A DNA stretch of 61,173 nt, counting the filler, from Bipalium vagum (lineage: Eukaryota), in the NCBI GenBank assembly GCA_037834085.1. It is 3 parts of 3 records of this genome, joined end to end, with 100 filler letters (N's around TTAATTAATTAA, not from the genome) between each part and the next. Parts side by side here need not be neighbours in the genome. Positions count along the whole stretch, not along the records: positions 1 to 20,434 come from JBBMKC010253394.1; 2 more parts are not named here. One strand, written 5' to 3'. Position numbers and translations under genes: made by a program. The notes beneath the pieces are model-generated. The model was given only the letters and a program-made list of their open reading frames with translations. It was not told the DNA's origin and did not search any database. This document shows, in pieces, positions 1 to 61,173 of the stretch (positions within the stretch are counted from its first letter, which is position 1; each line of letters begins with the position of its first letter).

Positions 1-13000: not shown

Positions 13001-14833
13001 TTCAAATTGAGAGTTTCGTCAGAGATGACTCTTTCTTTTTCATTTGTAAAAGATCGTCCAAATCTGAAACAATTCCGTATTGTCAGGCACTTTTTTCTAT
13101 AACAGAGCTATAACATGGAGTGCCTGTAGAATATCCATTTTACTACCTAAACCATTGGATTCTATATATTCTAAATTCATGAAAATGTTTTCAAAGTTCT
13201 TAAAATTCTTTGATCTCATGGTTAGATAAAACATGAAGTTAGAGAGTAAAATCAGGGCTGGCAAAATTAACTGTTCTCCGATAATATGTGATTTACCTGA
13301 TTTTTCAATAAACAATGTTATTGTAAGACATTCGAAAAACATCATCGTTTCTTTGTGACGTTGAAGGGAATATTTTGTCCAGCGTTTTCTGAAAATTCTC
13401 TTTAAATGTTTGAAAATAATTCAAATCTTTATCTGTTTTATCAGAGTGACATCTTCTTAGATGATTTTCCAGCATAGTTGGAAAAGTTTTGGATTAACAA
13501 AAGACCAAATTAATCAAATCATCATAATATAGATCAATTGTATCGAAAGTCTTATTGTTGAAGATTGGAAACTCCAATCCATGAATTTAAATTTTTTCCT
13601 CGAAGTTTGAAATTGATTAAGTAAATCGGTTTTTAAAGTTTTACATTGTTATTTTGATTAAAAAATTAATCAAGTGCTAATTTAATTTACTAATTTTAAA
13701 TTAAAATAATTTATTGATCTAAAATCGTTTTCATAGCTGATGCATCCGCCCTCTTACAAGATTGTACCTAAAACACTAAAATTTCAACAGTAAGAATTAT
13801 TGATATAATTTCAAGTTTGACAAACTGTCACGATTTACAATCTCCGACTTTTATCGATTAAAAAAAATTTCACTTGTAATAGATTGTTTAAAATAGTTCA
13901 AGAATACCATCGATGTGTAATTTACTCAAGCTATTTTATATTTAGAAACCAAGGATAACGTAAATAGAATTAGTACATGGATAGATTTTTTTAACAGAAA
14001 GTATTATTAAATTCATATAAAAAAGATAAAATATAACAATTGTGTTAATAATAAATCGATACATTTAAAAATATTATATTATAACTGTAATTTACAAATT
14101 GTAAAATTTTATTCATATAACGATTTACTAAGGAAAATTTTACATAAACCTTGATTAACATCTTCACATTACATTCCAAGTAAAAGACTCTATTGGTGTA
14201 TGTTTTTAATATTTATAAATACCAGGTAAAATACAAATTTATAAGTTTTATTAAAAAAATTGATTAAATCATATTTTAACAAACCTTGTCTTTCAGAACA
14301 TCAAGGTTGTCAATACCCACTACGCGTACTTTTCCACTGGATTCACAATTCTTTAATATTATGATCATAAACTGTTTAGTATAATAAATAACATACAACA
14401 TAGCTCTCTACTCGAATAAAATCAACTGACACTGCAACTGAATTCGGTTTCGTTCTGTTTTCATGATCAATTGCATTTAACAAATCAGCATAGAATTTAA
14501 ATCCTCCCTTCAATACACAAAGGGTTGTCAAGCTTTTAGCATCAGTTAACCAACTCTGAGTAATATCTACAGCTAGTTTTTCAATTCTTAAATTAATATT
14601 TCATCATTTCACCAACATTGACACATATCTTCATCTTACCTATCTTTTATTACACCATGTGGTATAAGAACATTAAACAATACATCTTCATAATGTGATG
14701 CAATACAAAAAGTTGTTAAATCATAGCCTTTCCATTCATCTTCTATCTATATAAAGAGAATTGTTCAAATTTCATTAAACACTTCTTTTACCTTTATATA
14801 ATCAGAATGTTTAATACTTTTTAAATTTGTCAT
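1023..14833 (-). CDS. HPRT: Hypoxanthine-guanine phosphoribosyltransferase, 8 exons, 229 aa
   Basis: Spliced by hand: complement(join(14792..14833,14640..14746,14397..14586,14285..14350,11696..11796,7015..7061,5208..5284,1023..1082)), 690 nt, all introns GT-AG, frame intact. Motifs [85 protein letters not shown]. Not in the supplied ORF track. Confidence 0.97.
1166..2402 (+). mobile_element. Decayed near-full-length Tc1-family DNA transposon in HPRT intron 7
   Basis: Imperfect TIRs CAGTCTGAAACATTAAATTGCCCAGTA / tactggaaaatttaatgtatcagattg with TA on both sides. Frameshifted transposase motifs [31 protein letters not shown]. Confidence 0.92.
3343..3640 (-). mobile_element. Possible pogo/Tigger transposase fragment (CENP-B-type HTH)
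   Basis: LKTWLN...[12 protein letters not shown]...KSPNGCLE resembles the Tigger HTH; heavily decayed. Confidence 0.35.
3870..4200 (+). mobile_element. Mariner transposase remnant
   Basis: ILYHDNA motif at ~4010-4030 within a decayed frame. Confidence 0.45.
5208..5284 (-). CDS. HPRT: HPRT exon 7
   Basis: (F)[25 protein letters not shown]; 77 nt. Confidence 0.97.
7015..7061 (-). CDS. HPRT: HPRT exon 6
   Basis: (S)[15 protein letters not shown]; acceptor TTTCAG, donor GTAAG; 47 nt. Confidence 0.95.
10250..10760 (+). mobile_element. IS630/Tc1-like (DDE_3) transposase remnant
   Basis: [22 protein letters not shown] matches the LPxYSPxLNPIE signature. Confidence 0.7.
10930..11420 (-). mobile_element. 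Mariner transposase fragment in HPRT intron 5
   Basis: [20 protein letters not shown]...[14 protein letters not shown]...[11 protein letters not shown]. Confidence 0.9.
11696..11796 (-). CDS. HPRT: HPRT exon 5 (PRPP-binding loop)
   Basis: [33 protein letters not shown]; donor AG|GTAAGT. Confidence 0.96.
11974..12520 (-). mobile_element. Tc1/mariner-superfamily fragment, rosa/maT-like (DD41D/DD37D type), 3' half with TIR
   Basis: [44 protein letters not shown]; terminus TA-AAGGGTATCTCA at ~11972. Confidence 0.85.
13200..13560 (-). mobile_element. hAT (Buster/Charlie-like) transposase N-terminal fragment
   Basis: [16 protein letters not shown], preceded in another frame by [20 protein letters not shown]. 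Confidence 0.75.
14285..14350 (-). CDS. HPRT: HPRT exon 4
   Basis: [22 protein letters not shown]; 66 nt; donor GTTTGT. Confidence 0.93.
14397..14586 (-). CDS. HPRT: HPRT exon 3
   Basis: RIEKLAVDI...[15 protein letters not shown]...[12 protein letters not shown]; donor GTATGT. Confidence 0.96.
14640..14746 (-). CDS. HPRT: HPRT exon 2
   Basis: [35 protein letters not shown]; 107 nt; AG/GTAAG boundaries. Confidence 0.95.
14792..14833 (-). CDS. HPRT: HPRT exon 1 ([14 protein letters not shown])
   Basis: ATG at 14833, donor AAG|GTAAAA, 45-nt intron, in frame with exon 2. Confidence 0.8.
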
Positions 14834-16981
14834 GTAAATAATAATAATTCAAGATATGTTACAGGTTTTGTAAAAAATGCAAATTTCAAAATATTTGAAA
14901 AGTAAAACCACTCAAGGAGTAATTTCATAAATATTCAAACTTATTAATTTCAATAAACAAAATAATTAAATTAATTTCTTTTATTCATATGTATGAAATC
15001 AAAGTAATACATTAAAAAAATAAACGCTAAGTACTTATTCTTTTTTAAGGAAATATAAATTTATTCTATTAATTATTTTAATTAAATTTAAAAATTATAA
15101 TTTATGTAAAAGTCATAATTAAAATATTCCAAAATATTTTTTACATATAATTTATATAAGATCATAAATAAAATTCTTTATGAAGTTATTATGATAAAAT
15201 TCATCTTTTCTTCTCAGATAAAAATTTTGAATTATCAAATATTTTTTCTCTTGTAATAATTTTTAATGATCTTGAAATTTTAAATTTATTAAGTCAGAAG
15301 CTAAAATATATTTTGAATTTATTTTATCAAAGCTATTTATAATTTTTCGATTTTAAATATCATTCATTTCATTTAACATTTTCTAATATATATGGTTTTA
15401 ATTATATATATTTTTTTTTGGATCACCATATAAAAATGGTCATAATGGTAGATTATGGTTTAAATTAGAATTTTTATGATTTTAACTGCTTTAATTTAAA
15501 TACATGCTGATGTTAGCTTTATATTTTATTTAAAAAATTCTTACAAATGCATTTTATCAAAATACATTTGTTATAATAAGGTGTTTTTTAAATTGTGATG
15601 TTTTCTCTAATATTAAATTATTCTAAGGATTAAATTAATTTTTAAATTAAAATCTACATCTACTTTTTACTAATGGTTAAGTAATTTATTTTTAATTATA
15701 GAAAATGTTTGTTAAATATGACTAAAATATCTGAGGTTGACTGTTTCTTAAAATTTGTTTGGTCATTTGAAATGTAAATAAAATATGTTTTACTAGTTTT
15801 TATTTCTGTTTCAAAATAACTTTAACTTACAGTAGAGAAAATATGTGAAATGAATACCAAAAAGTTAGAATTGTTACTATTGAACCTTGACACAGTAACG
15901 TGCGCTTGTGTACCATTAACTCCTCACTTTAAAAATGTTGTGTTAGATTCTATCAATAAAAAACTACTGAATCAAAACACCCAAAATAATATTTTATCCG
16001 CTCTCTGTGAACTGAATCAAAGCTTCCACAATAAAACTTTATTTGCAAAACGCAATGATAGTTAAATATAACGATCACAACCACAAGTCACTGTATAAAT
16101 CACCCAATAATCATGAAGTTCAATAACAAAAAATTTCGTCAAAAATAATCATAAAAATAAATACAATTACTGTTATAATGAAAGAGGTGAAAGAAGTGAT
16201 TGCAAAAAAATGGTCTCACTAAGAGCGACAAGGGGTCCCCAGGTCGCCCTCCAGGCCCTTGACAGGTCACTTAGGGGTTCCCAAGCTCGCTTGGTCTTCA
16301 TGCGTAGTCCAATTGTTAGAAGACCTGGAATAATCGGATCGCCGGCTTGGGCTTCGATCACCAATCCCTACGATTCAAGACGGCTATTTCCATAAATAGC
16401 CTCTAATTGCTATCTCTGTCTCCACAACGAGACAAAAGGAATTATTAACTCCCATGAAGAATTGTAATTTCCCCTTTTCAAACTCGACGCTGAGGTTGAT
16501 CTTTAACCTTTTATTATTACTTTATTGTTATTATTATTATTATTGTGAACTTATTTTTTTATTATAATTCAACAATAATCCCGATTTGTATTGATTTGCA
16601 GAGCCTAGAGTCGATATCTCTCCACATCACAATGTGTAGAGGACAATATTTTAGTACTAAATTATTGATCCGGAATTTAATCAAGAAGAACCAATGCGCT
16701 GCAGAGAGTGTATTGTTCATCAAGATTTTATCGAAAACTCATTGAGGAACAACCAAAAAGCCGACCTTGGTCCACGTGACTCATTCACCTGTTGAAGACC
16801 TTGATGAAAAGTCATTGTGGTCTCATCTATATTCTTATATCCGATAAAATAACTCGTCAACTCACCGTTAGTCAACTTCCTTGTTATTTTTAGCTGTACC
16901 TCCTTCTCTGAAACCCGTACTTTGTTCCACCATATGCTCTGTGCATAGTAGTCGCTATTGATGTTATCGCTGAGCTAATTC

Positions 16982-18310
16982 TTACTCGATATGAAACTTA
17001 TGAAACTTAGGTTTAGATTTCAAAATTTCAGAAGTGGAAATATAATCTTTTTCATTATCTTTTAATTTTAGCTTTTGAAGATTTTTAGATGCGTCATTAG
17101 GAGTTATTCTAGTTGATGAGTCGATTTTATAATTATAAAAATTAATTAAGTTTGGTAAAAGATGCAACCATTTTCGATTTCCCTGTTGCGTAAATTTTTT
17201 AAACAAATTTTTTAAGAGTTCTATTGAATCTTTCAATTACCATTCTCTGCTGAATAAATTTCTATTTTATTATCATCACAAAGCATGACGAGTATATAAA
17301 TCGATAACTGTTAGAATTATTTTATAACCTCTTTCTCCAGGGACGAAAATTAAATCTGCAGACCAAATATCATCTTTATTATTAACTTTAACTTTTAAGA
17401 AATTTTCAGTTTTACGAAATCCTTTATGAGGATTATTTGCTAATTGTTTACTTTTTTCAGGAGAAAGAATTTTTGAGTCTTCAAATAGTTTTTCATTAGC
17501 GAGCAACTTTGATTCTCTTGTTAAACTTAATCGTAAAGCAATTTTTTTTATAATTTATTTTACAATTGCTCTTTCAAGTTTTTCTCTTGTAGTTGGATTT
17601 GAAATATTATTCATTTCATGAATCATTTCTACATATGCAATATGCCGATCTTGTAAATCTGTTGAAATATTTTACAACATGTTTTATTTCTGCTTGATCT
17701 ATTCGATTTATTGGAATTGAATCAGGTTTTGGAATTAGAAGAATATTTAAAGTTTTATTTTCTTCATAATTATTTACTATCTCATTATGGTTTTCTAATC
17801 TTTTATCAACATTTGTGTCTGGTTCTGTGAAATTGTGCATTGGATTGGTTTATTTAAAAGGATTTAAAGTTTTTAAATTTCATGCACTTGGATATTTTCC
17901 TGTTGGATATTTATTTTAAAATTTGTTGTTTGTAATTTGAGATTGTAAGTCACCTCCAACTTTGGGAAAAAATTGGAAATTTTTCTTGGATATTTTGAAT
18001 ATTCAAATTTTTATTTTTAGTCGTTAATAAAATTTTTTCAGTCGCTGTATTTTATTGATGTCTTTTTTTAGCCGTTGATTTATTCGTTGATGTCGTTGTT
18101 TTTTCGTTGTTTTCGTTGAATATTTTTCTCATGTATTTTGGTATCTTCATGATGACTTATTTTTTTAGAAATATCTTTTTCACAAATTTCACAATACCAT
18201 TTTCAGTCATTTTTTATAAAAGAAAAAAGGTTTTTGTTTTTCATTTTAAAGAATAAATTTGATTTTTTAGTGATTTAAAAAAGTAGTGAAAGAAAGTAGT
18301 GTGTAATACC
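16982..18310 (-). mobile_element. Polinton/Maverick (adintovirus-like) remnant 1: ZnF-PLA2-integrase pseudogene
   Basis: Decayed frame: WYCEICEKDISKKISHHEDTKIH; GGDLQS; HNFTEPDTNVDKRL...PINRIDQAEIKHVVKY...DRHIA; DDIWSADL...ILTVIDLYTRHA; KWLHLLPNLINFYN...ITPNDAS...KPKFH. Confidence 0.88.
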
Positions 18311-18559
18311 AGTCTTTGAGGAGAGGATTCCCATTTTAAAAAAAAAAACATGCCTGAATATTTTGATAAAATATTTTATGTATTTTAAATATTTGGCACA
18401 TTTTATACATTTTGTTTATGCATTTGTTCAGAAACATCAATTTTTAAGTCATTTTGAATACAAGACTAAAACGTCAATAAAATATCTTTTATTTACATTT
18501 CAAATGATCAAATACATAATAATAAAAAGTCAACCTCATGAACAATCGCAATACTCGAA

Positions 18560-18900
18560 TTCAGTTCCTTGTACTCATGCCTTTATTTTTAATGGCCTCT
18601 TGCATCCTTTTTGGCATGCTTTCATATAGATTTTTAATTTTAGATGTTGGAATCATTGCCCACTGATCCTTCAAATTCTTCCACATGCCTCAATATTTGT
18701 CGGTCTACAGCTATGAACTCTGGCTTTTAGGTCAGCCCACAACGGCTCAATTATATTCAAATCTGGCGATTGACCCAGCCAATCACTGAGTACGCAGATT
18801 TTTTTCATATTCAAAAAAGAAGACACCAATTTTGATTTGTGGCATGCAGCTCCGTCTTGTTGAAATATATTCTGTGCATCATATATTTGGAGCAAATTAT
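18560..18900 (-). mobile_element. Tc1 transposase C-terminal fragment
   Basis: IFQQDGAACHKSK...DWLGQSPDLNIIEPLWADLK. Confidence 0.9.
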
Positions 18901-19689
18901 GGAATTATAACTTAACATCATGTAAAGATATCGCAGCGTAGGACTAGAGGTTATCAAATGTCTCACTAAACATGCTTCTTGAATTGAAAGAGCCAGTATA
19001 AACGAGGTTTTTATAGATTTAACTTGTACATAAATTATGTGAATTTGTTGATTTTAATTTTATCAATATAAGTATGAATTTTTTGTTCAAAAATTGTTTA
19101 AAGGCAATCCCTATTTTTGATCAATTATCTAAGAAACTTAATAAATTAATGGATATATAAATGATCTTATAGTACAGTGAGAATGGCTGGTGGAGATCGC
19201 GCTAAGTCATTTGTGATTGGGTGTGATTTCCAGTAGCAATTTTCACTCTACTATATGGAATTTGGTTTTTGGATCAGAAAAATAGCAAAGGAAATATTTT
19301 TTGAATACCTTATTATTCAGTGTTAAGCTAATCTTATATAATATTTAAAGAATATATTTTAGGTCGTTTCACTGTAAAATGTAGTTCTAGCTTGTTGTGC
19401 TTCCATACTTTCAATACAGTCTTAAATTAATTATCCTTGTATACAATCCCCAAATATTATTGAAAGTTAAGGATATATAAAAAATGTTGTTTATTCAAAT
19501 TTAATTGAAGAATTAAAATAGTAAAAGTTAATAATTAATTATAATTTTTTTACTTTGTGGACTTTAATATAATGTCAATTTTGTTTTATTTTAACAATAT
19601 TACAAACATTTGTTGAGAAATTTCTATGAATACTATTACTGGTTAATAATAAAAATAAATATTTTTTTATTATCGAAAAGTTAATTGAT

Positions 19690-20164
19690 ATGAAAATAAT
19701 GTTATTATTTTTAATATGTTATCTCCCTTTTCTTTGGATATGGACATCATCAACTCAAGTTCAATTATTATCCCGATATATGAAAACTAGCCAGTCAAGC
19801 ACGAATTTAAATATGACAAGTAATTTAGCTGTGGATGGAAAATATATTGAAGAGCTCAATTCACAACCATGCTTTGAAACAGTGCAATCTGATGAAAAAG
19901 GATGGTGGATAGTAGATCTTGGAGACCTTTTCAAAATAAGTCATATTCTTTACTACAACAAAAAGGATTGCTGTGAAACAATGGATATACAAATGAATAT
20001 AGAGTTGTTGAATCATGACAATACATCTACTTACTTATGTCATAAAATAGCTGGTTTTCAATTAATTTATAATATCAGTTGTAATTGGGAAATTGGACGA
20101 TATATCAGAGTATCCTCAACAAATACGAATTCGATTTTCATTTGCGAGTTAGATTGTTTTGGAA
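19690..20164 (+). CDS. Secreted F-type lectin (FTP / F5/8 type C-like) domain protein, first coding exon
   Basis: Hydrophobic signal peptide; SQSST, LAVDG, CFET, WWIVDLG, YNKKDCC, C, GRYIRV, ICELDCFG pattern. Consensus donor A|GTAAGT directly after the domain (phase 1); if unspliced the ORF ends at 20187. Downstream exons not found (gap follows). Confidence 0.85.
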
Positions 20165-20434
20165 GTAAGTCTTTAATTTTTCAATGAGGATTAAAAACGG
20201 TTGAATAAAATTTATTTATTAAAAAAATTAACATAGTGCGACAAATGTATCTTAACTATTCATGAAAAGCTTAACAGGTACAGGGTGTACCAATTCAAGT
20301 TTACATTTTAAAATTTTCAATGAAACAAGCAAAACCTATGAAACGTAGCAATATATTTACATACAGTTTGGTCCAACGAATTGTCCACCCCCTGATAAAA
20401 CAGAAAAAATCCGATAATAACATTTATTAATAAA

Positions 20435-20534
20435 NNNNNNNNNNNNNNNNNNNNNNNNNNNNNNNNNNNNNNNNNNNNTTAATTAATTAANNNNNNNNNN
20501 NNNNNNNNNNNNNNNNNNNNNNNNNNNNNNNNNN
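20435..20534. other. Assembly gap with artificial TTAATTAATTAA spacer
   Basis: 44 N + TTAATTAATTAA + 44 N = 100 nt; identical structure at 45097. Confidence 0.97.
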
Positions 20535-22380
20535 ATATAGTTGACAGAGAATAGAAAGTCAGCCACATTAATAGCCATTATAAAAGCTATTGTTCAGTTA
20601 TACTCTCAATTGTCTAAAGATAAAAAATATGTATATCTAATTGTGAATCGTCAGAAGAATCAGTTATACCGGTGCTCATTTATGGAGAATAGAATCTATT
20701 TGAGGAAAAATTCAAATTGACGATCTAAAAGGTATATGTGGTACGGTTCTGCAATCAAGCTTTATGAATAAATACCGAAAACTAATACTCAAAGGAAGAA
20801 TCCCTGATCCATTTTTTGAATTATTAAAAATCAAAACGTAATACCACGGTTTTCCAAAAAGAAGTCTAGGGTGTATAATATAAAAAAACTTTTTTATAAT
20901 TACTTTTTCCTATTATTTATTTTTTTAATGGTTTATTAGTAAAACTTTTTAATTTTTGTCATATTTTTATTATGGCCAATAATTTCTATCATTTTCTTGC
21001 ACTGACCTTATTGGTGAAAATTATTAAATTAATTTTTTTATAGTAATAATAAAAAATTTTAACAATATTTATGAAATATATTTAAAGTGTTGTTAATTAA
21101 AAACTTTTTCTTTTATTTTTTTTATTATTATTTTTTTTATTATTGTTATTATTATTATTATTATTATTGTTATTATTATTATTATTACTGAAGGATCATT
21201 AGGACTGCACAGAGAGTTTATACTATCAAATTTGGACAACATTTAGGCTTCAGAATTAAGTTACATAGATGATGAAAAAAACAGACTTACAAATTCAAAT
21301 CCACCGTGTAAACCGACCGATATTTTTGTCCTGTTAAAATTATTGACTTTTCTGTCATTTCTTACTATGTAAATTAGCGTCCGTGTTTTGAATTTAAATT
21401 GATGACTTTTCCTAATTTTCATCTTCTAAACTTTTTACTGTAAGAATACTTTTTAATTTTTGTAAAATTAAATTTTCTTTTTATGTGTACCCTCAAATAT
21501 TTATAAAGAATTAAGTTTTATTATCTTTACAAAATATCATACAAAAATTAAAACAAATTATGTATAAATAATAATTATTTAAAATTTTATTATTAAATAT
21601 TATTATTATTAGTTAATTAAATGAATAGAAAAATATAAAATATTTATTTACTTTAATAGCAATATAAATAGATATAATTATTTTGTAATATTATCATACA
21701 TATGTTTGAGAAAATTAATTGATTTCATTTATTTAGAGCCATTAAATTATCCACAGTTTCCATTTGTTTTCTGAAATAAACGTACGTATTTCCATAGTAA
21801 TAGATAAAACAAACTTTAATTTCATTACCAAAATCCTTTTATCAAATATAATAAATTGTGGAAAAAATTATTTATTAAAACAAATAATTCAAATAAATCA
21901 AATCTTTACTCATTAAAAGGGAAGTTTATTGATGGTAAAATTTATTATTAATTAATAAATACAGTCGGAGTATTTTAGCTCTAATTCTTTATTCAGCAAT
22001 TTTTCTCTATTGCATTTTCAATTTTATGCTTTGGTCTAGACTGGGAAATTTATTTTTTGCCAATCATGTCCAAAATAATTTAGGGAATATTTCCGAAAAA
22101 ATTATTTGTATACATTGACTAATTTAATACGGGAAATCGACCGAGTTCAAAGCATAGGTGAGCTGGGATATAAGCTGCAATTCAACAGAATAATTACGTC
22201 GATGAGATGATATATATGTTTAGATAGATATAACGGTTTACAGAATTTACAGATTTGAAGAGATATTGCAATTAAATTCATTAATTGCTCCTCGGAATCA
22301 AGATTTCTTTTAATTGTTAATATTAAAGATGGTAAAAATTCATAATAATAAAAAAAATATTTGTAATGTGTTTTTTAATT

Positions 22381-23430
22381 ATTTATTAATGAATTTAGAA
22401 AGTAGACAGCTTTAATTGAAAAATAAATAATTATAGATATTTTTTGTAACAGAAATAAATATTTACTTCAACAAATAATTAAAAGCTGTTGCTAATATTT
22501 GAAAAAAATTATTCTCCAACTCTTTCTTCAGTTAAACAGATTATCTATTTTTTATTAAATTATTTGTTTAAATTAAAAAAATTTTTATTACTTTATTTGT
22601 TTATATTAAAATTAATTTGTGAAGATATCAGAAAGTTATTTTTTATTTTTGGTAATAATATACCGTAAAATGGAAATTCGGAAAAATTGTATTTTTTTTT
22701 ATTTATTTACAAATTTAGAAAATATACATCTTTTAATTGAAAAATAAATAATTATAAATATATTTTAAAAAGAATTAAATATTTATTTTTACATATTAAT
22801 CAAAGCTTTTCCTAATATTACAAAGAAATGTTCTCCAGTTTTATTTCAGTTAAACAAATTATTTATTTTTTATTAAATTATTTCTTTAAATTAAAATTTT
22901 TTTATTAAGTCATTTTTGTTTAATTAAAATTATTTTTTATTAAATTTTTAATTAAAAAGAATTTTTATAGATATCAGAAAGTTATCATTTTTTTCAGTAA
23001 TAATATACCGCAAAATGAAAATTTGGAAAAGTTGAGATATTTTTTTTATTTTTTATTTATTTACGAATTTAGAAAGTAGACATCTTTTAATTGAAAAATA
23101 GATAATTATAGATATATTTTTAAGAAGAATTAAATATTTATTTTTATACATTAATCAAAGCCTTTCCTAATATTACAAAAAAGTCTCAATTTTTATATTA
23201 GTTAAATAGATTATCTATTTTTTTACTAAATTATTTGTTTAAATTAAAAATAATTTTATTAAGTCTTTAGTTTACTTAATTAAATTTTTTAAAATTTTTT
23301 TTGTTAAATTTGTTTAAATCCAAATTCCTTTTTATTTATTTGTTTGTTTAAATTAACAATACTCGTATCGATATGAGAAATTATAATTTCAGTAATCATA
23401 TACTGTAAAAATGAAAATTTGGAAAAATTA
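22381..23430. repeat. Diverged tandem triplication, ~320-370 bp unit
   Basis: Units begin near 22381, 22701 and 23055 with atttattwacraatttagaaartakaca...ttaattgaaaaata and end near gtaataatataccgyaaaatg. Confidence 0.9.
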
Positions 23431-24109
23431 TTTTCAAGAAAGATTTTAATTATATAATAAATGATTAAAATTCAAAAAGAATTCCTTTGCAATAATTTTA
23501 CCTTTTTAAACACAGAAAAATTAATTTATCAAATGTTGAACATCACGCAATAAATATAACAAATATTATACACTTCATGGGACTTTAATAAAATTCAAAA
23601 TGATTTTTTAGAAATATAAATTTTAACAAGAATATTTCTAAAAATCATCTTTTAATTAATGTAAAAATATTATTTTTTTATTTATAACAACTCAGGCAAT
23701 TCAAATGATAAAATAATTGGACAATAAATTTCTTGAAATAAAATATTTCATGGAAAATAAACAGGCTTTGATTTAATATAATTATAACTTAATTAAGCCG
23801 TTTTGATAGAGAAAAAGACTTTGTTTTAATCGAATACGAATGATGAAAGAGCAACAGTTTGTTATTACAACTTGGATTTCGAATGATTAAGTGAACGATG
23901 TCAATCACTGATTGCATAGCGTTGACGATAATTTAAGTTTAATGTACTTTTGACGATTTGCTCGCTTCAATTTCTTTATAACATGAACCATTTCAGGAAA
24001 TTATCAGTAGACTTTGAATTATGAAAATGTAATTTACAAGTAATTATTACAGATTGAGTCACAATTTTAATTAATTATTCCATGTTTAATTAATTATATT
24101 TAATTGATT

Positions 24110-24334
24110 AATTAAAATGTAATGTTATTGATGAATTAAAATATAATATTATTGATGAATTAAAATATAAAATTTTGATAAATTAAAATATAATATTATT
24201 GATAAATTAAAATATAATATTATTGATGAATTAAAATATAATATTATTGATAAATTAAAATATAATATTATTGATGAATTGAAATATAATATTATTAATA
24301 AATTAAAATATAATATTATTGATGAATTAAAATA
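24110..24334. repeat. 24-bp AT minisatellite, about 9 copies
   Basis: Unit AATTAAAATATAATATTATTGAT(G/A). Confidence 0.95.
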
Positions 24335-24479
24335 GTGATTTAAAATAATTTAAAAGTAATAATAAAAGTATCGTTCCCGCAGATACATTATTATTTTTTA
24401 TTACAAAAAATTAAAATCAAAGAAAATGACAGCTTTCACCTGACAAAAGTATTGTTACTGTTTACCAATAAGGCTCTAA

Positions 24480-25400
24480 GTTATAGGCCAAGATTTATGT
24501 TTTCCATCAACGTGTTACTATTTATTTCGAAACCTATGTTTACAAACTTATAATTTCGACATATCAACCAAGAAAATTTTAACATCTTACAGGAGCTGTA
24601 AAATGAAAAAAAATATTGTCTCTACATTGATATGATCCAAATTTTATTAGAAAGATATTCTGATACGTTGAAGGGAATATACCTACATAATATTGGTCTG
24701 TGATAATTCGACAAATACGTTTAAGGTCTTAGACAAAAATGACAAAAACCACATATTAGACCAAAAACGACATTGAACTACAAAAAAATGATCTGTGGAT
24801 TCCTTTGAATCACGAAAACTATCCGAAAACACAGTGGGAGAATCGATGTCCACAGGTAATTTTGCAGTAAATAATGCTTTGGCACATATTCACTAAATTT
24901 TAAAAAATTAGTGAAGTCCGTTAAAATGTAACAATTAATTTCAATATTTATTAGCAAAAATTAACCAATTCGGATAAACATTGCAAAAGGAACGTGCAGA
25001 GATGGTAAATTGTGAAGGCATACTTTTATAAATTGTTATTATGCAGTCCACACATATATTTTGTCAGCAAGAAAAAATGATTGGAGCTTTATAGGGATGT
25101 TTTACTATATCCACCATATATTGTTGATATTACACCATCAGATTAACATTTATTTCGATCCTTGAAAAATTCGTTGGGTTAGGGTCTAAGTTTTAAATCT
25201 AAGTTTTAAATTGCATTTGGAATACTTTATAGAACAAAAAATCAAATATATTTTCGAAAGTGGAATTATGACATAACCTAAAAGATGTTAACATATTATT
25301 GAACAGAATGGTGCTTATATTTGTCAAAAGAAATTTTATTCTGTAAATATTTCTTTGATTTTATAATGAAAAATGCACCAGATTTCTGGACAATCCTATA
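24480..25400 (+). mobile_element. Decayed mariner element
   Basis: PPYIVDITPSD*HLFRSLKN (degenerate YSPDLAPSDYHLF) at ~25110-25170; TIR-like end at ~25370-25400; left boundary uncertain. Confidence 0.7.
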
Positions 25401-39630: not shown

Positions 39631-42600
39631 CTTATATCTCCTTAGTTTTAAATGAAAAAATCAAGTAATATAAAATAATTTATCTAATGATCTTTACTTA
39701 TTTAATGTTTTTTAATTCAACTTTTTAGACGAATTGGATTATTAATTATTTTGACTACATCAATTAATTAATGAAATTAACTTATTTGTTATGAGTAATA
39801 ATATTATTTTTATTAAGAATAAAACTTAATTTGAAAAAAAAACTTTTTTAATATTTTGTAATTTTATTAAACACAAATATTTTAATTGATATTTAATTAT
39901 TTGTGTTTTAACTTTCAAAAACATTTTTTAATTTTATTATTGATAAAATTAATTGAATTTTCGTATTTCTTGTTTAAATTGATTTACATTATACTTCCTT
40001 TTTCAGATTTTCTTAATTCATGATTGATTAGAAATTGAATTAATTTTTACTTAGTTTTTTTTAGTTTAGAAAATTAACGTTATTTCTTTTGCAATTCAGT
40101 TTTATTCGTTTAACGTTAAAGATTTAATCTCCAAATATTTTATTTAAATATTTGTTTAATAATCAATATTTAAAATTAATTGACTTTTAATAAAGACAAG
40201 TAAAGTTCTATTATCAATCAAAGTTCCGCACAAATTTTAATTAATTTATTAACTTAATATATCTTTACATTTTCTGTATAATTATTTATTTGATCATTAA
40301 GCAATTCTGAACCGTTATTAATTTATGGCCTGGTTCATCTTTCCTGTACTATAATCACTTTGGTTTGACAATATTGTAAATTTAAGCTTTTATAAATTTT
40401 AGATAATAGAATTTAAGATTCCTGGCAACCCGATTTCGATTTACTTTTCGAAATACTTTTTGATCCATTTAATGTTGCTTTTCGTTCCGATTTTAGTTGG
40501 CCGACCGCTGGATATTTTTTCTTTCACATGTACCTATTTCTTCTTTTTGCCTAATCCATAGATATATGGTTGGTTATGTGGATCTCATATCAATAAAATG
40601 CTTGACAGCTTCTTTTTTGACAAGTTTCGTTTTCTTGCATAAATTTTATACAATGATGAGTAGAATTTATGAGACTATTTATGCTCACGGCAACTCAATA
40701 AACTATTAGAATCGTATTGGTACATTTTTTGTGAATAAAAATCGATTTTTGGGAAATTGCGGCAATTAATTTGTGTCGGTTTTTTCTTGATATTTTTATT
40801 CTTTGTTTAATATAGTTGGTTATATTAAGAATTTTTCAATTATTTTCTTACATTTGCATTAAGACAATAATAGCTACATTGTGTAAATTTTGAAATCTTT
40901 TGACCAAAGATAGGTCATTTTTGTAAGTGTGTCAATAAATTTGTGGCGCACTATAGAGGTTTTCTAGCTTCTGCATATTTTGCCATTGCTTCTTCTTAAA
41001 TTAGAACGGGATCTTAGAAATATTCATACCAAGTTTTTTAAAAGGCAGTCAAGGTCATATCAATTAGTATTTCATAATAAATAAAGATCTTTTATAAAGT
41101 TTTAGCTTCTTGTTTTCACAAAACGTATTTATAACCCATTTTATTTATTTCAATCAAATCCAAAATATAAAAATAATAATTAAATAACACAAAAATATTT
41201 TCAGACATAGAAGATTAATAATGAAATTTAGTGTCAAATTGGTTTGCATAAATTAAAACAATTCTCGAACAAAATGAATGAAGAATAAAATATATAATGT
41301 GAAATGTGTTTTTCAATAATACAATCATTAAACAATTCTTTTAATATTTCAGAATTATTGATCAAATATTTTATTGTCAACATTGTCTATTACAGACTCA
41401 ATTAATAAGAATCCAAATTGAAAGTCTTGAATTTCTTTAGAAAATAATAAATAACTAAGCTACAGGTAGAATTATAATAATATAATCTAATATTTGTATA
41501 ACTGATTTAATATTAATATTATTTTTAAATTAATTTAGACTATTTCAAGCTCTATTTTAAAGTTTTCAACTTCAATTTGAAAACTTTCAATTTCATTTTA
41601 AAATTTTTTTATAAAATAGGTATAAAAGAGATATTATTAAAGTAAAATACTAAAAAGCAGAACAATTTATTGATGAATATAAGGCAGACTAGCAGCTGAA
41701 TTGATAATATTTCGTTTCATATTACGAAAATAACCACCGCAATCATTTGGTGTTATTGATTGTGTTCCTTGAATAATTTAATCCGTCAAGACACCATTAT
41801 TATTATTTCATAACTTTTCCCGAACAAAATTTGGAATTGGAATATTTTTGGTTAGAATTGTTAACAAAACTATTTATTAGAAAAATAAATATTACGAGAA
41901 TTTCAACTAATAATATTCATTAAAATAATGATAATAATAATATTTTGATTGAAATAATTATTGAAAATGTCTTAATTCTCATTAATCATTATATTGTTGC
42001 GAAATAATTTATAAATAATAATCAACAAAATTCATCTTAACAAATATTTTATTATATTTATAAATACATGTTAATTATTTAGCGTTCCTTGTTATGGAAA
42101 TTTAAGATTTTCATATTAGGCTTTCAGAATCTCATTTTTAGAGTTTAATCATGTAATAGATATTGTTGAAAATAACATTTGTTCGTTTATTATTTTTAAA
42201 TAATGTCAATATATTGATTTCTATTGAAAAATAAGTGTTTTTTCTTATAAGCCTTTAGAATTAAGATAAATTTATTTTTAAAAAATTATCAAATGAACAC
42301 AAATATTTGTATAAAAGAAGCAAATTTTTTTGATTATCTAAACTCAAATTAATTACTGGTTAAAAAAAGATATATAAGGAAATTAAATATTTATTAATTT
42401 ATTTAATTACATAATTTAATTATTTTTTTGTTTAAATAATGTTTAGCAATATTTTGAAATCTGATCAATCTGGTCATTCTGGAAGTTGAAATTATTATGA
42501 TTAAAATTAGATTTAAAACAAAAGTTACTTAAAGAAAAAAATATTTTAAAAATTTTTTCTTGTTGTAAAACTTTTATTTTGAGCCACATTTGACTGAAAA

Positions 42601-45047
42601 TGTTGAAATTCTTTTAATTGGAATAATTTATACGTAGACAAAAAGTCTAAGGTTAACAGTAAAAAGATAAAAAAATTAAATAGAAAATAATTTTAAATAT
42701 TTGAAAAAAGTGACATTAAGTAAAATTTTTTTAATTTTAAAAATGATATTTTTATTATTTAAAATCTTTGTTATAAAAATTATAAATTTTTCTAAAATAA
42801 AAGTATTTTTAATCCATAATAATATAATCTATTATGATTTTTATTTTTATTATTTTACTTATTATATTTTTTTATTAGTTTATTAATTATTATTATTAAT
42901 TATTGTTTAATTATTATTTTTTCTATTATTATTATATATAAAATTAAATATAATTACAAGTTAGAGCAATTCCAAAAAAATATTTTCAATTTTATTCATT
43001 ATTACATTTATGTAAATCTTTTTGAAGGTTTCAATCATAATTTTGATTTGTTCTTTAAGATCAAACAGATAGTTAAGCTGTTTTCACTGTTATATATTCT
43101 TTGTAAAATTATGAATAAGATTGTATAAAAAAAGAAATTAGGATTATATGAAGTACTATGTACTAAACATTTTATACTCAAAAAACACTTTGCCTTTGAA
43201 ACTGGTTGAAAATTTGCAAAGATAAAGACTATTTTGAGAAATTATGAAAATTTTGGTACTTACAATTTTTAATTAAAGTATGGCGAATATATTTTTATTC
43301 GTTAATTAATTATTAATTTAAACTGTAGTATGTTATTAGATTTAATTGATTTTTTCAAAAATCTCATGTTAATTAACCTTAACACTTTGAATATTCAAAT
43401 GCATTCTTATATACTAAAACGAAATTATACTATATACTAGTAGGCCTTAACAATTATTTTTAAATAAAATATTTATACTTATTCAGGTAATTATTAATAT
43501 ATAGATATCTGATATATCATTTGTTTTAATTAATCAATTGCTTTGATATAATTTTAGCCCTAATTTGAAATTCCTAAAGTTAATGCACTTAGATTATTAA
43601 CGAATTATTAATAAATTAGATTGTTTATATTTAACTTTTGAAAAATGATTTAACAAACATTTTATATTTTTAAAAACAAATATTTTTAAATTTTTTATAA
43701 ATAATTAAAATTTAAAAATATTCGCAGTAAATATGTGTAATTCGAGAAAGCGCCATTTTGATATTTGAGTTTTGCTACACATCTTCATATCTTGGGTATG
43801 AATATCAATTTCAATGGCAATTGATTGACATTTCCTTGATAGGATATATTCATAAATATCATCAAATTTACTAAGTCCTACCTTTCTCTTAAGCCAATAC
43901 TAATAGGAAAAAACTTTATCTAACATCTTTGTTTTACCACTGATGCCTTAAAGCTTCCTCGATACGTCTCCTTAGTGTTACAAGATTACATCAGTTACTC
44001 CTATGGCAAAGTTTTAAATCATTTCAAATACCGACACGGGTGTCTTTATCAACCATGTCTTAAAAGTTACTAAAAATAATTAGCAATTTTAATTAAATCA
44101 AACATTTTTAATAAGAAAGACCAAAGCAAATTTAGCGCTAATCTCATTTTATTGCGATTTATAATATAATAAACTTCCGGGGTACCATCAACCAAATAAA
44201 TATAACCATTTATATATCAAATGCTTAACATTGTTATCGTATATTTATATCCCAATTTGGTGAACATTGTCAACAATAATTATGCAAATTAATTTCACAG
44301 AAACTGCTACATTTTATGCCACAATGATTTATCGCATAGCAACATCACAGAATCATAATACAATTTAGTTATCGCTCTTTGAAAAAATAATATTTACTTA
44401 TTAGTCCACTTGTATAAATTCTTTGCTCATAATTACAACTTTTTTAACGACCACTAATTTCGTATTGATACTTGCTTTTATTTATATTCAATTAAAAGGA
44501 CACCCAAAGACTGGTTTTCATTATGAACTTTCTCCTTTAGAACGGTTTTTGGAAGTTCTTCATTAATTAATTTTATAGAATAGTTTTATATACCAAAACC
44601 GATGGGAAGAAATGGAAAAATATGGAAATAATTTGACAGAACGTTCATGCCAGACTCAATTCTCACTCGGTGCCCTAGAGTAACTTAGAGAGTGTAAACT
44701 GGGAATTATTATCTCATTTATTATATCGCTTCTTTTGATATATGCAATTATATGAAAAAATAGCCAAACGTTATTATTTTTTTAAATACGAAGCGTTTTT
44801 ATGCACAACATATTGTCATTTTTCGGCAGGTTTTTTTTTGTTCACTGTCCCATTCTTTAAACTCTGAAGCAAAGAATACCCTGAAAAAATCGTTATAATT
44901 TTCAAGATTAACAAACCGTTAATCTCTCAAAAAGTGTTCCATAGATCTAAAACATTGAAAATCTGATGGTATCAGATCTGGACTATATAATTAATCTTAA
45001 TTCAAAATTTAATTTAAAAAAAAACTTTGAATGAATAAAATTAAACA

Positions 45048-45048
<1 letters not shown>

Positions 45049-45096
<48 letters not shown>
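45049..45096. repeat. (AAT)n microsatellite abutting a gap
   Basis: About 16 perfect AAT units. Confidence 0.95.
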
Positions 45097-45376
45097 NNNN
45101 NNNNNNNNNNNNNNNNNNNNNNNNNNNNNNNNNNNNNNNNTTAATTAATTAANNNNNNNNNNNNNNNNNNNNNNNNNNNNNNNNNNNNNNNNNNNNTTAT
45201 TATTAATTTTATTTATTATTAATTTTATTTATTATTAATTTTNNNNNNNNNNNNNNNNNNNNNNNNNNNNNNNNNNNNNNNNNNNNNNNNNNNNNNNNNN
45301 NNNNNNNNNNNNNNNNNNNNNNNNNNNNNNNNNNNNNNNNNNNNNNNNNNNNNNNNNNNNNNNNNNNNNNNNNNNN
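45097..45376. other. Assembly gaps (45097-45196 with TTAATTAATTAA spacer; 45243-45376)
   Basis: N runs flanked by short AT tandem repeats. Confidence 0.97.
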
Positions 45377-46014
45377 TAATTTTATTTATTTTTAATTTTA
45401 TTTATTTTTAATTTTATTTATTTTTAATTTTATTTTTAAAATTTCATTTCTACTTTTTAAATATTTTAAAAAATAATTAAAAAATCCCCAGTTCTGATTA
45501 GCCTCCTCATAGAGAGCAACCTAGAAAACCGTTTAAATATATATGAGGAAAAAATGCGGAATTTTGTTTGATTCTTAACAATTTTTAAAAAAAGTCCACA
45601 TTTTTTTGATCAGAGTAAATTAAATTTCATATCCCAAAGTATGAAAAAAATTGATGATGATAAATATATTTTAATTTGCAAGAACACGAAAAGATCTATT
45701 TATATTATGATCAAAATACTGAATTATGAAATTAGAAAAAGAAGATTAGATACTATGTTAAATGACCAAACCAAAGCAAGATATGAGCGTTATGAAATTA
45801 AAAATTTAGTAAAGAATTTAAAACGAAAAAGATAATTGACAATATTGGATAATATCCCAACATCTCAATCTGTTCTTAATAGTGATGAAATACAAAAGAA
45901 AAAAGATAAAACTGATTAGCTTCAACACTTATTTTAGATTTAGTCGATCTATTATAAAAAATAAAATTTTAATATTTATTTTCAGATTTTTTGGATTAAT
46001 TGAAAATTTGAAAA

Positions 46015-46700
46015 TGATTTTATAAAACAAAGTTTTTTGTAACTCATTTTCATAAAATTTACCTAATATTTTTTCTCCTTTAAAATTTACAATTCCCTAA
46101 ACAATTGGATTTGTAAAATAAATTTCATTAATAATAAAAATTTCATTTGTCCATTTTGCTGCATATCTTTTTGTCAAATATATTTGTTTATTCTTAAAAA
46201 TTCTTACATGACAATATTAAATCTTTTTCGTTTTTCTCTTGGAGTTGGATTTTGAATATTGTTCATTTCATGAATCATTTCTACATCTGCAACATGTCTA
46301 TCTTTTATGTCTGTTGACATATTTTACATCATGTTTCATTGCTGCTTGATCAACTCGATTTATTGGAATTGAATCAGGTTTAGGAATTGAGAGAATTGAT
46401 AAATCTTGATTTTCATTATAATTTTCTTCTATTTAATTATAGTTTTCTAAACGTTTATCAGCATGAGTCCCTGACCCGACGAAATTCGCAAAAATGGTGA
46501 CAAAAATTGAAAAAAACTTTGAAAATTTTTCAAGTAGTGATTTTTGATGAAAAAATATATAAAAAGTTGAAAATTTCTAGTAGTGATTTTTTATGAAAAA
46601 TGAAAAAATTGACTTAAAAAGTAGTGAAAAAAGGTGGTTTTAATGGTGGTGTTTTTTTTTCAAAAGTTGAAAAACAAGTAGTTAAAAAACTACTAAAATG
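46015..46700 (-). mobile_element. Polinton/adintovirus-like remnant 2: PLA2 joined to integrase C-terminus (core deleted)
   Basis: ANFVGSGTHADKRL...PINRVDQAAMKHDVKY/STDIKDRHVADVEMIHEMNNIQNPTPREK, then KRYAAKWTNEIFIINEIYFTNPIV*GIVNFKGEKILGKFYENELQKT; clearly homologous to 17580-17840. Confidence 0.88.
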
Positions 46701-48577
46701 AGTAATTTTTCGCTGAAAAACAAAAAATGAAGTTTTTTTCAATGGTGAAAAAAAGAGATGAAAAAACATTCCTAGACTGCTGGGCTCAGTTCGCGTCATA
46801 TTACAAATACTGCTATCTCTGAGCAACTTTAAAGGCTCTAATAATTAGGAAAGCTTGAACGAAGCTAAACCGTAGGATCGTTTTGTTTTGTTTAATATTT
46901 TTTTATTATTAATATTTAATAATTAATATTTAAGTTTAATTCTTGTTTATCGATTGCTACCTTTAAATATTTTGTTAATTCATTATTTGATTAATATTCT
47001 ACTGAATATAACCTAAGACATTTGAAACATTTTAGACATTGTTGTGATCCTTTTGATTGAGTTTGACTATTTTATGTAATTTCATCATTGAGATTTTGTG
47101 AGTTATTGGGTTATAAATACAAGTTATTGCTTTACTGATTGTTGTTATATCGCACCACCTAAGAGATGGAGTCAGGTTTAAAATTTAATACATAAATACA
47201 CTAAATAAATATTGATTCCGAAACGCAAAATGAAAGTGACACTCAAACTATAAAGTTTAAACAATAAAAAGAAAAAGTATATTTCAACAGTTGACAAGTC
47301 TCAAAATATTGTAATTTGTTCCAAAATCTGATCTCGTCCTACTGAAATTAGTGATAGAAATAAATTAAATTAAATGACAGACAGTAAATGATAATATCGG
47401 TAGTGTATATAACAGCTATATTAAAGTCGATACATACAACGGAAATCTAACTGATTTTCTATCAAATTATTATATTATAAATTATAATATTATAATGTGC
47501 GCACATGGTTTCACAGAATAAGTAATGATGATTTGCCTTCCCTCTCCCAGTAAAAGGTGAACAAGTTGTGATGTTCTACAGGTCATTTATTTAGGCAACA
47601 ATTTTATAGTTAAAGATAAAAAATAAATTAAACAGTATCAGAATACGCACAGTTTGAGCACCATTAACCTAGAGAGCTTTTGATAAGTGGAAAGGTAATT
47701 GGAACGATAATACAGAGTAACAATAAAAGACCAATGGTGGCCTGGACTTAGGTATGAAATAAAAATAGCTAAAATTATATATGTATGAAGCTGTTGACTA
47801 AGTAATTCAAAAAGTTAAATTAGCAGAAATTTAAAATGAAATTCAAGAAAAAAATCGGATAACAGGAGAAACACTCATTGATAATGTTGAAAAAGTGAAG
47901 CATTTCTTACAAAATCATAAAATTAATCTACAATTAGAGTTAAAATTGCTACAAAAATATTTTTAAGTTAATAAATTTAAAATGAAATGTGTTAAATGTT
48001 TATATCTATCGTTGGTAAACATGAAATATAAACAGAAAAAATCTTTCTTAAAAAATATAATTCTAATACATAGGAATAGCTATGGCTATAGTCTAATTTT
48101 TATTTGATGACCCATTCAAGTCAAAAGATTTTCAACTGCTAATTTATAAATTAATTGTATCTAATAAATTGATAAATGTTATTTTTCTACACTACAAACT
48201 TAATGAATATCCTGTTACATAAATTAAAACCATGTAAATAAAATTTGGTATTATTGTCATCTATTTTAAAAATGATTAAATGTTTTTTAAAAATATATTA
48301 ATATTAAAACTAGACGCCATATAATACTTTTGTTTAAATTATATGCATTTTACTTTTAGTTACAAACTGTTTACAAACGTAAATCTTTTAAACTTTGTCG
48401 TTTTGTGCAAATCTGTTGATTATTTATATTTTATTTTTATGAATTTTAAAAAAATTATGGTTGTGTATATAAATATATATTAGTGGTTTTATTTGTGATT
48501 AAGATAAAATAAAAATTGATATTATTAATGTTTATTTAGTAAAAATAATTATTTTAGATTCAAATCAAACAATTGGT

Positions 48578-49348
48578 ATGAGTACAAATAACTCACTTTT
48601 GTCGACAAGAGTTGCAAATTATAATTTGTCATTCAGTTATCCAAACATGACCAATATGTGTCAAAAAGAATTGAATTATAGTAATTCATTTTCGTTGAAT
48701 TCTTGTACAAAATCTTGGAATAATTATCAGAACAATAATATATTAAAAAAGTCAATAATACCAGAGAGTAACCATAAAAATCTTGAATCTGTTTACAATT
48801 GTGATCTTCAGCCATTAACATGGTTACAAAAGGAGAGCATAATTGATATTGACCCATTGGTTGATATTGAAGACATTAAAGAGGATTCTATCAGCATAAA
48901 TATGACTCCTGGATATGAAGATCTGGTCAATCCACAGATAAATCATGCCAGAGTTGAAGTGGAATCCCAAGAAAATTCAAATGTACACGATTTTGTGAGA
49001 TTTCAGGCAATGAGGAACAGTAAAAATAATGGAAATCGCGTAGCACTTCGAAACAATAACTCCTTTGTATCAATTAACGGGACAATTAATGATCAAAATC
49101 AAGTTATTAATAGAACAAATTATAGTCATCAAGCAAGTGGATTCATCAAACCAAATCTGAGTTATACACAATTGATTTTCATGGCAATAGAGACATGTAA
49201 AGATCGAGCTATGACTGTCAATGACATTTATCAATGGTGTGAGATTAATTATCCCTATTATAAGCACATCGGTCCCTCCTGGAAGAACTCATTGCGACAT
49301 AATTTGTCGATCAATAAGTCTTTTCGTCGAATGCCACGAGACGGACAA
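48578..49348 (+). CDS. FoxN2/3: FoxN2/3 exon (most of the forkhead domain)
   Basis: ORF 48578; donor CAA|GTAAGC. Confidence 0.95.
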
Positions 49349-52300
49349 GTAAGCAGTTTTTTTCAATAGTAATTTCATAAAGTATTACTTTATCCATTTA
49401 TCATGTTTAATTAATTTATCAATATTAGAGAAATTTGTATTTTTTAATATTGATTAATGGATTTATTAATATTTTGATCAAAGCAATTTTTATTATTCTC
49501 TTTTTTGAATCAACGCATCATAAAATTACAATTATGATTTTTAATCTTTATATAAAAAAAATCTTTGAAAATATTTCGGTTTTTGTAAGTATTCTCATTC
49601 TATGTCGAAAAATTTGTTTTGAAAAAATGATATGAACTTATATCATTTGTTTTTGTGCCCCCTCACAATCTTAACGATAAAATGTTATTGTTTGATAAAA
49701 GCAGAAATTTTTGAAGATTGATTTCAAATATGATTTTAAATCACTTTTTAGTGTCTGATGACATTAAAATTTTCCCAATGTTTTTTTATCGATCGTAAAC
49801 GTTGAATATTTTACAGTTGTATCAAAACACGTTCTACCAAAAATAAAGTAAGGTAGTTCTGACGTAAATTACTGACAGTAAAGACGACTGGAAAATGTTA
49901 ATTCAAGGAATCGTTCCAGTTTTGAAAAAACTCTTAATATGGATATTTTATGTGAATAACCAATGTTAATGTGTGATAATCATATTTAGAGCTCTGTGGT
50001 CAATTATGAATTCAACACCAGTGATGATATATGCGACGAAGCATTGTCTTATCGAGACAATAAGGTGATCCATCTCAATTCATCGCTGTAGCACCGTAGC
50101 TAGCACGACAATTTATACCTTTTTAAAATCATTTTTATTTTCACCTTTATATCTTACAATAATACCATTGTTATGATCACTATTTATATTATTATCACGA
50201 AGAGTGCTGCTAGCTTTGCAATTTATCTGGATTTATGTATTTAAATTCTTTGTGTTGTACTTGTCTTTCTGTTGTTATCTTACTGTGTAATCATCGTTTA
50301 CTTTTTGTGTGAACACTTTATAGTGAATTTTTCAACTTACTAATAGCAATAGTTAATTTACATAAATAACAATTACAGTATCTTTGGGGAAGATGAAATG
50401 ATGGGTGAGCAAAATTTTGAGTTCTTTTCCAGAATAAGAAAATGCTTCAATTGTTTTATACATATTTTTAATTATTCGAATTTAACCTGATATTTTTTGG
50501 TTGTAAAAAAAATTAATTGATATTTTACATTTTTATTGATTGGAAATTCGTTTCAAATGTCTTATGCCTACATTATTATTTGTAGAATTCTTCTTATATG
50601 CTTTTCCTGTATTTTTCTCTCATTGAATTGATTTTTTATTACTCAAAATTGATATTTTTGTCTGTACTCAGTTTTAAAAAGTGAGCTCTAAGTGACAACT
50701 CAGTTTTTGCTTATTCTAAGATTGAAAGTAGTAATTAATACAAACTTGAATCCTGTCCGTGGAATATATAAAACAATTTTAAAATATTAATCTTTGAGAG
50801 CTGAAGTCAGATAAAGGTATTCGCTTCATCATTCTCCATTGGTATTCTACACAGTTTTCACTAATATTTTTAGAATTGATGATAAAGGAAATGCATTGTT
50901 ATTAGTCCGTTTATGTGAACCGTAAAGAATCTATTGCCTTTCAAAATTAATCAAAGTACGTAATTTTTTAGCAAGGGGGTCCAGGTAGAGGAGCTTATTG
51001 GGTAGTCGACGACAAGGAACGGAAAAACCTTCTCGACTCCATTTATCGTGCTCAACAGGTTATGCCCCTTAGTGACAGAAATGGGCAACGAGTTGATGCT
51101 TCATATTCTGTTATTATAAACCCACCGAAAAACGGACCTATGTTGCGAATTGATGGTCGCTTCACGGATGCTTCAACCTATTTACAGTCGAAGCGCATCG
51201 ATGACGACATTTCAAACGATAATCAAAATGGTCCCAACCAAGACTCGACTACATACGAAAATACATCGGATCTTTTGACTGTAACGGAAAACTCAGACAT
51301 TGAGTATGCATCCATGATGCAAAATCTAACATCCAATCGTAGTCACGGTGACACGATTGATGGATCCATTAAATTATCAACAAGGTATAAGTGATAAAAT
51401 TTGATTGCAAGATTTCATTACAATCTATTTATATGTTTGTGCCTTTCAGTTACAATAGCAACTCCTCTAGAATGAAAGGTACAGTAAAAATGTTTCCTAT
51501 AACGCGTTTAGTTTTATCAAAGATATTTTCTAGAACCTGAGCAGGACATACTTAAACCAAAATTGAAAAATCGCCGCAAATCAAAACACGAAAAAGGTAG
51601 ACGTCAATAAAAGAAAATTTTCCCATTACTTGATCGTTTCAGTTCGCAGTTGTAGAGAGATCGAATCATCTACGAAAGATGGTTTTGATACCGTTGGTTG
51701 CAAGTACCCAAATAGAACTAGTAATTCCTCATCATCAGACAAACCCTCAACACCTGGAATGACCAGTGTCAATGTCATTGTTGCTCCTCATTTCGATCAC
51801 ATTTATGCCAGATATCAACAGTTCCTGCCACCAGCTATTTCCACTAACATGGACAAAGCCGTCTTTGCTCCGTACAGCGAAGTCGATTCGAATCCCGACG
51901 CAGAATTTTTGAAACACGGATACCGTGAAGATGACGATGATGAAGAAGAGGACAATGATGAGGACGATGAGCCAAGGACCAGTGGTTGTAATCTTGCCCA
52001 TGAGTCCTGTGGATCTGTGCCAGCAGACGTTGGAACTGGTCTCGACATGGATGGGGTGACGGTAAAATTGGAAAAGGTAGAATCCGGCCAACATTTAGAA
52101 CAACAGATGGAACCAGGATTAATGCGTCACTACCGTGAAAAAGATACCATGCGTAATAAACATCAAGGCGATTGTGGAAAAGGAGGATTGCGGCTTTTGT
52201 GGAATGGACGAAACAACAAATTGAAATCTTCCACTGTTGCGTTTACTAGACAGCGCAAGGTACGCAAAGTTCTCAGAAATCGCGTCCGACGAAATCTGGG

Positions 52301-52622
52301 GCAGCGACAAGTAGGAGGTGATGGAGCAAAACTCGATGTAGAAGTGAAACAGGAAATGATGGAGATGCCTGTAGAAGAGATGATAATGGAGATGAAAGAG
52401 GAATTGAGCGATGGTTACGGAACAGATTCCACAATGCCGATGGTGGTCCGACAGCAAACTCTAAAACGAAAGAATAATGTGACAACTAGTAAAAGGCGAA
52501 CCAATCGAGTCGTCAGACTCAAATCGTTGAAACGAAATGAAGCGTTGACGAAAACTGCTTACCAAGAGAAACGATTGCGTTCAAAGCGAAAGAAAACTCG
52601 TCCTCTGCGCATTGATGAGTAA
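48578..52622 (+). CDS. FoxN2/3: Forkhead box transcription factor, FoxN2/3 subfamily, 5 coding exons, 751 aa
   Basis: join(48578..49348,50972..51384,51450..51478,51534..51596,51643..52622) = 2256 nt, all GT-AG and in frame. Forkhead domain KPNLSYTQLIFMAIE...WKNSLRHNLSINKSF...GRGAYWVVD. FoxN2/3 hallmarks: DLQPLTWLQ, LIFMAIE, RKNLLDSI, DHIY. An acceptor at 48557 suggests an upstream exon. Confidence 0.9.
50972..51384 (+). CDS. FoxN2/3: FoxN2/3 exon (forkhead wing)
   Basis: Acceptor tttttag; QGGPGRGAYWVVDDKERKNLL; donor AG|GTATAA. Confidence 0.92.
51450..51478 (+). CDS. FoxN2/3: FoxN2/3 29-nt micro-exon
   Basis: tttcag acceptor, G|GTACAG donor, restores the frame. Confidence 0.75.
51534..51596 (+). 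CDS. FoxN2/3: FoxN2/3 63-nt exon (basic, NLS-like)
   Basis: EPEQDILKPKLKNRRKSKHEK; ttctag acceptor, GTAGAC donor. Confidence 0.8.
51643..52622 (+). CDS. FoxN2/3: FoxN2/3 terminal exon
   Basis: tttcag acceptor in frame with ORF 51630-52622; DHIY motif, acidic tract, basic C-terminus. Confidence 0.9.
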
Positions 52623-55600
52623 GCCATTGATTATTCTTTTACTGCAGGCAAAATATTAAAGAGTTATTCTAAAAATAATTGAAATGTTTGTATTGATAAA
52701 TTATAAATTATTATTATTATACAGATCTTTTTTGTAATTCTTTCAATTTGATTTTAATCGATAAATTTCTAATATTGAATAAATAATCGACATTGATTTT
52801 ATCAATTTTTCGAAATTTTTTTATTTATATTGATATAATGAATTAAAAATTCTCAATCGACTTATTAATATTTTAATTGTTCAATTTTGTTTTCTAAATT
52901 CATAAAAAATCGAATTTTCTTTATATATAATAATGATTGATGAAGATTTTTTGATAAATATGATTTTGTCATTTGTTGAATTTTTTTCCTGTCGATCTTT
53001 ATAATCGACCAAAACTTTATATACTTTCGTACTTTGTTTGTTACTTTAATATACTGTCATAATTTTTAATTGTTTCCTGAGAATCTTTAATTTTGATTAA
53101 TATATTGCGAATTTTTTGTTCTCCGTAACAATGTTTAAAACCATTTCACTTCGTACGTTTTTCCATTATTTTATTTTAAATTTTTCACTCTCGAATTTAT
53201 TATTTGAAATGTGTTTTTAATTCACGCTACATTGACATTTATTTTTTTAATAATATATATTAATATTATAATTAATAAATTATAATTATGATTAAACAAA
53301 TCAATCTTTCAGAAAAATTCACATTATTATTATTATTATTGCACAAAAATGGAACAAGAATTTTACGGTTGTATTTATCTAAGTTTAAAAAGCGTTGATA
53401 CTTTTATGGCTTTCAATGGAGATATATGGCTAATATTGATTAAACGACTTTCTTTTGTGAAATATGGACATAAAAGTTCATTACACTGAATGATTGATTT
53501 TTAATATTATTTTATCAACTAAATCAGTGAACAAGAGTTCTTTCATCGATTATTTCTACCGAAAAATTATTTACTCGTAATATTGTTTTATGTTCAGTAC
53601 CAGCTATTGACAGATGAGGAAATGATAGGAGGTATATGATTATAAATAATATTTTGATCATTGTTTCCACTGAAATATTACCAAAAATGATTAATTTCCC
53701 CTGTAATTTTGAGTCTGTGTTGATAAATTTTATATGCTATCGTTCCAATATTCTTCGATTATATTTTTTAATGATATTGATATATGAATTGATTGGTTGG
53801 TGCTTTGATTTGCTTTGTCGAAAATTATTTATTATCAATTTTCAGCAGGATTTATGTATGATGCGAGCTAATAAGTGAGATAATATTTGTCGATTTAGTA
53901 TTTTTGCAGCATGTGTTAGCATGATGGAAATGGTGTTTGTATCATTTTTATAAGTTTTATTATAAACGAAAATGGTGGCAATGTAACCGGACCGCACCGG
54001 ATTACATGAAACCTCAATCAGTAGTTGTTAGCACATCAGCACTCAAAACTATAAAAATTCGGTGTGCACAAAATTAATTTTTTATTATAAAAGATGATAA
54101 TCATCATTTTATTTTGACTGTAACAGTCTCATTCTTGTGTATATTTATTTGTAATCAATGGGGAATCGGTCGAGGTTATAGTAGTTTACAAATAAAGTTA
54201 TATTTTTCTGCAACCATCTTTTTTTTTCACTTTCTTTTATTTGTATTTCCTTTTAATGATATGCAATGCATGCTGACTTTATAATCAATGTTCTTGTGAT
54301 AAATTTTTTATCAAATAATTTTTAGATCCAAAGAAATTGCAGCTATTCATTTTCTGGCAAGTCTTGAGAAACGTCATCAGAAATTGAAAAACATTGAAAA
54401 TCTGTACCATTTTAATACCTATCTCAAATCATCACTCAGTACTGGTGATTCCTCTTGTAATTCCTCAGTCGTTTTGGTACATGAATGAGATTTGGTTAAG
54501 ATATTGTTTAAAAAAAAGCTCATTGTACATATTATGAGACAACTATTCAGTCTTCCCTTTCATTTTTTGTTTGTGCAATATGTTTAAAAGTTAGCATTAT
54601 GAGATGTTTGTAACACGTCTCTTACCCAATTCTATTAACCCTTCAGCTCATTTAACAATTTTTGGTGCTTTCGCACTTGCGCTCTCCTCACAAAACATGT
54701 GCTATATATACATATATATATTGTGATGTATTATATATATTTTTATTTACTGTGCTTGTACAGATTATACATTTATTATTTATTGGTGATTCCCATAAAA
54801 TTACTACTTTAATCAAAGCATTAATGACATAAAATCTTATTGATTTGTCGAAACAACTTCCGTTTTATGGATTATTCTTTTATTATAAATGGTATTGTTC
54901 TAATGTAATGAATTGTCCATGTCTCTAAAAACAGAATTTTACGATCTCATTTGTATTATATATTCGAGTTTTGTATTGTTACCCTTACTCATTTTTAATT
55001 ATAATTTTTTCTAGTTCATTAAATTCAATAAATTTAATGGTATATATAAAATTAGTAATTTTATTATTGTAAGTTTAAGTACAATTTTTCGAAGCATGCT
55101 ACAATTTTCGATTAATTTAAATTGTAAGACCTCTTGTTACAAATGTATGTTTATTAAATTTATTTTAAATGTGTTACAAATTGTGTTGTAATTGAAAAAT
55201 TTGTAATATAATTTTTTTATTAATATTACCAATAGAATATTGAAATGAAGATATAACAAAGTGAACGTACTTTTATCAGATCAATAACAATTTGATTAAT
55301 AAAAATGTTTCCTACCGTATTTTCATTTCACAAAATAACTTGAATAATTTTCCCCACCTTGATCTCTTAAATAATCCCACTATTCTAAATAAAATATAAT
55401 AGTTGTGTTATCAATAGAAATGGTTTTAATCTTTCTGTTATCTTAATGAAACCGTTAATTATTCCTATAAATTTATCTCTAGATATTACTTAGAACCGCA
55501 CATGAGAATATTTTACATTTTGTATAGCATACAAAATTGCAAAAGCAAGAACAAATTTCTTTTGATATTCAAGTTCAGTATATGATCTTTATAAAGATAA

Positions 55601-56559
55601 ACAGTTTGGCCTGAGCACCTTGAATTCGGAATAAGCTATCTACATGTTACATTCTTTTAATGCTCTTTATAAAGTCTAGATTTAGTTTTAACTTGGTTTC
55701 AAAATCAGAAAAAACCTTACTGGTTACTTGAAAGAAAAGATGCTTGTGAATCATTACTAAAATGTTAGACGTTTTCATAATTAATATAAGTACTATTTTT
55801 GAGTTTTGTGAATGTAAAATTAATAATCTATCTTATGAGTGCAGGGAGCCTACTAATCACTGAAATTTTGATAAATAAACCAATAAGATAAGTAATTAAA
55901 TCAGTAATTTTCTCTTTTTAAATAAACGAATCAATTACACAAAATAAACAATTTCTTCAGGTTAATCGCCATAATAAAAATAGTTAATAGTATTCATACA
56001 AATCAACCAGAATAAACTGCTGAAATAATATGACAATAATAATACAAATACATATTTAAATCATTGAACATACTGATTAATAATATTAAAGCAGTATTTT
56101 AAAGAAACAATATTAATGTCAAAATACAAAGAAATAAAAATCAACAAAAAGAAAACACCCTTACCATTGGAGAACAATGTGTACCAAAAACTTCAGATAA
56201 ACTATGAACAGTCGCCTATAGAGCTACTAGTTCGGCACTATTAATTGTATAATCCTAATAAAGATAAGATAGACATTTAAGAAAATATGACAATTCTTCA
56301 ACAAATAATTTCTATTTCTTCTGTTCTTTTTCATTGAGCCCTCTGTCTTTAATAAATATTAAATCTGTTATTTAAATTATGCCAAAATAGTAACACTGTT
56401 GAACGATTTGTTGAAACGGAGACCAAAGCATTGAAAAAAAACATGAAAAAAGGAGAAGTTCGTTAATATGATTGAAAAATAAGTTAATAAATTCGTATGA
56501 TGAGACCAGCGATAGAGGGCGTTTGAACAGTTTAAAAAGTAATTAATTCAATAAACAGT

Positions 56560-56960
56560 ACTACAATATTCAGACACCGAAATCTTTATTTTTAATAACA
56601 GACCTTAATGGAAACCCAATTGGAGTGGTTTTATCTCAATAGGCCGAAGAAGACAAGAACATGTAACAACGCACGCATGTAGATGACTGAAGAAACACGA
56701 ACTTAATTACATCTCTATCAAAGAGTTATGGGCGATTGTATTCGCTATTCAAAAGTCAAAATACCTCGGAGGGCCAAAAACTATTCTGTTTACTTATCAT
56801 ACTCTGCTACAGTGGCTATTGAAGGACAGGGATACGGCCAATAGACTTATCGGATGAGTTCTGAAATTACAGGATTGCGACATGGAGATTCGATATCAAA
56901 AAGAAAGAGCAAATGCTAGCGTAAATACTCTATATAGAATGAAACAAGAGGAGCTGTGAA
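56560..56960 (+). mobile_element. Ty3/Gypsy LTR-retrotransposon RNase H remnant
   Basis: ITD...IGVVLSQ, ELNY, KELWAIVFAIQK, LQWL, LKLQDCDMEIRYQKERANASVNTLYR. Confidence 0.88.
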
Positions 56961-58785
56961 TAACCAAGATTATGAGAAGAGGACGAAAGTGTACTCGCTA
57001 ATATGGGCAGAGCTAATTCAGTGGAAAAAAGAGAAGCAGGAAAGAAGGAGGATTCAGAAATATAGCTAATTAAAGGATGCATGAAAAGTCAAGTGCCTGA
57101 AGGATGGTAGAAGACATAATCGTTTCAATAAAACCAAAATTTTAATGAATACACATTTTTAATCAACATTATAAATATAAAGACAAGTTTTTTACCTCCA
57201 AAATGAAAGAATCATTACAAAAATTAAAAAATATTTTATTGTACAAATATTCAACATATTTTATTATAGTTAGTTCGTTCTTCATAAGGTAAAGAATATA
57301 AAAGGTGAAAGTCAAAATGTATTTTTTTCAAACAAATCAGTAGTAAATAACATAACTCCTCCGTTGGAAAAGATTATTGGCACATACGCTTATTCGTTCG
57401 TCAAAAACATGTTTACAAATAAAATCCCCTTTGTGTGGCACATAAAATATACTAAAAATCAAAAATATTAAAAAATCAAAATCAAAAAATTTAAAACTGA
57501 AAAAATCAAAATTTTTCTTAAAAAATGGAAACCAAAAAAAACGATTTAAATAACCTATCCAATCTAGAAACAAATAAAATACAAAATAAATTTCCACAAC
57601 GTAAATATTATGAAATATATTTACGAGCAAAAAATTTTAATTTAGAAGAAAAAGATTTTAAATCTTATTCTAAAGATTTATTATGGTTAATAGATAACTG
57701 TACATTTGAACCATATAAAAATAAAATAAAAGAACAACATGAAAATCTAAATAGTATTATTTTTAATTACTCGAAAATAGATGAAAAATTTCAGACTAGG
57801 TAAAATTTTATTTTTTTTTATGTGAGCATGTTTTATTTTGAAATGAATTTTAAAAATGCTATTGAATTTGTTTCAGTAAAAACTGTTCAGATTAATCTAT
57901 TTGTAATTCAATAACTTTTCATTATATTTTTATTTATTAAATAATAAAATAATTAATTTTAGTGCGAATATATAGAATATTTTTATAGATTAATGTTCTT
58001 AATTTATAGTTTATAGCTAATTTATTTTAATTTTAAAACGATAGTTTATATTGCTTAATATATTTTAAATATTATTGAAGAGGAAGTAAATTGTCTTTTT
58101 CATTTTTAGAAATGTATAATATTGCAAAGTTAATTTTATAAATGGTTTTGTTATTTTCCATCTTATTACTTTTTTAAATTCTATAATAAGTTTAATATTT
58201 ATTTTTATTAAATGAAAAAACATTCAGTTTTTTATTTTATTTGTTAGTTAAATTAATGTTCTCTAAATTATCACAATATATTATTTTATCCACAAGTTTG
58301 TTATCTTGAAATTCCGCCCTACGTTTGTTTATTTTTTGGATTATTTAAAAAACAGATTTAAATATAAATTTTCATTAATTAATATTTTATTTTAAATTTT
58401 AGATATTTTAGATAAATGGGTAAGGTTTTAGAAAAAAATATCAATTTACAAAATCGATTAGATTCAAATAATGATGTGGAAAAATAATAATTGGTTAAAA
58501 CTTAGAAAAAATATTTTTGATAATTCTATATAGTAACTTTTGTGGAATGGCATTCCACTTTTTAGCCTTATTTTAGTATTTCTGTTTTTTAAATCATTGT
58601 ATATAAATGATTTAATAAATAAAATATTAAATAAATTTTTTATTTTAAATTTCTCAAATTTTTTCTTAAAAAATGTCGAGTGAAATCACAAAGGATAAAT
58701 GACAAAATATTATTTAAATAGATAAACCTAAATATATAACATTTAATCGAGAAAAATATTATCTCTCTAAAAAATAAGAAATGAA

Positions 58786-59280
58786 ATAAAAGATAAATTT
58801 GAGGATCACAGCACAGCTGTAAACGCCGAAAAACCAAAAGTTGGTGGTGTTCTTCCATTAATTCCAATACTTGGAGCAATCTTTGCAGGACTAGGAGCAG
58901 CAGGTGGAGTTGCAGGAGGAATTGCAACAGCTGTTCAAAATGCAAAAGAAGCAGCAAAAAATAATGCAGAGAAAGAAAAGATTGAATTGGAAAAATAGAA
59001 ATTAGAAATGGAAGTTGAAAAACTTAAACCTAAAGAGAAACAAAAATCTGGAGCTGGACTTTACTTCGATCCATATTTTGGAAAAAGGTTGAGAGATACT
59101 ATTTTAAATAGTTTAAAATATAAAAGTTTACAGAAATCTGAAAGGAAAGAATTAAAAAAATTATTGCTTTGTAAAAATAAAATTAAAATAATTAAACAAG
59201 GATCTGGGCTAGAGCCGAAGACTTGTTTTCTCAACTCAAAATTTTTTTTCCAATTAAAATTTTTCCCAACAATATTTTAA
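58786..59280 (+). pseudogene. Adenovirus pX-like (adintovirus 'X' domain) protein
   Basis: KPKVGGVLPLIPILGAIFAGLGAAGGVAGGIATAVQNAKEAAK...(one stop)...KSGAGLYFDPY. Confidence 0.75.
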
Positions 59281-59492
59281 AATTTAATTTAAAAAATGAT
59301 GTTCTTATCTTTTTGTCGAAGAATTTTTAGCTGAAGAATTTAATTTATCTTATAGAGAGCTAATGAGATAATTCAATTTGAATGAAATAAGTATGTATAC
59401 TGAATATTTAGATGAGGATGAATTATTTATTGAACATGATTAGTAAACTTAAACGAAAAAAATTAAAATATTTAAAATTTTATTTTTAAAAA

Positions 59493-59945
59493 ATGCAAGC
59501 TTTGCATACTGAAAGTGTTAGGACCGTAGGCTCGCTTTTGAAACCAAAGGTTTCGAGTCGATTTAAGATTTTAAAAACAAATACATTACTAAATTTTTTA
59601 TATAAATATGGAATTAACTCAACATCAATTTTTGATTTAATTGATATTGCTGAAAATTTAGAATTCCCATTAAAAGTTTTAATGAAGAATGAAGTAACAG
59701 AAAAACATCTCGAAAAAGAAATTCCAATAATTATTAATTATCAAAATACAAATCAAAAAGGAATTCATTGGGTTGGATATTATAAAACTTTTTACTTTGA
59801 TTCTTATGGTTTACCACCATTTGAAGATTAAGAAAAACATGTTAAAGAATAAAATAAATTTGATTTTCAATCTGAAACAGACTTAGAATATTATGGACAA
59901 TTATATTTATATGTTTTGTATCAACTTTTTCAGGGAAAAATTTGA
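59493..59945 (+). pseudogene. Adenain-type (C5) cysteine protease
   Basis: IIINYQNTNQKGIHWVGYYK...YFDSYGLPP; the same frame continues past stops to FQSETDLEYYGQLY, where the catalytic CG reads YG. Confidence 0.88.
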
Positions 59946-60006
59946 GAAAATTTAGAAGAAATAGAATATTTTATTTTTGAAAAGTTAAAATTAAAAATAA
60001 AAAAAT

Positions 60007-60326
60007 ATGGGTGATCAAGTATTTTTAATATTGCTGCAAATGGGGAATATATTTATACTAAAAATAAACCACCAATTTATTATGATGATAATGATAATGA
60101 AGAAATAAACGAAATAAATGAAGAAATTCAAAATATTCAAAATGACTCAGAAAATAAATTCTTAAATGTTACTGGAGATTTAATGAAAGGAATTTTAAAT
60201 ATGAATAATAATAAAATAATAAATACACCTGAAGCAAAAGATGATAATGATATTGTAAATTTAAAATTTGTAAGATCAATAGAAAAACAACTTCAGACTA
60301 AAATTGAAAATATTATAAAAAATTAG
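60007..60326 (+). pseudogene. Putative fibre/adhesin-like Polinton protein
   Basis: KFLNVTGDLMKGILNMNNNKIINTPEAKDDNDIVNLKFV followed by a coiled-coil-like segment. Confidence 0.45.
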
Positions 60327-61173
60327 AAAGCTTGATAGTGATATGGACACGAATTTTAAAGTTTCTCTTGAAAATTTCATAAAAAATATTCCAATATAAA
60401 AAATTATTGAAACCAAAAATATTAATGAATCTTCAAAAATTGAAACATAAAACTTTTATAAATCAAATAAAACCAAATATGAAAGATTTTTATGCATTCG
60501 AACTATGTAAAACATATGAAAAACTTAATCCAATTTCATGAAGATCATATTGGAAATCTTTGGTAAATGAAATTTCTAGTTAAAACAATTTTAAAATTTA
60601 TAAAGATAATTTTTGATATTTTCAAGGTGAATTAAGAACAATTTTAAAAGATAATTTTACTATTGTTTTAGTTGCAGAAAAAATTAATTATGAAATTAAT
60701 AATATTATTAATTTTGGAACAATGGTTAATAAACATGTTTTTGGTTGGTATAATAATAATTGAAAATATTTTTTGTTAATAAAAATCCAAAAGAACGAAC
60801 AAAAGTAACAGGATCTTCAGTTTTAAATCCTAAATTTGGAACTGATTTAATATTTTTAAAGTGTGTTAAATCAGAAAAATTTTTAAACTAATGAACATTT
60901 TTTTATTATTCTGAAAAAAAATTTTCAACAATTTTTCCTTCAATTAATAATTATAATTTTCAATTTAATTTAACAAATATAAAAATTTTTGAAATAATAA
61001 TTTTTAACAGAATTTTAATAGGTAGCCAAATGATAGAGATTGAAGATTTTATCAAAAGTTTCTATCCAAATATTCGATATAAAATTAAATATTAGATTTT
61101 TTAGAAATTATAAATCTCAAAATAATTATTGTAAATTTTTTATTAAAAAATGGAAAACGAATTTGGAAAACAA

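What the first reader, a model, noticed from the sequence alone, without database searches (positions are those of the whole stretch)
16982..18210. Endogenous Polinton/adintovirus-like ZnF-PLA2-integrase polyprotein
Seen: on the minus strand, a CxxC...H...H finger, a parvovirus-VP1u-type PLA2 domain (NFxGPGT-like loop, DxAAxxHD, RHxAD) and an RVE integrase follow one another. From the PLA2 C-terminal helix (DRHIA...NPTTREKLERAIVK) to DDIWSADL the frame is unchanged apart from one TAA. A second diverged copy at 46015-46490 also has PLA2 directly followed by the integrase C-terminus, so the linkage occurs twice. Known: parvoviral PLA2 mediates endosomal escape, and in alpha-type adintoviruses PLA2 is described as fused to a pX-like domain. 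Inference: this lineage encodes the membrane-lytic enzyme and the integrase as one virion-packaged polyprotein. It may be cleaved by the element's adenain at the linker IALRLSL, which is two point changes from a GLG site. That would couple entry to integration. I cannot verify whether this architecture is already catalogued.
Basis: partly seen in the sequence, partly recalled or inferred. Interest (0 to 1): 0.78.

Follow-up and report, generated by a model that had tools for sequence, protein, structure and literature searches.

The report
Viral lipase fused to integrase
This is a broken remnant of a virus-like jumping element whose membrane-breaking enzyme and DNA-inserting enzyme are encoded as one protein, an arrangement that is intact in many environmental relatives and suggests how such viruses carry their integrase into a new cell.

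Summary
The locus is a dead copy of a Polinton (Maverick/adintovirus-like) gene: C2H2 finger, parvovirus-type PLA2 and RVE integrase in that order, broken by frame changes, stops and a core deletion. 126 of 327 natural proteins retrieved carry PLA2 then integrase in one ORF, six with the same finger. Such ORFs lie in elements with packaging ATPase, jelly-roll capsid and protease genes. The TAA at 17555-17557 falls inside the last PLA2 helix, and other copies in run X1 read a sense codon there. New here: in 13 of 44 stop-free relatives the integrase is out of frame (11 at -1, 2 at +1) just after the conserved K-x-x-hydrophobic-G-x-G. All 13 have an A-run there; 12 have no Met before the first catalytic Asp. 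That resembles gag-pol recoding but is unproven. Virion packaging and cleavage are inferred, and the junction fits the adenovirus protease consensus in only 5 of 83. Copy 2 shows linkage only, since its junction is deleted. Eight literature searches found no description of the fusion.

The parts
18122..18202 (-). C2H2-type zinc finger remnant; the upstream ATG is in another frame
   Evidence: tblastn with P0003 (46% identity, E=0.017) and P0045 (E=1.8e-4); weak Pfam C2H2 hits below cut-off
17661..17963 (-). PLA2 N-half, decayed (3 stops, Ca-loop and HD motif altered, 16-residue insertion shared with copy 2), in a different frame from its neighbours
   Evidence: 19.4 bits
17546..17665 (-). PLA2 C-terminal helices, with the TAA at 17557-17555 inside the last helix
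   Evidence: 34.2 bits; other copies read a sense codon
17522..17545 (-). decayed K-x-x-hydrophobic-G-x-G motif (KIALRLSL), candidate maturation-protease site
   Evidence: alignment; motif in 83 of 102 fused proteins
17441..17521 (-). linker, open in the integrase frame; resembles in-frame linkers of P0036, P0328, P0351
   Evidence: best score 35, reached by 22 of 200 shuffles; the two other frames score 26 and 25 and carry stops
17276..17440 (-). RVE integrase N-terminal part with the first catalytic Asp (DDIWSAD)
   Evidence: 65.0 bits; Pfam rve E=0.0049
17196..17277 (-). two short out-of-frame integrase pieces (one with the catalytic Glu, ERFN) after a deletion near 17282 that removes the second catalytic Asp
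   Evidence: 36 loose ends at 17282 in run X1
17000..17218 (-). integrase core C-half; the C-terminal tail is missing
   Evidence: 47.1 bits
46213..46492 (-). copy 2: PLA2 with HD and second Asp kept; changes frame at the same place as copy 1
   Evidence: 31.0 and 26.5 bits
46025..46207 (-). copy 2: integrase C-terminal tail (to ELQKTLF), no chromodomain seen; junction and core deleted
   Evidence: 52.0 bits
59595..59939 (+). Polinton maturation-protease remnant, probably a third fragment of the same kind of element
   Evidence: 39% identical over 123 residues to the protease ORF of L003 (E=4e-22), which lies beside an in-frame PLA2-integrase ORF
60147..60311 (+). remnant like the ORF L003:87-998 (fibre-like by recalled motif, not tested)
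   Evidence: tblastn E=1.3e-4

Best explanation
The locus is a decayed genomic copy of a Polinton-type virus gene that encoded one precursor: C2H2 finger - parvovirus-type PLA2 - K-x-x-hydrophobic-G-x-G - linker - RVE integrase without chromodomain. Shown: the architecture exists intact in many natural proteins with PLA2 and DDE residues conserved, inside elements with ATPase, capsid and protease genes; the window's integrase groups with them. Inferred: (a) the window's own family was fused in frame (about 0.75; shifted about 0.2); (b) the precursor is a virion core protein, the PLA2 part acting at endosomal entry as in parvoviruses and carrying the integrase into the particle (about 0.6); (c) the element's adenain/Ulp1-fold protease cuts at the G-x-G during maturation and frees the integrase (about 0.5); (d) the finger helps bind the genome for packaging (about 0.35). 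The window copy itself can do none of this.
For: 4 of 4 hits spanning the junction carry both Pfam domains above cut-off. 126 of 327 retrieved proteins have HDxxY then the first integrase Asp in one chain; 6 have an N-terminal C2H2 finger, 17 a CxxC..CxxC ribbon. H120, D121, Y124, D136 (PLA2) and D227, D289, E323 (integrase) are invariant in 46 aligned proteins. The AlphaFold model of P0003 (mean pLDDT 82.6) has a low-confidence stretch at 173-186 right after the motif, matches the foamy-virus intasome (Z 20.5, rmsd 3.7, 250 aligned) and, at middling level, rice PLA2 (Z 7.0, rmsd 4.1, 94 aligned). L023 has the fused ORF between an A32 ATPase and a jelly-roll capsid gene; L001 adds a pPolB hit. 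L003 has the fused ORF beside a Peptidase_C5-like ORF (E=0.021). 36 of 49 called junctions are open in frame and none has an in-frame stop. The window integrase nests in a clade (support 0.957) of 53 tips, 47 fused proteins, next to the C2H2-bearing ones (support 0.64). In run X1, 62 contigs and 99% of the depth at 17556 carry another letter that gives a sense codon. PLA2 as entry protein of these viruses is already proposed (PMC8502044, PMC4642659; passages).
Against: No intact copy of the window's own family could be read (no genome held). One contig of run X1 (record 1, depth 297) is five letters longer than the window across 17487-17634, not a multiple of three, so the family's frame across the junction is not settled. 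The adenovirus consensus fits 5 of 83 junctions; the residue in the P4-like place is K in 51 of 83; 19 of 102 fused proteins lack the motif. The protease call for L023 is weak (best PDB hit adenain, E=0.13). Protein searches were built to find fusions, so the counts are not prevalence; 113 of 148 new hits of the profile search were integrase only, and many related integrases have their own Met. The linker similarity is not significant (22 of 200 shuffles). Both window copies change frame at the same place inside PLA2, which is unexplained. No packaging, cleavage or activity data exist here.
Confidence: 0.7

Rival explanations
1. Gag-pol-like recoding. The PLA2 protein with a short basic tail is the main product, and the PLA2-integrase precursor is made at a lower rate by slippage (-1 ribosomal frameshift or polymerase slippage) on an A-run just after the G-x-G. 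This seems to hold for part of the relatives (about 0.55) and may hold for the window's family (about 0.2).
For: Of 44 stop-free loci with both domains covered, 13 shift frame at the junction (11 at -1, 2 at +1; one-sided p=0.011) and 9 show a shift elsewhere in about 1.2 kb, several of them upstream of the start of the query ORF. In 33 of the 44 that parsed, 13 of 13 shifted junctions have an A-run of 6 or more, against 1 of 17 in-frame ones (Fisher p=1.2e-7), while 78 such runs lie outside the junction. Over all 49 called junctions the split is 13 of 13 against 10 of 36 (p=4e-6). Four -1 loci have A_AAA_AAC in the PLA2 frame (L043, L056, L069, L080). In 12 of 13 shifted loci no Met precedes the first catalytic Asp. 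L043 is in the window's clade. Record 1 of run X1 has a net length difference that is not a multiple of three.
Against: Downstream structure is mostly absent: z below -1.5 in 2 of 10 -1 loci, a pseudoknot above all shuffles in 1 of 10. The two informative PLA2-anchored loci are not -1: L084 is +1, and L083 stays in frame through two A-runs. Five loci have A_AAA_AAC yet are in frame. Loci are related, so the p-values overstate. The window has no A-run of 6 between the motif and the linker.
Confidence: 0.2
2. The fusion is real but the chain is not cut. The G-x-G is a helix-capping or hinge feature of the PLA2 module, and the protein works as one unit or the PLA2 part is only a packaging tether.
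For: Poor fit to the adenovirus consensus (5 of 83); 19 of 102 lack the motif; the linker is as short as 2 residues in 15 of 83.
Against: A similar glycine motif also stands just before the PLA2 domain in 17 of 20 PLA2-only proteins, nearly all from one organism, and GG-type motifs in 38 of 102 fused ones, as expected for sites that excise the domain. PLA2 catalytic residues are invariant. The elements keep a protease-like gene.
Confidence: 0.3
3. The junction shifts in relatives are not programmed: they are homopolymer errors or decay at a lysine-coding A-run in copies whose integrase is dead.
For: Both directions occur (+1 in L032, L061, L078, L084), many runs are 7-10 long, stimulatory structures are rare, and in-frame and shifted loci are mixed on the tree.
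Against: The shifted loci are otherwise stop-free and full length; 78 runs outside the junction go with few shifts; the -1 bias is 11 to 2.
Confidence: 0.4
4. PLA2 and integrase were separate genes brought together by deletion in a dead copy, with the TAA as the real end of PLA2.
For: The window copy is heavily decayed; many related Polintons have a stand-alone integrase with its own Met.
Against: The TAA lies inside a helix that continues in all aligned relatives, is not shared by other copies, and no called junction has an in-frame stop (0 of 49).
Confidence: 0.03

Closest known systems
Alpha-class adintoviruses / group 2 Maverick-Polintons with PLA2X (Starrett et al. 2021, PMC8502044; 10.64898/2026.06.19.733378)
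   Same: Parvovirus-type PLA2 gene and RVE integrase in elements with A32 ATPase, jelly-roll capsid and protease; PLA2 proposed as a membrane-active virion protein.
   Different: There PLA2X is a separate gene ending in a pX-like domain, and the integrase is described with a C-terminal chromodomain (PMC11071296). Here the integrase follows the PLA2 in the same ORF or in an overlapping shifted frame, and only 6 of 102 fused proteins show a chromodomain-like end.
Retroviral Gag-Pol (established knowledge, recalled)
   Same: Integrase joined to a structural protein, in frame (foamy-type Pol aside) or by frameshift, and released by the viral protease; the integrase fold matches PFV, RSV, MMTV and Ty3 integrases.
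   Different: A DNA virus with no reverse transcriptase; the carrier is a lipase domain; the protease is a separate cysteine protease; recoding and cleavage are untested.
Parvovirus VP1u PLA2 (PF08398)
   Same: GPGT loop, HDxxY and second Asp conserved in intact relatives.
   Different: Fused to an integrase, not to the capsid protein.
Proposed adintovirus Penton and Hexon-Adenain -1 frameshift products (PMC11071296, section 16)
   Same: Predicted slippery sites in the same virus group.
   Different: Other genes; that section does not mention a PLA2-integrase product.

Membership tests
Polinton/Maverick (Polintoviricetes) | RVE integrase | tested here: met
   window pieces 65.0 and 47.1 bits; intact relatives pass the rve cut-off; fold matches PFV intasome
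Polinton/Maverick (Polintoviricetes) | protein-primed PolB | tested here: inconclusive
   none found in the window; PF03175 hit in L001 (E=4e-19); the 1343-aa ORF of L023 gave no PolB hit
Polinton/Maverick (Polintoviricetes) | A32 packaging ATPase and double jelly-roll capsid | tested here: inconclusive
   met in relatives L001, L023, L084; not found in the window
Polinton/Maverick (Polintoviricetes) | adenain/Ulp1-type maturation protease | tested here: inconclusive
   remnant at 59595-59939 matches the L003 ORF, whose own family calls are weak (Peptidase_C5 E=0.021; adenain E=0.13 for the L023 ORF); it lies 41 kb from the finding
Polinton/Maverick (Polintoviricetes) | terminal inverted repeats with 6-bp target duplication | tested here: inconclusive
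   none evident around the three remnants; the copies are fragments
Adintovirus as defined in PMC11071296 | integrase with C-terminal chromodomain | tested here: not met
   copy 2 tail and nearest relatives end near ELQKTxF; chromodomain-like end in 6 of 102 fused proteins; present in the other clade (L009, L084)
Adintovirus as defined in PMC11071296 | PolB with OTU domain and BLAST-recognisable hexon | not tested
   no reference adintovirus proteins were compared
PLA2X gene (PMC8502044) | parvovirus-type PLA2 domain | tested here: met
   PF08398 above cut-off in P0003-P0006, L003, L009, L022, L023; window pieces hit the derived profile
PLA2X gene (PMC8502044) | C-terminal pX-like domain | tested here: inconclusive
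   in-frame forms continue into the integrase; shifted forms end in a short basic tail; no pX profile was run
Adenovirus protease substrate | [MLI]xGx|G or [MLI]xGG|x (consensus recalled) | tested here: not met
   5 of 83 junctions
Classical -1 ribosomal frameshift cassette | X_XXY_YYZ heptamer in the upstream frame | tested here: met
   10 of 10 -1 loci against 8 of 36 in-frame loci; not seen in the window copy
Classical -1 ribosomal frameshift cassette | downstream stem-loop or pseudoknot | tested here: inconclusive
   2 of 10 with z below -1.5; 1 of 10 in a simple pseudoknot scan

The most novel reading that the evidence does not exclude
A large branch of Polinton viruses has converged on the retroviral Gag-Pol strategy: the integrase is made as the C-terminal part of the virion's membrane-lytic PLA2 core protein, either in frame or through programmed slippage on an A-run that sets the ratio of lipase to integrase. 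It is packaged, and released at a G-x-G site by the viral protease, so that entry and integration are delivered by one precursor.
Probability: 0.38. Interest if true: 0.82.

Novelty: new variant of a known kind. Interest (0 to 1): 0.64.

Why it matters
Polintons are thought to be integrating viruses, but no particle has been observed (stated in 10.64898/2026.06.19.733378 and PMC8097293) and how the integrase reaches a new nucleus is open. A conserved PLA2-integrase precursor gives a concrete route and single-gene tests. It also means that gene callers split or truncate the integrase in the shifted elements, where the first Met lies after the first catalytic Asp, and that fused forms are filed under unhelpful names (YMD3-like protein in Mya arenaria, transposase InsO family). 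The window copy itself is an inactive relic.

Tried and rejected
No whole genome is held for the window, so copies could not be counted in an assembly. Single-protein scans of viral contigs with P0001 and P0005 found no relative; an integrase DNA pattern found 0 matches. PLA2 patterns gave 3 loci, one unrelated (L082). Sequencing runs: one listed, share 0.18, no RNA holder listed, so nothing on expression. BFVD's top 50 showed integrases only, best a 327-aa MELD virus integrase; no PLA2-integrase protein was listed, which does not exclude one. No terminal repeats around the remnants. A first junction script called only 30 of 81 loci; the second called 49; one search dropped 11 of 44 loci whose motifs it did not find. 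The tblastn shift count reads through shifts in decayed loci (0 junction shifts in 27 loci with stops, though one search shows L032 and L041 shifted). Earlier scan findings: nothing by sequence, place or full word set; eight Polinton notes without this fusion. Rejected: copy 2 as independent proof of fusion; the TAA as a gene end; strict adenovirus cleavage specificity. No complex prediction was run, since no binding claim is made.

Full report
Setting. The window is AT-rich eukaryotic DNA (GC 0.18-0.34), probably animal (inferred from a Forkhead exon at 48503-49366, E=1e-23, and Tc1/mariner remnants). No genome is held.

Observation. Six-frame translation and tblastn with natural relatives map, on the minus strand: a C2H2-type finger (18202-18122), a PLA2 N-half (17963-17661) in another frame, the PLA2 C-terminal helices, a linker and the integrase start in one frame (17659-17276) with one TAA at 17557-17555, two short out-of-frame integrase pieces, and the rest of the core (17218-17000). 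Profiles from 46 natural proteins score these pieces 19-65 bits against at most 1.6 in 5 shuffled windows. Copy 1 has lost the PLA2 GPG loop, the HD aspartate, the second PLA2 aspartate, the second integrase aspartate and the integrase tail. Both copies share a 16-residue insertion and a frame change at the same place after the HDxxY tyrosine; I cannot explain the latter.

The fusion is real in nature. A search with the junction (P0001 residues 1-124) among proteins of 392-2000 residues gave 4 hits among 242 candidates, all with PF08398 and PF00665, above both cut-offs; P0003 begins with a similar finger. Further searches gave 327 proteins in all: 148 hit both profiles and 126 have HDxxY followed by the first integrase Asp motif; 6 have a C2H2 finger and 17 a CxxC..CxxC ribbon. 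These searches favour fusions: 113 of 148 new hits of the whole-library profile search were integrase only, and many relatives start the integrase at its own Met. PLA2 and DDE residues are invariant in 46 aligned proteins. The AlphaFold model of P0003 has mean pLDDT 82.6 and a disordered stretch at 173-186; it matches the PFV intasome (Z 20.5, rmsd 3.7, 250 aligned) and, at a level the tool calls middling, rice PLA2 (Z 7.0, rmsd 4.1, 94 aligned). Two Mya arenaria proteins with both domains are named YMD3-like, so the architecture occurs in an animal genome and sits in databases without being named as such.

Element type. L023 (14.3 kb) carries the fused ORF between an A32 ATPase and a jelly-roll capsid gene, with a protease-like ORF whose best PDB match is adenain at E=0.13; its 1343-aa ORF gave no PolB hit. 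L001 has pPolB, ATPase, capsid and the same junction, with a frame change inside PLA2. L003 has the fused ORF beside a Peptidase_C5-like ORF, and that ORF is 39% identical to window 59595-59939. On an integrase tree of 220 sequences (four odd fused proteins, short fragments and loci without a parsed integrase left out; midpoint root) the window falls in a clade of 53 tips (support 0.957) with 47 fused proteins, 2 in-frame loci, one -1 locus and 2 N-terminally incomplete proteins, next to the C2H2-bearing ones (0.64). Fused forms also occur in a second, chromodomain-bearing branch, so fusion is not confined to one clade; I did not test monophyly.

The TAA. It lies inside the last PLA2 helix. 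In run X1, 62 contigs and 13,759 of 13,877 depth at 17556 carry another letter that gives a sense codon; 36 loose ends at 17282 show that other copies hold sequence deleted here; other copies also differ inside the decayed motif (17527; 10 contigs, all the depth there). Against a settled answer: record 1 (depth 297) covers 17487-17634 with 153 letters against 148. The window linker in its present frame resembles in-frame linkers of P0036, P0328 and P0351, better than the other two frames do, but 22 of 200 shuffles reach the best score. I put in-frame fusion for this family at about 0.75.

The junction motif. 83 of 102 fused proteins have K-x-x-hydrophobic-G-x-G (or GG) at the end of PLA2; 5 of 83 fit the adenovirus protease consensus, which I recall and did not look up. 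Cleavage by the element's own protease is plausible but would need another specificity.

A second way of joining. Junctions were called in 49 of 81 loci: 36 open in frame, 10 at -1, 3 at +1, none with an in-frame stop. By tblastn, 71 loci cover both domains; 44 are stop-free, of which 13 shift at the junction (11 at -1, 2 at +1) and 9 show a shift elsewhere. In 33 of the 44 that parsed, all 13 shifted junctions have an A-run of 6 or more, 1 of 17 in-frame ones does, and 78 such runs lie outside (Fisher p=1.2e-7, or 4e-6 over all 49 junctions; loci are related, so these overstate). In 12 of 13 no Met precedes the first catalytic Asp, so the integrase needs recoding, splicing or a non-AUG start. 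Against a classical -1 cassette: downstream structure in 2 of 10, pseudoknot in 1 of 10, five in-frame loci with A_AAA_AAC, L084 at +1 and L083 in frame through two runs. I put programmed slippage in at least some relatives at about 0.55.

Mechanism. Shown: one translational unit for PLA2 and integrase in Polinton-type elements. From established knowledge: parvoviral PLA2 acts in entry, and the same role is proposed for Polinton PLA2 (PMC8502044, PMC4642659). Inferred: packaging of the precursor, release at the G-x-G, genome binding by the finger.

Literature. Searches. Seen as term passages only: PMC8502044 (plus supplement search and the text of Fig S2), PMC4642659, PMC3671162, 10.64898/2026.06.19.733378 (39), PMC5803895, PMC11071296 (section 16 whole), PMC11131425, PMC11161782, 10.64898/2026.10.13.758929 (62), PMC8097293, PMC11296320. 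None of what I saw describes a PLA2-integrase fusion or a frameshift between these genes. Not seen and possibly relevant: Starrett Fig S1 (slides, unreadable), figures, the supplements and GenBank annotations of Buck et al., bioRxiv supplements, Repbase, and subscription journals.

Verdict. Observation partly confirmed, interpretation partly supported. A new variant of a known kind: an ordinary dead copy that points to a widespread, apparently undescribed PLA2-integrase precursor, with a testable gag-pol-like arrangement in relatives. Interest 0.64.

Noticed in passing
window 58771-60326 (+): Probable third Polinton remnant: glycine-rich amphipathic ORF pieces ending in GSG/GAG motifs, a protease remnant and a fibre-like piece, in an order like L003.
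   Followed up: partly
window ~17661 and ~46317 (-): Both copies, 17% apart, change frame by +1 at the same place after the HDxxY tyrosine and share a 16-residue insertion; either a lesion in a shared ancestor or a family-wide feature. No listed piece of run X1 spans it.
   Followed up: partly
window 48503-52622 (+): Host Forkhead (FoxN-like by recalled motif) gene in at least three exons; Pfam Forkhead E=1.2e-23.
   Followed up: no
window 19630-20187 (+): ORF with an F5/8 type C (galactose-binding) domain, E=2e-9; L023 also ends with an F5/8 C gene, but tblastn showed no link between them.
   Followed up: partly
window 1472-2166, 10933-11250, 12122-12487, 18400-18940, 30581-30889: Tc1/mariner-type transposon remnants; the one at about 18400-18700 is very deep in run X1.
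   Followed up: no
window 22367-23429: Degenerate tandem repeat of about 320-nt units, 79% identical.
   Followed up: no
L058:7579-8925 and L062:4593-5957: Single ORFs that appear to join a protease-like N-terminus to integrase and chromodomain, a different integrase fusion.
   Followed up: no
L084 (genome contigs, titled as a bacterial MAG): An apparently intact Polinton (ATPase, capsid, ribbon-PLA2, integrase in +1 frame) inside a bacterial bin, probably mis-binned.
   Followed up: partly
P0056-P0083 (Lottia gigantea): Many PLA2-domain gene models with close similarity to the fused family's PLA2, probably Polinton copies called as host genes.
   Followed up: no
L046:128-348: The G-x-G motif region is duplicated in tandem before the -1 junction.
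   Followed up: no
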